Below are positions 1 through 64,000 of a stretch of 64,000 nucleotides of DNA, piece after piece. A model generated the notes under the pieces. That model searched no databases and had not been told where the DNA came from. It saw only the letters and a program-made list of their open reading frames with translations. Numbering within the stretch: position 1 is the stretch's first letter; the number at the start of each line of letters is the position of its first letter. Origin of the DNA: an uncultured candidate division Zixibacteria bacterium (GTDB lineage Bacteria; Zixibacteria; MSB-5A5; UBA10806; 4484-95); NCBI GenBank assembly GCA_963668625.2, contig CAXXKA010000008.1:1216001-1280000 (forward strand). The letters run 5' to 3'. The position numbers and the translations under genes were made by a program.

Positions 1-165
1 ATCGTTTCCGGTGATGAGGATTTCGTTACTGCCGTGGAACGGGTGAAAGAGTTAGGCAAACATGTCGAGGTAGCCAACCTCGGCGGATCATACCTTCTGC
101 GTCAAGCCGCCGATAAGTATATCTTAATTGACGGCGATTTTTTGGAGGGAATACAACAGGTTTAA
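1..165 (+). CDS. NYN (LabA/DUF88) domain protein, 3' end only (runs off the window start)
   Basis: Frame 1 reads IVSGDEDFVTAVERVKELGKHVEV...LRQAADKYI..QQV*. SGDxDF plus 'GKxVEV' and 'LxxAAD' is the C-terminal NYN signature. Not in the ORF track. Confidence 0.8.
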   Translation: MVSGDEDFVTAVERVKELGKHVEVANLGGSYLLRQAADKYILIDGDFLEGIQQV

Positions 166-191
166 AGGTATTGGTTTTGAGAAACTTTTTC

Positions 192-226
192 GGGCCTGCT
201 GATAATGCTAATCAGTGGGCTTTTTC
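192..226 (+). terminator. Possible intrinsic terminator after the NYN gene
   Basis: Imperfect stem gcctgctgat/atcagtgggc followed by a T-run. Confidence 0.4.
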
Positions 227-397
227 TTTGAATAAAGCCGGCGAACTTTGCTAACTGTGTTAACCTTGTAATAGTATTCCAAATAATAAAACAGCAATCG
301 CAAAGGTTGCATACCAGTAACTTATTTTTAGATTGACAATAGCCCTATTACTGATATTTTTCAAGCGATCTAAAGACTGTATTTCAGGAGACTGAGG

Positions 398-1045
398 ATG
401 AAATACTTGATATTGTTGATAGTCTCGATAATGATGCTGGTTTGCACTAGTCAATCGTACGCCGGGGGCACCCAACATTGGAACGATACTATAATCCGGG
501 CGGGAATCAATCCTCGCTGGGAGGCCGAGATTTATGAACGCTCCCGTTGGAGAAATATCGCTTTCGATGAGACATTTCAGAATTGCCTGCAACTGGGGGC
601 CAGATATAAATTCAGCGCTAAATTCAACTTATTAGCGGGTTATCGATACGATATCCAGGATCGGGGAGGTTATTACGAGTTCGAGAATCGTTTTTTGCTG
701 AATTTCAGTTACTCGTTGCCCCTGTTATATAATATCATGCCGAAATTATCCCAGAGAACGGAGTTACGATATTTTACACGCGCCTCGGAGGATCATATCA
801 GGCTGAGGGGCAAGCTGGAGTTGAGCCGGAAACTAGCCGTGCTCGGTCACAAGATCATGCCATACTTAGCTTATGAGATATTCTGGGATGATGATGCCAG
901 AGAGCTAAATCGCCAGAGGCTTTACGCCGGGATTACCGGTCCCATATGCGACAAGTTCTCGATCCGTATAACCTGGATTAGGCAATTTGACAAGGACAGG
1001 GATAATCTCGATATACTTAACAGCGGGCTGAATATGTATTTCTAA
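398..1045 (+). CDS. Outer-membrane beta-barrel protein, DUF2490-like
   Basis: Signal peptide, amphipathic beta-strands, ENR / RLR / YEIF / NRQRLYAG motifs and terminal Phe. SD gagg precedes the ATG. Confidence 0.7.
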   Translation: MKYLILLIVSIMMLVCTSQSYAGGTQHWNDTIIRAGINPRWEAEIYERSRWRNIAFDETFQNCLQLGARYKFSAKFNLLAGYRYDIQDRGGYYEFENRFLLNFSYSLPLLYNIMPKLSQRTELRYFTRASEDHIRLRGKLELSRKLAVLGHKIMPYLAYEIFWDDDARELNRQRLYAGITGPICDKFSIRITWIRQFDKDRDNLDILNSGLNMYF

Positions 1046-1128
1046 TCCATGACACGAGGGTTCGATTTTCAGGCTGTTAAAGACGATTATTTTTGTCGAA
1101 TTATCTCTGATTTTTACTGTACTAACAC

Positions 1129-1157
1129 TTGACACGCCTGAGCAAGTAACCTATATT
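1129..1157 (+). promoter_or_regulatory. Sigma70-type promoter of the ferredoxin gene
   Basis: TTGACA(1129-1134)-17 nt-TATATT(1152-1157). Confidence 0.7.
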
Positions 1158-1235
1158 CGCCACCAATGAGGATGTTATTTATACCTGCTTACGAGGCAGG
1201 TATAAGACTTATAGGTCAACTTAGGAGGAATGAAA

Positions 1236-1424
1236 ATGAAGGTTGAAATCGATCTCGATCTTTGCAGTGGCGATGGCATCTGTGCCGATCTTTGCCCGGA
1301 AGTTTTCGAAATGGACGGCGACAAAGCCAAGGTTATCGTAGCTGAGGTTCCCGAGGATGCCGAAGAGGCTTGCCGCGACGCCGCTGATAGCTGTCCCGAG
1401 GGTTGCATCAACATTATCGAATAA
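1236..1424 (+). CDS. Single-cluster [3Fe-4S]/[4Fe-4S] ferredoxin
   Basis: CSGDGIC...CPEVF...C..CP pattern. SD aggagg at 1223-1228 favours ATG 1236 (ATG 1230 is in frame). Confidence 0.92.
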   Translation: MKVEIDLDLCSGDGICADLCPEVFEMDGDKAKVIVAEVPEDAEEACRDAADSCPEGCINIIE

Positions 1425-1450
1425 CCCTTCCGTAGTTGTAATAAGAATTC

Positions 1451-1482
1451 AAGCCGAGGTTAGCCGCTTCGGCTTTTTTTTT
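1451..1482 (+). terminator. Rho-independent terminator
   Basis: Stem aagccgagg/cttcggctt followed by a long T-run just after the ferredoxin stop. Confidence 0.85.
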
Positions 1483-1500
1483 ACTCTTTTAAAAATAGCT

Positions 1501-1708
1501 GTCATTTCCACGAAAGAGCTTGTTGAAAAAGTTCTTATCGGGTAGTTGCTGTTTCAAGAATCATTTCCCGGCGATATACCGTATGAATACATCAGGAAGG
1601 AAAAGATTCCCTCCTGCTCCGTGAGTTTTTCAACAATCCCGAAAACGGGAATTCCATTATAACACCGCCGAGGCCAATCAACGAGATCCCCATTTTCGTG
1701 GGGATGAT
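1501..1708. repeat. Inverted pair of REP-like palindromes (left copy interrupted by a MITE)
   Basis: Left copy reconstructs to gtcatttccacgaaaacgggaattcc. Right copy gagatccccattttcgtggggatga (1683-1707) is in the opposite orientation. Both resemble the GTCATTCCC-GAAA-GGGAATCC class of extragenic palindromes. Confidence 0.6.
1516..1640. mobile_element. 125-bp MITE (IS1182/IS5-like ends)
   Basis: Terminal inverted repeats gagcttgttgaaaaa (1516-1530) / tttttcaacaatccc (1626-1640), 13/15 match. Flanked by direct repeat gaaa (1512-1515, 1641-1644). Confidence 0.65.
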
Positions 1709-1789
1709 AAAACTTGCCGGCATAAGCCACTTACACCCGACTCATCAATTACTCCTATAAATCTATTGATCGTTAACCATATTTTATCA

Positions 1790-2040
1790 CTAGTGTCCGG
1801 TCTTTTCATCTCGTTGCGAAGCGCTGCTTCGCAACGTGGCTTGTTTGCCGGCAGAATGTGCATTCTACATGATTCAAGAAGGTTTCCAAGCAGCGCTTGG
1901 AAACCAGAAAACCAAGCCCAACATCGGCAGGATATGTCAGGATGAATGATACGCTGAATAAAATAATTATATCGGAAAATATTTTTCATTAACAATTCCA
2001 AGGAGAAATTTAAAATTTAACGAAAAACACCGGACACTAG
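1790..2040. mobile_element. ~250-bp MITE with CTAGTGTCCGG ends
   Basis: Perfect 17-bp inverted repeat tatcactagtgtccggt (1785-1801) / accggacactagtgata (2029-2045), CTAG at both ends, and no transposase inside. Confidence 0.7.
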
Positions 2041-2104
2041 TGATATTTTATATATGATTTTGTTTCAAGACCAATACACGAGCCATTTTGACCGGAGGTA
2101 GATA

Positions 2105-3526
2105 ATGACTACACCATCAACGTTAACCATATCATTTATTGTCTATACGGTAGGAATAGTATTAGTTGGGCTATACACGGCTAAATATGCCTCGCGATCG
2201 ACCTCGGATTACCTTCTGGCCGGGAAAGGACTGGGCGCCTGGGTAACAGCTCTCTCGGCCTCGGCCTCCTCCGAATCCGGTTGGGTTACCCTGGGATTAG
2301 TCGGCACGGCATTCAACGAGGGCCTGGCGGCAATCTGGGTTGCCCCGGGATGCCTTCTGGGATATGTGTTTAACTGGTGGTTCATGGCCGGGCCGATACA
2401 GAAATACGCAGCCGATAAGGAAATTTACACCGTACCCGATATGATGGCCTCGCTATTTAAGGAGAAAGCTCTGGCTATTAGATGGATATCGGTGATTGTC
2501 ATATTCTTTATGATGACTGCTTATGTGGCCGCCCAGTTTAACGCCGCCGGCAAGGCGTTCGAGGCGGTTTTCCATATTAAATACGAGCTGGGCGTATTAA
2601 TCGGTGTACTAATCGTTGTTATATACACTGTCTCCGGCGGATTCCGGGCAGTTGCCTGGACTGATTTCGTGCAGGGTTTGCTGATGTGGCTGGCGCTGGT
2701 AATTCTGCCGTTACTGGTTATCTCGCACGCCGGGGGATTCTCGGAGATGTTTACCAAACTCGAGGCAATCGATTCGGGGCTGGTGAATATCACCAGCAAG
2801 AAAGTCGGTTTCGCGGCACTGGGGCTGATAATCGGCTGGCTGGGGATCGGCTTAGGCTATCCCGGTCAACCGCATGTGCTATTAAGATTCATGGCAACCC
2901 GCGATATGAAAGCTATCAAGCGAGGCCGGATTATTGCGATGGGCTGGGGGATATTCGTATTCACCGGAGCCGTATTTTTAGGACTGGCGACCCGGGTGGT
3001 TTTCGGCACGTTAGCTGATGCCGAGCAGGCGCTGCCTATAATCGCGATTCAGCTTTTACCGGGCGTTATTGCCGGTTTGATGCTGGCGGCCGTGTTAGCG
3101 GCGATATGCTCCACCGCCGACAGCCAGCTTCTGGTGGCATCATCCTCGGTCTCTCATGATTTGTACGCCCGTCTGACCGGCCAGGATCTCGACAGCAAGC
3201 ATGTTATTAATGTCGATAGAATCGCCGTTGCTGTTTTAGGCTTGTTGGCGATGGTGCTGGCATTAACCGCCAACAGGATGATTTTCTCGTTCGTGCTTTA
3301 TGCCTGGGCCGGGCTTGGGGCGGCATTCGCGCCACCTCTGATACTGGGGCTGTTGTGGAGGAAAGCAACCGGCTCGGGAGCAATTGCCGGTATGATAGTC
3401 GGTTTCGTGACAGTAGTGGTCTGGAAGAACATACCGGCGCTTTCAGGGGCGCTTTATGAACTGGTGCCGGCGTTTATATTATCGATGCTGGCAGTGTGGA
3501 TTGTGAGTTTGTTTACGAGGAAGTAA
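2105..3526 (+). CDS. putP: Sodium:solute symporter, sodium/proline symporter-like
   Basis: DYLLAGKGLG, ALSASAS.ESGW, GGFRAVAWTDFVQG, GYPGQPH..RFMA and STADSQLL motifs, ~13 TM segments, SD ggagg. Confidence 0.85.
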   Translation: MTTPSTLTISFIVYTVGIVLVGLYTAKYASRSTSDYLLAGKGLGAWVTALSASASSESGWVTLGLVGTAFNEGLAAIWVAPGCLLGYVFNWWFMAGPIQKYAADKEIYTVPDMMASLFKEKALAIRWISVIVIFFMMTAYVAAQFNAAGKAFEAVFHIKYELGVLIGVLIVVIYTVSGGFRAVAWTDFVQGLLMWLALVILPLLVISHAGGFSEMFTKLEAIDSGLVNITSKKVGFAALGLIIGWLGIGLGYPGQPHVLLRFMATRDMKAIKRGRIIAMGWGIFVFTGAVFLGLATRVVFGTLADAEQALPIIAIQLLPGVIAGLMLAAVLAAICSTADSQLLVASSSVSHDLYARLTGQDLDSKHVINVDRIAVAVLGLLAMVLALTANRMIFSFVLYAWAGLGAAFAPPLILGLLWRKATGSGAIAGMIVGFVTVVVWKNIPALSGALYELVPAFILSMLAVWIVSLFTRK

Positions 3527-3662
3527 ATAAACAATATTTTCCTTAATCAATTCTAATTATAAGCTAACTTTCCTTTTAATACTGTGTGTTATATTTACCA
3601 TATTGTTAATTAATGAGCTATTACATAGGATTTTATATTAATTTTTTTTATGTGGAGGTGCT

Positions 3663-5470
3663 ATGCCTGGATTAAGTATTTATTATACGAAAAACTCAAG
3701 AGATAATGAGCAACTCAAAAGAATCGATTCTGCTAACACATTAATGAGGATAAGGGATGATTATACTACTAAACGAATTATAATTAATCATACTATCACG
3801 GTAGATTTTACAGCATATCCCCAATATCCACGTTCAGTCATAGATAGTAGTGAATATTTAATTTTAATCGAAGGATGTATTTATAATAAACAAGTAAATA
3901 TAACCGAATATGAATTAACAGAAATTGCCTCGAAATTCTTTACTCAGGATAGTAATCTTGCTGAGAAAAAAATCACTGATTGGGTTTTGAACACGCATGG
4001 AGATTTTCTAATCCTATTGCTCGAAAAGCAAACCGGTGATTTTGTTTTATTCAATGATTGTCTGGGACATCTGCCGTTGTTTTATTTCCAATCAGACGAA
4101 TACCTTTTGATCTCCAGAGAACCAAAATTTATAATAAGCGCATTGAACCACAAACAATCGGATACTATGGGGATAGCAGAGTATCTTCTGTTCACATATA
4201 ATTTAAAGCACAGGTCGACCATAAAAGGAATTCACAGGCTTCAACCGGTGAGTATGATAGCTTATAAAGATAACTCGCCTGCTTTAAAGACGTTGTATGA
4301 ATGGGAATTCGGTAAGTCGCAGGATGATTCGATTAAAGTAAGCGAGTATGGTAAGGAGTTTGCCGGGTTGTTCCAGGAGTCAATTCGAAATTGCTCATCG
4401 GCTTTAAGCGATCATTACCCGATAGTGGCATTGAGCGGCGGACTGGATTCTCGTGCTATTTATTTCGGATTGAGCAATTCGGGTGTAAAGTTTTCATCCT
4501 ACACCTCTTCGAATAGCGCTAAGAGTAATCAACCGGATATTGATGTGGCTCATCAAATAGCTGATAAAGTGCCTGCAGATTGGCGACTGTATGAGTTTGG
4601 CTCTATCACTCTCGATGACTATAAGGAAGTGGCTTATAACCAGGAGATCGGAAGTTCTATAATAATGGCTTTAGCATGTGAGGGCTACAGACTGCTTAAC
4701 AATGATTTCGGACATCAGATAAGCTTTTATACCGGTGATGGCGGGAACCAGATACTCCACCCGATAACCACTGACAGAAAATTTGCTAATCTGGATGAAT
4801 TAACGGAATACATGATTAACACCAGTCGAGTCTTTGCTGTTGAGGATATATGTGATTTAACTGGTATTAAAAAGGATGATATATATCAGAATGTTTTCGA
4901 TGTTTTCGATTCGTATCCCGAAACCGATCTGAAATGGAAATATGCCCATTTTAGGACATTTGGTCGAGCATTCAGATTCGTTATGGAGGGGGAGGACAGG
5001 AGTCGGTTTCATTACTGTGTTGGTAGCTCCATTGTGGAACCAATCACTTTTAAAAGTTTCGATGAGTATCCCTGAATCTTATAAACAAAGCCTGATTTTA
5101 TACCGTGAATTCTTCCGCCACCTGGATAAAAGGACACTTGATTTTAAGTATGCTAACACAGGGTACAAACTCGATTCTCCTCTTTCTTTTCTATATGGCA
5201 AGTTGAAATCACTCGCAAAATCTCAACAATGGCTATTTCATTTCGCTAAAAGAGTCATGTTGCGTAATAATTTTGCTCCATTCAACGATCCTGTTTTGTG
5301 ATGGATATATGGATAATGTTATAACCTCCTCTAATACTCTGGGAGATCATATTAATTTGAACTGCCTTGAGCGACTTACAAGCCAGAAATTAAACCGGAT
5401 TCAGTATTACCTGATATATTCTATTATTTTACGTTATTCACTCGTAGAGAATGATTTTACATTCGTATGA
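3663..5470 (+). pseudogene. Asparagine synthase-related amidotransferase-like protein split by two +1 frameshifts (pseudogene or consensus error)
   Basis: Ntn-like N-domain (EG.IYN, G.F, ND.LG.LPLFY), LSGGLDSR PP-loop, TGDGG and EGEDR. The frame continues in 4942-5301 and 5273-5470. Removing one base at ~5018 and one at ~5299 gives a single 601-aa ORF. Confidence 0.75.
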
Positions 5471-5647
5471 TCTGTATGCTTTTTATAAAAGCTGATGCGC
5501 ATCACTGCTTACTGACAAACCGCCACATGCCGCAAGAGCGTGCGCATCAACCTTAAATCTATTTGGAATTAGTTCGTGATATGATACAATCGAGGTAGGG
5601 AATTATTCCCGGGAAATCTGATATCAAATTGTAATTAGGATTTATAC

Positions 5648-6544
5648 TTACCCCAGCTTGGCCCGCTTGGCCAGGTAGCCAAACAGCGCCTTATCGAAAG
5701 GCACGCTGGTGTCCAGTAGATGGTAGTCTATCAGCGAATCGCGGCAGGCGCGGGAGAAATACTCGATATACTCGTTTAGCCGCTCCTTATATTCTCGCCT
5801 GATCTGATGCGGATTAGTTAAAAGCATCTCGCCGGTTTCCATATCTTTGAATCGCGCCTCGGCTTTATAGTTGAAATTGCGCTCGAACGGATCGAGAATC
5901 TGGAATACTATCACCTCATGCTTTTTGTGACGGAAATGCTTGAGGCCCATCAGCATCTTCTCGGGGTCATCGAATAAATCGGAGATTACGACTATCAAGC
6001 CACGGCGCTTTATCCTGTCGGCCAATTCATGAAACGAGTTGGCGGCATCGGTGCGCTGCGAGGGCTGTATCTCGTGCAGTTCTTTCAAGATATGATTGAT
6101 ATGCGAACGCGTCCCCCTGGGCGGAATATACGACCGGATTTTCTCATCATAGACAAGCAAACCGGGGCTATCCTGTTGGCGAAGCATCATGTAAGACAGC
6201 GCCGCCGCCAGATACGAGCCGTATTCCAGTTTGGAGATACCGTCGGACTTGTAACCCATCGAGGCCGAGGAATCCAGAAGTATATAGCCGCGAAGGTTAG
6301 TCTCCTCCTCGAATTGCTTGATATAGTAGCGATCGGATTTGCCATACACTTTCCAGTCAACGTGACGGATATCATCCCCGGGCATATACTGGCGATGTTC
6401 GGCGAACTCGACCGAGAAACCGTGATATGGGCTTTTATGCAGCCCGACTATGAATCCCTCGACGACTAACCGGGCTTTAAGCTCCATACCGGCCAGTTTA
6501 CTGACTGTCTCGGGATCGAGATATTTTTTGTAATCATCAGCCAT
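5648..6544 (-). CDS. DUF58 (VWA-associated) protein
   Basis: G.HKSPYHGFSVEFAEHRQYMPGDD.RHVDWK, KQFEEETN, LDSSASM, VISD motifs. Start placed at MADDYKKYLDP (6544) rather than 6628. Confidence 0.9.
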   Translation of the reverse strand: MADDYKKYLDPETVSKLAGMELKARLVVEGFIVGLHKSPYHGFSVEFAEHRQYMPGDDIRHVDWKVYGKSDRYYIKQFEEETNLRGYILLDSSASMGYKSDGISKLEYGSYLAAALSYMMLRQQDSPGLLVYDEKIRSYIPPRGTRSHINHILKELHEIQPSQRTDAANSFHELADRIKRRGLIVVISDLFDDPEKMLMGLKHFRHKKHEVIVFQILDPFERNFNYKAEARFKDMETGEMLLTNPHQIRREYKERLNEYIEYFSRACRDSLIDYHLLDTSVPFDKALFGYLAKRAKLG

Positions 6545-6642
6545 ATTGATATTATACACAATAAGGTCGCGAAAGGTTAGAGGAAATTGAATTTTATCAG
6601 ATATCTGGCGGATTTTACATAAAATCATTAGTACAGGGATAT

Positions 6643-6735
6643 TGTGATTGGGGTACGTCCTCGCCTGCCCTGGCGGTGCCTCAACTGGTTTGCCCGCTAA
6701 CGAAAGCCGGCGGACGAGGACATCCGCCAGCCACA
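6643..6735. repeat. REP doublet (REPIN-like inverted pair)
   Basis: 6643-6669 matches the reverse complement of 6709-6735 at 20/27 positions. The right copy is itself a hairpin (ggcggacgaggacatccgcc). Confidence 0.6.
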
Positions 6736-6931
6736 GAGTTTAGCTTGAAATTGACGTTTATATACCGAATGGTCATGTGTAATCTTAAGTGTATTAATTA
6801 ATTGGAACCTGTTAATTGCTATGCTTGTATAAATAGGGGAGAGGTGCGTCCGTAGTTTTCGGCGTTTTAGCCCCTTGACTAAATCGAGAATGTGGTTAAA
6901 TTATAATAGATAATTCAACGAAGGAGTTGTA

Positions 6932-9386
6932 ATGATACGCTCTTATATTATTCTATCAGTATTGCTGATAATTACCGCAGCGCCTCTTCTTGCAGCGGAT
7001 AGTTATATTATCGTGGTTGATGGTATTAACGGCTCCAACCAGAATCGGTTGGAGGGTTATCCTAACCGGGCTTATACTAAGATGTCAGACAGGGTGTATC
7101 TTTATGGCTACGATGATGATTTGCAATGGCTTGATAAGCGTTCCGTTAAATATCGGGCGACTCCGATAACCGGTGAACCCTCCTCTCTTTACCTTTGTTA
7201 TGGTACGTTAGAAAGCGATATTACCGGCTCTATTTTCGATATCGGCCGTGATTATATTTTATCGGATAGACCGGTGGCGGATCATTTCTGCAGAAAAATC
7301 AAAACCGATAGGTTGCCTTTTTCCGAATCCTCGGCAAATTTGATCACCGACACGTACGATTATCATCCAACCGTAGCCGCTCTTATCGATGGTGTCGAAG
7401 AGGATTCGTTAATGGATTTTCTGTCGCGTCTTTCGGGCGAGTTGCCTATCGAGATCGACGGCCAAACCGACACCATTCACACTCGTTACTCCGGTACCGA
7501 GGATAACGAAATGGCAGCCAGATATATCCGGCAGACTCTCGAAAGCTATGGTTATGATGTCGAATATCATGGTTTTTACAGCGGTGAACTTCGTAAGATA
7601 AGCGCTTATGATGAAAACCAGGTCTGGATTGTTGAGAACTCCGGCAAGGCTTATCGTACGGTAGATGGTGAAAACTGGCATCTCATGGATATCGGCTTCG
7701 AAACGGATTGGTGGGGCGTGGAAAATAGCGGCCCTGATTCCGTATGGATATCCGGTATGTTCGGTAATCTGTATTTTTCGGATGATGGCGGCGATAGCTG
7801 GGAGGCGCAATCGAGCGGCACGAGTAACTATCTTTTCGGAATACAGTTCGTTGACGCGCAAGAGGGCTGGGTAGCCGGTGATTACGGATTGATTCTTCAT
7901 ACCACAAATGGCGGGCAGAATTGGACGGTGCAGAACACGCCTACCAGTGACCGCCTATATGATGTTTTCTTCCTCGATTCCGAATGCGGCTGGGCGGTCG
8001 GTAGACAGGGCACCATCGTTCACACCACCAATGGCGGCCAGACCTGGACCAGCCAGAATATCTCATCCTCACAAAGACTGTACGGCATTTGTTTCACCGA
8101 TAGTCAGCATGGCTGGGTAACCGGTTGGGGTGGATTAGTTAAATACACCACAAACGGCGGCTCGAGCTGGCAGGATGTCGACCTGGGGGATTATTCGGAG
8201 AAATATGCGGTGCAGTTTACCAATACCAATCATGGTTGTATTGCCGGTTGGGATGGCAAAATATATGTCACATTCGATGCCGGCACAACCTGGGAGACGG
8301 CCACGACCAATACGACTGACAATCTTTATGCCTTAGAATTTTGCAGCGATACTCGGGGATACGCCGCCGGGGATGACGCCTTGCTATACACTCATGACGG
8401 CGGGCTTAACTGGTACGAAATAAGCAGCGGCATGGAGGATGCCTGGCGTAACGTTATTGGCACCAAACTCGGTACTACACTGTTCGAGGAGCAAGTTATA
8501 ATTTGCGGTCATTTCGATAATATATCCCAAACTCCGGAGATTAGAGCGACCGGCGCCGACGATAACGGTTCGGGCACGATGGCGGTACTGGAGGCGGCCC
8601 GGCTATACGCCAATACTAATTTCGAGCGCACGATTAAATTTTGCTTATGGACAGGCGAGGAGCAAGGACTGACCGGCTCGGCGGCATATGCAGCCGATGC
8701 TTACCGCAATGGCGATATCATAATGGGAGTGTATAATTACGATATGATCGCTTATGATGGTAATGCCGATTATATAGGTGAACTTCACTGCGGAACAATG
8801 AGCACCTCGCATGCGATAGGAGACCTGTTGGTTGATGTGATAGATGATTACAGTATCTTGCTCAACCCGGAATATATCACGATCGGCTCTACCAACCGGT
8901 CCGATCACGCCTCGTTCTGGGATTATAATTACGGCGCGATACTGGGTATCGAGGATTTCGGGTGATGATTTCAATCCGTTTTATCATACTACCGAGGACA
9001 ATATGGAGCATATCGTTGCCGACTATTTCACGCAGTATGTTAAAGCCGCAGTTGGAGCGGCGGCCACGCTGGCCATGCCGGATACGATTAATTCGGATAT
9101 TAATGATGCCAATGCATTGCCCGATAATTACCTGGTATCATCGAATTACCCCAACCCATTTAATGCTAATACGGTAATTAATTTTAATCTTCCTTCAAAA
9201 TCCTCAACGCGCGTAAGTGTTTATGATGTGCTAGGTCGTGAGGTCGAGGTGTTGTTAGAGGATAATCTCAACGCCGGGAAACATAAGGTGCGCTGGCAGG
9301 CCGATGATTATTCCAGCGGTATTTATTTCTACAGGATAAAGACCGATTACGATCTATTAACCAAGCGGATGATATTGTTGAAGTAG
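6932..9386 (+). pseudogene. Secreted M28 metallopeptidase with an inserted YCF48/BNR beta-propeller and a T9SS-type C-terminal domain, interrupted by one +1 frameshift at ~8960
   Basis: Signal peptide. M28 motifs GHFD, GADDNGSG, GEEQG, NYDM, SDH, then FNPFYHT and SNYPNPFNA...GIYFY...KRMILLK in the +1 frame (ORF 8844-9386). TTNGG.NW Asp-box repeats. Joined length 817 aa. Confidence 0.8.
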
Positions 9387-9515
9387 AACAATCTCTACGA
9401 TTCTCACATAGCGCATAACTTTCCGGTTCCAAAACGCTGCATCGTAATGAGGGCAGGTAATAAGTTGCTGGTCGCAGGGGCGTATCGAATATGCCTTTTC
9501 CTGCTTAAGGAATTA

Positions 9516-10427
9516 TCAGCCCGGCTTTTTCACCCGAAGCTTAAGCCCCATGTTCTCGAATAATGCCGTACACAACGCTTTTGCCCAGTAATCGTTGGTG
9601 ACATTGATGACGCCGAATATGATACCATCGGAATAACTCACCAGTATCTTGCCGTTGTCATCAGTGATAGCATACACCGACTTCTCGCCGACTCCCGCCA
9701 TGTGAGTCATAATTCGTCCCTGTTTTTGCAGCACTTTCACGAAAGTATCGTATTCGATATTCGTACGGTTCCTGGCGTAGAACAATCGGGTGGTTTTATC
9801 ATACCTGATATAGTCGGCCGACCAACATGATTCGGGTACGGCATAAGAGTCGAAACCTTTCGGCCAGAATTTGAAACTATGTCCGGCCAGTCGTTTGTCG
9901 GGGAACACATCGAACTGGGTCGGCATCATCTCCGACCCCGGTAACAACCGATCCAGCGATTTCGCCAGCGAGGTAAGGCTTTGCAGTTCGGGCAGGTCAT
10001 CTCCGAAAGTATTGATGGTCATGAAATAGCGGTCCTTGAAATAATAAATGTAACCCTCTCCCAAAAGAGATTGCGTGCCAACGCTGATGTAATTATCATC
10101 CGGCATCCTCTTGCGGGCATATATGCCGAATGCCCCCAGCATATCGGAGAACTCGTATATGTCAACCGAATATGTCATGTTGTTTTTTTTATACTCCACG
10201 CCGGCCGCCTGGGTGATATCGTATGCCAGGTACAGTTCCGCGTTGCCGGCGAATTTTTCGGCAAGTTGTTCCCTGGAGAAAACCCTGATATCCGAGGTTC
10301 GGGTAAAATCGGGGAGTTTGGTGGATAGAACGGTGTTAAAATCGATGGCCGGCAATGATTGATTCTCGTATGAGCAGCCGGCAATCATCAGCGCAAATAT
10401 CATTAAATAACATAGTTTCCTGATCAT
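9516..10427 (-). CDS. Lipoprotein, DUF6599-like
   Basis: Lipobox IAGC. 'G.AELYLAY', 'VDIYEF..LGAFGIY' and 'FKDRYF' motifs. 4-nt overlap with the upstream gene. Confidence 0.6.
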   Translation of the reverse strand: MIRKLCYLMIFALMIAGCSYENQSLPAIDFNTVLSTKLPDFTRTSDIRVFSREQLAEKFAGNAELYLAYDITQAAGVEYKKNNMTYSVDIYEFSDMLGAFGIYARKRMPDDNYISVGTQSLLGEGYIYYFKDRYFMTINTFGDDLPELQSLTSLAKSLDRLLPGSEMMPTQFDVFPDKRLAGHSFKFWPKGFDSYAVPESCWSADYIRYDKTTRLFYARNRTNIEYDTFVKVLQKQGRIMTHMAGVGEKSVYAITDDNGKILVSYSDGIIFGVINVTNDYWAKALCTALFENMGLKLRVKKPG

Positions 10428-12058
10428 TCCGATTTAACCTTTTTCGGGCGATGCATTATCATCTCATTGGCCGGGTTTCTACTTTCGCCTACTGATGATA
10501 CCCGTATCCCTTTCTTACCCTCGATGGGACAGGCGTATTCGCATGCTCCACATCCTATACATTGATTCGGATCGACCTGTGGACGTTTTAGCGTGATAGT
10601 TTTGCCCGCAGGTGTTACTATCGTATCCTCGCGCAGCCTGATAGCTTTTTGGGAGGTGGGACACCATTCCTCGCAAACCAGGCATTCGGTATCGAACGCC
10701 CAGGGGAGACATCTATTTCTATCTACGAATGCCGTACCGATACTGATTTGCCTTTCGCCGTTTTCACCGTGACGTTTCTCTCTTGTCAGCGCCTCGATAG
10801 CGCCGGTGGGGCAGGCCTGACCGCAAAGTACGCAATTATACTCGCAATAACCGATAACCGGAATCAGGTAGGGCGTGAATATTCCCTCCCAGCCGGCCTC
10901 TAAAAGCGTGGGATGGATGGCGTTTGTCGGACAGATTTTCATGCACTGGCCGCAACGGATACATCTGGATAAAAACTCCTCCTCGGCAATAGTGCCGGGG
11001 GGACGAATCAGTTTGGGCTGTGTTTTAAAGCTATCGGTTCCAGAGCGTAATGCAGGCGCCGCCAGAAGCCCGGTCGCACCGGCTAACAATACCTTGCGTC
11101 GGGTTAGCTGCGGTTTGGGTTTATATTTCTTGCTTTGCTCGAAAAAACCAAACGAGAGCGCGTCATGAGGGCAATCCGCCAGGCAGTTAAGGCAGAGATG
11201 ACATTCCGTACGATGGTGCGGCAGGTCTTGATGAGGGTTATCGCCTCCCTGGCATTTCAACAGGCACTTGTTGCAGCCATCACATTTTGACTCATCCTTT
11301 TTCAAGCCGAAAATCGCAAAACTCGACAGTAGTCCCAGACAGGCCCCGAGCGGACAGATTGCCCGACACCAGAAACGGGTATAAATTCTGTTAGCTACTA
11401 TTATTATCAGAAAAATTAAAGCCAGCCAGAATATGCCATGAAAATGTGGTTGCTTATCGGGTAAGAATAATATGCTAAGGCCGCGATGAAGCCCCTCCCC
11501 GAGCCAGGTGAAAACCACGATATCTCCCGACCATAACCAGGTTATGAAGGTTTTTAAAAGCCAGGTAAGCGATGGCAATACCACCATCGAGAGAGAACGC
11601 CCCAGCAGCGAAATCGGATCGAACACCCCGGTTTGAAGGCTTCCCCAGACAGCCATGCCGGCGAATATCAAAAGTAAATAGTATTTCAGGCTCTGGTATG
11701 GTTTGTAGATATTGGATTGCATCAGCCTTTTAGCGCGATGCTCCCGCCTTTCCGATTTAAACGATGAAAAGAAGTGATTCATCGTGCCCAGCGGGCAAAT
11801 CCAGCCGCAGAAATATCGCCCGAATATTATCGTAGTTATCAAAATGATGAATCCCAGCGCAAGCGTACCGTAAATTATCCCGGCAGTTACCGAGGTACCT
11901 ATCAGGTTAAGGGGGTTGATATCGAAAAAGAATTTCAGCCATGAGGGCACCGATTCTTTATCGGGATTATAATTGTATTGTGTGGCGAATACGAAATACA
12001 TGAAAAGGACGAAAAAAAGTGTTTGCGAGATGATTCTGGCTATTCTGTATTTTTTCAA
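10424..12058 (-). CDS. Membrane polyferredoxin, NapH/MauN-like membrane domain fused to a NapG/MauM-like 4Fe-4S domain
   Basis: GRYFCGWICPLG and RFWCRAICPLG motifs, multiple CxxCxxCxxxCP clusters, an internal TRRKVL segment, then IRPPG...CIRCGQC. Confidence 0.88.
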   Translation of the reverse strand: MKKYRIARIISQTLFFVLFMYFVFATQYNYNPDKESVPSWLKFFFDINPLNLIGTSVTAGIIYGTLALGFIILITTIIFGRYFCGWICPLGTMNHFFSSFKSERREHRAKRLMQSNIYKPYQSLKYYLLLIFAGMAVWGSLQTGVFDPISLLGRSLSMVVLPSLTWLLKTFITWLWSGDIVVFTWLGEGLHRGLSILFLPDKQPHFHGIFWLALIFLIIIVANRIYTRFWCRAICPLGACLGLLSSFAIFGLKKDESKCDGCNKCLLKCQGGDNPHQDLPHHRTECHLCLNCLADCPHDALSFGFFEQSKKYKPKPQLTRRKVLLAGATGLLAAPALRSGTDSFKTQPKLIRPPGTIAEEEFLSRCIRCGQCMKICPTNAIHPTLLEAGWEGIFTPYLIPVIGYCEYNCVLCGQACPTGAIEALTREKRHGENGERQISIGTAFVDRNRCLPWAFDTECLVCEEWCPTSQKAIRLREDTIVTPAGKTITLKRPQVDPNQCIGCGACEYACPIEGKKGIRVSSVGESRNPANEMIMHRPKKVKSE

Positions 12059-12075
12059 GACTCCATATCCCTTTA

Positions 12076-13035
12076 TCAGATTTCGATTTCAGCTATTTTA
12101 TCGGGGGTGGGTTTGGCGTTGCCCAGTCCCATCTCCTGGCCAAGAGCGATATATCCGAAATCGCTCGGTTGTTTGCTCAAAAAGCGGGTTGCATAAGCGT
12201 CGGCAGCCACCTGGTCGGTGGATGCGATGATGGTGTTATGCGTTATGACATCATCTATACGCCCGCCGGTTGGGCCGTTGCGTTGAAGCACGCGGGTAGC
12301 ATCCTCAATCGTAAGAGTAGCCGGGAACAGCCGGGTAAGCTCTGCCAGGTTCATATCTATCCCCTGGTGAAGGCGGTTACGCGGTCCGGTCAGCGCTCCG
12401 AACCAGTTTTTCATCGCGCCTGTCATCCCGGAAAGCCCGTGATGTTTTACCACCGGCACGTTGAACAGCTTATCGCATTCGAGTATCGGTTTTAGTACCT
12501 GCCATTTTCCCAGGCTCTCCAGTCCGAAATCTACCTCGGTGAAATCGTTATCACCAGCGATTATGACCTCGGCGCCGCTTTGCTCGGCGGCCTCTTTGAT
12601 TCCCGAACGATTATACGTTCGCCGGGCGCTGTTACAGGTAACATCGATGACAACCACACGACCCGCGCCGGCTTTGAGGCACAACTCCACCAGCTCACTG
12701 ACAACATCGGGGTGAGTGTTGGCGCCTAACTCGGGTGTTCTATCCCAACCGATATTGGGCTTTATACATACATAATCGCCTTTGGACACGAAAGCACCGA
12801 TACCGCCAAGCGCCATGATTGCGGCGGTGGTGATTGCGCGCCAGTCTTTACCTTTGGCCGCAACTAATAGTGGATGAGAGGGATCGATATCTACAGAGTA
12901 ATTTTTAGGTGAATAGATTTTAGATATGATGTCATCCTCGTCTCGGCGGTTACCGAGTAACCATACTCCACCACCGATGACGGCTGTTGCCGCCGCCGCT
13001 TTGGCCGATTGCACGATAAATTCACGTCTTTTCAT
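12076..13035 (-). CDS. DUF362 domain protein with a twin-arginine signal/anchor
   Basis: MKRREF followed by a hydrophobic segment. IKPNIGW, NTHP, NVPVVKHH and GAMKNWFG motifs. Confidence 0.85.
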   Translation of the reverse strand: MKRREFIVQSAKAAAATAVIGGGVWLLGNRRDEDDIISKIYSPKNYSVDIDPSHPLLVAAKGKDWRAITTAAIMALGGIGAFVSKGDYVCIKPNIGWDRTPELGANTHPDVVSELVELCLKAGAGRVVVIDVTCNSARRTYNRSGIKEAAEQSGAEVIIAGDNDFTEVDFGLESLGKWQVLKPILECDKLFNVPVVKHHGLSGMTGAMKNWFGALTGPRNRLHQGIDMNLAELTRLFPATLTIEDATRVLQRNGPTGGRIDDVITHNTIIASTDQVAADAYATRFLSKQPSDFGYIALGQEMGLGNAKPTPDKIAEIEI

Positions 13036-13231
13036 GATGCTCCCAGGCAAGGTTTAGGCGAAAATTTACGGATTTCAAACTGTTTCAAATATGATTATAG
13101 CTTTATTACATCATTGTCAATAATAAAGTTATACGATTATATACGGTTTATCCTACAATTTTATGCGAAATACTTAGTACCTAACCAAATATTAATATCC
13201 CCCTCCAACTCCCGATAGATAATAGAAAGTC

Positions 13232-13260
13232 TTGACATACATAGCGTCAATTCTTATTTT
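13232..13260 (+). promoter_or_regulatory. Sigma70-type promoter of valS
   Basis: TTGACA-17 nt-TATTTT, followed by SD aagga. Confidence 0.6.
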
Positions 13261-13286
13261 TGCGGTCTGATTGAAAGGACATAGTT

Positions 13287-15959
13287 ATGGTCGATATTCC
13301 AAAAGCGTACGATCCGAAGACAGTTGAGGACAGAGTCTACCAGAAATGGCTGGACGCCGGTATTTTCCACGGTGATGTCAATGCCGACAAGAAGTCCTAT
13401 TCAATAGTTATACCGCCGCCGAATGTCACGGATGTTCTGCATATCGGGCATGCCCTGAATAACACTCTTCAGGATATTCTTATCCGCTGGAAGAGGATGC
13501 ACGGGCAGGAGGCCGAATGGCTGCCGGGTGTGGATCATGCCGGTATTGCCACCCAGGTCGTGGTGGAAAAAGCATTAGCCCGCGAGGGACGGTCTCGTCA
13601 CGATATAGGCCGCGAGAAATTCGTTCAGAAAGTATGGAAATGGAAAGAGGATAAATTCGAGCGGATCATTAACCAGTTGAAAAAGATCGGCTGTAGTTGC
13701 GATTGGGATCGAACACGATTCACCATGGATGAGGGCTTATGCAAAGCCGTTATCGAGGTGTTCGTTCAATTGTACGAGAAAGGTCTGATCTATCGCGGCG
13801 AGCGAATCGTGAACTGGTGCCCCGATTGCCTGACCACGCTTTCGGATGATGAAGTCGAGCATGAGGAAATCGATTCTCATCTCTGGTACATTAAGTATAA
13901 GATAAAAGGCTCCGATGAGTTTTTGACCGTGGCCACTACCCGTCCCGAAACCATGCTGGGCGATACGGCCGTGGCGGTTAATCCCGGGGATGAGCGATTC
14001 AAAGACTACATAGGTAAAGCGGCTATCCTGCCGATCATGGATCGCGAGCTGCCGATCGTTGGTGATGAGTATGTCGATATCGAGTTCGGTACCGGCTGTG
14101 TTAAGATCACTCCGGCGCATGATCCCAACGATTTCGATATCGGAATCCGTCACAGCCTGGAGCGTATCAATATCATGAACCAGAATGGTACGTTAAACGA
14201 TAACGCCGGAAAGTATGCAGGTATGGATCGTTACGAAGCGCGCCGTATACTGGTCGAGGAGCTTAAAGAAAAAGGTTATCTCGAGAAGATCGAGGATTAC
14301 AACCTCACCTCGGGTACTTGCTATAGATGTCATACGGTTGTCGAACCGCTCATATCCAAGCAGTGGTTTGTCAAGATGCGCCCCCTGGCCGAGCCGGCGA
14401 TCGCCGCGGTTAAGGAGGGGCGGGTCAAGTTCCATCCCGAGCACTGGGTAAAGACATACCTTCACTGGATGGAGAATGTTCGCGACTGGTGTATCTCCCG
14501 TCAATTGTGGTGGGGGCATCGCATTCCCGTTTACTACTGTGATGATTGCGATGAGGTGATGGTCGCTCGCAGCAAACCCGAAACCTGTGCCCGCTGCGGC
14601 AGCAAGAATATTACGCAGGATAACGATGTGTTAGATACCTGGTTCTCCTCGTGGCTATGGCCATTCTCGACTTTCGGTTGGCCTGATAAAACCCCCGAAC
14701 TGGAGAAATTCTTCCCGACAAGAGCCCTGACAACCGCCTCGGAAATTATCTATCTTTGGGTTGCCAGAATGATTATGGCCTCGCTGGAGTTCATGGGCAC
14801 CGAGCCTTTCGCCGATGTTTACATTCATGGCACGGTCAGGGATGGTGATGGTATCAAGATGTCCAAATCGCTGGGTAACGGTATCGACCCGCTATTGATC
14901 GTTAAAGATTACGGCGCTGATGCTCTTCGTGCCTCGATTATTTTAGCTACGCCCGAGGGGCAGGACCCGCATATATCCGAAAAGACATTCGAGCATGGCC
15001 GTAATTTCGCCAATAAAATTTGGAGCGCCTCGAGATTCGTGCGTATGAACCTGGGCGAGACCAGGCTAACCAAAGATATAGATTTCACCGATGAGAACCT
15101 GGAGATGCCGGATAAGTGGATATTATCCCGTCTGGCAAAATCTATAGGGCTTGTCAATAATTACCTTTCCAGTTTCAAATTCTCCACGGCCGCCAAAGCC
15201 GCTTACGATTTCGCCTGGAACGATTTCTGCAGTAACTACCTGGAAATGATCAAACCTCGCTTGAAACCCGAGAAGAACGGTGATAAGGCCGCTGAAGTCT
15301 CCGCCCGCGCGGCGCGACTGGTAGCCGGTTACGTGCTCACTCGTATTCTCAAGCTGCTGCATCCGTTTATGCCGTTTGTCACCGAGGAGATATGGGGATT
15401 GGTGCTGGAGGATGAGGATAACTCGATGCTGGCCTCGGAGAACTGGCCCGAGCCGAGATTGAAATATATCGATGAGGAACTCGAGGGTTCGATGCAGAAA
15501 GTTATCGAGTTGGCCGAGAAGGTTCGTATCGCCTGTGGTGAACTGGCCGTTCCGCCCGCCAAGAAACCGAAAGTACTGGTCAAATGCGAAAACGATGAAC
15601 TGGTGAAGATTTTCGAAAATCACTCACCGGAGATTCGTAACCTGGCCCGTTCGGGAGAGGTGGAGGTTGGCCGCGATATCACCAAGCCGCCGTTATCGGC
15701 CTCGGCCGTAGTGCCCGGCGCGGAGATTTACATTCCGCTAGAGGGACTTATCGATATCGAGCAGGAGAAAACCAGGCTCGAAAAACAGCTCGAGGAGAAA
15801 ACCGGCTATCGGATCAAACTGGTGAAAAAACTGTCCAACGAGGATTTCGTCAAGCGCGCTCCGGCCGAGGTGGTCGAGTCAGAAAAAGCCAAGCTGATAA
15901 AAACCGAGGAATTGATAGAAAAGTTAAATAAAAACCTTGAATCTCTTTCCGGTTGGTAA
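13287..15959 (+). CDS. valS: Valine--tRNA ligase
   Basis: PPPNVT..LHIGH, DHAGIATQ, TTRPET, DWCISRQLWWGH, KMSKS, C-terminal coiled coil. Confidence 0.98.
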   Translation: MVDIPKAYDPKTVEDRVYQKWLDAGIFHGDVNADKKSYSIVIPPPNVTDVLHIGHALNNTLQDILIRWKRMHGQEAEWLPGVDHAGIATQVVVEKALAREGRSRHDIGREKFVQKVWKWKEDKFERIINQLKKIGCSCDWDRTRFTMDEGLCKAVIEVFVQLYEKGLIYRGERIVNWCPDCLTTLSDDEVEHEEIDSHLWYIKYKIKGSDEFLTVATTRPETMLGDTAVAVNPGDERFKDYIGKAAILPIMDRELPIVGDEYVDIEFGTGCVKITPAHDPNDFDIGIRHSLERINIMNQNGTLNDNAGKYAGMDRYEARRILVEELKEKGYLEKIEDYNLTSGTCYRCHTVVEPLISKQWFVKMRPLAEPAIAAVKEGRVKFHPEHWVKTYLHWMENVRDWCISRQLWWGHRIPVYYCDDCDEVMVARSKPETCARCGSKNITQDNDVLDTWFSSWLWPFSTFGWPDKTPELEKFFPTRALTTASEIIYLWVARMIMASLEFMGTEPFADVYIHGTVRDGDGIKMSKSLGNGIDPLLIVKDYGADALRASIILATPEGQDPHISEKTFEHGRNFANKIWSASRFVRMNLGETRLTKDIDFTDENLEMPDKWILSRLAKSIGLVNNYLSSFKFSTAAKAAYDFAWNDFCSNYLEMIKPRLKPEKNGDKAAEVSARAARLVAGYVLTRILKLLHPFMPFVTEEIWGLVLEDEDNSMLASENWPEPRLKYIDEELEGSMQKVIELAEKVRIACGELAVPPAKKPKVLVKCENDELVKIFENHSPEIRNLARSGEVEVGRDITKPPLSASAVVPGAEIYIPLEGLIDIEQEKTRLEKQLEEKTGYRIKLVKKLSNEDFVKRAPAEVVESEKAKLIKTEELIEKLNKNLESLSGW

Positions 15960-16118
15960 TATATTTACGCCCGCGTTTATTAAACTTGACGTATTCCTGA
16001 TCCGGGCGGGCACAATATAAATTGCTCACAATAGTAACTCGCCGAGAAACGAACTTCACGAGATTTCATCGAGCGGTTTTCGTGGGCACACGATTTTGAA
16101 TAAATACTGCGTTTAGTG

Positions 16119-16145
16119 AGGCGGTTTGATCAAGCCGCCTTTTTT
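16119..16145 (+). terminator. Rho-independent terminator
   Basis: aggcggttt-gatc-aagccgcct followed by a T-run. Confidence 0.85.
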
Positions 16146-16208
16146 ATTTGTACTTGCGGAGTGATATGGCGTTTATTATTTTGTGAGCTATAAGCTAAGG
16201 GGTTAGTT

Positions 16209-18962
16209 ATGGAAAAACTTTCAGCATCACAGTTTGCTCGAAAATTAAAAGATCTTATATGTAATGATACTGATAGGAAAATGGTTTTCTTTCTAGGTTC
16301 AGGCTGCTCAGTAAGTTCAGGTATCGGGGATGCCGCTACGCTTGTGAAAAGGTGGCTGCCTCGTTATAAAAAGATAATAACAGGTGATGAAAAGAATTAC
16401 ATTGAATGGGCAAAAGAAAAGTTTCCGGGATTTAATGGAGAAAATTTATCATTCATCTATAAAGACGTAATGGAAAAACTGTTTCATAGTTTAGAGGAAA
16501 GACAAGCAGAAACAGAGGACATCTGTCGAAATAAAGCTCCGGGATTTGGATACGCGGTTTTAGCGCAATTACTTTCTCACAGTAAGTATGGAAAGCATTG
16601 CAATATTATATTAACAACTAATTTTGATGATATAATGGCTGACGCTCTATATTTATTTACGAATGATAAGCCTTTGGTGATCGTTCATGAGTCTTTGATT
16701 AGCTATGTTAAAATTAATTACACCAGACCTTTAATTGTTAAACTTCATGGAGATGCTAGGATTTATCCAAAACATACAGAGGGTGAAACAACAGACTTTG
16801 AAAAAAATGTAAAAGAAAGTGTTAAAAAATTGCTGGTAGAATCAGGCCTTATTTTTATTGGATATGGAGGCAATGACTCAAGCGTATATAATATAATCAA
16901 TAGTTTGCCGCCCGGTGCGCCGCCAACCGGAATTTACTGGGTTGGGAACTCAATCCCAGACACTGACTTAGGTCGAGAGTTAGTGAAAAGGAATGTCGTG
17001 CATGTTGATCATTTTGATTTTGATGAGTTAATGCTATTTATTAAAAACGAATTTGAGTTAGAAAAGCCAAATAAAAAACGTATTGAGAATATTTTTGATA
17101 ACTATAATGAGAAATTTAAAAATTTAAACAAAAAAATATTTAGTAGACCGGAAACTCCTGAAAATGATGAGCTTGAGAAAGCTGCAGATAAAGCTGCCAA
17201 AGAATTTAAAGACTGGTATTCTGTATTGCTTGAAGCTTCTAAATTTGAGAAATCAGAACCGGATAAGGCTGATAATATCTTCAAAAATGGATTCAAAAAG
17301 TTTCCAGGAAGTGTAGAATTGAATGGAGCTTATGCTATATTTTTAAAGGATATTCGCAAAGACTATGATCGGGCGGAAGAGTATTATAAGAAGGCTTTAG
17401 AGCTTGATCCTGACAATGCCATTGTTCTAGTAAATTATGCTAATTTTTTTCAGAATATTCGCAAAGCCTATGACCGGGCGGAAGACTATTATAAGAAGGC
17501 TTTAGAGCTTGCTCCTGATAGTGCCAATGTTCTAGGAAATTATGCTTTATTTTTACATACTATTCGTAAAGCCTATGACCGGGCGGAAGACTATTATAAG
17601 AAGGCTTTAGAGCTTGATCCTGATAATACCATTGTTCTAGTAAATTATGCTATATTTTTAAAGGATATTCGCAAAGACTATGACCGGGCGGAAGACTATT
17701 ATAAGAAGGCTATAGAGCTTGCTCCTGATAATGCCAGTGTTCTAGGAAATTATGGTAATTTTTTACAGACTATTCGCAAAGACTATGACCGGACGGAAGA
17801 CTATTATAAGAAGGCTTTGGAGCTTGATTCAGATAATGCCAGTATTCTTGGCAATTATGCATTATTCTTACATGAAATTCGTGGAGACTTTAACCGGGCG
17901 GAAGACTATTATAAGAAGGCTTTGGAGCTTGATTCAGATAATGCCAGTATTCTTGGCAATTATGCATTATTCTTACATGAAATTCGTGGAGACTTTAACC
18001 TAGCAGAAGAGTATTATAGGAAATCTATAGAGCTTGCTCCTGATAATGCCATTGTTCTAGGAAATTATGCTATATTTTTAAAGGATATTCGCAAAGGCTT
18101 TGAGCAGGCGGAAGACTATTATATGAAGGCTTTGGAGCTTGCTCCTGATAATGCCAGTGTTCTAGGAAATTATGCTAATTTTTTACAGACTATTCGCAAA
18201 GCCTATGACCGGGCGGAAGACTATTATAAGAAGGCTTTAGAGCTTGCTCCTGATAATGCCAATGTTCTAGGAAATTATGCTAGCTTTTTAGATGATATTC
18301 GTAAAGACTATGACCGGGCGGAAGACTATTATAAGAAGGCTTTGGAGCTTGCTCCTGATAATGACAATGTTCTAGTAAATTATGCTATCTTTTTAGATGA
18401 TATTCGTAAAGACTACGACCGGGCGGAAGACTATTATAAGAAGGCTTTGGAGCTTGATCCTAATAATGCCAGTGTTCTAGGAAATTATGCTATATTTTTA
18501 AAGGATATTCGCAAAGCCTATGACCGGGCGGAAGACTATTATAAGAAGACTATAGAGCTTGATCCTGATAATGCCAATAATCTAGGCAACTATGCAGGCT
18601 TTTTACTAGCTCAAGGGAGGCGTGATGAGGGCAAGGAGTATCTTTTTAGAGCGATGAATGACGCTGCAATCCGAGATTTAATCTTAGAATGCAAATTCTA
18701 TTATTATGTGCATATTGATTTTGGCAGTGAGCAGAATATCTATTTAAAAGAAATTAAGAAGTTAATATTAGATAATATTAGATCGCCTAACTTCAACCTT
18801 ACCGATAATGTCAACCGCGCTATTAAGGATGGCCACCCGGAGCCGGAGTTCTTGAAACTGCTGGCTAAGGTTATAGCTGATGAAGTGGATGCTAAAGAGT
18901 TGGATAAATTCGAGGTTTGGCGTAATACCACTATTGATGGTGAAGATGAATCTAAGCAGTAA
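16209..18962 (+). CDS. SIR2-like (SIR2_2) domain protein with a TPR repeat array; putative NADase defence/sensor protein
   Basis: [22 protein letters not shown] and FIGYGGND sirtuin motifs, then twelve 35-aa TPR-like repeats. Visibly AT-richer than the flanks. Confidence 0.88.
17331..18590 (+). repeat. Intragenic tandem array, 12 x 105 bp plus a degenerate 13th unit
   Basis: The Tyr codon of (N)YA recurs at 17331, 17436, 17541 ... 18486, 18591. The core gaagactattataagaaggct..agagcttg is nearly invariant. Confidence 0.95.
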
Positions 18963-18979
18963 TTATTTATAGATCAACT

Positions 18980-19582
18980 ATGCAAACCCTCTCCCAAATC
19001 ACCGAACCCGAGGTTATCCTCGAGTTCCTCAATGCCGAGATCGGCTCGCCCAGGTGGGCCTCAGAGCTTGAACAGCTATTGCAGCAGGAGGGATATGATA
19101 AGTCGCTGATATCAAGGGGCGATACCTCGGACGATACAGAGAATGCTGTTCGCAAGGAGATACTATATCAGTTCCGTGACTGCGAGGATAAACGTCATTT
19201 CCATGGATTGCCGGAGGATATCGTCTGGCATACCACATTGCTATCCGGGGAGGATATTGCCAAGCTTCGATATATGAACTATCCGTTCTGGGTGAATCTA
19301 TCAGGCTGGTCTCGACTCGCTATTGAGGGTGCCGGTAATCTCGAGCGCGCGGGTGTCCGCTCCGATTTAGTTAATCATATTAAACAGACCGCAAAACTTA
19401 TCATCGAGCGGGAAACTCTTCCGAGAATAATACTGCTGGCTAAAAGCATAAAGGACGATCCGGTGATATTAGAGGGGCATATACGAGCTACCGCGTATTG
19501 CTTGAATATCGAGAAGATGTCTGGAAGTATCGAGGCGATTGTCGGCTACTCGAAAAATATCGAAAGCTGGAAATGGTATTGA
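18980..19582 (+). CDS. Hypothetical protein with a ParB/Srx-like motif
   Basis: 200-aa ORF. 'PRIILL...VILEGHIRATAY' resembles the ParB/sulfiredoxin [DE]GxxR motif. Confidence 0.55.
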   Translation: MQTLSQITEPEVILEFLNAEIGSPRWASELEQLLQQEGYDKSLISRGDTSDDTENAVRKEILYQFRDCEDKRHFHGLPEDIVWHTTLLSGEDIAKLRYMNYPFWVNLSGWSRLAIEGAGNLERAGVRSDLVNHIKQTAKLIIERETLPRIILLAKSIKDDPVILEGHIRATAYCLNIEKMSGSIEAIVGYSKNIESWKWY

Positions 19583-19621
19583 TAAGCATTTGCTTACACT
19601 GACTGACTACTGATAATTGAC

Positions 19622-19652
19622 GGATTGCTTCGTCCGCTTCGCTACCTCGCAA
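19622..19652. repeat. REP-like element (GATTGCTTCGTC...CTCGCAA class)
   Basis: ggattgcttcgtccgcttcgctacctcgcaa, with a related copy at 20218-20247. Confidence 0.55.
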
Positions 19653-19677
19653 CAACAGGTTTATCAAACGGCAAGAG

Positions 19678-20073
19678 TTACTGGCTGATACGTGATTTTA
19701 TCCAATCCTCACCCAGCATGGTCTCCGCCTCGCCCTCGGCATCCTCGACATACTCCAGTGGCACGAGTATCAGGTATCCACCGCCAATCGGCCGGAACGA
19801 GCCGAATCCCAACTGGCCGGTGACCCCGAAATGACCGGTCTCGGATATCATCATGGCGGGGATATCCTTAGCTTTGAGCCCCTCTATCACCATCTCGGCG
19901 TACTGGTTGGAGGTAAGCCGGGCCAGCGGCTGCCAGTTCTCGTAGCCGGCGCTGATATCGTCGTCATCGACTTTGATCTCCACCGGCAGTTGATCGACCA
20001 GTTGCTCATCGCAGTCGGGGCATTTGTATATGCCCTGCTTATATTCGTATCTGCATTTCGGACAGAACGGCAT
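19678..20073 (-). CDS. Zinc-ribbon plus DUF2007-like (putative signal-transducing) protein
   Basis: MPFCPKC..EY...CPDC...LV, then A.M....L...IPA..., 'ILVP...EDA'. SD aggag. Confidence 0.75.
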   Translation of the reverse strand: MPFCPKCRYEYKQGIYKCPDCDEQLVDQLPVEIKVDDDDISAGYENWQPLARLTSNQYAEMVIEGLKAKDIPAMMISETGHFGVTGQLGFGSFRPIGGGYLILVPLEYVEDAEGEAETMLGEDWIKSRISQ

Positions 20074-20133
20074 GAGGTCTCCTTTTAATATACTATACGG
20101 GAAAATCGGTTAAATATTCAAATATAAATTATC

Positions 20134-20286
20134 GTGGTCAGAGTATATCCGCTTGCTGTAACTGGTTTACTGTAGCCTGTACCGGCGGATGAGGAGGGGA
20201 TATCTAATTAGCAGGCAGATTGCCGTGTCGCCTTCGGCTTCTCGCAAGCTGCCCCATCTCAGGCTATCATCGTGAGGTGGGGCAGC
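20134..20286. repeat. Cluster of degenerate REP-like elements and a 14-bp stem hairpin
   Basis: aactggttt...ccggcggatgagga (related to 6683-6720), agattgccgtgtcgccttcggcttctcgcaa (related to 19622), and gctgccccatctca/tgaggtggggcagc (20248-20286). Confidence 0.5.
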
Positions 20287-20439
20287 CCTGGATTATTAAA
20301 TTGTAGTGCTTATAAGATTGCTTTTCCCAGGCTGTAAGCTTTGATTGACAGATACTCCTATTGGAAAGCGAGCAGGAGAGCCAACCACGAATATCGACAA
20401 CTAAATTGACAGTTCGATACAGATTATTGACTATATCAC

Positions 20440-20469
20440 TTGCAAGCAGGCCCGGTTTGTTCTTATAAT
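20440..20469 (+). promoter_or_regulatory. Putative sigma70 promoter
   Basis: TTGCAA-18 nt-TATAAT upstream of SD aggagg. Confidence 0.5.
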
Positions 20470-20526
20470 CTATCAAAATGAGAATAATTAACCGGTATTA
20501 CCGGAGTTTCTAATTAGGAGGATAAT

Positions 20527-21507
20527 ATGCCGCTTCTACTTAACCGTGATGATGTTATAAAAGTACTGGATATGCGCGATTGTATGGATGTCGTCGAAAA
20601 AGCATTTGCTGAACTGGCTAACGGTACCGCCGTATTGCCTCTTCGTATTAATATAACACCCCCTGACGGCTTGGCCTTGTATATGCCGGCTTATTTGAAA
20701 GAGTTAGGCGCGCTGGCCTGTAAAGTCGTTACCGTATATAAGAATAACCCGAAAGCCCACGATATGCCAACCACTATCGGCAAGGTGCTATTGCAAGATC
20801 CGGCTACCGGCGATGTTATCTGTATCATGGATGGCGGCTATCTGACTGCTGTCAGGACAGGTGCGGTCTCCGGTGTGGCTACCAAGTATCTGTCTCGTGA
20901 ATCCAAAGGTCAGGTTGCCGGGATATTCGGCGCCGGGGTACAGGCCAAGATGCAACTCTGGGCTGTAGCCGTGGCTCGCGATTTGAAAAAAGCTTATGTT
21001 TATGATGTTTCCCCTGAGGCGGCCGGTAGTTTCAAAACCGATATGAGCAATAAGCTTAACCTCGATATCGAGATAGCCGGTTCGGCCGGCGATATTATCA
21101 ATAATTGCGACATTATTTGCACCGCTACCTCCGCGCCGGAGCCTATTTTCGATGGCAACACGGTGAAAGACGGCGCGCATATCAATGGAATCGGCAGCCA
21201 TACGCCAAACGCTCGCGAGCTGGATACGGCAATAATCAAGCGCTCGAAATTCATTGCCGACTCGTATGAGGCCTGCCTGAAAGAGGCCGGCGATATCATG
21301 ATCCCGATACAGGAAGGCGCGATCGATAAAAATCACATGTTTGCCGAGTTGGGCGAGGTAATTACCGGCAAGAAACCGGCGCGCGAAAACGATTCGGAGA
21401 TCACCCTGTTTAAATCAAACGGTCTGGCTATTCAGGATGTCGCCACGGCTAAGCTGATATACGATAAAGCGGTAGCCGCCGGTATCGGGCAGGATGTCAA
21501 TATCTAA
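20527..21507 (+). CDS. Ornithine cyclodeaminase / mu-crystallin family (archaeal-type alanine dehydrogenase-like)
   Basis: MPAY, KVVTVY..N, LTAVRTGA, GIFGAGVQA, HINGIGS, RELD, FKSNGLAIQDVA motifs. Confidence 0.9.
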   Translation: MPLLLNRDDVIKVLDMRDCMDVVEKAFAELANGTAVLPLRINITPPDGLALYMPAYLKELGALACKVVTVYKNNPKAHDMPTTIGKVLLQDPATGDVICIMDGGYLTAVRTGAVSGVATKYLSRESKGQVAGIFGAGVQAKMQLWAVAVARDLKKAYVYDVSPEAAGSFKTDMSNKLNLDIEIAGSAGDIINNCDIICTATSAPEPIFDGNTVKDGAHINGIGSHTPNARELDTAIIKRSKFIADSYEACLKEAGDIMIPIQEGAIDKNHMFAELGEVITGKKPARENDSEITLFKSNGLAIQDVATAKLIYDKAVAAGIGQDVNI

Positions 21508-21578
21508 CGGCGGAAATATTCGGCTGTTTTAAAATCTATATTTGTTGCCGGCTATGGGCCTTAAGTGAACTATTTCAC

Positions 21579-21607
21579 TTGCATTTAAGTATCTATTTGC
21601 ATAATAT
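21579..21607 (+). promoter_or_regulatory. Putative sigma70 promoter with an adjacent operator-like palindrome
   Basis: TTGCAT-17 nt-TAATAT. Palindrome aagtgaa-ctat-ttcactt at 21563-21580 touches the -35 box. Confidence 0.5.
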
Positions 21608-21675
21608 TCGTCGTTGGAATATTATTGCGTCTCCAGGCGTAATATGGTATAAACGATAAACCCTGGAGGTAAATT

Positions 21676-23052
21676 ATGTTGAGAAATTTAACCGCGATTT
21701 TAGTATTAGGTCTGGCTGTCATAGCTTTTGCCGGGGATGATCCCGGAGTGTCTATCACTATTTATAACAATAACCTCGGGCTGGTTAAGGATGTCCGCGG
21801 GTTGGATATTCAAAAGGGTGCCGGTATCCTCGATTTCGATGATGTCGCCTCGCAAATCGATCCCACCAGTGTTAATTTCCGCTGCCTCGATGACGACAAC
21901 GTAGCGGTGCTGGAACAGAACTACCTCTACGATTTAGTATCGACCGAGGCGTTGTTGAAACGCTATCTCGGCAAGCAGATAGAGATAATCGGTGAGGATG
22001 ATACCCGGTTCAAAGGCGAGCTGTTATCGTTCGATAATCGAGCTGCCATTATTAAAGAAGATGGCGGTCAAATCGTGATGATCTCCATGGATAAGCTGAT
22101 AAATGGTCGTTTCCCGTCACTGCCCGAGGGTTTGATAATAAAGCCGACTCTTCGCTGGGAACTGGAATCGAACTCCTCCGGCAATAAAAACTGCGAGGTC
22201 AGCTACCTGACAAGTGGTATTCAGTGGAATGCCGATTACGTGGCGGTGGTAAACGATAAAGACACGAAGCTTGATCTATCCGGCTGGGTGACTATCAACA
22301 ACAGTAGTGGCGCCTCGTACGAAAACGCTAAGCTGAAACTGGTAGCAGGTGATATTCATCAGGTAACCACGCCGCAATTTGATAGGATGGAGATGTCTTT
22401 AAACAGGTCTGGCGCTAAAGCCGCACCACAGTTCGAGGAGGAATCGTTTTTCGAATATCATCTCTACACGCTCAACCGTCCCGCTACGGTAAACGATAAA
22501 GAGATCAAGCAGCTTACGCTGTTCCCCACGGCACAAGCCAAAGTTAAGAAAGTATATATATTCAATTCCCGACCTTCATATTATAGCCGGGGTAGCGATA
22601 AATCCAAAGTCAGAGCTAATCTTGAATTCGATAATACTAAATCAGCCGGCCTGGGGATGCCACTGCCGAAAGGTAAACTTCGCGTTTACAAAGAGGACTC
22701 GCAAGGTGCTCTGCAATTTGTCGGTGAGGACCAGATCGATCACACACCCAAGGGTGAGAAGGTGCGTGTGTATCTCGGGGATGCTTTCGATATTACCGGC
22801 GAGCGTAAACTAATTAATGTTGAAGACCTGGGCGGAGACCGTCGCCGTGAGACTGTCGAGGTTACTCTAAAAAATCATAAAGATGAGGATGTAGTAGTCA
22901 CGGTGGTGGAACGTGCCAGTGGTTGGCGTGAATGGAAGATAGAAAACTCCAGCCATGAATATCGCAAGGTCGATAATTCTCAAATAGAATTCGATTTAAA
23001 TGTTAAAAGTAACGATGAAGAAACTTTAAATTATACAATACAATACTTCTAG
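21676..23052 (+). CDS. DUF4139 domain secreted protein
   Basis: Signal peptide. ITIYNNNLGLVKDVR, IDPTSV, EQNY.YDL, SYLT.G..W.ADY, EYHLY, GMPLPKG..RVY and GED.IDHTP motifs. Confidence 0.85.
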   Translation: MLRNLTAILVLGLAVIAFAGDDPGVSITIYNNNLGLVKDVRGLDIQKGAGILDFDDVASQIDPTSVNFRCLDDDNVAVLEQNYLYDLVSTEALLKRYLGKQIEIIGEDDTRFKGELLSFDNRAAIIKEDGGQIVMISMDKLINGRFPSLPEGLIIKPTLRWELESNSSGNKNCEVSYLTSGIQWNADYVAVVNDKDTKLDLSGWVTINNSSGASYENAKLKLVAGDIHQVTTPQFDRMEMSLNRSGAKAAPQFEEESFFEYHLYTLNRPATVNDKEIKQLTLFPTAQAKVKKVYIFNSRPSYYSRGSDKSKVRANLEFDNTKSAGLGMPLPKGKLRVYKEDSQGALQFVGEDQIDHTPKGEKVRVYLGDAFDITGERKLINVEDLGGDRRRETVEVTLKNHKDEDVVVTVVERASGWREWKIENSSHEYRKVDNSQIEFDLNVKSNDEETLNYTIQYF

Positions 23053-23061
23053 AACGGAGGG

Positions 23062-24105
23062 ATGATGAGTAAAAAATTAATTTTAGGGTTGGCTCTGGTT
23101 TTAGCGGCGATATTTATTTTTGGCTGTCAGCCCAAGGAATTAAGAACTGTTAAGATCGAGCTGGGTACCTGGAAGAAACCGAAATCCAATCCGAGTATCG
23201 AAAGGGTAAAAGAAAATCTCGCTAAAGCGGAGAATACGACGCCTAATAATCCCGAGGTATATTTCCTGTGGGGACGAGTCTATGCCATGGAAAATAATTA
23301 CGAGGAAATGGATAAGTCCTGGGATAAATGTGATGAGCTTTCTGATGCTTTCGATGCCAGCATGGATACATTGCGGATGATGGAATGGGATACGCTTTTC
23401 ATCCAGAGCGCGGTTAAATCTTATCAGAACGGTGATTACGAAGCGGCCCTGGATAAATCGCAAAAAGCGATTATTTGTTGGGAGCATAACTATCAACCAT
23501 TCCTTTACGGCGCGGATGCCGCTTATCGCCTGGGAAACAATGAGCTTGCTTATGATTTGTCCAAAGCAGGTTACGAGGTTTCCCCCGACACGATTACGAT
23601 GGCAAGGTTGTATGCCGAGATGTGTTTCGTGAGTGATAAGCTCGATGAGGCAAAAGGTGTATTCGAGAAACTGATTGTCAATGACGCCACGAACGCCGAC
23701 TACTATTTCAATCTTGGAGAGATTGACCTGGCTCTGGGCGATACCACGAGAGCTCTCGAGTATTATGTACAGGGTTTGGATAAAGATAAGGATAATCCGG
23801 ATGGTTGGCTCAATATCGCAAAGCTGTATTTCCTGCTCAAGAAGTATCCGGAGGCGGTTGATGCATTCGAACATTTCAAATCACTGGCTGAGACTGTCGG
23901 CAAGGATGATATGTTCTTATACCTGCTTGCGGTATATCAGGTAAAGGACTACGAAAAAGCAAGAGCCGAATTGGAAGTTTTCACTATGGAAAATCCGGAC
24001 TATTGCGAGGCCTGGCAGCTACTCGGTAACTGCTACGTTCACTTGCAAAAGAATAAGGAAGCCAGAGCGGCTAACGATAAATACGACGAGTGTGTCGGCC
24101 AATAG
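23062..24105 (+). CDS. TPR-repeat lipoprotein
   Basis: Lipobox IFGC and several divergent TPR motifs. Confidence 0.75.
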   Translation: MMSKKLILGLALVLAAIFIFGCQPKELRTVKIELGTWKKPKSNPSIERVKENLAKAENTTPNNPEVYFLWGRVYAMENNYEEMDKSWDKCDELSDAFDASMDTLRMMEWDTLFIQSAVKSYQNGDYEAALDKSQKAIICWEHNYQPFLYGADAAYRLGNNELAYDLSKAGYEVSPDTITMARLYAEMCFVSDKLDEAKGVFEKLIVNDATNADYYFNLGEIDLALGDTTRALEYYVQGLDKDKDNPDGWLNIAKLYFLLKKYPEAVDAFEHFKSLAETVGKDDMFLYLLAVYQVKDYEKARAELEVFTMENPDYCEAWQLLGNCYVHLQKNKEARAANDKYDECVGQ

Positions 24106-24130
24106 CTATTTCTAGATAGCTAAAATCATC

Positions 24131-24161
24131 AGGCAGTCCGTTACGCGGGCTGCCTTGTTTT
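24131..24161 (+). terminator. Rho-independent terminator
   Basis: aggcagtccg/cgggctgcct followed by tgtttt. Confidence 0.7.
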
Positions 24162-24173
24162 GTCTTAATACTT

Positions 24174-26579
24174 ATGTTTGCTGAAATAGTAATACCTAAA
24201 ACCGGATTTAGATCGTTCACCTATACTATACCCGAACAGATCGAAAGCTCGATCAGGCCGGGCATGCCCGTTCTGGTGTCGATTCAACGTAACTATGCCG
24301 TGGGTGTGGTTATAAAATTATCCGAATCGAGTGGTGTCGAAAGCTCGCGCCTAAAAGAGATTATTGGCTTGATCGACCCGGTATTTTGCCTTTCGGATAA
24401 ACAGCTCGAGCTGATGAGATGGATATCGGATTACTATATCAGTCCGCCCGGGGATGTTTTAAAAGCGGCTTTCCCGCCGGGATTTTTAGGTAGAACAAGA
24501 ACGAGAGTTTTAGCTGGAAAGGAAGCGCCCGATAATGCCAGGGATAAATTCGTCTACGAGAAAATTAGTTCGCGGCCGGAGGGGTATCCCTATAATCTCA
24601 AAAAGCAGATTTTACCCGGTGTCTCCAATACGATAATCAAAGAACTGATCGCTCGCGCGGTACTATTCCTAGCTCCAGACTATAAAATTCAGCAGCCCAA
24701 ACGGATTTTCTACGCTTATCTTCATGATGATATAGATCCTGTCGTGGTGATTAAAGACCTGACTCCTAAAAGACGTCAGTTGTTGGAATATCTTATCAGT
24801 CACCCGGAAGGCATCTCCTTAGTGAAACTGGTCGAGGAAGGTTTTTCTCGAGATACGATAAAGAAAATGGCCGAAGCTGAGATTATCGAGCTCGAACAGC
24901 GAAGCGATGATGTGATAATCCAGCCTCGTCCCGATGGCGAGTTTAACACATACGAGCTTACCGGCTATCAACAGGAGGCGTATCGGGCAATCGAGGAGTC
25001 GCTCGAAAAAAGCGCCGGCAAAGCATTCCTGATTTACGGCGTTACCGGTTCGGGTAAGACCTTAGTCTATATCGAAGCCGCCAGAAAAGCCCTGTCTATG
25101 GGTAAATCGGTGTTGATCCTATTGCCGGAGATATCGTTAACCCCTCAAGCGATAGAGAGATTCGCTTCATCGCTAAAGCAGCCTATCGCTATCTGGCATT
25201 CGCGCATCACTATCGGCCAACGTCACGAGATTTACCGCAAGGCCAAAACCGGGGAGATTCGGGTGGTGTTGGGGGTACGTTCGGCCGTGTTCAGTCCGCT
25301 TCAGAACCCGGGCTTGATCATCATAGATGAGGAGCAGGATGACTCGTACAAGCAGTCGGAACCGCAGCCGTATTACAACGCCCGGGATGTTGCCTTAATG
25401 AGGGCGAAGATCGAAAACGTGACTACGGTGCTTGGATCGGCTACACCATCACTTGAAAGCTTTTATAATGGCGAAAACGGTAAGTATGAACTTCTGAGAT
25501 TACCTGAGAGATACGGCGGGGTAAAGCTACCCAAAGCCATTGCTATCGACTTGAAAGAAGTTGATATAGATCAGGAAATCTGGCCGCTTTCCGAACCTTT
25601 TATAGATAGGGTTTGCACGCATATAGCTGATGGCAGGCAGGTAATAATTCTTCTTAACCGTCGTGGCTACTCGGGGCTTCTGATGTGCCAGACATGTGGT
25701 TATATCTCGCTCTGCCCCGAATGCCGGGTGGCTTTAACTTATCACAAAACGGATAAGAAACTTCACTGCCATTTCTGTGATTTCATACAGGATGCCCCGG
25801 AAAAGTGCCCCGAATGTAAGGGGAAGGATTTCGATTACCGGGGGATAGGTACGCAGAAACTGGAGGAGATGCTGATTGAGATTCTCGGTGAGAAAGGTAT
25901 AATCCGCATGGACTCGGATTCCACCTCTCGCAAAGGCGCGTTGGAGAAAATAATCTCCACGTTCGAGATAGGCGAGAGGCCGGTATTGCTGGGCACCAGG
26001 ATGGTAGCTAAAGGGCATCATTTCCCGAAGGTAGGTATGGTTGGAGTGGTTTTAGCCGATGCCGGCTTACATTTGCCCGATTTTCGCGCGGCGGAAAAAG
26101 TGTTCCAGCTTCTGGTGCAGGCGGCGGGACGAGCCGGGCGTACCGGCAACAGCGATGATCAGGGCGAGTTCGTGGTGCAATCGTACGATCCCTCCTCCGG
26201 CATCCTGGATTATGCAACCAGCCAGAACTACGAGGTGTTTTACAGGCGGGAATCGGCTTTTCGGCAGGAACTTGGTTACCCGCCCTATGGTAAAATCATA
26301 AGGCTGATATTTTCTCACGAGGATCACTCACTGGCAAAATGGGCGGCTCGCCAGGCGGCATCTACGTTGCGCAAAGAGTTAACCTCGGGAAAAGTTCTGG
26401 GACCTGCTATGACCGGTGTGTTTCGGCTCAGGAATAAATATCATTTTCAGGTGATGTTGAAAGGGCGCTTTTCTGCCGACTTTAAAAATAGGCTCAGGAG
26501 CCATCTGAGTGAGGGGCACTTCGGTGGCAAAAAAGGAGTCGCGGTCAAGATCGATGTCGATCCGCGAGATATGGTATAA
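24174..26579 (+). CDS. priA: Primosomal protein N' (replication restart helicase)
   Basis: GVTGSGKT, PEISLTPQ, IIDEEQD, SATPS, LNRRGY, two Zn-binding Cys clusters, KGHHFP, QAAGRAGR. Confidence 0.97.
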   Translation: MFAEIVIPKTGFRSFTYTIPEQIESSIRPGMPVLVSIQRNYAVGVVIKLSESSGVESSRLKEIIGLIDPVFCLSDKQLELMRWISDYYISPPGDVLKAAFPPGFLGRTRTRVLAGKEAPDNARDKFVYEKISSRPEGYPYNLKKQILPGVSNTIIKELIARAVLFLAPDYKIQQPKRIFYAYLHDDIDPVVVIKDLTPKRRQLLEYLISHPEGISLVKLVEEGFSRDTIKKMAEAEIIELEQRSDDVIIQPRPDGEFNTYELTGYQQEAYRAIEESLEKSAGKAFLIYGVTGSGKTLVYIEAARKALSMGKSVLILLPEISLTPQAIERFASSLKQPIAIWHSRITIGQRHEIYRKAKTGEIRVVLGVRSAVFSPLQNPGLIIIDEEQDDSYKQSEPQPYYNARDVALMRAKIENVTTVLGSATPSLESFYNGENGKYELLRLPERYGGVKLPKAIAIDLKEVDIDQEIWPLSEPFIDRVCTHIADGRQVIILLNRRGYSGLLMCQTCGYISLCPECRVALTYHKTDKKLHCHFCDFIQDAPEKCPECKGKDFDYRGIGTQKLEEMLIEILGEKGIIRMDSDSTSRKGALEKIISTFEIGERPVLLGTRMVAKGHHFPKVGMVGVVLADAGLHLPDFRAAEKVFQLLVQAAGRAGRTGNSDDQGEFVVQSYDPSSGILDYATSQNYEVFYRRESAFRQELGYPPYGKIIRLIFSHEDHSLAKWAARQAASTLRKELTSGKVLGPAMTGVFRLRNKYHFQVMLKGRFSADFKNRLRSHLSEGHFGGKKGVAVKIDVDPRDMV

Positions 26580-26633
26580 ATCTTGACCATCACTAATTAA
26601 TTTTGTAATTTCTGAATTCTTTATGGAGGCAAA

Positions 26634-27293
26634 TTGATTACACTCGATGACATAAAACAAAACCCAAAAATATCGGAATTAATCAGCAAGGCCGATGAAT
26701 TTTTAGGTGTTATAGGATACACCGAACATGGCGACCGTCACTGCTCTTTAGCGGCTAATATTGCCTACAATATCATGATTCGTCTCGGCAAAGGCGAACG
26801 CCGCGCCCAACTGGCAGCTATTGCCGGCTATACGCACGATATCGGAAATGTCATTAACCGTGACTATCACGCTCAAACAGCGGCGGTTATGGCTATGCAA
26901 ATCCTGGATGAGATGGGCATGGAATCGAAAGATATCATCGAGATTATTGCCGCAATCGGTAATCACGATGAGAAAGACGGCAGCCCGGTATCGGATATCT
27001 GCGCCGCGGTAATTCTGGCAGATAAATCCGATGTGCATCAGTCGCGTGTAAGGACTACCGAGTTTATCAAAAAAGATATTCACGACAGAGTAAATTACGC
27101 CGCAAAGTCATCCTTTTTAAGGGTTGACGATGTTAAGAAAAAGGTAGTATTAGAGATAAAAATCGATACTACGGTATCCTCGGTAATGGAGTATTTCGAA
27201 ATATTCCTTTCGCGAATGACAGTGTGCAGGCGCGCCGCCGAGTTTTTGGGTTTGAAATTTGAATTGGAGATAAACGGTCAAAAACTAACATGA
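26634..27293 (+). CDS. HD-domain phosphohydrolase
   Basis: GYTEH..H, HDIGN, GNHDE, LADKSD, DIHDRVNYA, YFEIFL.RM motifs. TTG start with SD ggagg. Confidence 0.85.
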   Translation: MITLDDIKQNPKISELISKADEFLGVIGYTEHGDRHCSLAANIAYNIMIRLGKGERRAQLAAIAGYTHDIGNVINRDYHAQTAAVMAMQILDEMGMESKDIIEIIAAIGNHDEKDGSPVSDICAAVILADKSDVHQSRVRTTEFIKKDIHDRVNYAAKSSFLRVDDVKKKVVLEIKIDTTVSSVMEYFEIFLSRMTVCRRAAEFLGLKFELEINGQKLT

Positions 27294-28330
27294 GCGAAAA
27301 AAAATCTCAGTACGCCCTGGCCGGTGTCGATATCGACGCCGCCGACAAAGCTAAATCCCTCATGAAAAAGATGGTCGAATCGACCTACAACGGTTCGGTG
27401 GTGGGTGGTCATGGCGCGTTTGGGGGAATGTATTCGTTAAAACAGATCACCGGCACCGACCAGGTGATTATAGGTTCTGCCGATGGCGTCGGCACCAAGC
27501 TGAAGCTGGCGATCATGACAGGCGTTCATAATACGGTGGGCCAGGATCTGGTAAACCATTGTGTTGATGATATCCTGTGTTGTGGCGCTAAACCGCTTTT
27601 TTTCTTTGACTATATGGGGCTAGGCAGCATGAAAGGCGATATCGTAACCTCGATAGTCGAGGGATTGGCGATTGCCTGCAAACAAAACGATATGGTACTG
27701 CTGGGCGGAGAAACCGCCGAGATGCCCGGTTTTTACGGTGATGATGAATACGACCTGGCGGGTTTCATAGTCGGCTGGGTTAACAAAGATAAAATCGTTG
27801 ACGGCTCGACTATCAAGGCCGGCGATAAGTTAGTCGGGATGGCCTCGAACGGCCTTCACACCAACGGTTACTCCCTGGCCCGCAGGGCATTTTTCGATAT
27901 AGCTAAATCATCCCCCAGGGATATTATAGAGGAAACCGGAACCACGATCGGAAGCGAATTGTTGAGTATCCATAAATCGTATCTCAAAGCAGTTATGCCA
28001 CTTATTGATGAGGGTATGATCAAAGGTATCGCCCATATCACCGGTGGCGGTTTTGAGGGTAATATCAACAGGATTATGCCGGATGGATTGACCGCGATTG
28101 TGGATACGAAAGCATGGCAGGTTCCCGGAGTTTTCGAAGCGATAGCACGGATTGCCGAGGTTTCACCTCAGGAGATGTATCGGGTGTTTAATATGGGAGT
28201 TGGGATGGTTTTAGTGTGTGATTCGTCCGATTGCGAGAATATACGCGAAAGTATCGAAGCTGCCGATGTTAGAACTTACGAGATAGGCGAAGTGAAATCC
28301 GGCGCAAACAAAGTGGAGCTTATATTTTGA
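27290..28330 (+). CDS. purM: Phosphoribosylformylglycinamidine cyclo-ligase (AIR synthetase)
   Basis: Y..AGVDI, DGVGTKL, GGETAEMPG, SNGLHTNGYSL, AHITGGG, FNMGVG. Confidence 0.97.
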   Translation: MSEKKSQYALAGVDIDAADKAKSLMKKMVESTYNGSVVGGHGAFGGMYSLKQITGTDQVIIGSADGVGTKLKLAIMTGVHNTVGQDLVNHCVDDILCCGAKPLFFFDYMGLGSMKGDIVTSIVEGLAIACKQNDMVLLGGETAEMPGFYGDDEYDLAGFIVGWVNKDKIVDGSTIKAGDKLVGMASNGLHTNGYSLARRAFFDIAKSSPRDIIEETGTTIGSELLSIHKSYLKAVMPLIDEGMIKGIAHITGGGFEGNINRIMPDGLTAIVDTKAWQVPGVFEAIARIAEVSPQEMYRVFNMGVGMVLVCDSSDCENIRESIEAADVRTYEIGEVKSGANKVELIF

Positions 28331-29874
28331 CAGATACTAAACGACCGGTAATGCTTCTTATTATGGATGGCTTCGGGTTAAATCCCGGTGATGAGTCCAA
28401 CGCTATTGAGGCGGCCAATACGCCCAATTTCGATAAATACTGGAGTGAATATCCCCATACTCAAATAGGCGCCTCAGGCTTATCTGTGGGATTACCCGAG
28501 GGACAGATGGGTAACTCCGAGGTGGGGCATCTCAATTTTGGCGCAGGCAGAGTGGTTTATCAAGAGGTCACCCGCATCGATAAGTCCATCTCGGATGGTG
28601 ATTTTTTCGAGAATGAGGTTTTAAATAAGGCTATAGACCGCGCCGCTAAAATCGGTCACTCGGTTCACCTGATGGGGCTGTTATCCGATGGCAAAGTGCA
28701 CTCCTCGATGGATCATCTTTATGGCCTTTTAGAGCTATGCAAACGCAAGAATTTCGATAAGGTATACATTCACGCTTACCTCGATGGCCGCGATACCTCG
28801 CCGACCTCCGGCGCCGGATTCATTCGGCAAATCCTGGATAAAATCGAGGAGATAGGTGTCGGCAAGCTGGTTTCGGTTATCGGCCGTTATTATGCTATGG
28901 ACCGCGATAAAAGATGGCCGCGTAATAAAATAGCCTACGATTTGCTAACCAGGGGAGAGGGCGAAAGCACGGATGATTTTATCGAGACAGTAAAAGAGCA
29001 CTACGATAAAGACAACACCGATGAGTTCATGGAGGCCATAACTATCTCCGATGCCTCGGAAGGCGATGGATATATAGGGGATGATGACAGCGTGATATTT
29101 TTCAATTTCCGAGCCGATAGGGCTCGGCAGTTGAGCCATGCCCTGACCGATGAGGATTTCGACGGGTTCGAGAAGACGCCTAATGTGCTGGTTCATCTCG
29201 TCTCCCTTACTCAATATGAACTAGACCTTAAAGCCGAGGTAGCTTACCCGCAGGTGAAACTCGATCGGATTTTTGGCGAGGTGGTTGCCGAAAACAACCT
29301 GAAACAGCTCCGAATCGCCGAGACCGAGAAATATCCTCATGTTACGTTTTTCTTCAACGGCGGCGTTGAGAAAGAGTTTAATGGCGAGGATCGTAAACTA
29401 ATTGCCTCCCCCAGGGTGGCGACTTATGATTTACAGCCGGAGATGTCGGCCTTCGAGGTCGCAGATGAGGTTCTTGCGGCGATAGAGTCGGAAAAGTATG
29501 ATGTCATTATCCTGAATTTCGCCAACTGTGATATGGTCGGACACACCGGAGTTTTTAAGGCCGCGGTGAAAGCGGTCGAGACTGTCGATACCTGCATGGG
29601 CAAAGTTGTCGAGGCAGTCAAGGCCAAAGGCGGTGTAGCGATGGTTACGGCCGATCACGGTAATGCCGACAAAATGAGGGAGACCGACGGTAAGCCGTTT
29701 ACCGCGCACACGACCAACCCGGTGCCGTTTATTCTCATCGGAGATGACAACAAAGATATCGAGTTGCGCGAAGGCGGTATTTTAGCTGATGTTGCACCGA
29801 CTATGCTTTACTACCTGGGTATCAATAAACCATCAAGGATGACCGGTAAATCTCTCCTGGTCGATCACGAATAG
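28327..29874 (+). CDS. gpmI: 2,3-bisphosphoglycerate-independent phosphoglycerate mutase
   Basis: GLPEGQMGNSEVGH, DGRDT, GRYYAMDRD, NFRADRARQ, AETEKYPHVTFFFNGG, DMVGHTG, TADHGN. Confidence 0.97.
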   Translation: MTDTKRPVMLLIMDGFGLNPGDESNAIEAANTPNFDKYWSEYPHTQIGASGLSVGLPEGQMGNSEVGHLNFGAGRVVYQEVTRIDKSISDGDFFENEVLNKAIDRAAKIGHSVHLMGLLSDGKVHSSMDHLYGLLELCKRKNFDKVYIHAYLDGRDTSPTSGAGFIRQILDKIEEIGVGKLVSVIGRYYAMDRDKRWPRNKIAYDLLTRGEGESTDDFIETVKEHYDKDNTDEFMEAITISDASEGDGYIGDDDSVIFFNFRADRARQLSHALTDEDFDGFEKTPNVLVHLVSLTQYELDLKAEVAYPQVKLDRIFGEVVAENNLKQLRIAETEKYPHVTFFFNGGVEKEFNGEDRKLIASPRVATYDLQPEMSAFEVADEVLAAIESEKYDVIILNFANCDMVGHTGVFKAAVKAVETVDTCMGKVVEAVKAKGGVAMVTADHGNADKMRETDGKPFTAHTTNPVPFILIGDDNKDIELREGGILADVAPTMLYYLGINKPSRMTGKSLLVDHE

Positions 29875-29884
29875 AATGTAACAA

Positions 29885-31390
29885 TTGCGCAATTCTACTA
29901 AAATATGGCTTTTGACTCTTTCAGCGTTGCTCGCCGCAATTGCATTTCCGCCATATAAGTTCGGTTTTCTGGCTTATTTTTCTTTAATATTATTTCTTGT
30001 AGTATTAGATAATTCGCCCACCAGGATATCGGTCGCATATGGTTTTATCTGGGGATTGGTATTTAACCTTGGCACTTTGTACGGTGTGTTCTGGGCTACG
30101 ATCGGCGGCTCGTTCGGGATGCTCGCGGCTGTCTCGTTGATATTCGCGACAATTGCCTTAGCTTATAAATTCGTATCCAATAAATCGAAAATTCTTGGTT
30201 ATATTATCTGGCCGATGCTCTGGGTTGGCTGGGATTACCTTCGCACATTAACCGAATTGAATTTCCCCTGGACCGATTTCGGTTATACTCAGGCATATTA
30301 TTTACCCTTAATTCAGGTTGCCGATATATTCGGTGTTTTCGGAATTTCAATGATGATTTATACGGTCAACGTGCTTTTGTATATTACTATTAAATCAGAA
30401 TTCAGGAATAAAACCAGATTAGCATCGCTGGTAATCGCAATGCTTCTTCCCGTTATATTTACAATTTATGGCTTAATCCGTCTGCCGGAGCAAAGCCCGG
30501 AGGGGTCGCTTGATATAGCTCTCGTACAGGGCAATATCGATCGTGAAACAAAATGGAAAAGCGGTGGTCGGGCGATCAGTTTCGCCACATATTTGAACAT
30601 GACACGCGAGGCCATCGAGCATGATGTCGACCTGGTAATATGGCCTGAAACAGCCATGCCTTACTATCTTTTACACAAACAAAGACATCTGAAAAGAGTA
30701 AAAGATATTGTGGACAGTTCGAATGTGAGTATACTGACAGGCATCCCTCATTACGTTTCGTTGAATCGTGGTGAGTATATCTACTTTAATGCCGCCGCGC
30801 TCGTCTCTCCCGGTGTGGATACGATTCCGCATTACGAGAAAGTCAAGCTGGTGCCGGGAAGTGAGCGTATACCGTTTTCCGGGCGATTCAAAGTGCTAAA
30901 AGAGATCAGGCTCGGCAATGCCGATTTCTCCTCCGGCAGATACCGGACGATTTTCGAGTTGAACGATATCAAGTTCGCAGTGGCAATTTGCTTCGAGTCA
31001 GCATTCCCCGATTACTGCGCCGAGTTTTGCCGTGAAGGCGCGGAATTTCTGGTGGTGATTACCAATGATATGTGGTTCGGGCCATCGGGGATGCCGTACT
31101 CTCATGCTATGATGTCGGCTTTTCGGGCTATAGAAAACCGCGTGCCGATTGCCAGATGCGCCAATACCGGTGTTTCTATGTTTTTCGATAAATATGGTCG
31201 GGTTTCGGGTGAAACTTCTACTCATGAGCGTTTGAACAGTTATGGCTCGATAGCGCCCGAAAAATCCAAAAGCCTGTACAATCGTTGGGGGGATTTCGTA
31301 CCCCGCGGATGTGTGTTTGGTTCGTTGATGATGATAATTGTAGTTGCGTTTTTAAAACGAGGAAAATATAATGAAGAACATGAAAGCTAA
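29885..31390 (+). CDS. lnt: Apolipoprotein N-acyltransferase
   Basis: TM N-terminus with FPW..GY. Nitrilase triad motifs WPETA, K..LVP..E and ICFES, plus TND.WF and RAIENR. Confidence 0.95.
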   Translation: MRNSTKIWLLTLSALLAAIAFPPYKFGFLAYFSLILFLVVLDNSPTRISVAYGFIWGLVFNLGTLYGVFWATIGGSFGMLAAVSLIFATIALAYKFVSNKSKILGYIIWPMLWVGWDYLRTLTELNFPWTDFGYTQAYYLPLIQVADIFGVFGISMMIYTVNVLLYITIKSEFRNKTRLASLVIAMLLPVIFTIYGLIRLPEQSPEGSLDIALVQGNIDRETKWKSGGRAISFATYLNMTREAIEHDVDLVIWPETAMPYYLLHKQRHLKRVKDIVDSSNVSILTGIPHYVSLNRGEYIYFNAAALVSPGVDTIPHYEKVKLVPGSERIPFSGRFKVLKEIRLGNADFSSGRYRTIFELNDIKFAVAICFESAFPDYCAEFCREGAEFLVVITNDMWFGPSGMPYSHAMMSAFRAIENRVPIARCANTGVSMFFDKYGRVSGETSTHERLNSYGSIAPEKSKSLYNRWGDFVPRGCVFGSLMMIIVVAFLKRGKYNEEHES

Positions 31391-33611
31391 GTTTATAATT
31401 ATTTACGTTTCATTAGTTGCTTTCTCCTCAGTCTCTATGGGGGCTATCGGACAATGGCAGAACTATACTAACATGAATAACGCTCAGGGTATCATCGCGG
31501 ATAGCTCGGAAATTTGGTGCATAACGACCGGTGGACTCCTGAAATACGATACCGAAACCGAAGAGGCGACTAAATATCTTAATTCCGATGGCCTCGGCGA
31601 TATAAATCTGGTTTCGATTGAGATAGATAGCGCCGGAACGGTGTTTATCGGCGGCACCAATAATACGCTTACCCGAATTTCGAGTGACGGTCAGATAAGC
31701 GTCGATGAGTATGAATTCAGTAATGAAATTCTATATGCGCTGAATGATTTATATGCTGATGGTGATATACTCTGGGTGGCTACCGGAGTAGGTGTTGCTA
31801 AATATCTGATTTATAATAACGACGGCGAATTCCAGGAAACCTATTCGAATCTGGGAGATCTTCCCCGAGAGGAATCCGTGCAAGCTATTATAAGTATAGC
31901 TGACCATATCTGGGCCGGCACGGGTAGCGGGCTTGCCTACGCCGACAAAAATAATCAATTACTTCAAAACCCCGATAACTGGAGTACGATCACTGCCGGT
32001 GAAAATGGTTTGACGGATGCCGGAATAACTTGCATGGCGCTGGCGAACGATACACTTATGGTGGGAACATCAACCGGGGTGTTTTGGATGGGCGCCGACT
32101 CCATATGGAATTCTATAGGCCCTGTTATAACTATCCGGGATTTGCAATATCTCAACGATACCATGTATGCCGCCACGAATAACGGAGTTTATAAGCGATC
32201 CGGCGGAGTTTGGAACTTAGTATCCACAGACAGTCTTTTATCGGTTCGTTCCAGAGGCGTAACGGCTGACAACCAGGGTAGGTTATGGGCGTCATTCGAA
32301 GACGGCGCGTTCGCGGTTTATGATAACTCGTATTGGAGTGTCAAAACCATAGAAGGCCCTGCCTCTAATAGAATACAAGATATTGCCATAGATTCGACCG
32401 GTAATATATGGCTTGCTCATACGATTCCGGGGTATTCTGAAATCAGGGGGGTGACCAAATATAATGGTATCGAATGGACTAATTATAATTATCTGAACTC
32501 GGGCATAGGCAGAAACGCGGCGGTTGAGATAGAATATGATTACATCCACGATTTGGTCTGGTTCGCCAGTTGGGGCAACGGTCTTTTTAGTTTCGATGGT
32601 GACACGACATGGCAGGTTTTCAATGATACCAACAGCCCATTGAGGGGCGTGGCTCCTTCATATGTTTCCGTTCCCGATATCACTCTCGATGCCTACGGTA
32701 ATATCTGGGCTTTAGATCAGCAGGCATATGAACCGGATGGCGATAATCCCGTGATGGGAGTTTATGATCCCGATGAGGATAACTGGTTGATTTACTCGGA
32801 AAATCCCGCTCAAATCAATGACAATTATCAGCAAGTAATTTACAATAATGATAATATAACGTATGTATGCGGAGCACTTCAAAATATATACCTTCTTGAT
32901 CATGGAGCGGATCCTCTAAGCGTCGAGGATGATATCTGGCTGGATCAAATCCGTGGTACTGAAGATATTGCGGTCGAGGAGGTCAGGGATGTCATCTATG
33001 ATGATGAAAAACTATACATCGCCAGCGCATCGGGATTGGCGTACTATGACTTCGTAAATAACAGATTGGTTCGAGTAGAATTACCCGATGGCTATAGAAG
33101 CCAGGCGAACTGCATAACGCTCGATGGGCTAGGCAATAAATGGGTTGGTACCGATTCGGGTGTCGTAGTTCTAGCCAGCAAGGTTGACCTGTATAATCAA
33201 AAATGGGAGTACGCTTTCAAACCCTCGAACTCCGATCTGCTCGGTAGTAGAATTCTTTCGATTGAGGTTGATAATAATACCGGTTTTGCATATATCGGAA
33301 CGGAAAACGGTTTTTCTGTTTATGAATCCGGTTTCGTGGCTCCTTCGCCTGATCTGAACGATATGGCGGTGTATCCGAACCCGGTGTATGTAGGTGACGA
33401 TTCCGAGATAAATTTCCAACGTGTTCCGTCTGATGCTATCATTTCGATTTTCACGATCTCCGGTGATCTGGTTGCAGAGATAAACTACGAGGAGGATAAA
33501 TCGTGGAATTTGAAAAATGAAAGCGGGAGAACAGTCGCAGCCGGTATATATATATTCTATGTCAAATCGGCTGATAAATCAGGTCTCGGTAAGTTCGCGG
33601 TTATCAGATAA
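31371..33611 (+). CDS. PorZ-like beta-propeller protein with a T9SS C-terminal domain
   Basis: Signal peptide then IGQWQNYT, many 'D..G..W.GT..G' propeller blades, VYPNPV...IFTISGDLV...W...G..VAAGIY...GKFAVIR. Confidence 0.7.
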   Translation: MKNMKAKFIIIYVSLVAFSSVSMGAIGQWQNYTNMNNAQGIIADSSEIWCITTGGLLKYDTETEEATKYLNSDGLGDINLVSIEIDSAGTVFIGGTNNTLTRISSDGQISVDEYEFSNEILYALNDLYADGDILWVATGVGVAKYLIYNNDGEFQETYSNLGDLPREESVQAIISIADHIWAGTGSGLAYADKNNQLLQNPDNWSTITAGENGLTDAGITCMALANDTLMVGTSTGVFWMGADSIWNSIGPVITIRDLQYLNDTMYAATNNGVYKRSGGVWNLVSTDSLLSVRSRGVTADNQGRLWASFEDGAFAVYDNSYWSVKTIEGPASNRIQDIAIDSTGNIWLAHTIPGYSEIRGVTKYNGIEWTNYNYLNSGIGRNAAVEIEYDYIHDLVWFASWGNGLFSFDGDTTWQVFNDTNSPLRGVAPSYVSVPDITLDAYGNIWALDQQAYEPDGDNPVMGVYDPDEDNWLIYSENPAQINDNYQQVIYNNDNITYVCGALQNIYLLDHGADPLSVEDDIWLDQIRGTEDIAVEEVRDVIYDDEKLYIASASGLAYYDFVNNRLVRVELPDGYRSQANCITLDGLGNKWVGTDSGVVVLASKVDLYNQKWEYAFKPSNSDLLGSRILSIEVDNNTGFAYIGTENGFSVYESGFVAPSPDLNDMAVYPNPVYVGDDSEINFQRVPSDAIISIFTISGDLVAEINYEEDKSWNLKNESGRTVAAGIYIFYVKSADKSGLGKFAVIR

Positions 33612-33614
33612 GCT

Positions 33615-34577
33615 TTGTCTGACTGTGAGATAATATTTCCTGAAAGGGATCGGTATCGAAAGCTAGTTACACCGGAGTTACTCGATTTTCCGGGATCGGT
33701 TTTCTACGAGCCGATATTCCTTATAACAGCAGCCGAGGTATTGAATCTCGAATTCGAACCCGCTATAGCGATTCGCGATAATAAAGTTATCGGTTTAGCT
33801 AACTTTCTCATCGGTAAACGAGCCGGTATTAGATCCGCCTCGATTCCCCGGCTTTTTCAATATTATGGCCCTATCGGGTTAGGCGATGATCCAGGCACGG
33901 CTAATGATCTGGCCCTGGGATTAATCGATAAAAAAGTGGATTTGTGCGTTTATTCATTAACACCCGAGGCGAGCCCGCAATTTAAACTGACGAACTGGCA
34001 AATCACCGATAGACTTACTTATTATCTCGATACAGGCGATTATGATAGTATGCTGACAGCGTGTAATTCTAACTGTAAAAATAAAATCAATAAAGCTATC
34101 AGGAATGATATTCTCATTAATGAGAGTCCGGAATTCCCGATCGATATCTATTTGAAAACTTTTTCACGCCGTAATTTGAATCCACCTATTTCCCCGGATA
34201 CTCTGGTTAGATGGGCCGATCAATTATACGAGAATGGTCTGCTTAAAACATTTATTGCCAGTCATAATTCCATTTCTGTTGCTTTCCGGTCGGTTTTTTA
34301 TTACGGTAGATACGCTTATAATTGGGTCTCCGGCGTGATCCCTGAGGGATTCAAGTATGGCGCCAGTAATTTGTTGATGTTGAAAGTGGGAGAATATCTT
34401 TTTAACGAGGGAATAAGTCATTACGATCTGGTCGGTGGTGATATCAAATCGATAGCCGAATTCAAAAAATCGTTCGGCGGTCATCCGAGAAAGCATGTTC
34501 AGGTGGAAAAGACTTTTACTCTGAAGGGCAAGGCTTACAGGGGATTGATGAAAATGAAAGCAAGAATGAATGAATAG
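33615..34577 (+). CDS. GNAT-superfamily (FemAB-like) acyltransferase
   Basis: YYGP, 'KINKA', 'GASNLL', 'YDLVG...IAEFKKSFGG' motifs. Confidence 0.75.
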   Translation: MSDCEIIFPERDRYRKLVTPELLDFPGSVFYEPIFLITAAEVLNLEFEPAIAIRDNKVIGLANFLIGKRAGIRSASIPRLFQYYGPIGLGDDPGTANDLALGLIDKKVDLCVYSLTPEASPQFKLTNWQITDRLTYYLDTGDYDSMLTACNSNCKNKINKAIRNDILINESPEFPIDIYLKTFSRRNLNPPISPDTLVRWADQLYENGLLKTFIASHNSISVAFRSVFYYGRYAYNWVSGVIPEGFKYGASNLLMLKVGEYLFNEGISHYDLVGGDIKSIAEFKKSFGGHPRKHVQVEKTFTLKGKAYRGLMKMKARMNE

Positions 34578-35934
34578 AATATCTATTGATTTTAAATGCT
34601 CGGAGTTAACAAGAAAAAAGGCCATATACGTATTAAATCTGATAAGCTCTATTACCTCGATTGGCTTTACTATTAGCTCTACCGATCCGCAGATAGTTTA
34701 CGGCGAACAAAGCGGTAACCCGAAACTTCACATACCATACATAGAATACGAGGCCACCGATGAGGAGTGGCAATTGTTCACCGGCCGTTCCCGCCTGGTA
34801 CTACCGGGGTTCATACAACCGGTATCGCTCGAGGTTAACGATGGTAAACTGGGGATAGATTTTTTCAGCCTGGCTTATCATTTTCTGGAGATGGGTTTAG
34901 CGGATAAAAAGCAGGAGCGATGGTCGCCCGAATTGATAGATACCCGGATTCGTCATGTCTATCCTTTTTTCAACAGTTTCGTGACAGTGTTCGTCAATAC
35001 CTTGAAAAGCTCGGGCTGTATTCATGAAAATTACGTGTTAGACTCTCCCTGGCCGAATAAAGCTCCGCTGGCTATCGGCTTATCGCACGATCTGGATATA
35101 TTCAAGCGGAGATTTTTCGGAAGTCTCGGCATGCTGGCAAAATCGGTTTATTCGGATGATATACCCGGCGGAGTCGGCGGCTCGGTTAAAGGTCTGGCCC
35201 ATACCATGAAATCGAAAGTTTCCGCCGGCGGTAATCCGTACAATCAATTCGCCAGATGGTTCGGGCTGGAGGGGCGTTCGACTTTATTCCTGTTCACGGG
35301 AGAACGTAAATCGGGTAATGATCCGACATACAAAATAAAAGATGTAGCCAAAGAACTGGCTAAACACGATTCGGGGAAATTCGAGATAGCATTTCATAAT
35401 GGCATAGGCACCTCGGAGGAACCCAACACGCTCGATAGAAACAAATCCGAACTGGAAAGACAGCTCGATTGCGAGGTGCGCGGCATCCGACCCCATTACC
35501 TCGATTTCGAATTACCTTCATTCTGGTATAACCTGGAGCGGTTCGGTTACTCCTCTTCTGTTGGCTCCGATACGATACCCGGATTTACCAGCGGTATGAA
35601 TTTTCCGTTCTATGGTTTCGATTTGGGAACGGCCGAGCCCCTGGATATACTCGAGATACCTATCGGGCTAATGGATTGCGCCTTGCTGGAGATAAAAGAT
35701 CCCGTTCTTCGCGAACGTACTATCGATGATATGCTGGCCAACTGCCGTGATAGCCAGGGCCTTCTGGTGCTGGACTGGCATATACGTACCGCCTACGAAC
35801 CCGATTACCCCGGCTGGCTGGCGGCGTATATATCCATTCTGGAGAAAGCTAAGGCGCAAGGAGCATATATCGCCTCGCTGGATGAGATAAACGGGTACTG
35901 GAGGAATCGTTGCGAATCTGTTTTCTTATCTTAA
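34570..35934 (+). CDS. Polysaccharide deacetylase-like protein
   Basis: SHDLD, FEIAFH, GIRPHYL, YSSSVG...PGF..G..FP, EIPIGLMD, VLDWH motifs. Confidence 0.75.
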   Translation: MNRISIDFKCSELTRKKAIYVLNLISSITSIGFTISSTDPQIVYGEQSGNPKLHIPYIEYEATDEEWQLFTGRSRLVLPGFIQPVSLEVNDGKLGIDFFSLAYHFLEMGLADKKQERWSPELIDTRIRHVYPFFNSFVTVFVNTLKSSGCIHENYVLDSPWPNKAPLAIGLSHDLDIFKRRFFGSLGMLAKSVYSDDIPGGVGGSVKGLAHTMKSKVSAGGNPYNQFARWFGLEGRSTLFLFTGERKSGNDPTYKIKDVAKELAKHDSGKFEIAFHNGIGTSEEPNTLDRNKSELERQLDCEVRGIRPHYLDFELPSFWYNLERFGYSSSVGSDTIPGFTSGMNFPFYGFDLGTAEPLDILEIPIGLMDCALLEIKDPVLRERTIDDMLANCRDSQGLLVLDWHIRTAYEPDYPGWLAAYISILEKAKAQGAYIASLDEINGYWRNRCESVFLS

Positions 35935-37016
35935 ATCCATTCGATTTCGACTCCCGGGCCAGACTGATATGTAATGATATAATCGAAAATGGCTGGTCTC
36001 TCGATATAATCGCCACCGAGGGCGGCATGATGTCCGAATTTCGCGGAGCGAGGATTCATCGCGTAAAACAAAATATCAAACCATTCAAGCAGCGCCGCTT
36101 TCTGGAATATAATCTTCGCGCCGCCGGGATAGCCAGCCGCCTGGAATGTGATATCATTCACGCCGTCGATCTCGACACTTTATGGGCCGCGGTGAACGCC
36201 TCAAAGAGCAATGGCGCGAAAGTCCTGTACGAGGCGCGCGAATTGTACGTAGAGCTTCTGGCAGTGCACGACCGGCCGATAGTAAAAGCGTTCTGGACCA
36301 TGCTGGAAAAAAGACTTATCCACGAAGCTGATACGGTGATTACGATAAACGATTCGATTGCCGGCGAGCTGGTTGAAAGGTATAACATACCTCAGCCGAT
36401 AGTAGTCCGAAACGTGGCCGAATCCTCTCGGGTAACGCCTGTCGATCTCAGGGGTAAATATAATCTCGATTGCAAATACCTGATGGTTTACCAGGGAGTT
36501 CTACGTCCGGGGCAAGGAATATCTAGATCGCTTGAACTCATAAGGGATGTCGCCGATACCGGCCTGGTTATTTTTGGAGATGGTCCCTATCGGAATGATA
36601 TCGAAAAAAAGCTCGAGCAATATGGCATTACCGCCAGAGTCAGGCTTGCCGGTATGATTCCTCCCGATAAGCTGGCTGATTATACGGCGGGCGGGGATTG
36701 CGGTTTTCTGCTCATGGAACCGGTAGCGAGAAATAATTATCTGGCTTTACCGCAAAAAATATTCCAATATATAGAATCGGGAATAGCGCCGATCGTAACT
36801 AATATCCCCGAATTGCGTAAAGTTATCGAAACCGATGACCTGGGGCTGGTGCTCGACAATAAAATCGAAAGCGATGACCGTACTTTGCTGCAATCGTTTT
36901 TAGAGAAAGACCTGGCGAGGACCAGAAGAAACTGTAAACTAATTAAGGGAAAATACAGTTGGAAAAGTGAGGGAGGCTTAATTATAAATGCATACAAAGG
37001 ACTTATTGAATGTTAG
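35910..37016 (+). CDS. Glycosyltransferase family 4
   Basis: DSRA, IIHAVDLDTL, YEARE, VVRN, YQG...GQG, N..ALPQKIFQY motifs. Confidence 0.85.
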   Translation: MRICFLILNPFDFDSRARLICNDIIENGWSLDIIATEGGMMSEFRGARIHRVKQNIKPFKQRRFLEYNLRAAGIASRLECDIIHAVDLDTLWAAVNASKSNGAKVLYEARELYVELLAVHDRPIVKAFWTMLEKRLIHEADTVITINDSIAGELVERYNIPQPIVVRNVAESSRVTPVDLRGKYNLDCKYLMVYQGVLRPGQGISRSLELIRDVADTGLVIFGDGPYRNDIEKKLEQYGITARVRLAGMIPPDKLADYTAGGDCGFLLMEPVARNNYLALPQKIFQYIESGIAPIVTNIPELRKVIETDDLGLVLDNKIESDDRTLLQSFLEKDLARTRRNCKLIKGKYSWKSEGGLIINAYKGLIEC

Positions 37017-37942
37017 AGACGAGCATAATAATCCCGGTGCGGAATCAGAAGGATACTCTTCTGGCGGCCCTGGACAGCTTGAGAAGGCAAATAAGAAAAC
37101 CGCGAATTTATGAAATAGTCATTTGTGATGATGATTCCACTGATGGCACCGGTGATATCGTAAAGAAACTTCGTTTCCCGATATTTTTCAAATATTTCAT
37201 AAACAAACCCTCTCTCGGCAGGGCAGGCAATCGTGACCAGGGGGTTGCTCGTTCGGTCGGTAAACGCGTTATATTCCTCGATGGCGACATGGTGCCGGAT
37301 AATAATTTTATCGCTAACATGGTCGAGGAAAACGATTCGGGTTATGTGAAAATGGGCAAGGTGCTACCGCCGCCGGATAGAAAAATGTCCGGTATCGAGG
37401 AATATCTATATACTCGTGGACGGTACACGTACACCGAGGACGGCGCTGCTATACCTGGAAGATATTTTACCAGTAATAATTTCTGTATCAGCCGCGACCT
37501 GTACCAAAAGGTCGGCGGGCTGGATACCAAATTTACCGGCTGGGGCGGCGAGGATATGGATTTCGGACTACGACTGGAAAAGTCCGGTATCCCGATTAAA
37601 AACAGTCCCAGAGCGATCACCTACCATCACCACGAAAGAACTCTCAGGGATATTATAGCGGACTTTTACGAGTTCGGCCGTTTGAGTTTTCCCTACCTGA
37701 TCGAGAAGCATCCCGATTTGTTGGACCGGATTCCCTCCAATAAACTCGGTATTCCTGATTCCAAAGGGAAGATAAAACCGATCGACCGTCTGGTCTCAGC
37801 ATTGGCGGTTAATAAAGTGATCCACGGATTGATTTATAAATTCGCCGCCGCCTCCCCCGATAAAAGGTGGCCCGATTATTTATACGATTACCTTCTCTGG
37901 GGAAGTCTTGCGCTGGGATATAAAAAAGGACCGAGAAAATGA
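37010..37942 (+). CDS. Glycosyltransferase family 2
   Basis: SIIIPVRN, DDDSTDGT, FLDGD, GWGGEDMDFG.RL. Confidence 0.9.
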   Translation: MLETSIIIPVRNQKDTLLAALDSLRRQIRKPRIYEIVICDDDSTDGTGDIVKKLRFPIFFKYFINKPSLGRAGNRDQGVARSVGKRVIFLDGDMVPDNNFIANMVEENDSGYVKMGKVLPPPDRKMSGIEEYLYTRGRYTYTEDGAAIPGRYFTSNNFCISRDLYQKVGGLDTKFTGWGGEDMDFGLRLEKSGIPIKNSPRAITYHHHERTLRDIIADFYEFGRLSFPYLIEKHPDLLDRIPSNKLGIPDSKGKIKPIDRLVSALAVNKVIHGLIYKFAAASPDKRWPDYLYDYLLWGSLALGYKKGPRK

Positions 37943-38079
37943 ATGATGACGATAATAAGTACAACTCCAGACCATGGCGGCTGGCGATCGGGGCGTACTT
38001 ATTAATCGCTTTCGGCTCGTATTTTCTTACTTTCGTTATCACGCGCGTGGCTCGTATTAAAGATTTACTTGGCTTATGA
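37939..38079 (+). CDS. Small single-pass membrane protein (46 aa), not in the ORF track
   Basis: MNDDDNKYNSRPWRLAIGAYLLIAFGSYFLTFVITRVARIKDLLGL*. It has ATGA overlaps with both the upstream GT2 stop and the downstream start. Confidence 0.7.
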   Translation: MNDDDNKYNSRPWRLAIGAYLLIAFGSYFLTFVITRVARIKDLLGL

Positions 38080-39962
38080 AACTTATTGTCGATTTACTTT
38101 TCGGTGTGATTTTCACCATCTCACTCGCCGGGTTGGGCGTGGTCGTATCCAGATCGTTGTTCGAATATAAATCTGATTTCGTGACAGGTTTTTTTATCGG
38201 TTGCGGCGTGAGCGCCGTTTTGGCTTTTATCGCCGGTATGCTCGGGCTGTATAGCGATATATTCAACGCCGCTTTTATCATAATAGTATTTCTATTCGCG
38301 ATAGCCGGCAGGCGTTCTTTGATAAAATACAGGTTGCCGATCGACAGGCGATATCTCTTGCCGTTGCTGTTACTCGGGTTGGTTTTCGTAATGGCCGGGT
38401 TGACCTCGCTTTCCCCGCCAATCAAAAATGACACTCTTTATTATCATATGGGGCTTCCTAAACTATGGGCTGCGGATGGCGGCATAACTTTCTACCCCTG
38501 GTTATCGTTTTCCACCACCGCCTTGAATTCGGAAGCGCTTTTGACTCCCATCGTGGATTTCGTGTCTCCCGAGGCGGCGCAATTCTGGGTGTTTTTAGTC
38601 GGGGTAATGGTAATTCTTTTACTGGCCGGCGCCGTAAGAAAATTCGCGAATAGTTCTCCGGCGCTGGCAATACTCGTTCTGGGGTCGGTTTCGTTTTTCT
38701 GCGTTGGGCTCGTGGATGCCAAAAACGATTACCTTGCAGCGGGTTTCGCTTTCATGGCTTTCGTGTTTTATGCCGAGTATTTTAAAGATAATAGTCTCAA
38801 ATTGATAATACTATCCGGTATATTCGCGGGGCTGGCAGCCTCGACCAAAGCAAATTCGCTCATATTCGCGTTTGCCATATTGATGACATTATCGATAAGT
38901 CGTCACAGGCTAAAACATGTGTTAATATTCTGCGCAATGGCATTCATATTCGGCAGTCCCTGGTATATCAAGTCGTTTATCCAGACCGGTAATCCCCTGT
39001 ATCCGTTTTTTCATGAGTATTTCAATTCGCCTGTCTGGCATGATTTATTCACCGGTTTCAATAATTCCACCAATGTCGCGAACGATAATCGCAGTATTCT
39101 CAATTTCATGACTTCGCCGTTCAGGTTGGTATATTGGCCGGATATTTTCCGCACCCGTATCGGGCCGTTACCAATGATACTATTACCGCTTTTAGCGCTT
39201 ATCAGGGGTGTTCCTCCTATGGTGAAAAAGGCATTGATTATCAGCGCGATATTCTATCCGTTCTGGTATATCGCCTGGCCGGTAGGGCGGTACCTGATGC
39301 CGATAATAGTACTCTTGAGTTTTGTCGGGGCATTCATCCTGGGGGAAATAACCGCCCGGTCAAGATATATATCGCTTATAGTAATTCTCGGCTTTTGCGG
39401 ATTGATTATATTAAACGGCGTACAAATATACCGGGATGGCAGCCTTCGTATAAAAACAGCATTTGGCATAGTAGATAAAGATACTTTCCTGCATACCGCA
39501 GCCTCGTTAAATCCGAATCAACTACAATCGGCGGGGAAAGTGACCGCACTGCCTTATATCGATATCTGGAATTATATGAACGCCACCGCCGGCAAGGATG
39601 AGACTATCGGAATACTGTGTTCGAACTGGAACCGGGCCGATGGATTTTATCTTGATATCGATCATATGTATCTCAATCCCTCCGGTCAGACAGTCATTGA
39701 TTTCACCAAAGATAAATACTCGATTGCCTCGGATATAGTCGAAAATGAAATACGCTACGTGTTGATAGATAAAAACGTGATCGAGGAATTCTCTCCCGAT
39801 TCGGAGTTCGAGGGTGCGCCTGGTTTCGATATCCTGGCGCGCGGCGTGGCTGATTTTATCGATATAACAAAACAAAACGGCCGGTTAATTTACATAACCG
39901 ACCGCTTTGAGATGTACCGTATGAAGAACCTATCTTCTATTTTAAAAGCACCATTTTCTTGA
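38076..39962 (+). CDS. Polytopic GT-C fold glycosyltransferase (ArnT/PMT-like)
   Basis: Many TM helices. PP..ND.L.YH..LPK, KND, GLAASTK, PWY......GNPLYPF and RYLMP motifs, plus a soluble C-terminal domain. Confidence 0.7.
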   Translation: MKLIVDLLFGVIFTISLAGLGVVVSRSLFEYKSDFVTGFFIGCGVSAVLAFIAGMLGLYSDIFNAAFIIIVFLFAIAGRRSLIKYRLPIDRRYLLPLLLLGLVFVMAGLTSLSPPIKNDTLYYHMGLPKLWAADGGITFYPWLSFSTTALNSEALLTPIVDFVSPEAAQFWVFLVGVMVILLLAGAVRKFANSSPALAILVLGSVSFFCVGLVDAKNDYLAAGFAFMAFVFYAEYFKDNSLKLIILSGIFAGLAASTKANSLIFAFAILMTLSISRHRLKHVLIFCAMAFIFGSPWYIKSFIQTGNPLYPFFHEYFNSPVWHDLFTGFNNSTNVANDNRSILNFMTSPFRLVYWPDIFRTRIGPLPMILLPLLALIRGVPPMVKKALIISAIFYPFWYIAWPVGRYLMPIIVLLSFVGAFILGEITARSRYISLIVILGFCGLIILNGVQIYRDGSLRIKTAFGIVDKDTFLHTAASLNPNQLQSAGKVTALPYIDIWNYMNATAGKDETIGILCSNWNRADGFYLDIDHMYLNPSGQTVIDFTKDKYSIASDIVENEIRYVLIDKNVIEEFSPDSEFEGAPGFDILARGVADFIDITKQNGRLIYITDRFEMYRMKNLSSILKAPFS

Positions 39963-42372
39963 CCAAGTTATCGTTGTCGGTGGAAAGCTTATAGAAATAC
40001 GCGCCACTGGCAATCAAATCGCCCGAATCGTTGGTGCCGTTCCAGACAATCGAATGTGTCCCGGCCTCCAGGTTATCTGAAACCAGGGTCTTGACTTTCT
40101 GACCGGTGATATTGAATACCTCAAGCGAAACCTCTCCGGTGTTAGCCAGCGCGAAATTAATTTCGGTATTGGCGTTAAACGGATTGGGGTAGTTCGAGCT
40201 GAGGCTGGTTACCGCCGGTATGGCGTTATTCTCATCATCCGCCGAAAGAATCAGGTGAACATTGATCGTATCGATATCGGGCAACATATCCTGGCCGACA
40301 GAGGTGACATAAATCTGGCCCGCCTCGGTCATGGAAAGCGGAACCTCGAATTCGCCGCTCTCATCAGTATACCCGCGATAGTAGAATTCACCCGGTTTCC
40401 AGACAGTAACCTTAGTGTTAGCGGCCGGGCTGGAACCGTTTTGCACCTCGACCGTGATGCCGGTCGTATCCAACTGTATATCGGAGGGCACGTTATTAAC
40501 CAACGGGGTCGGCTCGTATAACCACATGCTCAGTTCGGGATCGCCGAAAACGTTGTGACCATAACCGATATCCCTCTTGGTGGGATAATACAGTTTGGAC
40601 ATTGACTCGGCCACCGCCAACTGACGAGCGGTATCGGAATATACGTATTCGATGAATTTCTTCTCTAATTGGAACGAGGATGACACCCAGCCCCATCTGG
40701 TATTACCCAGAAAGGCTACGCCGCCCTTGTTCGGTAAGAACAGGTAAGCCTCCATGAACGAGTTATTCGAGATAAACGGGCCCGCCCAGAACACTTCCTG
40801 ATCGAAATCGTAGGCGGCCGTGTAACAGCTTATCGAATAATGTACGCCATACATCTGGTTATCCTCGATATTGACCAGGCCGCTTGTACCGTTACCGGTG
40901 TTGCAGGAATCACCGAAGAAATCGGAACGCGGGTTCTGGCCGTATCCGGAGGCCATCGCGGCATAGTAGTAAAAACCGCCATGGTTCAGGTTGGATACGA
41001 AACCCCAGCCCTCGCCCATGACATCGGCGATTTGCTCACCGGTAGGCTGAGTCGGGGTGGTTGCGCTGCCTGAGGGTTCCTCGGCAAGCCTGGAATAATC
41101 TAATTCGAAATGCTCCGGCATCAACTCGGCCAGCGCGGTATGTTCATTCAAATCTCTCATCTGATCGGCGGTTATGAACAGGCCTTTTTCGAGATACGAG
41201 AAATCGCCGTTATTGGGATTTTGTTCGTACATGAGTTGTTTGCCAACCCATATATCGACATCCTCAACGCTCTCGGCCGGAACGCGACCGACATAAACCT
41301 CGAGATAAGTATCGGGATCATCCTGACTGTATTCGCCCCAGATACCGTCGCCATCGGAGTCCCAGTCACCGGTCAAGTCCGCATAGTAAACATCGGTAAT
41401 TTGCTGATAACGTAATATAGGGGCAGTACTGACATTGCCCGGATAGGCGTATCTGATCGGGATAATTTCCTCATCGCCGCCTAAAAGTACCCACTGGGCA
41501 CCCGATGAATGAGCGTCCTTTAGATACTCCCTGAGTCTCTCGGCATCATCAATACCGCTATAACTTGCCAGAATATCCTCGATTAGAACTATCTCTGTTA
41601 AAATACCTTTCTGGTTTTTCCAAACGACGAAAGGATAAAAAGCTGAGGCCAACTCGCCGGAGGTTATAACCAGATACTCCGCGCCAAGACCCATAACAGC
41701 ATCACCGGGCACCGGGCCGAAACCGCTTGTCACGACCGGGTTGTCAACCGGCAAATCCTCGGGGTTTTCCACGACGCCGCCAAGTAAGGCGTTTCCGTGA
41801 TTAGCTTTACTCGAGATCGGTAAATTGTTATTATCGAGGTTCAATTTAATATTGATATCTCTAATCATCATAACCTGGCCATCCGCGGGACGATATTGTA
41901 TCGGATAAACCGCGATTGAGGCCAAATGTTGCGAGCCCATATAACCACTGTTTATTATTTCGGCATATTGGCCGGGCAAAAGACTATTAGACGAATAAAC
42001 ATCAGCGTTCTTGGATGCCGGTTGATACTGTTCGTCGATATCTGTTTTAATATCGCCCTCAAACCAGGGAATCTCCACTCCGCCGGCGAGATTGATAATC
42101 CCGGCGCCGTTTGCCTCGATCGATGCTACTTTAGTGCCGGTCGGCAACGCCAGGGTAATAACTTTATAAGGAATCTCAGGCGATCCCTCAATATCCAGGT
42201 AGTTTTCACCATCAAGGCTGTACTTAATCCCTTGATTAGTATTAATGGTGTTAATCTCCGTAATATCAGTATTAACCTGATATTCGAATATTTGATCAGA
42301 TGCAACAGCCAATGTTAAGCTATTGATAATGATAAAGATAATTATCATACTGATGTTAGTTAGGTTCTTCAT
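39937..42372 (-). CDS. Gingipain-like peptidase C25 with propeptide and T9SS/FlgD-type C-terminal domain
   Basis: Signal peptide, G.PEIP propeptide, YLVIT, WK.QKG, VLLGGD, D.YY, VGRVP, catalytic NHGG (His) and ISC (Cys), FGDPEL, SNYPNPFNA...KKMVLLK. Confidence 0.88.
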   Translation of the reverse strand: MKNLTNISMIIIFIIINSLTLAVASDQIFEYQVNTDITEINTINTNQGIKYSLDGENYLDIEGSPEIPYKVITLALPTGTKVASIEANGAGIINLAGGVEIPWFEGDIKTDIDEQYQPASKNADVYSSNSLLPGQYAEIINSGYMGSQHLASIAVYPIQYRPADGQVMMIRDINIKLNLDNNNLPISSKANHGNALLGGVVENPEDLPVDNPVVTSGFGPVPGDAVMGLGAEYLVITSGELASAFYPFVVWKNQKGILTEIVLIEDILASYSGIDDAERLREYLKDAHSSGAQWVLLGGDEEIIPIRYAYPGNVSTAPILRYQQITDVYYADLTGDWDSDGDGIWGEYSQDDPDTYLEVYVGRVPAESVEDVDIWVGKQLMYEQNPNNGDFSYLEKGLFITADQMRDLNEHTALAELMPEHFELDYSRLAEEPSGSATTPTQPTGEQIADVMGEGWGFVSNLNHGGFYYYAAMASGYGQNPRSDFFGDSCNTGNGTSGLVNIEDNQMYGVHYSISCYTAAYDFDQEVFWAGPFISNNSFMEAYLFLPNKGGVAFLGNTRWGWVSSSFQLEKKFIEYVYSDTARQLAVAESMSKLYYPTKRDIGYGHNVFGDPELSMWLYEPTPLVNNVPSDIQLDTTGITVEVQNGSSPAANTKVTVWKPGEFYYRGYTDESGEFEVPLSMTEAGQIYVTSVGQDMLPDIDTINVHLILSADDENNAIPAVTSLSSNYPNPFNANTEINFALANTGEVSLEVFNITGQKVKTLVSDNLEAGTHSIVWNGTNDSGDLIASGAYFYKLSTDNDNLVKKMVLLK

Positions 42373-42427
42373 GGTTTCCCCTCCAAAGCTATTTTTATTT
42401 TATTTCCGTATTCTTGACAGTCATTAA

Positions 42428-42443
42428 AGCAAAGGGGATACCA
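42428..42443 (-). promoter_or_regulatory. Sigma54 (-24/-12) promoter upstream of the C25 gene
   Basis: Minus strand TGGTAT-CCCCT-TTGCT with exact GG-N10-GC spacing, 56 nt upstream of the ATG. Confidence 0.6.
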
Positions 42444-42633
42444 ACAGGAAACCAACCAGCAACGAAAATGAAACACTATAGTAAGATTATATTTTATAGG
42501 CGGTTACAGGGAGCTCTAATGATGCTGCCGAAATGGGAATCAACAAAAGTTTACAAAAGTATGGGGGCAATCCAATAATCATCGCTGTAGTCCTATATGT
42601 CTTAAAGGACTATAGCTTACGATAAGTTTTTCC

Positions 42634-42678
42634 TTGACAAATGGTGGGTATAAAAGTAGTTTTGTGGGAGATTGTGGG
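42634..42678 (+). promoter_or_regulatory. dcw (mra) promoter with MraZ-binding boxes
   Basis: TTGACA(42634)-17 nt-TAGTTT(42657). GTGGG repeats at 42644, 42664 and 42674 in 10-bp phase. Confidence 0.75.
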
Positions 42679-42698
42679 TTAAAAAGGAGAATTCTTAC

Positions 42699-43133
42699 TT
42701 GGCAGGGTTTAAAGGTTCATTTCAGCATTCGGTCGATCAAAAAGGCCGTATCAACATACCGGCTAAGTTTCGGAAAGCGCCGGGAACGGCTGAAAGTTAT
42801 GTCATAACCCGTGGTCTCAATTCGTGCCTGTATGTTTATCCCTCCGAGGAGTGGGATAAAGTGGAGGAAAAGCTGCGTTCTCTGGCTCAAAACGATCCGA
42901 ACGCCTTGTATTACCTTCGCGCTACATTGGCCAACGCCGCTGATGTTCAAGTCGACAAACAGGGACGGATTAACCTGCCGCCTAAACTTATCAAATTAGC
43001 CGGATTAAGTAAAGAGGTTTTAATCAACGGGGCGCTGGATAAGATGGAGATCTGGTCGCCGGAGGCTTTTGAAAAATATATAGAGGAAAACCAGGAATCT
43101 TATGAGGAGGTCGCCAGAAAAACGCTCCTCTGA
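42699..43133 (+). CDS. mraZ: Transcriptional regulator MraZ
   Basis: Two D.KGR/DKQGR motifs, GL..CL.VY, EIW. TTG start 9 nt after SD aggag. Confidence 0.95.
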   Translation: MAGFKGSFQHSVDQKGRINIPAKFRKAPGTAESYVITRGLNSCLYVYPSEEWDKVEEKLRSLAQNDPNALYYLRATLANAADVQVDKQGRINLPPKLIKLAGLSKEVLINGALDKMEIWSPEAFEKYIEENQESYEEVARKTLL

Positions 43134-44058
43134 GGCGTTACATATTCCGGTATTGTTGGATGAAGTAGTAGATATTATCGGTGGATGCCCTGAAGGAGTG
43201 GTGCTTGATGGAACGGTTGGCGCAGGCGGTCACCTAAAAGCAATTTATGGGGCATACGGCGAAAAGTATCAATACTATGGCTTCGATCTTGACAACGAAA
43301 TTTTAAATAAAACTCGGACGCTCTTTTCTGAATGCGGTTATGAGGCCGAGTTTATCAATGCGAATTATAAAAAAATAGTCTGGTATCTTCAAAGGAGGGG
43401 GATAAAGAGTATCAGCGCTTTTTTATTAGACCTTGGTATAGGGTCTTTTCAAATCGATAACCCGTCCCGGGGATTTTCCTATTTGCAGGATGGCCCGTTA
43501 TCGATGGCGTTTGATGGTTCGGACTCCCTGGCAGCGTCAAAGATGATAGATAGTTTTAGCGAGAAAGAGTTACGGGATGTTCTATACGAATATGGTGAGG
43601 AGCCGAAAGCGCGCGCCATCGCCAGGGCAATAAAGGACTACCCCGAAACGATAGATACCACCGAGCGGCTTGCCTCGGTTATCCAGTCCGTAGTGGGCGA
43701 GAGGAATTTTATCAAAACAGCCGCGAGGGTTTTTCAGGCATTAAGAATAAAAGTCAACAGTGAATTTCACAACCTTGAAGAGGGCCTGGACAAATTACTG
43801 CCGAAAGTAGCCCCCGGCGGCCGGGCCCTCATTATTACGTATCACTCGTTGGAGGATCACCTGGTAAAACGAATGGTCAAGAAATTTACCGGTAAATGTA
43901 TTTGTCCTCCCAGGCTTCCGGAATGCAGATGCGGTAAGGAAAAGCTTTTCAAGGTAATAACATCAAAACCGATTTTACCGTCACGGGATGAAATAAGGAA
44001 CAACCCGCGGGCCCGGTCCGCGAAACTGAGGGTGGTAGAGAGACTTGCCCAGACGTAG
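43102..44058 (+). CDS. rsmH: 16S rRNA m4C1402 methyltransferase
   Basis: HIPVLL, DGTVGAGGH, DLG..S.Q, RGFS, YGEE, FQALRI.VN, YHSLED, NPRARSAKLR. The start codon is uncertain. Confidence 0.96.
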   Translation: MRRSPEKRSSEALHIPVLLDEVVDIIGGCPEGVVLDGTVGAGGHLKAIYGAYGEKYQYYGFDLDNEILNKTRTLFSECGYEAEFINANYKKIVWYLQRRGIKSISAFLLDLGIGSFQIDNPSRGFSYLQDGPLSMAFDGSDSLAASKMIDSFSEKELRDVLYEYGEEPKARAIARAIKDYPETIDTTERLASVIQSVVGERNFIKTAARVFQALRIKVNSEFHNLEEGLDKLLPKVAPGGRALIITYHSLEDHLVKRMVKKFTGKCICPPRLPECRCGKEKLFKVITSKPILPSRDEIRNNPRARSAKLRVVERLAQT

Positions 44059-44419
44059 TAGAAAGAAAAAAGAAAGTAAAAGCAAGATGTTCACCGTAAT
44101 CGCTTTTATCTTTTTGCTGGCGGTTCTCTGGGTATGGAAGTCGATCGAGGCGCATAAGTTATCACGAGAGTTAACTGAATTGGAAAGCGCGAGAGTGGAA
44201 CTGGTGGAAAACAATAAACATCTTAATGCCGAATTATCCCGCTTGCGTTCGATAGCCTGGGTGGATAGCTGTGTGCGTTTCAAATATGGAATGACATACG
44301 AGGTTAAAGAGCGAATGGTGCTTTTCGATAAAGGCCAGGTCAGGAATAGAGTAAATCGTAATATGTTCGCCAATAGTGTCAGTAAGTTAATCGATTGGGT
44401 TAAAAAAGTATTAGAGTAG
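44045..44419 (+). CDS. ftsL: Cell division protein FtsL-like
   Basis: Basic N-tail, single TM, coiled coil. Located between rsmH and ftsI. Confidence 0.75.
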   Translation: MPRRSRKKKESKSKMFTVIAFIFLLAVLWVWKSIEAHKLSRELTELESARVELVENNKHLNAELSRLRSIAWVDSCVRFKYGMTYEVKERMVLFDKGQVRNRVNRNMFANSVSKLIDWVKKVLE

Positions 44420-44421
44420 TT

Positions 44422-46380
44422 ATGACAGTATCATTAAAATCGAAAATAAACGCGAAGATTAATTTGATAAGGATTATCCTGGGTGTAATCATGCTGGTGT
44501 TCGTTGCCCGCCTGGTATGGCTTCAAGTGATAGCCCGCGATAAATTTTTAGCCGCCGCCGAAAGACAGCAGAATCATATCATAGAGGTACAGGCCGAGCG
44601 CGGTAAAATCTATGACCGTAACATGCGTGTGCTGGCCGAGGATATCGATTCGTATACTTATTACCTGGTTCCCGAACGGATCAGTAATAAAAGAGCGGTA
44701 GCCAATAAGCTTGCCAGGATAACCGGCAAATCGGGATGGTTGGCAAAATTCAAAAGACATCCACGGTTTTTGTATATAGAGCGCAAGACGACCCGCGAGA
44801 TGGAGAGCAAGCTCGAAAGCTCGGGAATCAAAGAACTGGCTAAATTCGTTGAGCCGAGACGAGTGTACCCAAACGGTAAGCTTGCCCTGGCCGTATTGGG
44901 TAGAGTGGATATCGACAATAAAGGCCTTTCGGGTCTGGAGATTCAGTACGATAAGTACCTTTCGGGCTGCAATGGTAAAACCATGTTAAAACGCGATGGC
45001 CTCGGTCATTGTTATAACTTCAATCAACAGCCGGTAATCGCACCCGATCCAGGATCGGATATTGTAACCACCATCGATTTGAACCTTCAGCAGATAGTGG
45101 AACAGGAGATGGTTCAGGCTATGAAAGATAACGATGCCGTAAGTGGAATAGGGCTTTTCCTAAAAGCCGGCACCGGCGAGATACTTGCCTGCGCCGTTTT
45201 GGACAGCCTCGGCAAACCGGCCACGCGCAATCGCGCTATCGCCGACCAGTATGAGCCGGGCTCCACATTCAAGCTAATAACCACGGCCCAGGCGATATCG
45301 AGCGGTTTATTCGAACCCGATGACAAGATATACGTAGAAGAAGGTAAGTTCCGGATTGGCAGACGAACTATACGCGATGATCATGAATTCGATACCCTTA
45401 CGGTCGAGGAGTCATTGGTGTTTTCCTCTAATATAGCGCATTCCAAAATGGCGTTGGCCCTGGGTGACGAGGTATTGTTCAAGGCTATCAAAGAAGCGGG
45501 TTTTATCGAAAAACTGGGCATCGATTTCCCGGCTGAGGCGCCCGGATATATGACCTCGCCCTCATGGCGAGAGCATTACCTGGCCAACTTGAGTTTCGGG
45601 CACGGAATTTCGACCTCGACTCTCCAGATTGCCTCGCTATATGGCGCGGTGGCCTCTAACGGCTACCTTTACAAGCCGTACTTTACCAGCGAGATGATTT
45701 CTCCCGATGGCTCTCGTTCGGTGGTTGGCAGAAGTTGTAAGATCAGAAAATTATACGATACGAATATTCAAGAGTTGTTGAAACGAATGCTGCGCGAGGT
45801 GGTCGAGGTGGGGACGGCCACGAAAGCCATTTCGCGGATGGTAAGTATTTCCGGTAAAACAGGTACCGCTTTGAAAGTTCGCGAGGACGGGCGCGGATAC
45901 GATCATCGTAAAGCCCGGGCCTCGTTCGTGGGATATTTCCCCTCGGATAATCCGATGGTGGTTGGCATTATCATGTTCGATGAGCCGAAGAACTCCCGCT
46001 ACGGAGGCGAGACGGCCGCACCGGTATTCCGGAGTATCGCCGAAAGGTATTACTCGTTGCCTGAATTCATGGCCGGCCGCTATGTCGATAACACTAACTA
46101 TGTCGAACCGGAGCCGAACGCCTCTTACGCCTCGGCGGGGCAAACCGATGAATACGCACGGGTGATGGAGACAATCGAGCCGTATCACGAACTAAACGAA
46201 AAACCGGATGAGATGCCGAACTTTAAAGGCTTGACTGTCAGGCAGGCAATCAGGCTGGCCTCGATGGTGGGAGTCGAGTTCAAGATAGAGGGCTCAGGGA
46301 TCGTGGAAAGCCAATCGCCGAGGGCAGGCGCTAAATTGGATGATATAAAGATTCTCAACTTAAGGTGCGATGTTAAATGA
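44422..46380 (+). CDS. ftsI: Class B penicillin-binding protein (PBP3) with a PASTA domain
   Basis: RGKIYDRN, R.YP.G, GLE, EPGSTFK (SxxK), SSN, KTGTA, C-terminal PASTA domain. Confidence 0.93.
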   Translation: MTVSLKSKINAKINLIRIILGVIMLVFVARLVWLQVIARDKFLAAAERQQNHIIEVQAERGKIYDRNMRVLAEDIDSYTYYLVPERISNKRAVANKLARITGKSGWLAKFKRHPRFLYIERKTTREMESKLESSGIKELAKFVEPRRVYPNGKLALAVLGRVDIDNKGLSGLEIQYDKYLSGCNGKTMLKRDGLGHCYNFNQQPVIAPDPGSDIVTTIDLNLQQIVEQEMVQAMKDNDAVSGIGLFLKAGTGEILACAVLDSLGKPATRNRAIADQYEPGSTFKLITTAQAISSGLFEPDDKIYVEEGKFRIGRRTIRDDHEFDTLTVEESLVFSSNIAHSKMALALGDEVLFKAIKEAGFIEKLGIDFPAEAPGYMTSPSWREHYLANLSFGHGISTSTLQIASLYGAVASNGYLYKPYFTSEMISPDGSRSVVGRSCKIRKLYDTNIQELLKRMLREVVEVGTATKAISRMVSISGKTGTALKVREDGRGYDHRKARASFVGYFPSDNPMVVGIIMFDEPKNSRYGGETAAPVFRSIAERYYSLPEFMAGRYVDNTNYVEPEPNASYASAGQTDEYARVMETIEPYHELNEKPDEMPNFKGLTVRQAIRLASMVGVEFKIEGSGIVESQSPRAGAKLDDIKILNLRCDVK

Positions 46381-47903
46381 ACCTTGCTATTAATGATGAT
46401 ACCATGGATTCGATTTATAAGAAACCTTTAAGGGATATCCTGGAGGGATTGGATTGCGATATCTTCGGGGACGTTGACGATATCCTCATAACCGATCTTT
46501 CCAATGATTCGCGTCAGGCCAAACCCGGTGATTTGTTCGTTGCCGTTCCGGGATTCAAATTCGACGGCGCCAAGTTTATCCCGGAGGCCGCCTCGATGGG
46601 CGCGGTTGCTATCGTGACCAAGAAGAAAATTAAAGGCCTGGAGCATATGCCGCTAATAGTTTGCAAGGATGTTCGCAAGGTCATGTCACGTATAGGTTCG
46701 CGTTTTTTCAATCAGCCTTCGCGTAATCTCGATATTATAGGAATAACGGGCACAAACGGCAAAACTACCGTGACATACATGATATCTCATTTGATGAGCG
46801 CACTGGGTAAGTCGTATGGTAAAATCGGCACGGTTGAATATTACACCGGCAAGCGTACGATCCAGGCGATCAACACCACTCCCGATACTATCGAGATTCA
46901 TCGCATGCTGGCCGAGATGGTCGAATGCAAGCTTGATGGCTGTGTGATGGAGGTATCCTCGCATGGGTTGGACCAAAACCGTTGTAACGATATCGAATAC
47001 GCGGCGGCGGTGTTTACCAACCTGACCCAGGATCATCTGGATTATCATAAAGATTTCGAAAACTATTTCGCGGCTAAAGCGATATTGTTCGAGAAATTGT
47101 TAAAACGTGATGGCGTTGCGGTATTGAATGCCAACGATCCCTATGCTGAACGTTTGAATAAATTGACGGCGGCGAAAACAATCACGTATTCGGCGATAAT
47201 AAACGGTTCACAAACAAATGATGCCGATATCGTGCTTATCGATAAAGGCTATGAAAATAATAACCGTCACTACGAACTTAAATATAATGACCAAACGCTG
47301 GTCGGCAGTATACCCCATCTCGGTAAATTCAACCTGATAAATACCGCCGCGGCCATAGCTACCGTCACCGGTTTGGGGTACGATATCACGGAGGCGGTCG
47401 AGGCGATGAAGCGTGCACCGCAGGTACCTGGTAGAGCCGAGAAAATCGTAGCGGGCCAACCGTTCGAGGTGATTATCGATTACGCTCATACGCCGGATGC
47501 GCTGGAAAATCTGCTTACAGGCGTAGATAGCAAAGGCCGTAAAATCATAGTGTTCGGTTGTGGTGGTGATCGGGACAAGACCAAGCGGCCGATTATGGGA
47601 CAGGTTGCGGCCAAGTACGCCGACAGGTTATTCGTCACCTCGGATAATCCGCGCACCGAGGATCCCCATAAAATCATAGAGGATATGTTGCCCGGGATTC
47701 CCACCGGTGTTGATTATGATGTAATAGAGAAACGCGATGAGGCAATCGTGAAGGCGCTTATGGTCGCCGAGCCTGATGATTTGGTAATTATCGCCGGTAA
47801 AGGTCACGAGGACTACCAGGTGATCGGTAATACCCGTCACTATTTCTCCGATCCACAGGTAGTCTTGAGCAGTTTGAAAAAATTAGGTTATGCTGGTAAC
47901 TGA
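46377..47903 (+). CDS. murE: UDP-MurNAc-tripeptide synthetase (meso-DAP type)
   Basis: [52 protein letters not shown]. Confidence 0.97.
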
Positions 47904-49254
47904 GAAGATGAAATTCGATTACGATGATATCGTTAAAGCTCTGAACGCGGAGTCCGTAGCGGCGTTATGTCCGCCCGGGTTTGCCGGTGTATCCACCGAC
48001 AGCCGTACGATTAAAAGTGGCGAGTTGTTTTTCGCTATAGTTGGTGAAAATTTCGACGGTCATGAATTTATTGATGCCGCAATTACCAACGGCGCGGAAG
48101 GGGTAGTGGTCAGTAACGATTATAATACATCCGATGCCGCTGTTTTTAAGGTTAGCGATACGACCCGCGCTCTGGGCGATTTGGCCTCCTATGTGCGAGA
48201 TCAGCACGATATCAAATGTGCTGCAATCACCGGCTCCAACGGCAAAACCACCACCAAAGAGCTGTTTTGGGCTTGTATGAACGTTCGGTTCAATACATTC
48301 AAAACGCTGGGCAATTTCAATAATCTTTACGGCTTGCCTTTATCGATATTCGAACTCGATAAATCGCATGAGGCGGCGGTGTTCGAAATCGGTATGAATA
48401 CTTTCGGCGAGATAGATAGGCTGGCCGAGATCTGCAAACCACAGGTGGGCGTGTTCACCAATGTAGGCGCGGTTCACCTGGAGCATCTCGGATCGATAGA
48501 GGCGGTGGCCAAGGCCAAATTCGAGTTGATAAACCGTCTGCCGCAAAGTGGCGTGGCCGTTCTTAACGCCGATGACCCCATACTCGCCGGCTGGATCGGT
48601 AAATTAAATCAGCGGGTTATCACCTATGGTATTAATAGTGATGCCGATTATAACGTGGAATCTTATGCTTTCAAAGGCGACGGCGTAAGCGAATTCGTTT
48701 TAAACGGTATCAAATATAAAATTAATTTCTATGGCAAACATAATATTTATAACGCGGCCTGTGCGATTGCCGGAGCCTCGGCGTTCGGGATCAAGGCCGA
48801 AGAATTACCCGGCTCTCTCGCAAGCGTAAAACCGTATAACCTGCGATCCGAAATTGTGAATATAAACGATATCACGCTTATAAACGATTGCTACAATGCC
48901 AATCCCGTCTCTATGCGGGCCGCTATCGATACATTGTCGGAATACCCGGTAAACGGTAGGCGAGTGGCGGTGCTGGGAGATATGCTTGAGCTTGGCAAAG
49001 ATGAAATAAAATATCACGAAGGGATCGGCGAGTATTTATCCCGAAAACGTATTGATGCATTATTCGCTACCGGAAATCTCGGTAAGCATTTTCTGAATAA
49101 TTTCAAGGGCGAATTTAAAGCCCATTATGATAATAAAGATGAAATGATTCCCGAATTGAAATCGTACTTGAAACCAGGCGATTGTGTATTGATAAAAGGC
49201 TCGCGCCGCATCGCCCTCGAACGTATAACCGAGCAACTACGGAAAGGCATCTGA
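47890..49254 (+). CDS. murF: UDP-MurNAc-tripeptide--D-Ala-D-Ala ligase
   Basis: [40 protein letters not shown]. Confidence 0.96.
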
Positions 49255-50339
49255 TGTTATACCATCTGTTGTTCCCATTAAGCAAAGCTATAAGCGGGTT
49301 TAACCTGTTTCAGTATATCACGTTCAGGACCGCCTACGCTACAGTCACGGCGATGCTCATCAGTTTCATATTCGGTTCGGTGTTCATACAATTCTTGAAA
49401 CGAAAGCAGATCAAAGAGGAAATACGCGAGGACGGGCCTAAGACTCATCTCTCGAAAAAGGGTACCCCCACGATGGGTGGCCTGTTAATCATTATCTCGA
49501 TAATAGTGCCGACCCTGCTCTGGGCGGACCTGACTAATATAAATATCCACTTGATGCTGCTCGTTACCGTATGGATGGGGCTGATCGGCTACATGGATGA
49601 TTACCTGAAAGCCATAAAACATCAGAAGAAGGGCGTGGTAGCCAAGAAGAAATTCGCGGGCCAGATAGCGCTGGGCTTGATACTCGGTTCGATATTGTAT
49701 TTCTATCCACCCGATCCGAATTTCAGTACGGCCACCGAGATACCGTTCGTGAAAGATGTTTATCTCGATTTCGGCATACTCTACATTCCGTTCGTGGTGA
49801 TAGTAATAACCGGCGCATCCAATGCGGTAAATTTAACCGATGGTCTCGATGGACTGGCTATCGGGCTGGTTGGTATCTGTGCGGTGAGTTTCGCTGCATT
49901 GTGTTACGTAACGGGCCGTGTCGATTTCAGTTCGTATCTGAATATCGAATATTTCAAACACGCCGGCGAGCTAACGATATTTTGCGGGGCGTTGGTCGGT
50001 GCCTGTCTTGGTTTTCTCTGGTACAACGGCAACCCGGCGCAAATTTTCATGGGGGATACCGGCGCCCTGGCGTTAGGTGGAATTCTCGGCGCGCTGGCTC
50101 TTCTGATAAAAAAAGAGATACTACTAATAATCATGGGCGGAGTTTTCGTGATCACCGCGCTTTCGGTGATAATACAGGTTCTATCATATAAGCTAACCGG
50201 TAAACGCGTATTCAAGATGGCGCCGTTGCATCACCATTTCGAGCTTTCGGGCTGGCCGGAGCAAAAAGTAACGATAAGATTCTGGATACTGGGAATAATT
50301 TTCGCGCTTATAAGCGTTAGTACGTTGAAAATAAGATGA
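49254..50339 (+). CDS. mraY: Phospho-N-acetylmuramoyl-pentapeptide transferase
   Basis: KKGTPTMGG, DDYLK, NAVNLTDGLDGLA, FMGDTG, MAPLHHHFE. Start at the TGATG overlap (MLYHL). Confidence 0.97.
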   Translation: MLYHLLFPLSKAISGFNLFQYITFRTAYATVTAMLISFIFGSVFIQFLKRKQIKEEIREDGPKTHLSKKGTPTMGGLLIIISIIVPTLLWADLTNINIHLMLLVTVWMGLIGYMDDYLKAIKHQKKGVVAKKKFAGQIALGLILGSILYFYPPDPNFSTATEIPFVKDVYLDFGILYIPFVVIVITGASNAVNLTDGLDGLAIGLVGICAVSFAALCYVTGRVDFSSYLNIEYFKHAGELTIFCGALVGACLGFLWYNGNPAQIFMGDTGALALGGILGALALLIKKEILLIIMGGVFVITALSVIIQVLSYKLTGKRVFKMAPLHHHFELSGWPEQKVTIRFWILGIIFALISVSTLKIR

Positions 50340-51691
50340 ACGAATTTAAAGGTAAAAAGATCAGCATCATCGGGGCCGCCAGGTCGGGATTGGCCTCGGC
50401 TATTGCCTTGAAACAACTGGGCGCAGTACCGTTTTTATCCGAAAGCAAGCCTAAAGAGCAGTTTATGGAGGCGGTCGAGTCACTCGATAAGCACCAGATC
50501 GATTCCGAGTTCGGCAAGCATACCGGCCGCGTGTTCGATTGCGAGTACATGGTTACAAGCCCGGGGGTACCCTCAACCAGCGAGGTTTTAGTCCACGCCG
50601 GAAAGTCGGGTATCGATATCATCTCCGAACTGGAGCTGGGCTACCGGATGTGCAAAGGCAAAGTGCTGGCAATTACCGGTTCCAACGGTAAAACCACGAC
50701 GACCTCGCTTATCGGCGAAATATTCAAACACTCCGCTATCAAGGGCGAGGTAGCAGGTAATATCGGCAGGCCGTTTACCGAGGTGGCCGGAACCCTGTCT
50801 GAAAACGATTGGGCGATACTCGAGGTATCGACATTCCAACTCGAATGGATCGATAAATTCAAGCCACAGGTAGCAACCGTACTAAATATCACTCCCGATC
50901 ACTTAGACCGTCACGGCAGCATGGAAAACTATATCTACCTGAAATTGCGCGTGTTTGCCAACCAGAACGGTACCAATAAATCGGTTCTCAATTATGATGA
51001 TGAAGTATTACGAAAATTCGAGTCGCTTTCCGAAGCCTGGACTTTTTCGACTAAGACGAAAGTCCGTAATGGTTGTTATATCGATGGCGACTGGTTGGTT
51101 TTGAGTAATGGTGATAATAAAAAGAATATTATTAAAATCGATGATATCGGCATCAAAGGGCCTCACAATCTTTCCAATGCTTGCGCAGCGGTCTCGTGCT
51201 GCGTGGCGGCGGGTGTCGATCTCGAATATATCGCGAAAGGTTTGCGCTCCTTCGCAGGTGTGGAACATCGGCTGGAACGAGTGGCGCTTATCGGAGGGGT
51301 AAGCTTCATTAACGATTCCAAAGCCACCAATGTGGACGCTGTTTTTTGGGCGCTCCAGTCGGTGTCTTCACCTGTGATATTGATAGCCGGAGGTCGCGAT
51401 AAGGACAGTGATTTCAGCACGCTTCGTGATTTGATTAAAGAGAAAGTTGCGACGCTGGTGTTAATTGGTGAGGCCTCGGACAAAATCGAAAGCGCTTATG
51501 ACGGGCTCACGGAAATTTGTCGTGCCGATTCGATGCAGGACGCCGTCAGGTTATCGTACGAGAAATCCGGATCGAACGGCACGGTGTTATTGTCACCGGC
51601 CTGTACGAGTTTCGATATGTTCAAAAACTACGAGCATCGCGGCGAGGTATTCAAACAAGCCGTAAACATGCTGGCAAAGGAGAAATCTTGA
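50336..51691 (+). CDS. murD: UDP-MurNAc-L-Ala--D-glutamate ligase
   Basis: [51 protein letters not shown]. Confidence 0.97.
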   Translation: MNEFKGKKISIIGAARSGLASAIALKQLGAVPFLSESKPKEQFMEAVESLDKHQIDSEFGKHTGRVFDCEYMVTSPGVPSTSEVLVHAGKSGIDIISELELGYRMCKGKVLAITGSNGKTTTTSLIGEIFKHSAIKGEVAGNIGRPFTEVAGTLSENDWAILEVSTFQLEWIDKFKPQVATVLNITPDHLDRHGSMENYIYLKLRVFANQNGTNKSVLNYDDEVLRKFESLSEAWTFSTKTKVRNGCYIDGDWLVLSNGDNKKNIIKIDDIGIKGPHNLSNACAAVSCCVAAGVDLEYIAKGLRSFAGVEHRLERVALIGGVSFINDSKATNVDAVFWALQSVSSPVILIAGGRDKDSDFSTLRDLIKEKVATLVLIGEASDKIESAYDGLTEICRADSMQDAVRLSYEKSGSNGTVLLSPACTSFDMFKNYEHRGEVFKQAVNMLAKEKS

Positions 51692-52827
51692 ACATCCTGA
51701 GACATCCCGAAAAAGCCATACAGATTTCGGTGGCGCTGTTAGTCGCGCTCAGCCTGATTTTCATCTACAGCGTATCCGGACCCTACAGTCAGCAGAATAA
51801 CTTGCCCTCGTGGTATTATTTCGTCAGGCAGCTTGCCTGGTCGGTAGTGGCTATCGTCGCCATGATCGTATTATCCTCTATGGATTATCGTAAATATATA
51901 AAGCTATCGCCGTTTTTGATGTTTATCGCGTTCGCGTTTTTAATCGCGTTATTTTTCACTACTACCAAGATGAACGTGCAACGTTGGATATATCTGGGAT
52001 TCATGAGTTTCCAGCCCTCGGAGGTTTTTAAAATAACTCTTGTGATGTACCTGGCGTTCATGCTGGTCGACAACAAGGGTAAACCGAAAAATATAAAACG
52101 AATGATACCTCATATTATAATTTCCGCTATCGGTTTAATGATGATTATTAAGCAGCCCGACCTGGGAACGACCATGCTGGTGTTTTCGGTGACGGCCACG
52201 ATATTGTTCCTTGCCGGATTGAAACTCAGATACCTGCTGGCGGCGGGATTGGTTATATCATTAGTCGCCGGCGTGATAGTATTCGGTTTAGGATACGAGA
52301 AAGATCGCATCGATGACTACATCGCCTGCCTGCAAGATCCGTTGGGTGAGTCACCTGATGCGCAGTTGACCAACGGCTACTACCAGAGCCGCCAATCGCT
52401 GGTAAGTATCGGTTCTGGCGGTCTGATCGGTCGAGGATTAGGCGGTGGCGGCCAGAAAAACCTGTTTCTACCGGCCCCGCATACCGATTTCATATTTTCG
52501 GCCTCGGCTGAGGAGGGAGGATTCGTTCTCTGTGTAGCCGTGCTGGCGTTACTGACTATATTCGGTTTTGCTTCCCTGAAAGTGGCGGCCAACACCGGGG
52601 ACCTTCGCGGTTTCCTGCTGGTTTCGGGTTTGACTGTGATGATAGTATTTCAAGCGATAATGAATATCGGAGTGGCCCTGGGGTTGTTCCCTATAACGGG
52701 CATTACTCTGCCGTTTTTCAGCTACGGCGGATCATCCCTGGTGATTAGCTGTGCGGCGGTCGGCATTATCCTGTCGGTCGCTCGCTACGGTTCGATGCCG
52801 GTTACGCGTTACGTGAGGACCAGATGA
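51688..52827 (+). CDS. ftsW: SEDS peptidoglycan glycosyltransferase FtsW
   Basis: RWI, FQPSE..K, QPDLG, YQ..QS....GSGG..G.G, P.PHTDFIF, P.TG.TLPF.SYGGSS. TTG start overlapping the murD stop is inferred. Confidence 0.94.
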   Translation: MNILRHPEKAIQISVALLVALSLIFIYSVSGPYSQQNNLPSWYYFVRQLAWSVVAIVAMIVLSSMDYRKYIKLSPFLMFIAFAFLIALFFTTTKMNVQRWIYLGFMSFQPSEVFKITLVMYLAFMLVDNKGKPKNIKRMIPHIIISAIGLMMIIKQPDLGTTMLVFSVTATILFLAGLKLRYLLAAGLVISLVAGVIVFGLGYEKDRIDDYIACLQDPLGESPDAQLTNGYYQSRQSLVSIGSGGLIGRGLGGGGQKNLFLPAPHTDFIFSASAEEGGFVLCVAVLALLTIFGFASLKVAANTGDLRGFLLVSGLTVMIVFQAIMNIGVALGLFPITGITLPFFSYGGSSLVISCAAVGIILSVARYGSMPVTRYVRTR

Positions 52828-53909
52828 GGATATTATTTGCCGGTGGCGGAACCGGCGGGCATCTCATACCGGCGATCAATATCGCCCTGAAGCTTCGTGA
52901 TAAGCTGACCGACGCCGAGTTTCTATTCGTCGGTATAAAAGGCGGCATCGAAAGGGATATCGTAGAGAAAAACGGATTCAGGATAGAGGAGATAGAGGTT
53001 GTCGGCTTGAAACGTAACCTTGGCGGCATGATGGATTTTTCCAAGAAGATAATGCGCGCATTTTCGCAGGCCGATAAGGTCGTGCGTGGTTTCGGCCCGG
53101 AGGTGGTAGTTGGCACCGGAGGTTATCTTTCCGCACCGGTGGTGATGGCCGCTAAGAGACGGCGGGCACGAGTAGTGATCCAGGAGCAAAATATTTTTCC
53201 CGGATTGGCAACGCGGTTCCTTTCCCGTTTCGCCGATAGAATTTGTGTCGCATTTGACGGTTCCAAAAGATACCTCAAAGGCGTAAGAAATATCGTGGTA
53301 ACCGGCAACCCGCTGCGCAACGATCTTGTTCTACCGAAGGGGAACGGTTACTTGAATGATTTCGGCTTGAAGCACGGTAAGAAAGTACTGTTCATAACCG
53401 GCGGCAGCCTGGGGGCCAAGTCAATCAATGATGGCATCACACGTTTCATAAAGGATGGCAATCTATCGGATGACTGGCAGGTGCTCTGGCAGACCGGTGT
53501 AACCAAGTATGATGATGTGTTAAAAGGTATGGAGGGGATCGATCACACCGGTGTTATCGTTCCGTTTATTGATAATATGCCGGTAGCTTACGCCGTGGCC
53601 GATTTGATGCTGTGTCGGGCGGGAGCGATGACTTTATCTGAACTTCTGGTGCTGGGAATGCCGGCGCTTTTAGTGCCGTATCCTCACGCCACCGCGAATC
53701 ATCAGATGAAAAACGCGATGGATCTGAAGAACAAAGAGGCGGTCGAGGTGATCGCGGATGACCAATTACAAACCGAGAGGTTCACCAGAATGCTTTCGGG
53801 GCTATTGCAGGATAGCGCCCGCCGCCAGAAATTGATGACTAATTCCAAACTACTGGGAAATGATAAGGGCGCTGAGATAATCAGCGAGGAGATAATCAGC
53901 CTGATATGA
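52824..53909 (+). CDS. murG: Undecaprenyl-PP-MurNAc-pentapeptide GlcNAc transferase
   Basis: GGGTGGH, GTGGY, EQN..PG, GNPLR, GGSLGA, RAGA.T..E, HQ.KNA. Confidence 0.97.
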   Translation: MRILFAGGGTGGHLIPAINIALKLRDKLTDAEFLFVGIKGGIERDIVEKNGFRIEEIEVVGLKRNLGGMMDFSKKIMRAFSQADKVVRGFGPEVVVGTGGYLSAPVVMAAKRRRARVVIQEQNIFPGLATRFLSRFADRICVAFDGSKRYLKGVRNIVVTGNPLRNDLVLPKGNGYLNDFGLKHGKKVLFITGGSLGAKSINDGITRFIKDGNLSDDWQVLWQTGVTKYDDVLKGMEGIDHTGVIVPFIDNMPVAYAVADLMLCRAGAMTLSELLVLGMPALLVPYPHATANHQMKNAMDLKNKEAVEVIADDQLQTERFTRMLSGLLQDSARRQKLMTNSKLLGNDKGAEIISEEIISLI

Positions 53910-55279
53910 AATTCAAACGAATAAAGAAACTTCACTTTATAGGCATCGGTGGCACCGGTATGTGTGGAATCGCCGAGGTATTGCATAACCTGGGATACAC
54001 TATTACCGGGTCGGATTTGAAGCAAACCGAGGTCACCGACTACCTGTCTAAACTCGGTATGAAAATAACGTACGAACATAAACCGGAAAACATTCACGGC
54101 GCGGATGTCGTGGTTTATTCCTCGGCGGTGAAAGGTGAAAATCCCGAGCTTAACGAGGCCGGTGTTCAGAAAATAGCCGCAATATCACGGGCGGAGATGC
54201 TGGCCGAGCTTATGCGGATGAAATTCTCCGTGGCGGTCGCCGGCACGCATGGCAAAACCACTACCACCTCGCTGGTGGGGCACGTACTCAACAAAGTAGG
54301 ATTCGATCCGACTGTAATTGTCGGTGGCCGCGTACTGGGTGTTGGCACCAATGCTTATGTCGGCAAGGGCGACTATATCGTCATCGAGGCCGATGAGTTC
54401 GATCGCTCGCTATTGCGATTCTATCCGACGGTTTCGATTATCACCTCGATAGAACCCGAGCACATGGAATGCTATGCCGATTTCGATGATTTGCAAAACT
54501 GTTTCGTGGAATTCGCCAACCGGGTACCTTTTTACGGAAGTATAATCTATTGCCTGGATGACCCGACTCTTCAGCAAATAAGAACACGGTTCACCCGTCC
54601 CAGCTTATCCTATGGATTTTCCCGTCATGCCGATTTGTGGGCAACCGATCTCGTCCCTTCGATAGAGGGCACGGAGTTCACCTGCAGGTCCAACGGTAAC
54701 ATTCTGGGGAAAGCGTTCGTACCTTTGCTCGGCAAACATAACGTGTTAAACGCCATGGCCGCGTTAACGGCAGCTCTCGACCTGGAGGTCCCGTTCGAGA
54801 AAGCGGCCGAGGCTTTAAAATCATTCCCGGGTGTCGGTCGACGTCTGGAGTTGGCCGGGCAGGTTGATGGGATAAGAGTTTACGATGACTACGCGCATCA
54901 CCCCACGGAAATTAAGGCGACTCTGGAGGGAATTCGTCATAGTTTTCAGGGTAGGATCACGGCGGTGTTTCAACCGCATTTGTATTCACGCACGCAGAAT
55001 TTCGTTAACGAGTTCGGCACCGCTTTTTTCGATTCGGACATGCTGGTGGTAACCAAAATATTCCCTGCTCGCGAAAAACCGATCGAGGGGGTAACCGGCA
55101 AGATCGTAGCGGAGGCCGCTCAACGCTCGGGACACAAGAGGGTGGAGTTCATCGAAAATAAGGATGATATACCATCGTTCCTGAAAAACAGTATCAAAAG
55201 CGGGGATATCGTGGTAGTGTTCGGAGCCGGTGATATTTACCGGTTGACGCCGAAAATTTTAAAAGAGCTCGAGAGATGA
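53906..55279 (+). CDS. murC: UDP-MurNAc--L-alanine ligase
   Basis: HFIGIGG.GM, RAEMLAELM, GTHGKTTTT, EADE.D, DDYAHHPTEI, FQPH.YSRT. Confidence 0.97.
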   Translation: MKFKRIKKLHFIGIGGTGMCGIAEVLHNLGYTITGSDLKQTEVTDYLSKLGMKITYEHKPENIHGADVVVYSSAVKGENPELNEAGVQKIAAISRAEMLAELMRMKFSVAVAGTHGKTTTTSLVGHVLNKVGFDPTVIVGGRVLGVGTNAYVGKGDYIVIEADEFDRSLLRFYPTVSIITSIEPEHMECYADFDDLQNCFVEFANRVPFYGSIIYCLDDPTLQQIRTRFTRPSLSYGFSRHADLWATDLVPSIEGTEFTCRSNGNILGKAFVPLLGKHNVLNAMAALTAALDLEVPFEKAAEALKSFPGVGRRLELAGQVDGIRVYDDYAHHPTEIKATLEGIRHSFQGRITAVFQPHLYSRTQNFVNEFGTAFFDSDMLVVTKIFPAREKPIEGVTGKIVAEAAQRSGHKRVEFIENKDDIPSFLKNSIKSGDIVVVFGAGDIYRLTPKILKELER

Positions 55280-55980
55280 AAAGAGTAATCGGAGCGATAA
55301 TAGTCGTGGCGCTTTCGTTTATCACGGCCAGGTATGCTTATATTAAAACCGGCGATCTAGCTTGGTTCAAGCTCTCCGAGGTGGAGATAGATTGCCCGGA
55401 GTTTCTCGACAGGGAGCAGGTGATGGAAAGGTCCAACCTCGAACTGGGTGAATCGATATTCGACCAGGATTTTGCCTCGGCCGCGGATTCGCTTGTGACC
55501 CTGCCGGGTATAGAGGCGGTGAGTATCGAGCGCAAACTGCCCTCGGGCGTGAAACTTCAGTTGCACCCCGACCAGGTGGTGTTATTCGTCAGAACCGATA
55601 AAATATACGGTCTCACCCGGAGATTGAAAACTATCGAGGTGAGCAGAAAGGATAAAGTATTACCGGTGGTGACCGGATTATCCAACCGTAACAGCAAGAA
55701 ATACGATAATAAGGTTAACCTGTGCTACGCGCTTTCTCTCTTTGATGAGTTGAGCACGCTTTCGAGAAATTTATCGAACAGGCTTTCGGAGATACATTTT
55801 AAAAACAGTGAATTAGTCGAGTTGTATTTCGACCCGGGAGGTGTCAGGATTTTGATGTCATTGCGTAATTACAGGAAATCATTATCCAGGCTCGTAGTAA
55901 TCGATAACAGGGGGTTATTGGGAAACTCCGGATCGTTTGATATGACCGCCGGCAAGATGGTGGTGAAAGGCGGGGTGTGA
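55276..55980 (+). CDS. ftsQ: Cell division protein FtsQ/DivIB
   Basis: N-terminal TM plus a POTRA-like segment (..RKLPS..). Located before ftsA. Confidence 0.75.
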   Translation: MKRVIGAIIVVALSFITARYAYIKTGDLAWFKLSEVEIDCPEFLDREQVMERSNLELGESIFDQDFASAADSLVTLPGIEAVSIERKLPSGVKLQLHPDQVVLFVRTDKIYGLTRRLKTIEVSRKDKVLPVVTGLSNRNSKKYDNKVNLCYALSLFDELSTLSRNLSNRLSEIHFKNSELVELYFDPGGVRILMSLRNYRKSLSRLVVIDNRGLLGNSGSFDMTAGKMVVKGGV

Positions 55981-55981
55981 T

Positions 55982-57211
55982 ATGGCAAAAGAAAATATAG
56001 TAGTAGGTTTAGATATAGGTAGCACCAAGATAGCCGTGGCCGTGGCAACACCGGCCGAGGACGGCGGATTCAAGCTGCTGGGAATCGGCGCGACTCCCTC
56101 GGAGGGATTGAAACGCGGCGTGGTGGTCGATATCGAGAAAGTTGTTCATTCGATACATACCGCCGTTGCCGATGCCGAGATGATCTCAGGCAGCAAGATC
56201 GATTCGGTGTATGCCGGTATCGCGGGTGAGCATATTAAAAGCATAAACAGTCGCGGAGTAATCGCCATAGGCAAAGGCAACTCCGAGATAACTCATTCGG
56301 ATGTCGACAGGGTGATCGAGGCCGCCCGGGCGGTGGCTATTCCCGCCGACAGGGAGATCATCCATGTGTTACCGCAGGAGTTCACTGTCGATGACCAGGG
56401 CGGCGTAACCGACCCGGTTGGTATGATCGGTATGCGCCTAGAGGTGAACGTTCATATAGTGACAGGCTCGACCGCCTCGGTGACTAATGTTGTAAAAGCG
56501 ATAGAGAAGGCCGATTTGGCCGTGGAGGAACTGGTGCTAAGCCCGTTCTCGGCGGCATATGCGGTATTGAACGAGGATGAGCGCGAGCTGGGATGCGTAT
56601 TGGTAGACCTGGGCGCGGGTACCACCGATGTAGCGGCGTTTCTCGATGGTTCGATAAAGCACACGGCGGTGCTGGGTATCGGCGGCAAGAATGTCACCAA
56701 CGATATCGCTATCGGCCTGCGTACGCCTCTCGAACAGGCGGAACGTCTGAAATGCCTTCATGGCAGTTCACTCGTTTCGATGGTCGATTCGAGTGAGATG
56801 ATTATCGTGCCGGGAGTCGGTGGTCGTGAATCCAAAGAGGTATCGCGTTCGGTGTTGGCGGCGATAATCGAGCCGCGAGCGGAGGAGATCTTCTCGCTGG
56901 TAGCGCGCGAGTTGAAAAAAGCCAACCTGGCCGAATCAATGGCCTCCGGCGTAATAATTACCGGAGGTGGATCGAAATTAACAGGCGTTGCCGAACTGGC
57001 CGAGCAGATATTCGATCTGCCCGCGAAACTGGCCGCGCCGTCATATACAATCGAGGAAAGCAATGAGAAAATCGGACCTGAATTCGCGGCCGCTATCGGG
57101 CTGGTCCGCTATGGTATTCAGTTCGAACAGCAGGCCGGCGGCAAGAAAAGCAGACGGTCGGGTTCCAAGTTTTTCGAGAAGATTAAAAATATATTTTCAG
57201 AATACTTTTAA
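55982..57211 (+). CDS. ftsA: Cell division protein FtsA
   Basis: [40 protein letters not shown]-terminal amphipathic helix. Confidence 0.97.
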
Positions 57212-57243
57212 CCTCCTCATGGAGGGGTAGGAGGGAAGCAGCC

Positions 57244-58446
57244 GTGATCGAGTACGACGTTGAAAGCGAAACCTATGCCAAGATGAAAGTCGTTGGTGTC
57301 GGCGGCGCCGGCGGCAACGCAGTTAACCGCATGATCGAATCAGGCCTGGTGGGCGTGAAATTTATCGCCATCAATACGGATAACCAGGCGCTGGAGTACA
57401 ACAAAGCCGAATCGATAGTTCAGATCGGCAAGAAACTTACCAAAGGATTGGGCGCGGGAGCAAACCCGGATGTCGGGCAATCCGCCGCCGAGGAGGATAT
57501 CGACTGTATCAAGAAATCCGTCGCCGGTGCGGATATGGTCTTTGTCACCTGCGGTATGGGTGGAGGTACCGGTACCGGGGCTATCTCGGTGGTTGCCCAG
57601 GCCGCTAAAGAATTAGGCGCGCTGACAGTAGGTATTGTCACCAAGCCGTTTGTTTTCGAGGGTTCGCAGCGTATGAAGAAAGCTGAGGCGGGTATAAAAC
57701 GCCTGCGTGAGGCTGTCGATACGCTGATCGTTATACCCAACCAACGACTATTGCAAATCCTCGATCCGGGAACGCCGTTTACCGAATCGTTCCACAAAGC
57801 CGATGAGGTGCTGTATTCGGCCACGAAGGGTATCGCCGATTTGATAACTCGTCATGGCCTGATCAACCTCGATTTCGCCGATGTGCGTACGGTCATGTCG
57901 GAAAAAGGCGAGGCATTAATGGGCACCGGGTTCGGAGCCGGCGAGAGTGGAGCGGAGCTGGCCGCCAAGATGGCTATCAGTTCACCGCTTCTCGAGGATA
58001 TCGATATCTCCGGCGCCAAGGGCGTGCTGGTGAATATTACCGGCGGCAAAAACATGACTATCATGAATGTCAACGATTCCATGGAGGCGGTTTATGCCGC
58101 GGTTGGCGGGGATGCCAATATTATATTCGGCGCCGTGATCGACAACAATCTCGATGACGAGATATTCGTGACCGTTATCGCTACCGGGTTCGGCAATAAA
58201 GATGACATGCTCGGAAAGGAAGTTATCCCCGGTTCGTTGTTCAATGAGGGGGGGGATGACGGTGGATTACGTCCGCCTGCGCCGCGTAAACGACCCCAAC
58301 AGGGCGATGAGCGACGGATTTACAAAGAGATCATGCATCGCGAGTACGAGCCTAAAAATATCGACAGGCCCGCGTTCGAACGTTACCGCGGTGGTAGTGA
58401 TGATGACGATGATGATAAGGGCTGGAGTCAGGACGATTTGATTTAA
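57244..58446 (+). CDS. ftsZ: Cell division protein FtsZ
   Basis: [52 protein letters not shown]-terminal D.PAF.R. Confidence 0.98.
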
Positions 58447-58474
58447 AAATTCTGTTTAACTGATATTCTCGGGT

Positions 58475-58535
58475 AAAGTCTCCGTAGATATGTAGTGTTA
58501 GCGACGGCGCTGCTATTTGCGGAGACTTTTTGTTT
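58475..58535 (+). terminator. Long hairpin / terminator after ftsZ (possibly bidirectional)
   Basis: aaagtctccgtagata/tatttgcggagacttt stem followed by a T-run, between convergent genes. Confidence 0.75.
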
Positions 58536-58601
58536 ATGTTTTCGCGATCTTGTATAGTTTCAAGATTCCAATGAAATAAACAATATAAATATTACACCAG
58601 T

Positions 58602-60836
58602 TTAAGTACCGATCATTTCTTTAGACTTCTTTTTAACCCTGTCAAGTTCGTTTCTGACAGAGATAGCCAGCGATCTCAATGTCAACGGTTTTCTGATATA
58701 AGAGCCGACTCCCAATTCGAGCGCCTCTTTGACCTGGTCGTTCTCGCTGTATCCCGAAACAATTATAGCTTTCTGACCGGGACGAATCTCAATCGCTTTT
58801 CTATATGTCTGGGTACCGTTTAAATCCCCCGGCATGATCATATCCAGTATTAATAAATCATACGATTCTCTCTGTAATAGATCAATTGCTTTGCGCCCGC
58901 TGTCTACGGCTATAACTTCATATCCCAGATCATCCAGGAGCTTGGATGTAACATCCCGCTGTATCGAATCATCATCCACGACAAGAATACTTTCATTTCC
59001 GCCGACGATCTCCAATTCGGTTTCGTATATCACCTGTTCACGAGTAATGGGGAAATAGAGTATGAAAGTAGTCCCTTTACCTTGATCGGTGATAAGATCG
59101 ACGTAGCCGTTATGATCTTCCATGATGGAATGCACTACTGTAAGTCCCAATCCCGAGCCCTTATTTTTATCCGATATCTTTGTCGTGAAGAACGGATCGA
59201 ATATTCTGGGCAATACGTTTTCGGGGATTCCCGGGCCGGTATCGGAGATCGTGATTTTTACGTATTCGCCTTTGGGTATTTTTTGATTGAAACCGCCAAT
59301 GGTATCTTTATAATTGTTTTCGGAAACGACCCTGATTATTCCTGCCTCCGGTATCGACTCGATGGCGTTCGATAACAAGTTCTGAAGTATGCGAAGGATT
59401 TGAGCCGCGCCGCCCTTTATTGCCATAAGGTTATCTGCCAGGGTGGCCTTTATGAGTATATGTTCGGGAATAGGTTTCAGGCTTTCGATCACCTGGTTTA
59501 GGATATCGTTAAGGTTTATTGGCAGAAGATTATAATGGCCTCGCCGGCTTAATGTCAGTAACTGTTGGTTTATCTCGGCGATGTTTCCCGCTGACATCTC
59601 GATTTTATCGATGTATTGTCTTGCCGGATTGGTGTCATCTATGTGTTTCCTTATTAACTCGGGGTAAGCCATCAGTGGGCCGAGCAGATTATTGAAATCA
59701 TGCGCCACCTGCCCGGCAATTCGACCGGCTACTTCCAGACGTTGGGCGCGACCGGATAAATCCTGAAGTCTTTTCTTCTCGGTTATATCGATAGCGATAC
59801 CGCGAATACCGTTTGCGATATTATTCTGAAATATGGGATTCGTGTAGACGCTCACCGTAGCGCTCTGACCGCTCTTCTTTACCAGTTTATATTCGTTATT
59901 CTCGGATTCGACACCTTTAAATATCTGTTTGATTCTCTGGGCAATGCGGGAATTGTCTTCGGGATTGAATAATTTCGAGAAATGTAATTTATTTTCGATA
60001 TCTTTTTCGGTATAGCCGGTGAAATTGAAAGCAAACTTGTTGGCATAGGTGAAATACCCCTGAGTATCGATCTCGAAAATCATCTGAGGCAGCAAATTCG
60101 CGAGATTTTTAAACCGTCTCTGGCTTTTTCGGAGCTGGCACTCGGCTTCCTCTCGATGCATCCTGGCATTAATACTTTGCTTGATTAGAAATACTTGTAA
60201 TATTAACACCAGGAATAAAATACCGGCGGAAAATACCAGTACTCGTTTCTGTATCGCGGCAATCTCGGCTTCTACATCATCTATATAAATGCCCGATCCG
60301 ATTATCCATCCCCAGGGTTTGAATATTTTTACGAATGATATTTTCGGGACTACCCTGGTTGAATCATCTTTCCATTGCCACATATAGTCGATATAGCCTT
60401 CATCATGAGCTTTTACCGTTTTAACGGACTCCACGAATAACTTTTTGCCGTGAGGGTCCATATAGTTAGATAGATCTTTACCATTAAGGTCGGTTCTATA
60501 GGGATGTACAATCATTGTTGGATGTAAATCGTTTATCCATATATAATCTTTCATATCCTCGCCATAGCGAATGAATTTTATATGGTCGATGAATTCCTGT
60601 TGGGCTTCCTCAAGCGTTGCGGTTCCGTTCTCTACGAGACTGTTATGGTAAACCATGTCATTCCAGGTAGCGTAAATGATATTTCTGATTGCCTCTTTTT
60701 TTTTATCCATTATACTTTCTTTGATCGATGGCAATACTATCGAATAGAAAGAACTGATGAATAAAATTATACTCAATGTTGCAGGTAAGATAATATAAAG
60801 GAATTCCGCCCTGGTGAATTTGCTGAATTTTTCCAT
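58602..60836 (-). CDS. Hybrid sensor histidine kinase (sCache_2 - PAS - HisKA - HATPase - receiver)
   Basis: RYG...DYIWI..HP, Y.WQ, PWGWIIGSGIY Cache motifs. AHDFNNLL, N-box, DTG.GI, FDPFFTTK, G.GLGL, VVDDD, LDMIMPG, KP. Confidence 0.92.
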   Translation of the reverse strand: MEKFSKFTRAEFLYIILPATLSIILFISSFYSIVLPSIKESIMDKKKEAIRNIIYATWNDMVYHNSLVENGTATLEEAQQEFIDHIKFIRYGEDMKDYIWINDLHPTMIVHPYRTDLNGKDLSNYMDPHGKKLFVESVKTVKAHDEGYIDYMWQWKDDSTRVVPKISFVKIFKPWGWIIGSGIYIDDVEAEIAAIQKRVLVFSAGILFLVLILQVFLIKQSINARMHREEAECQLRKSQRRFKNLANLLPQMIFEIDTQGYFTYANKFAFNFTGYTEKDIENKLHFSKLFNPEDNSRIAQRIKQIFKGVESENNEYKLVKKSGQSATVSVYTNPIFQNNIANGIRGIAIDITEKKRLQDLSGRAQRLEVAGRIAGQVAHDFNNLLGPLMAYPELIRKHIDDTNPARQYIDKIEMSAGNIAEINQQLLTLSRRGHYNLLPINLNDILNQVIESLKPIPEHILIKATLADNLMAIKGGAAQILRILQNLLSNAIESIPEAGIIRVVSENNYKDTIGGFNQKIPKGEYVKITISDTGPGIPENVLPRIFDPFFTTKISDKNKGSGLGLTVVHSIMEDHNGYVDLITDQGKGTTFILYFPITREQVIYETELEIVGGNESILVVDDDSIQRDVTSKLLDDLGYEVIAVDSGRKAIDLLQRESYDLLILDMIMPGDLNGTQTYRKAIEIRPGQKAIIVSGYSENDQVKEALELGVGSYIRKPLTLRSLAISVRNELDRVKKKSKEMIGT

Positions 60837-61102
60837 TGAAATTAGTATTACCCCCGCTTTTGATGCAATCTTTTATATATCATTCATCCGGTAAAACGAA
60901 AAACAATACCCCCGAAGAATCCATTATATTTTTCGGTGTATTTATTTGACACTTAAACGTCGAACTTAGATATCGTTTGAAAAAGAAATGAATTAGTGCA
61001 TCATATTGATTTTATTGACTGATAGGTAAATAACAATGAATGAGAATGCTAATTATCTGATAATCGAATTACAGTATTTATTAAAATCTGGACTAATTAT
61101 TA

Positions 61103-63364
61103 TTAGAATATTTTTGCAGACGATATTTCATTATCTTCTTTCGAATCCAGTTCGGATCGTACTGCAAGAGATAATGATTTAAGGGTCAGAGGTTTTTTAA
61201 TAAATGCCCCGGCGCCCAGATCGAGAGCTTGTTGTACATGCTCATTCTCAGCGTAACCGGAGACTATAATAGCTTTTTGATCGGGATTTATAGCAATTGC
61301 TTTTTGATATGTTTCAGATCCATTGATATGTCCCGGCATTATCATATCGAGCACTATCAAATCGAATGTTTTTTTCCTCAATAGATTTATAGCTTTTTCG
61401 CCACAATCAACGGCCTCCGCGACGTAGCCGAGATTTTCCAGTAATTTCGTAGTAACCTCGCGCTGCAATTCATCATCATCTACCACCAGTATGGATTCAT
61501 CGCCGCCGATTATTCTGTCATCATTACTTGACCTTAATTTCTCACGGGTAATCGGGAAATAAAGATAGAATGTTGTCCCGACACCCAAATCACTCGCATA
61601 GTCGATAAACCCATTGTGATCTTCCATGATGGAGTGAACAACGGTTAAGCCAAGACCGGAACCTTTCCTTTTATCTGAAAGCTTGGTCGTGAAAAACGGA
61701 TCGAATATTTTCGGTAATGTCTCAGGCGAAATGCCATGCCCCGTATCGGAAATCGTTATTTTAATATATTCGCCCTGTGGTATTTTGTAGTAATTACCGG
61801 CAGGCTTATCCTGATAGTAGTTTTCGGTTTTGATGGATATTATTCCATCTCCTTCTAGCGCCTCTATGCTGTTTGAAATCAAATTCAACAGGATCCTGTT
61901 TACCTGGGCGGCTCCCCCTTTTACCGTCATCGGATACTCCACCAGATCGATATCCAGGCTGGCATATGAGGGTATCGGTTGAAGCTGGTTTATTACTTGC
62001 TTTACCACCTTATTGATATCCATGGGGATTTGATTGTAATGTCCTCGTCGGCTTAATGTCAGGAGTTGCTGGTTTATCTCAGCTATATAGGCGGCCGCGA
62101 CTTCTATTTTATTGATATACTGGATAGAAGGGTGATCCTCTGAAAGTGTGTTTTTTATCAGATCGGGATACGCCATTAGCGGCGCCAGCAGATTGTTAAA
62201 ATCATGCGCTACCTGCCCGGCTATTCGACCCGCTACCTCGAGACGCTGGGCTCTCTGTCCCTGTTCCTGTAACTTCTTGAAATCGGTAATATCAATAATA
62301 ATACCCCTGTAGCCGATGGGCTTATCATCATGCAAAATAACATTCGAGTAGATATGAATATCTGCTTGTTCTCCGCTTTTTCTTATAAGTTTGTATTCGG
62401 AATCTTCAGTGTCTTCTCCAGCAATCAGTTTTTTCATATTATTCCGTACTCGGGAAAATTCTTCCTCGCTGAATAACGAAGCGATGTTGAATCCCTCGGA
62501 TACTTCTTTACTGGTGTAACCGGTAAACTCGAAAGCATAACGGTTGGCATATATAATATTGCCATCTATATCGAGCTCGAATACCATTTGCGGTAATAAT
62601 TCAGCCAGTTCTTTGAATCTGCTTTCGCTTTTGCGGAGTCTTTGCTCGGCGGATGAGCGTTTACGATTCGATTTTAAATTCTGGCTTATTAGTTTAAATT
62701 GTAATAATAATATGAGTAGCAGTATGCTAAGAAAAGCATAAGTCATTTTACGTTTTACGTCGGCTATTTTCGCTTTGACATCATCTACATACATGCCTGT
62801 ACCGATAATCCAGCCCCAGGGCTCGAAACCTTTGACAAATGTAACTTTTAACGCTAGATTCAGCGGGTCATCATAGCGGTCGAAGACATATTCGATATAA
62901 CCTTCACCATTATTTTCGACCATTTCAATCGATTCATTGGATATATCGGTATCAATGGCCTGGCTAGAATCAATCAAATCTGGCACGTAGAGATCAGGCC
63001 TGTATGGGTGCATTAATAACTTGGATTTGCCATCGTGTATCCAGAAATAATCTTTCAACTCGGGGCCATATCGGATATATTTTACGCTTTCGACAACCTC
63101 ATCCTGGGCTTGCTTGAGGCTAAGTTTGCCCTCCTTTACCTGGGCATTATAATGATCCATATAGGTATAGACTACATAAGCCAGATTCTTAACACTTTCT
63201 TTTCTTTCGGAGATTATGTCGTTTTCGAAATATGGCAGCATTAAACCGAAAATAGCTATCGTGAATAATATGACGCTTAATAATGCAGGGATAATTATAT
63301 TCGAGTATTCTGAATACCTGGAAATATTCAGAAAACGAGAAATTGCGGTTTTAATTCGTGTCAT
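61103..63364 (-). CDS. Hybrid sensor histidine kinase (sCache_2 - PAS - HisKA - HATPase - receiver), paralog of 58602-60836
   Basis: Same architecture, with the shared RAQRLEVAGRIAGQVAHDFNNLL H-box. Confidence 0.92.
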   Translation of the reverse strand: MTRIKTAISRFLNISRYSEYSNIIIPALLSVILFTIAIFGLMLPYFENDIISERKESVKNLAYVVYTYMDHYNAQVKEGKLSLKQAQDEVVESVKYIRYGPELKDYFWIHDGKSKLLMHPYRPDLYVPDLIDSSQAIDTDISNESIEMVENNGEGYIEYVFDRYDDPLNLALKVTFVKGFEPWGWIIGTGMYVDDVKAKIADVKRKMTYAFLSILLLILLLQFKLISQNLKSNRKRSSAEQRLRKSESRFKELAELLPQMVFELDIDGNIIYANRYAFEFTGYTSKEVSEGFNIASLFSEEEFSRVRNNMKKLIAGEDTEDSEYKLIRKSGEQADIHIYSNVILHDDKPIGYRGIIIDITDFKKLQEQGQRAQRLEVAGRIAGQVAHDFNNLLAPLMAYPDLIKNTLSEDHPSIQYINKIEVAAAYIAEINQQLLTLSRRGHYNQIPMDINKVVKQVINQLQPIPSYASLDIDLVEYPMTVKGGAAQVNRILLNLISNSIEALEGDGIISIKTENYYQDKPAGNYYKIPQGEYIKITISDTGHGISPETLPKIFDPFFTTKLSDKRKGSGLGLTVVHSIMEDHNGFIDYASDLGVGTTFYLYFPITREKLRSSNDDRIIGGDESILVVDDDELQREVTTKLLENLGYVAEAVDCGEKAINLLRKKTFDLIVLDMIMPGHINGSETYQKAIAINPDQKAIIVSGYAENEHVQQALDLGAGAFIKKPLTLKSLSLAVRSELDSKEDNEISSAKIF

Positions 63365-63565
63365 CTCCTTTTTTCCTATTCAATATTTTTTTCGGTTGTG
63401 ATGATGGATATCTTGAATTGTTGTCAATTATAAGTTTAAAATACTAATATTTATTGTTATAAAAGTTAATTAACAAGAAAGGTACATATGTTGATCTATA
63501 ATTGTATGATCCCGATACGAAAGATGCGTTGTTAAGTACGATATCAGGCAATAGTCCGAAGTGTA

Positions 63566-64000
63566 TTAATTCAGGATAATTTTATCACCCTTGATCGGTA
63601 CTCCCTCGAATCTCAGCAAACGTTTTTTTATCTCTATGCCATCCCCTCCGCTGTAGCCGGTCAGATGACCATCGGAGCCAACGATTCTGTGGCAGGGGAT
63701 AACTATCGGGATTGGATTAGTAGCCATCGCCTGTCCGGCTGCTCGGGCGGCTTTTGGGGAACCGGCCTTTCGCGCCAACTCGCCATAAGTTATTACCGAA
63801 CCGAATGGGATTCGAGTAGCCGTTTTCAGAGCTTTCAATTTGAAAGGCGTCAGATAGTCGATATCGAGATCAGCATCGAAACTATCACGCTTACCGTTGA
63901 AATATTCGGCCAACTGTTTTTTTATCCCCGAAGTTTTGTGGGTATCTTCCCCGGTTTTAAAGCCATATTTGCAGGCATGCTCGAAAATGTCAATAAGCCC
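63566..64000 (-). CDS. ogt: Methylated-DNA--protein-cysteine methyltransferase, 5' end outside the window
   Basis: L.EYF.G.R..F, IPFG...TYGELA, ARAAG.A...NP.PI.IPCHR, L.GY.GG. The frame stays open to the window edge. Confidence 0.93.
   Translation of the reverse strand, partial: GLIDIFEHACKYGFKTGEDTHKTSGIKKQLAEYFNGKRDSFDADLDIDYLTPFKLKALKTATRIPFGSVITYGELARKAGSPKAARAAGQAMATNPIPIVIPCHRIVGSDGHLTGYSGGDGIEIKKRLLRFEGVPIKGDKIILN

Follow-up and report, generated by a model that had tools for sequence, protein, structure and literature searches.

Organization of the locus

Between valS and a DUF4139 gene, the window (the whole 64,000-nucleotide stretch that was analyzed) carries an open reading frame whose product, here called SIR2-TPR, consists from N to C terminus of a SIR2 domain, two linker helices, twelve 35-aa TPR units and a conserved C-terminal cap (Table 1). 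The full-length AlphaFold2 model had a mean pLDDT of 93.6 and a pTM of 0.73, and the 12 full units had a degenerate unit on either side, with helix pairs visible in the model. The intact sirtuin-like motifs that the first-pass annotation of this DNA had placed at the N-terminus were located at residues 30-38 (GSGCSVSSG), 135-140 (TTNFDD), 178-182 (KLHGD) and 218-223 (GYGGND). Its helical linker corresponded in the model to two helices of about 48 residues, the only elements between the SIR2 and TPR parts, and the absence of a Walker A/STAND NTPase that it had reported agreed with the best 25 of 27 Pfam matches, none of which was of that kind. The annotation was also right in describing the gene as AT-richer than valS (GC3 of 0.31 vs. 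0.61) and as lying directly after a terminator, since a hairpin was found between the valS stop (15959) and the start of the gene. Third-position values in the flanking genes ranged from 0.51 to 0.72, and overall GC was 0.32-0.39 along the gene vs. about 0.50 in the flanks. The DNA stretch was found in three public runs of DNA type, all from one study, and no RNA run was among those listed.

Table 1. Coordinates of the features at the SIR2-TPR locus, in positions of the window.
Feature	Positions	Strand	Basis
Variable insertion region between valS and DUF4139 gene	15960..21675	.	Adjacency in relatives; cargo
Terminator-like hairpin and T-run closing valS	16118..16151	+	10-pair stem, 5 GC pairs, T-rich tail
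Whole SIR2-TPR gene	16209..18962	+	Open ORF; 917 aa plus stop; AlphaFold2 model
SIR2 (SIRim-type) catalytic domain, predicted, residues 1-285	16209..17063	+	Pfam, PADLOC, Foldseek, VIA, invariant residues
Two long linker helices, residues about 286-333	17064..17207	+	Model helices 289-312, 317-331
Degenerate N-terminal capping TPR-like helix pair, residues 334-368	17208..17312	+	Model helices 336-344, 351-364
Twelve highly internally conserved 35-aa TPR units, residues 369-788	17313..18572	+	TRF, unit alignment, model
Degenerate 13th unit and family-conserved helical C-terminal cap, residues 789-917	18573..18959	+	Family alignments

Genomic context and evidence for horizontal acquisition

In addition to SIR2-TPR, the variable region contained orf200, a 131-aa ORF on the minus strand and an ornithine cyclodeaminase gene. 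In 13 relatives the site was empty, with only about 50-180 nt separating valS from the DUF4139 gene. Other relatives carried different cargo at the same site, namely PD-Lambda-5 A and B in genome G006 (4.4e-135 and 1.2e-120) and an nSTAND_NTPase5-TPR gene in genome G001. Strong matches to SIR2-TPR were restricted to 3 of the 40 relatives and were found in neither of the two genomes of the same genus; the gene was single-copy in the source genome, with no second copy found, and its tree intermixed phyla. The horizontal acquisition that had been proposed for this gene is thus upheld by its foreign composition, single copy, patchiness, empty site in 13 relatives and phylum-mixing tree.

The flanks of the gene in the window are housekeeping (valS, ornithine cyclodeaminase, priA). 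No integrase, transposase, att-like repeat or tRNA gene was found flanking it; the search for att-like direct repeats and mobile-element genes around it returned only weak, chance-level pairs, and an Rfam scan of positions 13000-22000 gave no match at E<=0.1. Among homologs, no conserved neighbour was detected in 524 ORFs at 75 loci. This result and the NTPase-free Pfam profile fit the earlier description of a single-gene system. The candidate partner orf200 was discounted because it could be placed in no Pfam or PADLOC family, matched nothing in the neighbourhoods of homologs and had no counterpart in the 40 relatives.

Association with defence genes was assessed within five ORFs on either side of homologs (PADLOC, E<=1e-15). 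Matches were obtained for 16 of 282 ORFs at 41 loci vs. none of the 41 other ORFs of the window (Fisher p = 0.24), most of them to partial domains (mad2/mad3, a protease domain, helicase cores, RmuC), and no complete known defence system adjoined a homolog at these 41 loci. The defence-island check that the first-pass annotation had called for therefore gave a divided answer: the valS|DUF4139 site itself holds PD-Lambda-5 or nSTAND-TPR genes in relatives, but no clear island emerged at the 41 loci.

The SIR2 domain

The domain matched Pfam SIR2_2 (PF13289) over residues 133-235 with 42.2 bits, vs. a gathering cut-off of 24.5, and the PADLOC Aga_SIR2 profile at 1.6e-27. In the sequence search of solved structures the SIR2-APAZ chains of SPARSA were the sole matches (2e-10), and the SPARSA chain 8y80_E was also the best structural match, both with Foldseek (E 2.2e-14) and with VIA (Z 27.0, rmsd 6.0, 291 aligned residues). 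The first 29 VIA rows (Z 27.0-16.4) were all entries of SPARSA, KomC, ThsA, DSR2, SIR2/HerA and Avs5, with Z values of 20.9 for KomC, 20.4 for ThsA, 17.7 for DSR2, 17.0 for SIR2/HerA and 16.4 for Avs5. The first canonical sirtuin, Hst2, followed at rank 30 (Z 16.4), and the order obtained with Foldseek agreed. The earlier assignment to the anti-phage NADase type thus holds for fold and sequence, the nearest relatives being SPARSA, ThsA, KomC and DSR2.

Residues N138, D140, H180 and G218 were invariant in two family alignments (113 of 113 and 60 of 60 sequences), and Y219 was invariant in the former and present in at least 90% of the latter. The motifs containing N138, D140 and H180 aligned with TTNFDD and KIHGD of the SPARSA SIR2. 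N138 and H180, in the TTN.D and.LHG motifs, are presumably the catalytic Asn and His, as in DSR2 and ThsA. By its Pfam match, its predicted fold nearest to anti-phage SIR2s and its retained catalytic-type residues, the domain is classed here with the immune-type SIR2s termed SIRim (bioRxiv 10.1101/2024.09.18.613514). The domain is a putative NADase; its fold by itself does not settle the chemistry, and Z values of 15-16 were still obtained with canonical deacetylase sirtuins.

When the N-terminal 350 residues were modelled as a homodimer, an ipSAE of 0.48 was obtained vs. 0.08 for the best control, a score that may mirror likeness to solved SIR2 oligomers. Of the proteins solved as one-chain pairs, 20 of 30 attained this mark, compared with 1 of 23 among those solved as single chains. 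Runs shared at least 76% of contacts, with a partner pLDDT of at least 79, and the predicted symmetric interface comprised residues 285-333 together with 110-116, 141, 148-154 and 272-280, so that the linker helices made up most of it. A homodimer formed through the linker helices is therefore model-supported.

The TPR array

Tandem Repeats Finder delimited the array at 17330-18595 (period of 105 nt, 12.1 copies, 86% matches, no indels), and a separate repeat search recovered 12 copies spaced 105 nt apart. Identity between units averaged 84% at the nucleotide level (range 69-95%) and 72% at the amino acid level. The "12 nearly identical repeats" of the first-pass annotation are consequently correct as to number and high internal conservation, although "nearly identical" is slightly generous. 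Repeats with high internal conservation (HIC; TPR, ANK, WD) of fungal NLRs are defined in Dyrka et al. 2014 (PMC4986451) by more than 85% identity across at least 100 residues. Only 21 of 1269 windows of 105 aa reached 85% or more in our array, whose best self-match was 86.7%, and the array therefore falls within that definition, though only marginally. This best match, at an offset of seven units, joins units 2-4 and 9-11, which resemble a block duplication. Synonymous divergence between units (pS about 0.19) and a dN/dS of 0.74 over all 35 columns indicate that the array is not very young, and no second array of similar type with which units could be exchanged was found in the source genome.

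Variation within the array was concentrated in helix A, with the highest column entropies (1.7-2.0 bits) at unit columns 2, 9, 12 and 13. In 37 other family proteins with at least five units, the most variable columns were 2, 3, 9, 12 and 13. At these five columns, which were thus defined on other proteins, dN/dS in our array was 2.96 vs. 0.48 at the other 30 columns (Nei-Gojobori counts pooled over 66 unit pairs that are not independent). The Pfam TPR_1 alignment placed residues 384-403 on profile positions 15-34, so that unit columns and canonical TPR positions share the same numbering from 1 to 14. The hypervariable positions 2, 9, 12 and 13 accordingly coincide with part of the concave ligand face, given as positions 2, 5, 9, 12, 13, 33 and 34 in PMC1261162. 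The proposal that the array is a diversifying recognition surface gains from this concave-face variation, from the dN/dS contrast and from the one-unit differences between alleles described below.

Family, repeat number and distribution

SIR2-TPR belongs to a large, unnamed family spread over many phyla of bacteria and archaea. At E<=1e-3, 2,321 cluster representatives were retrieved, from at least 18 phyla and including methanogens and Asgard archaea. The family was very common in anaerobic sediment lineages of both domains. Unit number ranged from 0 to 13, with medians of 4 in one set of 120 proteins and 3 in 136 new representatives, and arrays with low internal identity (29-41%) also occurred. 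Of 100 pairs of proteins whose N-terminal domains were at least 80% identical, 60 differed in unit count, a polymorphism shown at the level of the family. The proteins P0010 and P0011 were identical at 559 of 562 positions besides one exact 35-aa indel. Comparing repeat number among homologs, as had been suggested, thus showed that it varies, down to near-identical alleles one unit apart.

The same SIR2 clade was also found fused to ankyrin repeats and to FGE-sulfatase, PPIase and HATPase_c domains. Used as query in a word-index search, the C-terminal cap (residues 789-917) gave 17 matches among 179 candidates at E<=1e-5 (the query and 16 others), all with SIR2_2, and no alternative effector was detected on the cap at the sensitivity and length range of that search. 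Look-alikes of the C-terminal part in the ESM Atlas, with SIR2 clusters skipped, were generic TPR clusters only, with no other effector heads. In Haloferax virus Halfgib1, and likewise in an integrated virus of Vibrio, distant relatives adjoined integrases; 21 plasmid records also carried relatives, at no more than 36% identity.

In the literature, the term "SIR2-TPR" was not found in the main texts searched; supplementary tables (e.g. PMC9122126 S1B and S5B, and those of the SIRim preprint) may list such architectures. Searches combining SIR2 and TPR with anti-phage or NADase activity returned only work on STAND-containing Avs/SAMD9, DSR2, pAgo and FAM118, and nothing relevant on "TmcB" and TPR was found to explain the Pfam name TPR_TmcB.

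Comparison with known systems

The design principle is not new, because DSR1/DSR2 already combine SIR2 with a helical-repeat sensor in one protein. DSR2 of Bacillus subtilis (PDB 8z18, 8wyb) shares with SIR2-TPR an N-terminal SIR2 of NADase type and a C-terminal alpha-solenoid sensor in a single protein, with neither NTPase nor partner gene, and its SIR2 superposed with an rmsd of 3.7 over 239 residues at the Z value given above. Its sensor is a fixed HEAT-like solenoid, whereas that of SIR2-TPR is a regular 35-aa array with a hypervariable groove and rapid copy-number change. Identity with full-length DSR2 (SIR2, MID and a C-terminal tail-tube-binding solenoid) was rejected: no DSR1 or DSR2 model was among the seven PADLOC matches (E<=0.01), DSR2 chains were absent from the sequence matches to solved structures, and the fold matches covered only model residues about 2-285. 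With the full-length model as query, DSR2 was not among the 50 listed Foldseek matches, all of them TPR superhelices (OGT, SPINDLY, consensus CTPR) with that of O-GlcNAc transferase as the best, and no full-length structural analogue in the PDB was among these 50.

SPARSA SIR2-APAZ (PDB 8y80, 8jl0, 8jkz) has the nearest SIR2 by sequence, PADLOC profile and fold, but the profile match was limited to the SIR2 part (residues 21-270 on profile positions 17-275 of 1010), and SIR2-TPR has repeats where SPARSA has its APAZ/Ago nucleic-acid sensor. Membership of that system was rejected, as the protein lacks APAZ and no PIWI, MID or PAZ was among the Pfam matches of 14 flanking proteins (5648-28330). 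Avs5 (SIR2-STAND-TPR, AVAST type 5; PDB 9nc9, 9jap) likewise pairs a SIR2 effector with a C-terminal repeat sensor, but drives oligomerization through a central STAND NTPase; in its place SIR2-TPR has only the two-helix linker, and an Avs/STAND NLR-like identity was rejected on the Pfam result reported above. Thoeris ThsA (PDB 7uxt, 8bto) shares the SIR2 NADase fold (Z 19.7-20.4) and a logic of activation by oligomerization, yet reads a small-molecule signal via a SLOG domain and requires ThsB; it was rejected since neither SLOG nor TIR domains were found in SIR2-TPR or its neighbours.

Fungal NLRs resemble SIR2-TPR in high internal repeat conservation, repeat-number polymorphism and diversifying concave TPR positions (PMC4986451). 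They differ in carrying NACHT or NB-ARC between effector and repeats and in forming eukaryotic multigene families that exchange repeats, whereas SIR2-TPR is prokaryotic, single-copy and devoid of an NTPase, with no second array in its genome.

Interpretation

Since the repeats vary at ligand-facing positions and are joined to a SIR2 of immune type, SIR2-TPR is probably a one-protein immune sensor-NADase of DSR2-like design with a fast-changing sensor. The SIR2 domain would be an NAD+-consuming enzyme, inactive at rest and probably held as a dimer via the linker helices. The TPR superhelix, made of 12 regular units and caps, would offer a concave groove lined by the hypervariable helix-A residues at canonical positions 2, 9, 12 and 13. 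Into this groove a foreign protein or peptide would bind, its most likely source being a virus or other mobile element. Binding would alter the oligomeric or conformational state and switch on NAD+ breakdown, and the infected cell would then stop growing or die (abortive infection), as in DSR2. Specificity could shift fast through gain, loss and reshuffling of 35-aa units, combined with substitutions at groove positions. Inferred elements of this scheme are the NADase chemistry, the kind of ligand (a phage ligand included), the mode of activation, the anti-phage activity and the immune outcome.

It is unlikely that SIR2-TPR is instead a non-immune, ligand-gated SIR2 switch that would regulate dormancy, stress or cell-cell recognition and not sense viruses. 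In such a switch the TPR part would bind a protein or peptide of the cell itself, and the SIR2 part would consume NAD+ or modify a protein by deacylation or ADP-ribosylation. Such a role would suit the housekeeping flanks in the window, the mostly ordinary neighbourhoods of homologs without conserved defence context, the alignment of canonical sirtuins at Z 15-16 and the frequency of the family in anaerobic sediment bacteria and archaea. Against it, anti-phage NADases, and not deacetylases, supply all of the best matches in fold and in sequence, no CxxC pairs of the sirtuin zinc module were visible in residues 1-285, and the gene is patchy, compositionally foreign and placed at a variable hotspot; moreover, unit gain and loss between near-identical alleles and the groove dN/dS of 2.96 would be expected of an arms race more than of binding to one unchanging partner in the cell.

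Still less probable is that repeat conservation arose neutrally, through tandem amplification in the recent past and slippage or gene conversion, and is not an adaptive means of changing specificity, with the array serving perhaps as a mere scaffold or oligomerization arm. An overall dN/dS below 1, the apparent block duplication, the few units of many family members and the existence of arrays with low internal identity are all in line with this possibility. It does not, however, predict the dN/dS contrast between the five columns and the other 30; these columns are also the variable ones in the arrays of 37 other proteins, and they coincide with canonical concave ligand-contact positions. Finally, a role mainly as mobile-element cargo for inter-element competition or as an addiction module (anti-plasmid, superinfection exclusion) in place of chromosomal host defence seems very improbable, given the lack of any integrase, transposase, att-like repeat or tRNA gene in the flanks, even if distant relatives occur beside integrases and on plasmid records and a short Argonaute system, SPARSA, provides the nearest solved relative; as the mechanism would be the same, it is a variant of the one-protein sensor-NADase and no true alternative to it.

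More tentatively, and with some doubt, the one-protein sensor-NADase could be generalized to a pan-prokaryotic class of NTPase-less immune receptors, in which the SIR2 killing head stays constant while a cassette-like TPR array directs it, re-programmed by gain, loss and shuffling of 35-aa units and by substitutions at four groove positions. Such a class would be a prokaryotic counterpart of the diversifying fungal NLR repeats that works with no nucleotide switch. On this wider reading, ligand-templated rearrangement of a dimer or oligomer alone would suffice to gate a SIR2 NADase, and the arrays of the family would amount to a natural library of designable binders tied to a lethal read-out. 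Should the immune reading fail, a large SIR2-TPR family would still have been defined. If it holds, the single-protein SIR2 defences would gain a family that is very widespread and has had no name. The fungal NLR strategy of conserved repeats with hypervariable contacts would then operate in prokaryotes without a STAND NTPase, and the origin of repeat-receptor specificity, together with its coupling to an effector, would become directly testable. The regular, CTPR-like array also suggests a reprogrammable binder-to-killer scaffold.

Anatomy of the SIR2-TPR gene

The first-pass annotation had described a sirtuin-like domain fused directly to a TPR array, and this observation was confirmed as a real feature. 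The reading frame is intact, and its 917-residue translation carries all of the SIR2 motifs named earlier: GSGCSVSSG (residues 30-38), TTNFDD (135-140), KLHGD (178-182) and GYGGND (218-223). Pfam assigned SIR2_2 to the protein (42.2 bits vs. a cut-off of 24.5) plus many TPR families, and the reported absence of an NTPase held among the best 25 of the 27 Pfam matches listed. The 12-repeat array was likewise recovered, both by Tandem Repeats Finder (period 105 nt, 12.1 copies, 86% matches, no indels) and by a separate repeat search (12 copies, spacing exactly 105 nt); the next-best array similarity in the genome was 32%. The gene is AT-rich as noted (GC 0.32-0.39 vs. ~0.50 in the surroundings; GC3 0.31 vs. 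0.51-0.72 in seven flanking genes), and a terminator-like hairpin parts it from valS.

Coordinates of the SIR2-TPR gene, its neighbours, the cargo found at the valS|DUF4139 junction of relatives, and viral relatives
Feature	Location	Strand	Description
Junction cargo in the window	15960-21675		5.7 kb: SIR2-TPR, orf200, 131-aa ORF, ornithine cyclodeaminase gene
Terminator-like hairpin	16118-16151		between valS and SIR2-TPR gene
SIR2-TPR ORF	16209-18962	+	intact, 917 residues
Capping unit before array	residues 334-368		degenerate
Tandem array	17330-18595		nucleotide level
Full TPR units	residues 369-788		12 units of 35 aa, protein level
13th unit and helical cap after array	residues 789-917		unit degenerate
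orf200	18980-19582	+	200 aa
131-aa ORF	19678-20073	-	two CxxC pairs near N-terminus, zinc-ribbon-like
TPR protein	23062-24105	+	347 aa
Junction cargo in G006	L016		PD-Lambda-5 A and B (PADLOC 4.4e-135 and 1.2e-120)
Junction cargo in G001	L017		nSTAND_NTPase5-TPR protein, at contig end
Junction cargo in G004 and G008	L103/L105		class-I methyltransferase
Junction cargo in G007	L117		IS200-like fragment
Viral SIR2-plus-helical-domain protein	L099 2062-3729		Haloferax virus Halfgib1
Viral SIR2-plus-helical-domain protein	L100 1354-3228		Vibrio phage 10N.286.55.B4_PE002

The SIR2 head and its predicted dimer

An AlphaFold2 model of the head (residues 1-350, 113-sequence alignment) reached pLDDT 88.8 and pTM 0.85. 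Among PDB structures, Foldseek ranked the SIR2-APAZ chain of the short Argonaute system SPARSA first (8y80_E; E 2.2e-14, TM 0.66), followed by ThsA, KomC, DSR2, SIR2/HerA and Avs5. VIA also gave SPARSA the highest score (Z 27.0, rmsd 6.0, 291 aligned), with KomC at 20.9, ThsA at 20.4, DSR2 at 17.7, SIR2/HerA at 17.0 and Avs5 at 16.4, while canonical deacetylase sirtuins appeared at rank 30 at the earliest (Z ≤16.4). SPARSA SIR2 chains were the sole relatives in a sequence search of solved structures (2e-10), and the alignment brings TTNFDD and K[LI]HGD into register. In the PADLOC scan of the protein, the 7 matches included no DSR model, and the best of them covered the SIR2 region of proteins associated with short pAgos (1.6e-27; residues 21-270). 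N138, D140 and H180 did not vary in either family alignment (113 and 60 sequences), and presumably correspond to the catalytic Asn and His described in the DSR2 and ThsA literature on SIR2 NADases.

Prediction of residues 1-350 in two copies gave an ipSAE of 0.48 vs. 0.08 for the best control, and so passed its controls. Of proteins solved as same-chain pairs, 20 of 30 had reached this ipSAE mark, against 1 of 23 single-chain ones. Contact agreement between runs was at least 76% and partner pLDDT at least 79. The predicted interface is symmetric and consists mostly of linker helices 285-333, which in the two-copy model pack on helix 272-280 and residues 110-116, 141 and 148-154, adjoining TTNFDD. 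The prediction supports self-association of the head as a putative symmetric homodimer, and the pass may reflect likeness to known SIR2 oligomers, since such oligomers have already been solved.

Family size and repeat turnover

A word-index search with residues 1-330 retrieved 662 proteins at E ≤1e-3 (504-1605 aa, the closest 59% identical), and SIR2_2 and TPR families were present in nearly all of the 120 matches listed. Exhaustive HMMER searching of 50%-identity representatives returned 2,321 at E ≤1e-3, 1,471 at 1e-10 and 386 at 1e-30. The source records of the proteins from the word-index search simply label them "tetratricopeptide repeat protein" or "SIR2 family protein", or give them misleading TPR names.

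Using an HMM built from the gene's own 12 units, at least one unit was counted in 116 of the 120 listed proteins (SIR2-TPR protein included; median 4, maximum 13; protein length tracking unit count, r = 0.89) and in 105 of 116 new representatives of at least 450 aa. The SIR2-TPR gene lies at the top of this range, its 12 full units and degenerate 13th giving 13 HMM matches. The comparison of repeat number proposed in the first-pass annotation revealed a variable trait: unit count differed in 60 of 100 protein pairs whose N-terminal 340 residues were at least 80% identical, and the homologs P0010 and P0011 matched at 559 of 562 residues apart from one exact 35-aa insertion, that is, one unit. 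Repeat number in the family changes fast.

In 11 representatives of at least 450 aa this HMM found no unit. In the C-terminal part, five of them each have a different domain type (ankyrin repeats, FGE-sulfatase, PPIase, HATPase_c and phosphoglucomutase), four have TPRs of other types and two have no Pfam family, so the SIR2 head has also been combined with other sensor-like modules. Over the head, the non-TPR fusions (P0237, P0225, P0188, P0197 and P0157) show 36-45% identity and fall within the same SIR2 clade, and the phosphoglucomutase fusion may be a gene-calling artefact. The C-terminal cap occurred only alongside SIR2_2 (17 of 17 matches among 179 candidates, a search of limited sensitivity).

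Groove positions of the repeat arm

In the full-length model (pLDDT 93.6, pTM 0.73) each unit forms helix A (columns 1-15 of the 35) and helix B (columns 18-31) of an unbroken solenoid. No full-length structural analogue was found in the PDB, where the best matches were superhelical TPR structures, namely the TPR domain of O-GlcNAc transferase and designed consensus TPRs. Ten columns were invariant across the 12 units (Y7, F10, I14, R15, E22, Y24, Y25, K27, E30 and L31), and entropy was highest at columns 2, 9, 12 and 13 (1.7-2.0 bits). The Pfam TPR_1 alignment set residues 384-403 on profile positions 15-34, with the 35th residue of the unit as an extra loop residue, so that the first 14 unit columns share their numbering with canonical TPR positions 1-14. 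Magliery and Regan (PMC1261162) list positions 2, 5, 9, 12, 13, 33 and 34 as the most variable, lining the concave face, and 2, 5, 6, 9, 12 and 13 as ligand contacts.

Within the arrays of 37 other proteins with at least 5 units, columns 2, 3, 9, 12 and 13 varied most, and the pattern is thus a property of the family. Applied to the SIR2-TPR gene, these externally defined columns gave a dN/dS of 2.96 vs. 0.48 at the other 30 (0.74 across all 35), as pooled Nei-Gojobori counts over 66 non-independent unit pairs rather than as a formal site test. The array only marginally reaches the "high internal conservation" defined by Dyrka et al. (PMC4986451) (best 105-aa self-match 86.7%; 21 of 1269 windows at least 85%).

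Horizontal acquisition and genomic context

The SIR2-TPR gene is single-copy in the 4.3-Mb genome. Of 40 relatives, 3 gave a strong match (E <1e-90); the two same-genus genomes (96% and 89% complete) gave none. A contig search yielded 171 relatives, of which 80, spanning many bacterial and archaeal phyla, were kept. A FastTree phylogeny of 74 N-terminal domains (73 of 75 focal genes, at least 330 aa, plus the SIR2-TPR protein) needed 35 phylum-label changes (minimum 17; shuffled mean 52.4); its well-supported mixed clades included one that joins bins of Halobacteria and Desulfobacteria and one that joins a bin of Gammaproteobacteria to Methanosarcinaceae, with the caveat that MAG contigs may be mis-binned. 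In the first pair (loci L020 and L021) the heads are ~81% identical, and in the second L028 clusters with L031/L033 at 100% local support; this cross-domain likeness points either to an inter-domain transfer of very recent date or to mis-binning of the contigs. Low GC3, patchy occurrence, an empty site in relatives and the phylum-mixed tree agree with the horizontal acquisition first proposed.

The empty junction (valS, ~50-180 nt, DUF4139 gene, TPR gene, priA) was seen in G005 plus 12 genomes related at the level of order or class (G010-G013, G015-G021 and G024; G016 covered in part, at a contig end). Within the bacterial family of the window the cargo differs among genomes, and the junction is an insertion hotspot there. 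Among the contextual evidence, a defence role is best supported by this shared position, which in other genomes holds a catalogued defence system or an NLR-like gene.

Among the local neighbours, orf200 starts 17 nt past the SIR2-TPR stop and is host-like in composition (GC 0.49, GC3 0.56). It had no Pfam or PADLOC family, was found in none of the 40 relatives searched and had no match among homolog neighbours; it is an orphan accessory gene, possibly co-transcribed with SIR2-TPR. A 45-residue fragment homologous to the 131-aa ORF lies between valS and PD-Lambda-5 in G006, and on a different contig of G001 a full homolog adjoins the ornithine cyclodeaminase gene. The 347-aa TPR protein, whose DUF4139-TPR-priA synteny is kept across the order and which had only a weak PADLOC match (PDC-M71B, 3.9e-6), is the product of an ordinary conserved gene and bears no relation to the SIR2-TPR array.

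The focal gene was located in 75 of the 80 loci. The 524 ORFs within a narrow span of 5 ORFs either side held no recurrent partner family (largest cluster 5 loci, scattered positions), and the SIR2-TPR gene therefore appears to act alone. PADLOC, run on the first 282 of 482 neighbour ORFs of at least 100 aa (41 loci), matched 16 at E ≤1e-15, most over partial domains, and the only specific-looking ones were PDC-S09 (L034), AbiEi (L064) and a BrxHI/Lhr-like helicase (L020); no complete known defence system adjoined the homologs in this set. Within this span no clear sign of the suggested defence-island association emerged: the match rate of the homolog neighbours did not differ significantly from that in the rest of the window (16/282 vs. 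0/41; Fisher p = 0.24). The PADLOC models may lack sensitivity for uncultured lineages like these.

Distant relatives (29-34% identity, other helical C-terminal parts) adjoin integrases in two integrated viruses; the Vibrio phage protein is annotated "pAgo__SIR2APAZ", with no Argonaute in the flanking features shown. Relatives also occur on 21 plasmid records (identity ≤36%).

Relation to known systems and proposed mode of action

SPARSA contains the nearest SIR2 to this head, whereas the SIR2-TPR protein lacks APAZ and Argonaute. Avs5 and fungal NLRs resemble it in effector-plus-repeat logic but differ in that it has no NTPase. Membership of the DSR2 family was excluded, there being no profile or sequence match beyond the SIR2 fold; the likeness to DSR2 would lie in the mode of action. 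The main texts of the literature searched yielded no account of a SIR2-TPR family that lacks an NTPase.

The best-supported reading, which we regard as fairly probable, is that of a DSR2-like, one-protein abortive-infection sensor. The SIR2 head would be a dimeric, autoinhibited NADase gated by a foreign protein bound in the TPR groove, and specificity may evolve through unit turnover together with substitutions at the groove positions.

Follow-up and report, generated by a model that had tools for sequence, protein, structure and literature searches.

The 35-aa TPR array encoded in the 64,000-nucleotide stretch of DNA analyzed here (the window) rather probably serves as the sensor half of a SIR2_2/TPR protein that is encoded by one horizontally acquired gene. 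By analogy, this protein would act as a stand-alone, DSR2-like sensor-NADase, in which an invader ligand triggers NAD depletion and shuffling of the repeat units shifts the specificity, without a small-alphabet code. The gene is located at 16209..18962 on the + strand as a single ORF of 917 aa, whose reading frame is unbroken over 2754 nt, and its product comprises, in this order, a SIR2_2 domain, a helical linker, 12 repeat units, a degenerate 13th unit, and a conserved tail of ~95 aa.

Domain organization of the SIR2_2/TPR protein

The N-terminal part of the protein (aa ~1-290; 16209..17078, + strand) was assigned to SIR2_2, a defence-type sirtuin domain, with Pfam, PADLOC, PDB, and AF2. The Pfam family PF13289 matched with 42.2 bits, above the curated cut-off of 24.5, and strands alternate with helices in this part of the AF2 model. 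By sequence, the closest SIR2 domains are those of pAgo-associated proteins: residues 21-270 matched PADLOC models of this type down to an E value of 1.6e-27, with all seven matched families being Aga_SIR2, pAgo, or candidate PDC-S65, and a phmmer search of the PDB returned the "Sir2 superfamily protein" of entries 8jkz/8in8 (E 2.4e-10), which has the motif residues in common with the window protein. We take these two entries to represent short-pAgo (SPARSA-type) systems. Unlike the pAgo-associated SIR2 proteins, the window protein has no APAZ/Argonaute part (Pfam), and there is no pAgo gene among the nearby window ORFs. Six residues (G30, G32, N138, D140, H180, and D182) were invariant in an alignment of 30 homologues and, by analogy, are candidates for the conserved NAD-site residues of a Gly-rich loop and an active-site Asn/His pair. 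For DSR2, the accessible text of PMC11850899 describes H171A as the catalytic mutant.

The SIR2_2 domain is followed by an all-helical linker (aa 293-368; 17085..17312, + strand), for which AF2 predicts helices at residues 293-312, 317-330, 336-344, and 351-364. An NTPase between the enzyme and the repeats was absent from the 25 best of 27 Pfam matches, and the AF2 model contains only helices between residues 293 and 364.

Beyond the array lies a degenerate 13th unit or cap (18573..18677, + strand), in which helix A is retained and the remainder has diverged; it is conserved in homologues and helical in the AF2 model. The conserved, family-specific C-terminal tail (18678..18959, + strand) was delimited by homologue alignments, and AF2 predicts for it one more TPR-like hairpin and short helices with a pLDDT of 92. 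In a wide structural search with VIA-align, the tail gave generic TPR matches only (Z ≤ 8.7), which covered ~70 residues at the start of the 129-residue model, an Atlas search returned TPR-like clusters only, and the best phmmer match in the PDB was to a designed repeat (E 0.0013). Comparison with NCBIfam gave only TPR cross-matches. Among them was PilW, which scored 191 bits (cut-off, 154) and which we regard as spurious. Family members are receiving wrong PilF/PilW names through such cross-matches.

Architecture of the repeat array

Tandem Repeats Finder detected one array at 17330-18595 with a period of 105, 12.1 copies, 86% matches, and 0% indels. Together with AF2 and the alignment to CTPR, this defined 12 near-identical TPR units of 35 aa and 105 nt each (17313..18572, + strand), which in the register A1..N35 correspond to aa 369-788. 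The residues at positions 9, 12, and 13 of the consecutive units are IKD, NQN, LHT, IKD, NQT, LHE, LHE, IKD, NQT, SDD, IDD, and IKD, exactly as listed in the original prediction, which had also described the unit as one residue longer than a canonical TPR. The phmmer alignment with consensus-TPR crystal chains confirmed the latter statement by placing one extra residue at unit position 14, and as unit positions 1-13 pair with canonical TPR positions 1-13, the position numbering used before was borne out as well. Within the unit, helix A occupies positions 1-15, the turn positions 16-17, helix B positions 18-31, and the loop positions 32-35. Pfam profiles of TPR families matched strongly (TPR_17, E 1.1e-64; TPR_1, E 2e-59; and others), as did engineered and consensus TPR chains in the PDB (E 6e-69 and 1e-46). 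Instead of the 34 residues of a canonical TPR, the spacing was +35 in every array that we looked at. The 35-aa unit is a length variant of the TPR with a predicted helix-turn-helix fold, and the 12-13 units are predicted to stack as a TPR superhelix.

The mean pairwise identity of the units is 72% in the window and reaches 81-87% in homologues; a subset of the window units differs by 5-12 of 105 nt. A near-invariant scaffold, including synonymous sites, had been predicted. This holds true for units 1, 2, 3, 8, 9, and 11, which differ by 1-6 of 81 scaffold nucleotides (most pairs by 1-4), but not for units 0, 4, 5, 6, and 7, which differ by 6-22; the scaffold pS is 0.19. The recent near-exact duplication postulated at ~17800-18000 was found as an exact run of 102 nt (17794-17895 = 17899-18000) and represents the most recent duplication in the array (17794..18000, + strand). 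The run is out of register with the unit boundaries and comprises helix B of one unit and helix A of the next. The duplication is also visible as a duplicated off-frame ORF at 17752..18003.

The best structural and sequence matches of the array were the superhelix of O-GlcNAc transferase (OGT) and CTPR proteins, and the sequence of helix B closely resembles the CTPR consensus. An Asn residue at unit position 6 is conserved in 11 of the 12 units, and OGT has an Asn aligned to this position in 8 of 8 aligned repeats. According to the available part of bioRxiv 10.1101/2020.12.22.423982, an Asn ladder in the OGT lumen contacts the substrate peptide; judged from the periodicity, the ladder residues would be exactly the aligned Asn residues. 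In contrast to OGT and CTPR, the unit described here carries a one-residue insertion after position 13, and the lumen side chains are its variable part.

Variable positions lie on one face of helix A

Variation between the units had been proposed to be concentrated at positions 2, 5, 9, 12, and 13. In the window, the four highest column entropies among the 12 units were indeed those of position 12 (1.96 bits), positions 2 and 9 (1.83 bits each), and position 13 (1.73 bits). The proposal did not hold equally for position 5, which varies weakly between G and V (0.81 bits) and is surpassed by positions 17 (1.28), 1 (1.21), 3 and 19 (1.04 each), and 32 (1.00). Variation peaked at the helix-A face in 47 homologues, too, where position 3 joins the set.

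A helical wheel analysis supported the clustering of the variable sites on one face of helix A, with a moment of 0.47 that was reached by 64 of 5000 shuffles (p 0.013). Positions 2, 5, 9, 12, and 13 deviate by no more than 52 degrees from the direction of variability, and the conserved positions 4, 7, 11, and 14 are found on the opposite side, whereas helix B showed no one-sided variability in the same analysis (p 0.54). In the accessible text of Magliery and Regan (2005; PMC1261162), TPR positions 2, 5, 9, 12, 13, 33, and 34 are the most variable ones and line the concave face. On the basis of this report and the CTPR alignment, the variable positions correspond to the canonical concave-face positions, as had been assumed, and the residues that differ between the units thus appear to sit on the side of helix A that borders the concave lumen in TPR domains of known structure.

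Recombination and selection within the array

Ongoing unequal crossover or gene conversion had been inferred from the repeat pattern, and several observations agree with it. In a PHI-type test among the units, none of 5000 permutations gave a value as low as the observed one, 153 of 351 pairs of informative sites were incompatible, and the nearest unit changed between segments of one and the same unit. The units of the array are recombinant mosaics. Units are also gained and lost on short time scales in the family, as near-identical alleles differ by whole units; for example, P0012 with two units and P0013 with three units share an N-terminal core that is identical in 350 of 350 residues. Such whole-unit differences support unequal crossover or gene conversion, and these processes keep the units alike and also add, delete, and re-assort them.

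This behavior resembles that of the highly internally conserved (HIC) repeats of fungal and bacterial NLRs. The available portion of PMC4986451 describes TPR, ANK, and WD repeats with near-identical units, number polymorphism, reshuffling, and a concave face whose sites are variable or under positive selection, and that of bioRxiv 10.1101/2020.01.06.895854 gives an internal identity of 80-90% for the repeats of bacterial NLRs. Near-identical units, number polymorphism, reshuffling, and a variable concave TPR face are shared with the family described here. The differences are the lack of a NOD/STAND NTPase, the direct fusion of the repeats to the effector, and the 35-aa period. Compared with the HIC threshold in the accessible part of PMC4986451 (≥ 85% identity over ≥ 100 aa), the mean identity is 72% in the window and up to 87% in homologues.

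The original prediction had further invoked diversifying selection. In the window, the ratio of dN at positions 2, 3, 9, 12, and 13 to scaffold dS was 2.73 (bootstrap, 1.59-5.18). The lower bootstrap bound of this ratio exceeded 1 in 8 of 21 arrays and in 7 of the 8 arrays with a scaffold dS of ≤ 0.35, the other young arrays reaching 2.5- to 6-fold. Pooled per-position omega was above 1 at positions 2, 3, 9, 12, and 13 only (1.16-1.59), compared with 0.22 for the scaffold, and the N:S ratio of hypervariable versus scaffold codons gave an odds ratio of 3.6 (p 3e-19; 20 arrays). Compared with synonymous differences in the scaffold, those at the lumen positions are retained at a higher rate. However, omega on the hypervariable codons themselves, determined from minimum-spanning-tree event counts, was not significantly above 1 (1.77 with p 0.34 in the window; 1.05 with p 0.39 in 20 other arrays), and close allele pairs of equal length, an underpowered set of five, showed no enrichment of differences at the hypervariable positions (13/75 versus 59/450, p 0.36; for one pair, an out-of-register comparison of the N-terminal parts was disregarded). 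Diversifying selection at positions 2, 3, 9, 12, and 13 is therefore only suggestive.

It is conceivable, though in our estimation unlikely, that there is no selection for diversity at all and that a recent tandem amplification produced the near-identical scaffolds, with the five positions being the least constrained, solvent-exposed ones that drift neutrally. The event-count omega of about 1 is consistent with such drift, and the same positions are generically the most variable ones in all TPR proteins, as far as the accessible text of PMC1261162 describes them. The excess of dN at these positions over scaffold dS (2.7-fold in the window and with lower bounds above 1) argues against it, because neutral sites should not outpace the synonymous sites of the same units. 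Furthermore, the mosaic units point to repeated exchange rather than a single amplification, and the pattern was seen again in the 47 homologues, whose arrays are of very different age.

A low-GC insert in a variable slot downstream of valS

The valS gene ends at 15959, and the SIR2_2/TPR gene is inserted directly downstream of it. A terminator-like hairpin after valS, consisting of a 10-pair stem followed by a T run (16118..16141, + strand), marks the left edge of a low-GC insert: the GC content is 0.341 in the SIR2 part, 0.371 in the array, and 0.390 in the tail, compared with 0.510 for valS and 0.505 for the OCD gene. The gene was not found in either of two genomes of the same genus, and strong matches (E ≤ 1e-100) with 52-57% identity were present in only 3 of 40 relatives. 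The gene thus represents a low-GC island that was acquired horizontally. In two related genomes, the orthologous valS is followed by other defence-type genes, namely by both genes of a PD-Lambda-5 pair in G006 (complete; E 4e-135 and 1e-120) and by a gene for one protein with nSTAND_NTPase5 and TPR in G001; in genome G004, only ~1.1 kb separate valS from DUF4139. The site downstream of valS appears to be a variable, defence-type slot. The flanks of the window gene itself are the housekeeping genes valS, an OCD family gene, and PriA.

The possibility of a multi-gene system was rejected because no neighbour was conserved in 80 homologue loci. Blastp with the window neighbours valS, ORF200, a 131-aa ORF, and OCD gave no match among the ORFs of these loci, and clustering of their 2201 flank ORFs recovered the gene itself in 77 loci, together with off-frame and antisense repeat ORFs, the next real cluster being present in 7 loci. 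Guilt by association therefore rests on the valS slot and on one plasmid: relatives of the gene occur on plasmids, and in one case, a conjugative plasmid of Rhizobium, the neighbouring genes carry the annotations FRG domain, S8 peptidase, and NERD-domain kinase.

Homologues and alternative N-terminal heads

With the N-terminal part as query, 672 homologues were found at E ≤ 1e-3, whose lengths differ by multiples of ~35 aa and whose phylogenetic distribution over bacteria and archaea is patchy. The arrays examined in homologues contain 3-12 units, those with 9-12 units being found in other assemblies. With an E value limit of 1e-10, a profile of the cap plus tail recovered at least 701 cluster representatives. 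A SIR2 head was present in 58 of the best 150 of these matches, and among the 24 matches that have at least 250 aa of other N-terminal sequence, one carried Pkinase, one Mrr_cat, and six a CbiA/AAA_31 P-loop domain. The proteins with heads other than SIR2 have the same 35-aa units with the same variable positions. On viral contigs, all 42 loci matched the SIR2 part alone (within query residues 2-308), and none had the array and tail.

The term "SIR2-TPR" was not found in a literature search, and the family is absent from the accessible parts of Altae-Tran 2020 (PMC10392669), Altae-Tran 2023 (PMC10910872), and Kaur 2020 (PMC7159879). The available text of the FAM118 paper (PMC12700824) labels some leaves of a SIR2_2 tree as "TPR" and contains nothing more on the family.

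As a tentative and rather speculative extension of these findings, the 35-aa TPR array and the tail may form a recognition cassette, found in bacteria and archaea, that is portable and diversifies itself. Recombination among the near-identical units would re-assort the lumen cassettes (codons 2-3 and 9-13) and alter the number of units, and would thereby create new surfaces to which an extended invader peptide could bind, with the Asn ladder at position 6 holding it. The cassette would be attached to interchangeable heads such as a SIR2 NADase, an Mrr-type nuclease, a kinase, or a P-loop NTPase.

Proposed function as a sensor-NADase

In the mechanism that we favor for the window protein, the TPR lumen would bind an invader-derived ligand, either a protein or an extended peptide, and ligand binding would turn on the SIR2 domain as an NADase by analogy with DSR2. 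The activated SIR2 domain would deplete NAD and cause abortive infection, and unit shuffling would be the way in which the family changes its specificity. DSR2 (defence-associated sirtuin 2) of Bacillus subtilis combines a SIR2 domain with an alpha-solenoid sensor, and binding of a phage tail tube protein activates NAD depletion, as reported in the accessible text of PMC11850899. Both proteins are single polypeptides in which a helical linker connects a SIR2 NADase-type domain at the N terminus to an alpha-solenoid sensor at the C terminus, and both have no NTPase, but DSR2 has HEAT-like repeats in place of the regular 35-aa TPR array and the family-specific tail. No PADLOC DSR model matched the window protein, and no DSR2 chain was among the eight PDB matches obtained with phmmer at E ≤ 1. 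The resemblance to DSR2 is one of architecture only. Avs5, a SIR2-STAND-TPR protein (available portion of PMC12931631), likewise has a SIR2 effector and a TPR-type sensor in one protein and an antiviral context. In Avs5, however, a STAND NTPase is located between effector and sensor, where the window protein has a 75-aa helical linker alone. Points against the sensor-NADase reading are the housekeeping flanks, the lack of a conserved neighbour in 80 loci, and the missing PADLOC DSR match, as well as the nonsignificant omega, the close alleles without an excess of lumen differences, and the viral loci that match the SIR2 part alone.

An alternative to which we give little weight is a non-immune, ligand-gated NAD switch or scaffold, in which the array binds a cellular partner, each unit touching a different part of a fixed ligand, and SIR2 regulates metabolism or dormancy. 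It would be compatible with the housekeeping flanks in the window and the absence of conserved defence neighbours from the 80 loci, with close alleles that differ no more at the lumen than in the scaffold (13/75 versus 59/450), and with an omega not above 1 on the lumen codons. A cellular switch is less easily reconciled with a low-GC insert that was not found in same-genus genomes, with the PD-Lambda-5 or STAND-TPR gene in the valS slot of relatives, and with the patchy phylogenetic spread over bacteria and archaea. The number of units, moreover, varies between near-identical alleles, a range of 1 to 12 units would not be tolerable for a fixed cellular ligand, and the sensor cassette is joined to nuclease, kinase, or P-loop heads.

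A small per-repeat code is not supported by the array

The original prediction had suggested an underlying IKD-NQx-LHx trimer and a per-repeat code as in TALE or PPR proteins. The trimer order is kept in units 0-5 and broken afterwards. As a 315-bp higher-order repeat by descent, the trimer was rejected, since units of the same type were no closer to each other at scaffold sites than units of different types (9.17 versus 9.31 nt, permutation p 0.43) and no lag-3 minimum was present at the scaffold sites of the 12 units. A small code of the TALE/PPR type was not supported either, because the 390 protein-triplet combinations of the family include 275 different triplets at positions 9/12/13. Three of the seven triplets of the window (NQN, NQT, and LHT) are unique to it, being absent from all other proteins of the 120 compared.

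TALE and PPR proteins also consist of tandem, near-identical helical units of ~34-35 aa that differ at few fixed positions. A per-repeat code would mean that each unit reads one element, either a nucleotide or a residue pair of an extended peptide, via positions 2, 5, 9, 12, and 13, and that the few unit types are code words. Several features could be interpreted along these lines: the 35-aa period as in PPR, with units that are otherwise near-identical; the four IKD cassettes, which are identical in nucleotides over codons 9-13; the recurrence of triplets in unrelated proteins above independence (IKD in six proteins with an observed/expected ratio of 1.9, LKN with 4.1); and the Asn ladder at position 6, which would fit a modular binding to the backbone of an extended peptide. 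We nevertheless regard such a code as very improbable. The triplet diversity shows no small alphabet of specificity residues, the scaffold sites have no three-unit periodicity, and neither a nucleic-acid-binding domain nor a basic stripe was noticed. Neither a PPR nor a TALE family was among the 25 best of 27 Pfam matches, and the strong matches were TPR families, with helix B near the CTPR consensus.

Integrity of the assembled array

A mis-assembly of a shorter or heterogeneous array as the source of the unit number or order is in our estimation very unlikely: although no short-read contig spans the array and contigs break inside it, all unit-specific contig pieces from three runs match the window with 0 differences and without listed alternative joints or variants (one sample, possibly the source of the window), the frame is intact, 9-12-unit homologues exist in other assemblies, and the contig belongs to a 10-contig assembly of 4.3 Mb. 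For this check we used Logan short-read contigs of runs X1-X3, which cover every 121-base bin of the stretch; contigs of run X4 gave no match to it. Loose contig ends were observed at 19620-19656. These ends are likely to stem from other organisms of the sample, as the 35-mer is single-copy in the genome.

Implications for the family

One-protein SIR2 sensors such as DSR2 have irregular solenoids, and their specificity is hard to read from the sequence. The sensor described here is a regular array, whose putative specificity-determining residues can be assigned to individual positions, and the same cassette is combined with four or more kinds of N-terminal head. Should the family not be immune, at least 701 cluster representatives with the tail belong to a family that is still without an assigned function. 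If the portable-cassette reading is true, the family would be an NTPase-free prokaryotic counterpart of the repeat shuffling of fungal NLRs, with a ligand reading that is unit by unit but not based on a small alphabet. If it is a defence system, it would provide a natural near-consensus TPR scaffold for peptide-binder engineering and a tractable model of prokaryotic receptors that change specificity by intragenic recombination, which has so far been documented mainly in fungal NLRs.

Results

Tandem Repeats Finder detected one array in the window (17330-18595; period 105, 12.1 copies, 86% matches, no indels), which lies inside a single open reading frame of 917 aa on the + strand (16209..18962). 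With the Ala that follows the 'DPDN' loop as first residue of each unit, the protein contains twelve full 35-residue units (aa 369-788 = nt 17313-18572, +), followed in the same register by a degenerate thirteenth unit (aa 789-823, +) and a C-terminal remainder of ~95 residues (+). In phmmer alignments with consensus-TPR crystal structures, unit positions 1-13 align with canonical TPR positions 1-13, one residue is inserted at position 14, and helix B is near the CTPR consensus. By these alignments, the original prediction was right that the unit is a canonical 34-residue TPR plus one and in its position numbering, and its list of residues at positions 9/12/13 was reproduced exactly in the printed protein register. 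The AlphaFold2 model, based on an alignment of 30 homologues, was confident (mean pLDDT 87.7) and predicts helix A (1-15), a two-residue turn, helix B (18-31), and a four-residue loop thirteen times over; the OGT TPR superhelix and CTPR proteins were its top structural matches in Foldseek. Other frames and the opposite strand of such arrays contain spurious long ORFs (window 17752-18003, +, and 49 homologue loci), which cluster across loci and thereby mimic conserved genes.

The N-terminal ~290 residues form a SIR2_2 domain (PF13289, 42.2 bits versus a cut-off of 24.5). The SIR2 part also matches PADLOC models of pAgo-associated SIR2 proteins (E down to 1.6e-27), the candidate family PDC-S65, and the PDB 'Sir2 superfamily protein' chains 8jkz/8in8 (E 2.4e-10), and Gly30, Gly32, Asn138, Asp140, His180, and Asp182 are invariant across 30 homologues. 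In the AlphaFold2 model, a 75-residue helical linker alone separates the SIR2 domain from the repeats, and no NTPase was found in this model or among the best 25 of 27 Pfam matches. The tail gave generic TPR matches only, over its first ~70 residues, and its last ~50 residues had no match in PDB, Atlas, and structure searches.

With residues 1-370 as query, 672 homologues were retrieved at E <= 1e-3 (best non-self identity, 56%). The family architecture is SIR2_2, n units of exactly 35 aa, a degenerate cap, and a conserved tail; protein lengths vary by multiples of ~35 aa, with 3-12 units in the arrays examined. According to source labels, the family occurs in archaea (Methanosarcinales, Halobacteria, Heimdall- and Odinarchaeota) and bacteria (Zixibacteria, Desulfobacteria, Chloroflexota, Gemmatimonadota, Verrucomicrobiota, Actinomycetota, Myxococcota, Azospirillum, and others), a very patchy spread, and Heimdallarchaeota loci match residues 1-904 of the window protein. 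The window protein exceeds the cut-off of the NCBIfam PilW equivalog TIGR02521 (191 versus 154 bits) purely via its repeats, and several homologues carry the source names 'Tfp pilus assembly protein PilF' or 'O-mannosyl-transferase', which are likely systematic mis-annotations of the family. On a Photobacterium toruni plasmid (locus L103, 975-3125), a 716-aa protein combines a related SIR2 head (28.5% identity) with some nine very similar TPR units, which alternate between two types at spacings of 33 and 34 aa. The family tail is absent, and the protein seems to represent a distinct branch that displays near-identical repeats as well.

Variation had been predicted to concentrate at unit positions 2, 5, 9, 12, and 13. 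Positions 12, 2, 9, and 13 are indeed the four most variable columns in the window (1.73-1.96 bits), but position 5 is weak (G/V only, 0.81 bits); further variable columns are 17, 1, 3, 19, and 32. On a helical wheel, the variable residues of helix A gather on one side (moment 0.47, permutation p 0.013), with positions 2, 5, 9, 12, and 13 all <=52 degrees from its direction and the conserved positions 4, 7, 11, and 14 opposite; helix B of the window units showed no one-sided variability. TPR positions 2, 5, 9, 12, 13, 33, and 34 were described as the most variable ones, located on the concave ligand-binding face (Magliery & Regan 2005, PMC1261162), and by this literature and the alignment to the consensus TPR the variable helix A positions map to the predicted concave face. 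The pattern is not peculiar to the window gene and recurs in 47 homologues that had four or more scored units: mismatch within a protein is highest at positions 2 (0.79), 9 and 13 (0.76), 3 (0.71), and 12 (0.70), next come 35, 1, and 5, and positions 7, 8, 11, 21, 22, and 33 show <=0.10.

Pairwise Nei-Gojobori omega in the window was 0.74 overall, 1.87 at the five predicted positions, 2.96 at positions 2, 3, 9, 12, and 13 (termed hypervariable), and 0.46 in the scaffold. In 20 other arrays pooled, omega was 1.19 at the hypervariable positions and 0.22 in the scaffold, and per-position values exceeded 1 at 2, 3, 9, 12, and 13 only (position 5, 0.55). Nonsynonymous relative to synonymous events were in excess in hypervariable versus scaffold codons of the 20 arrays (odds ratio 3.6, p 3e-19); in the window alone, the same excess was not significant (p 0.11). 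These counts and those that follow are no more than indicative, resting on non-independent unit pairs and five codons only. The predicted diversifying selection was suggested when the many scaffold synonymous sites served as clock, dN(hypervariable)/dS(scaffold) being 2.73 in the window (bootstrap 1.59-5.18), but not on the hypervariable codons' own account, where omega >1 was not significant (window 1.77, p 0.34; 20 arrays 1.05, p 0.39). The ratio exceeded 1 in 15 of 21 arrays, with a lower bound >1 in eight of them; seven of these belong to the eight arrays whose scaffold dS was <= 0.35. This excess fits either diversifying selection or selection that maintains older differences in the lumen as the scaffolds are homogenised by conversion. 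In five close equal-length allele pairs, 13/75 hypervariable versus 59/450 scaffold positions differed (p 0.36), which, in this small sample, speaks against a fast arms race.

Recombination among units, as originally proposed, was borne out: 153 of 351 site pairs were incompatible (27 informative sites), a PHI-type statistic lay below all 5000 site permutations, and the nearest unit differs by segment. For example, unit 8 (counted from 0) is identical to unit 11 over codons 1-8 and to unit 4 over codons 9-13; its codons 14-35 most resemble those of unit 1. The recent near-exact duplication was confirmed as a 102-nt stretch at 17794 that recurs without change at 17899, one unit further on; its ends do not coincide with unit boundaries. 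Unit turnover is also seen between close alleles elsewhere in the family: P0012 (2 units) and P0013 (3 units) have 350/350 N-terminal core residues and the tail in common, the L010 gene (4 units) and P0006 (3 units) have a 100% identical N-terminal core (BLAST), P0018 (3 units) and P0023 (1 unit) show 95.7% identity, and more close pairs differ by ~70 aa, i.e., two units. A higher-order IKD-NQx-LHx trimer (residues at 9/12/13) did not hold: leaving out positions 1, 2, 3, 5, 9, 12, 13, and 35, same-type units were 9.17 nt apart versus 9.31 for different-type units (p 0.43), and lag 3 was not a minimum of scaffold distance between window units. The four IKD cassettes are identical at the nucleotide level, and recurring cassettes sit on unrelated scaffolds, a pattern that would follow from transfer of codons 9-13 in short conversion tracts or from selection retaining them.

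The suggested TALE- or PPR-like per-repeat code was unsupported. Among 120 family proteins (440 scored units), 390 protein-triplet combinations comprised 275 distinct 9/12/13 triplets; the commonest, LKN, occurred in 13 proteins, and NQN, NQT, and LHT were confined to the window protein. Judged from sequence, such diversity is the mark of a putative diversified binding surface and unlike the restricted residue sets of TALE RVDs or the PPR code. Neighbouring hypervariable positions co-vary modestly in these proteins, as expected from adjacent helix positions and shared descent. Asn occupies unit position 6 in 11 of 12 window units and aligns with the conserved OGT Asn in 8/8 aligned repeats. 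As the lumen Asn ladder of OGT contacts substrate peptide (bioRxiv 10.1101/2020.12.22.423982), the array may by analogy make modular contact with an extended peptide.

A cap-plus-tail profile built from alignment A2 matched 1122 cluster representatives at E <= 1e-3 and 701 at E <= 1e-10. Among the best 150 matches, 58 had a SIR2 head (local HMM from alignment A1), and 24 had 250 or more residues of other sequence ahead of the first unit. At E <= 1e-7, Pfam assigned to these 24 N termini one protein kinase, one Mrr_cat (with MraZ-like), and six CbiA/AAA_31-type P-loop heads; 16 had no N-terminal match. These 24 proteins share the 35-aa units, the tail, and the variable positions, and their internal identity reaches 83%. 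Exchangeable heads on a common sensor would be a trait typical of immune-type proteins.

The SIR2-TPR gene is of foreign origin. Its GC content is 0.341 (SIR2 part), 0.371 (array), and 0.390 (tail), with 0.510 in valS and 0.505 in the OCD-family gene; a terminator-like hairpin follows valS (16118-16141). The gene was not found in either of two same-genus genomes (96% and 89% complete), and only 3 of 40 relatives gave strong matches (52-57% identity). None of its window neighbours had a homologue in 80 homologue loci and no flanking gene was conserved among them, and SIR2-TPR is therefore a single-gene unit. In relatives, valS orthologues (72-81% identity) are followed by a complete PD-Lambda-5 pair in the same-family genome G006 (L100 3304-5633; A, E 4.4e-135; B, E 1.2e-120) and by an nSTAND_NTPase5 plus TPR protein running off the contig in the same-genus genome G001 (L099 1-1980); in G004, only ~1.1 kb separates valS from the DUF4139 gene, versus 5.7 kb in the window. 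The valS slot is thus a variable site, which repeatedly holds defence-type cargo in this bacterial family. The DUF4139 gene and a 347-aa TPR protein after it (21676-24105), syntenic with valS in two same-family genomes, mark the native right-hand border. The near-identical TPR units of the G001 protein reach the contig end. The SIR2 part has relatives on 21 plasmid records. One of them also has the family tail; it is encoded on a conjugative Rhizobium plasmid next to genes annotated as FRG domain, S8 peptidase, and NERD-domain kinase.

A 200-aa ORF (18980-19582, +; native-like GC of 0.486) starts 17 nt past the SIR2-TPR stop. It had no match in Pfam, NCBIfam, and PADLOC and was not found in 5 relatives or 80 homologue loci; its Atlas neighbours are widespread hypothetical clusters of ~200 aa (score 0.97). 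At 19620-19656, several short-read contigs match ~35 bases only and diverge on either side; as this 35-mer is single-copy in the window's genome, they are probably from other organisms of the sample.

Discussion

The analysis shows the architecture, intact SIR2 motifs, foreign origin, variable defence-type slot, concave-face variability, and recombination with unit turnover. In the most likely mechanism, the lumen would bind an invader protein or peptide, ligand binding would turn on NADase activity of the SIR2 domain in the manner of DSR2, and unit shuffling would alter specificity. In DSR2, an NADase-type SIR2 domain is activated through sensor binding, which serves as model for the activation step (PMC11850899); the one-protein logic of SIR2 plus solenoid is already known there. 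Repeats that are nearly identical, polymorphic in number, and variable on the concave face were described for fungal NLRs (PMC4986451) and noted in bacterial ones (bioRxiv 10.1101/2020.01.06.895854). The repeats of the window gene and its family resemble these, but the SIR2 head is NTPase-free and joined directly to them.

The term 'SIR2-TPR' was not found in the literature searched; the tree legend of the FAM118 paper (PMC12700824) merely labels some SIR2_2 proteins 'TPR', and PADLOC covers SIR2-TPR by a weakly matching candidate family only. What is new is that two features come together: an NTPase-free SIR2 head sits directly on a regular array of 35-aa TPR units that has its own tail, and this cassette is common to nuclease, kinase, and P-loop heads.
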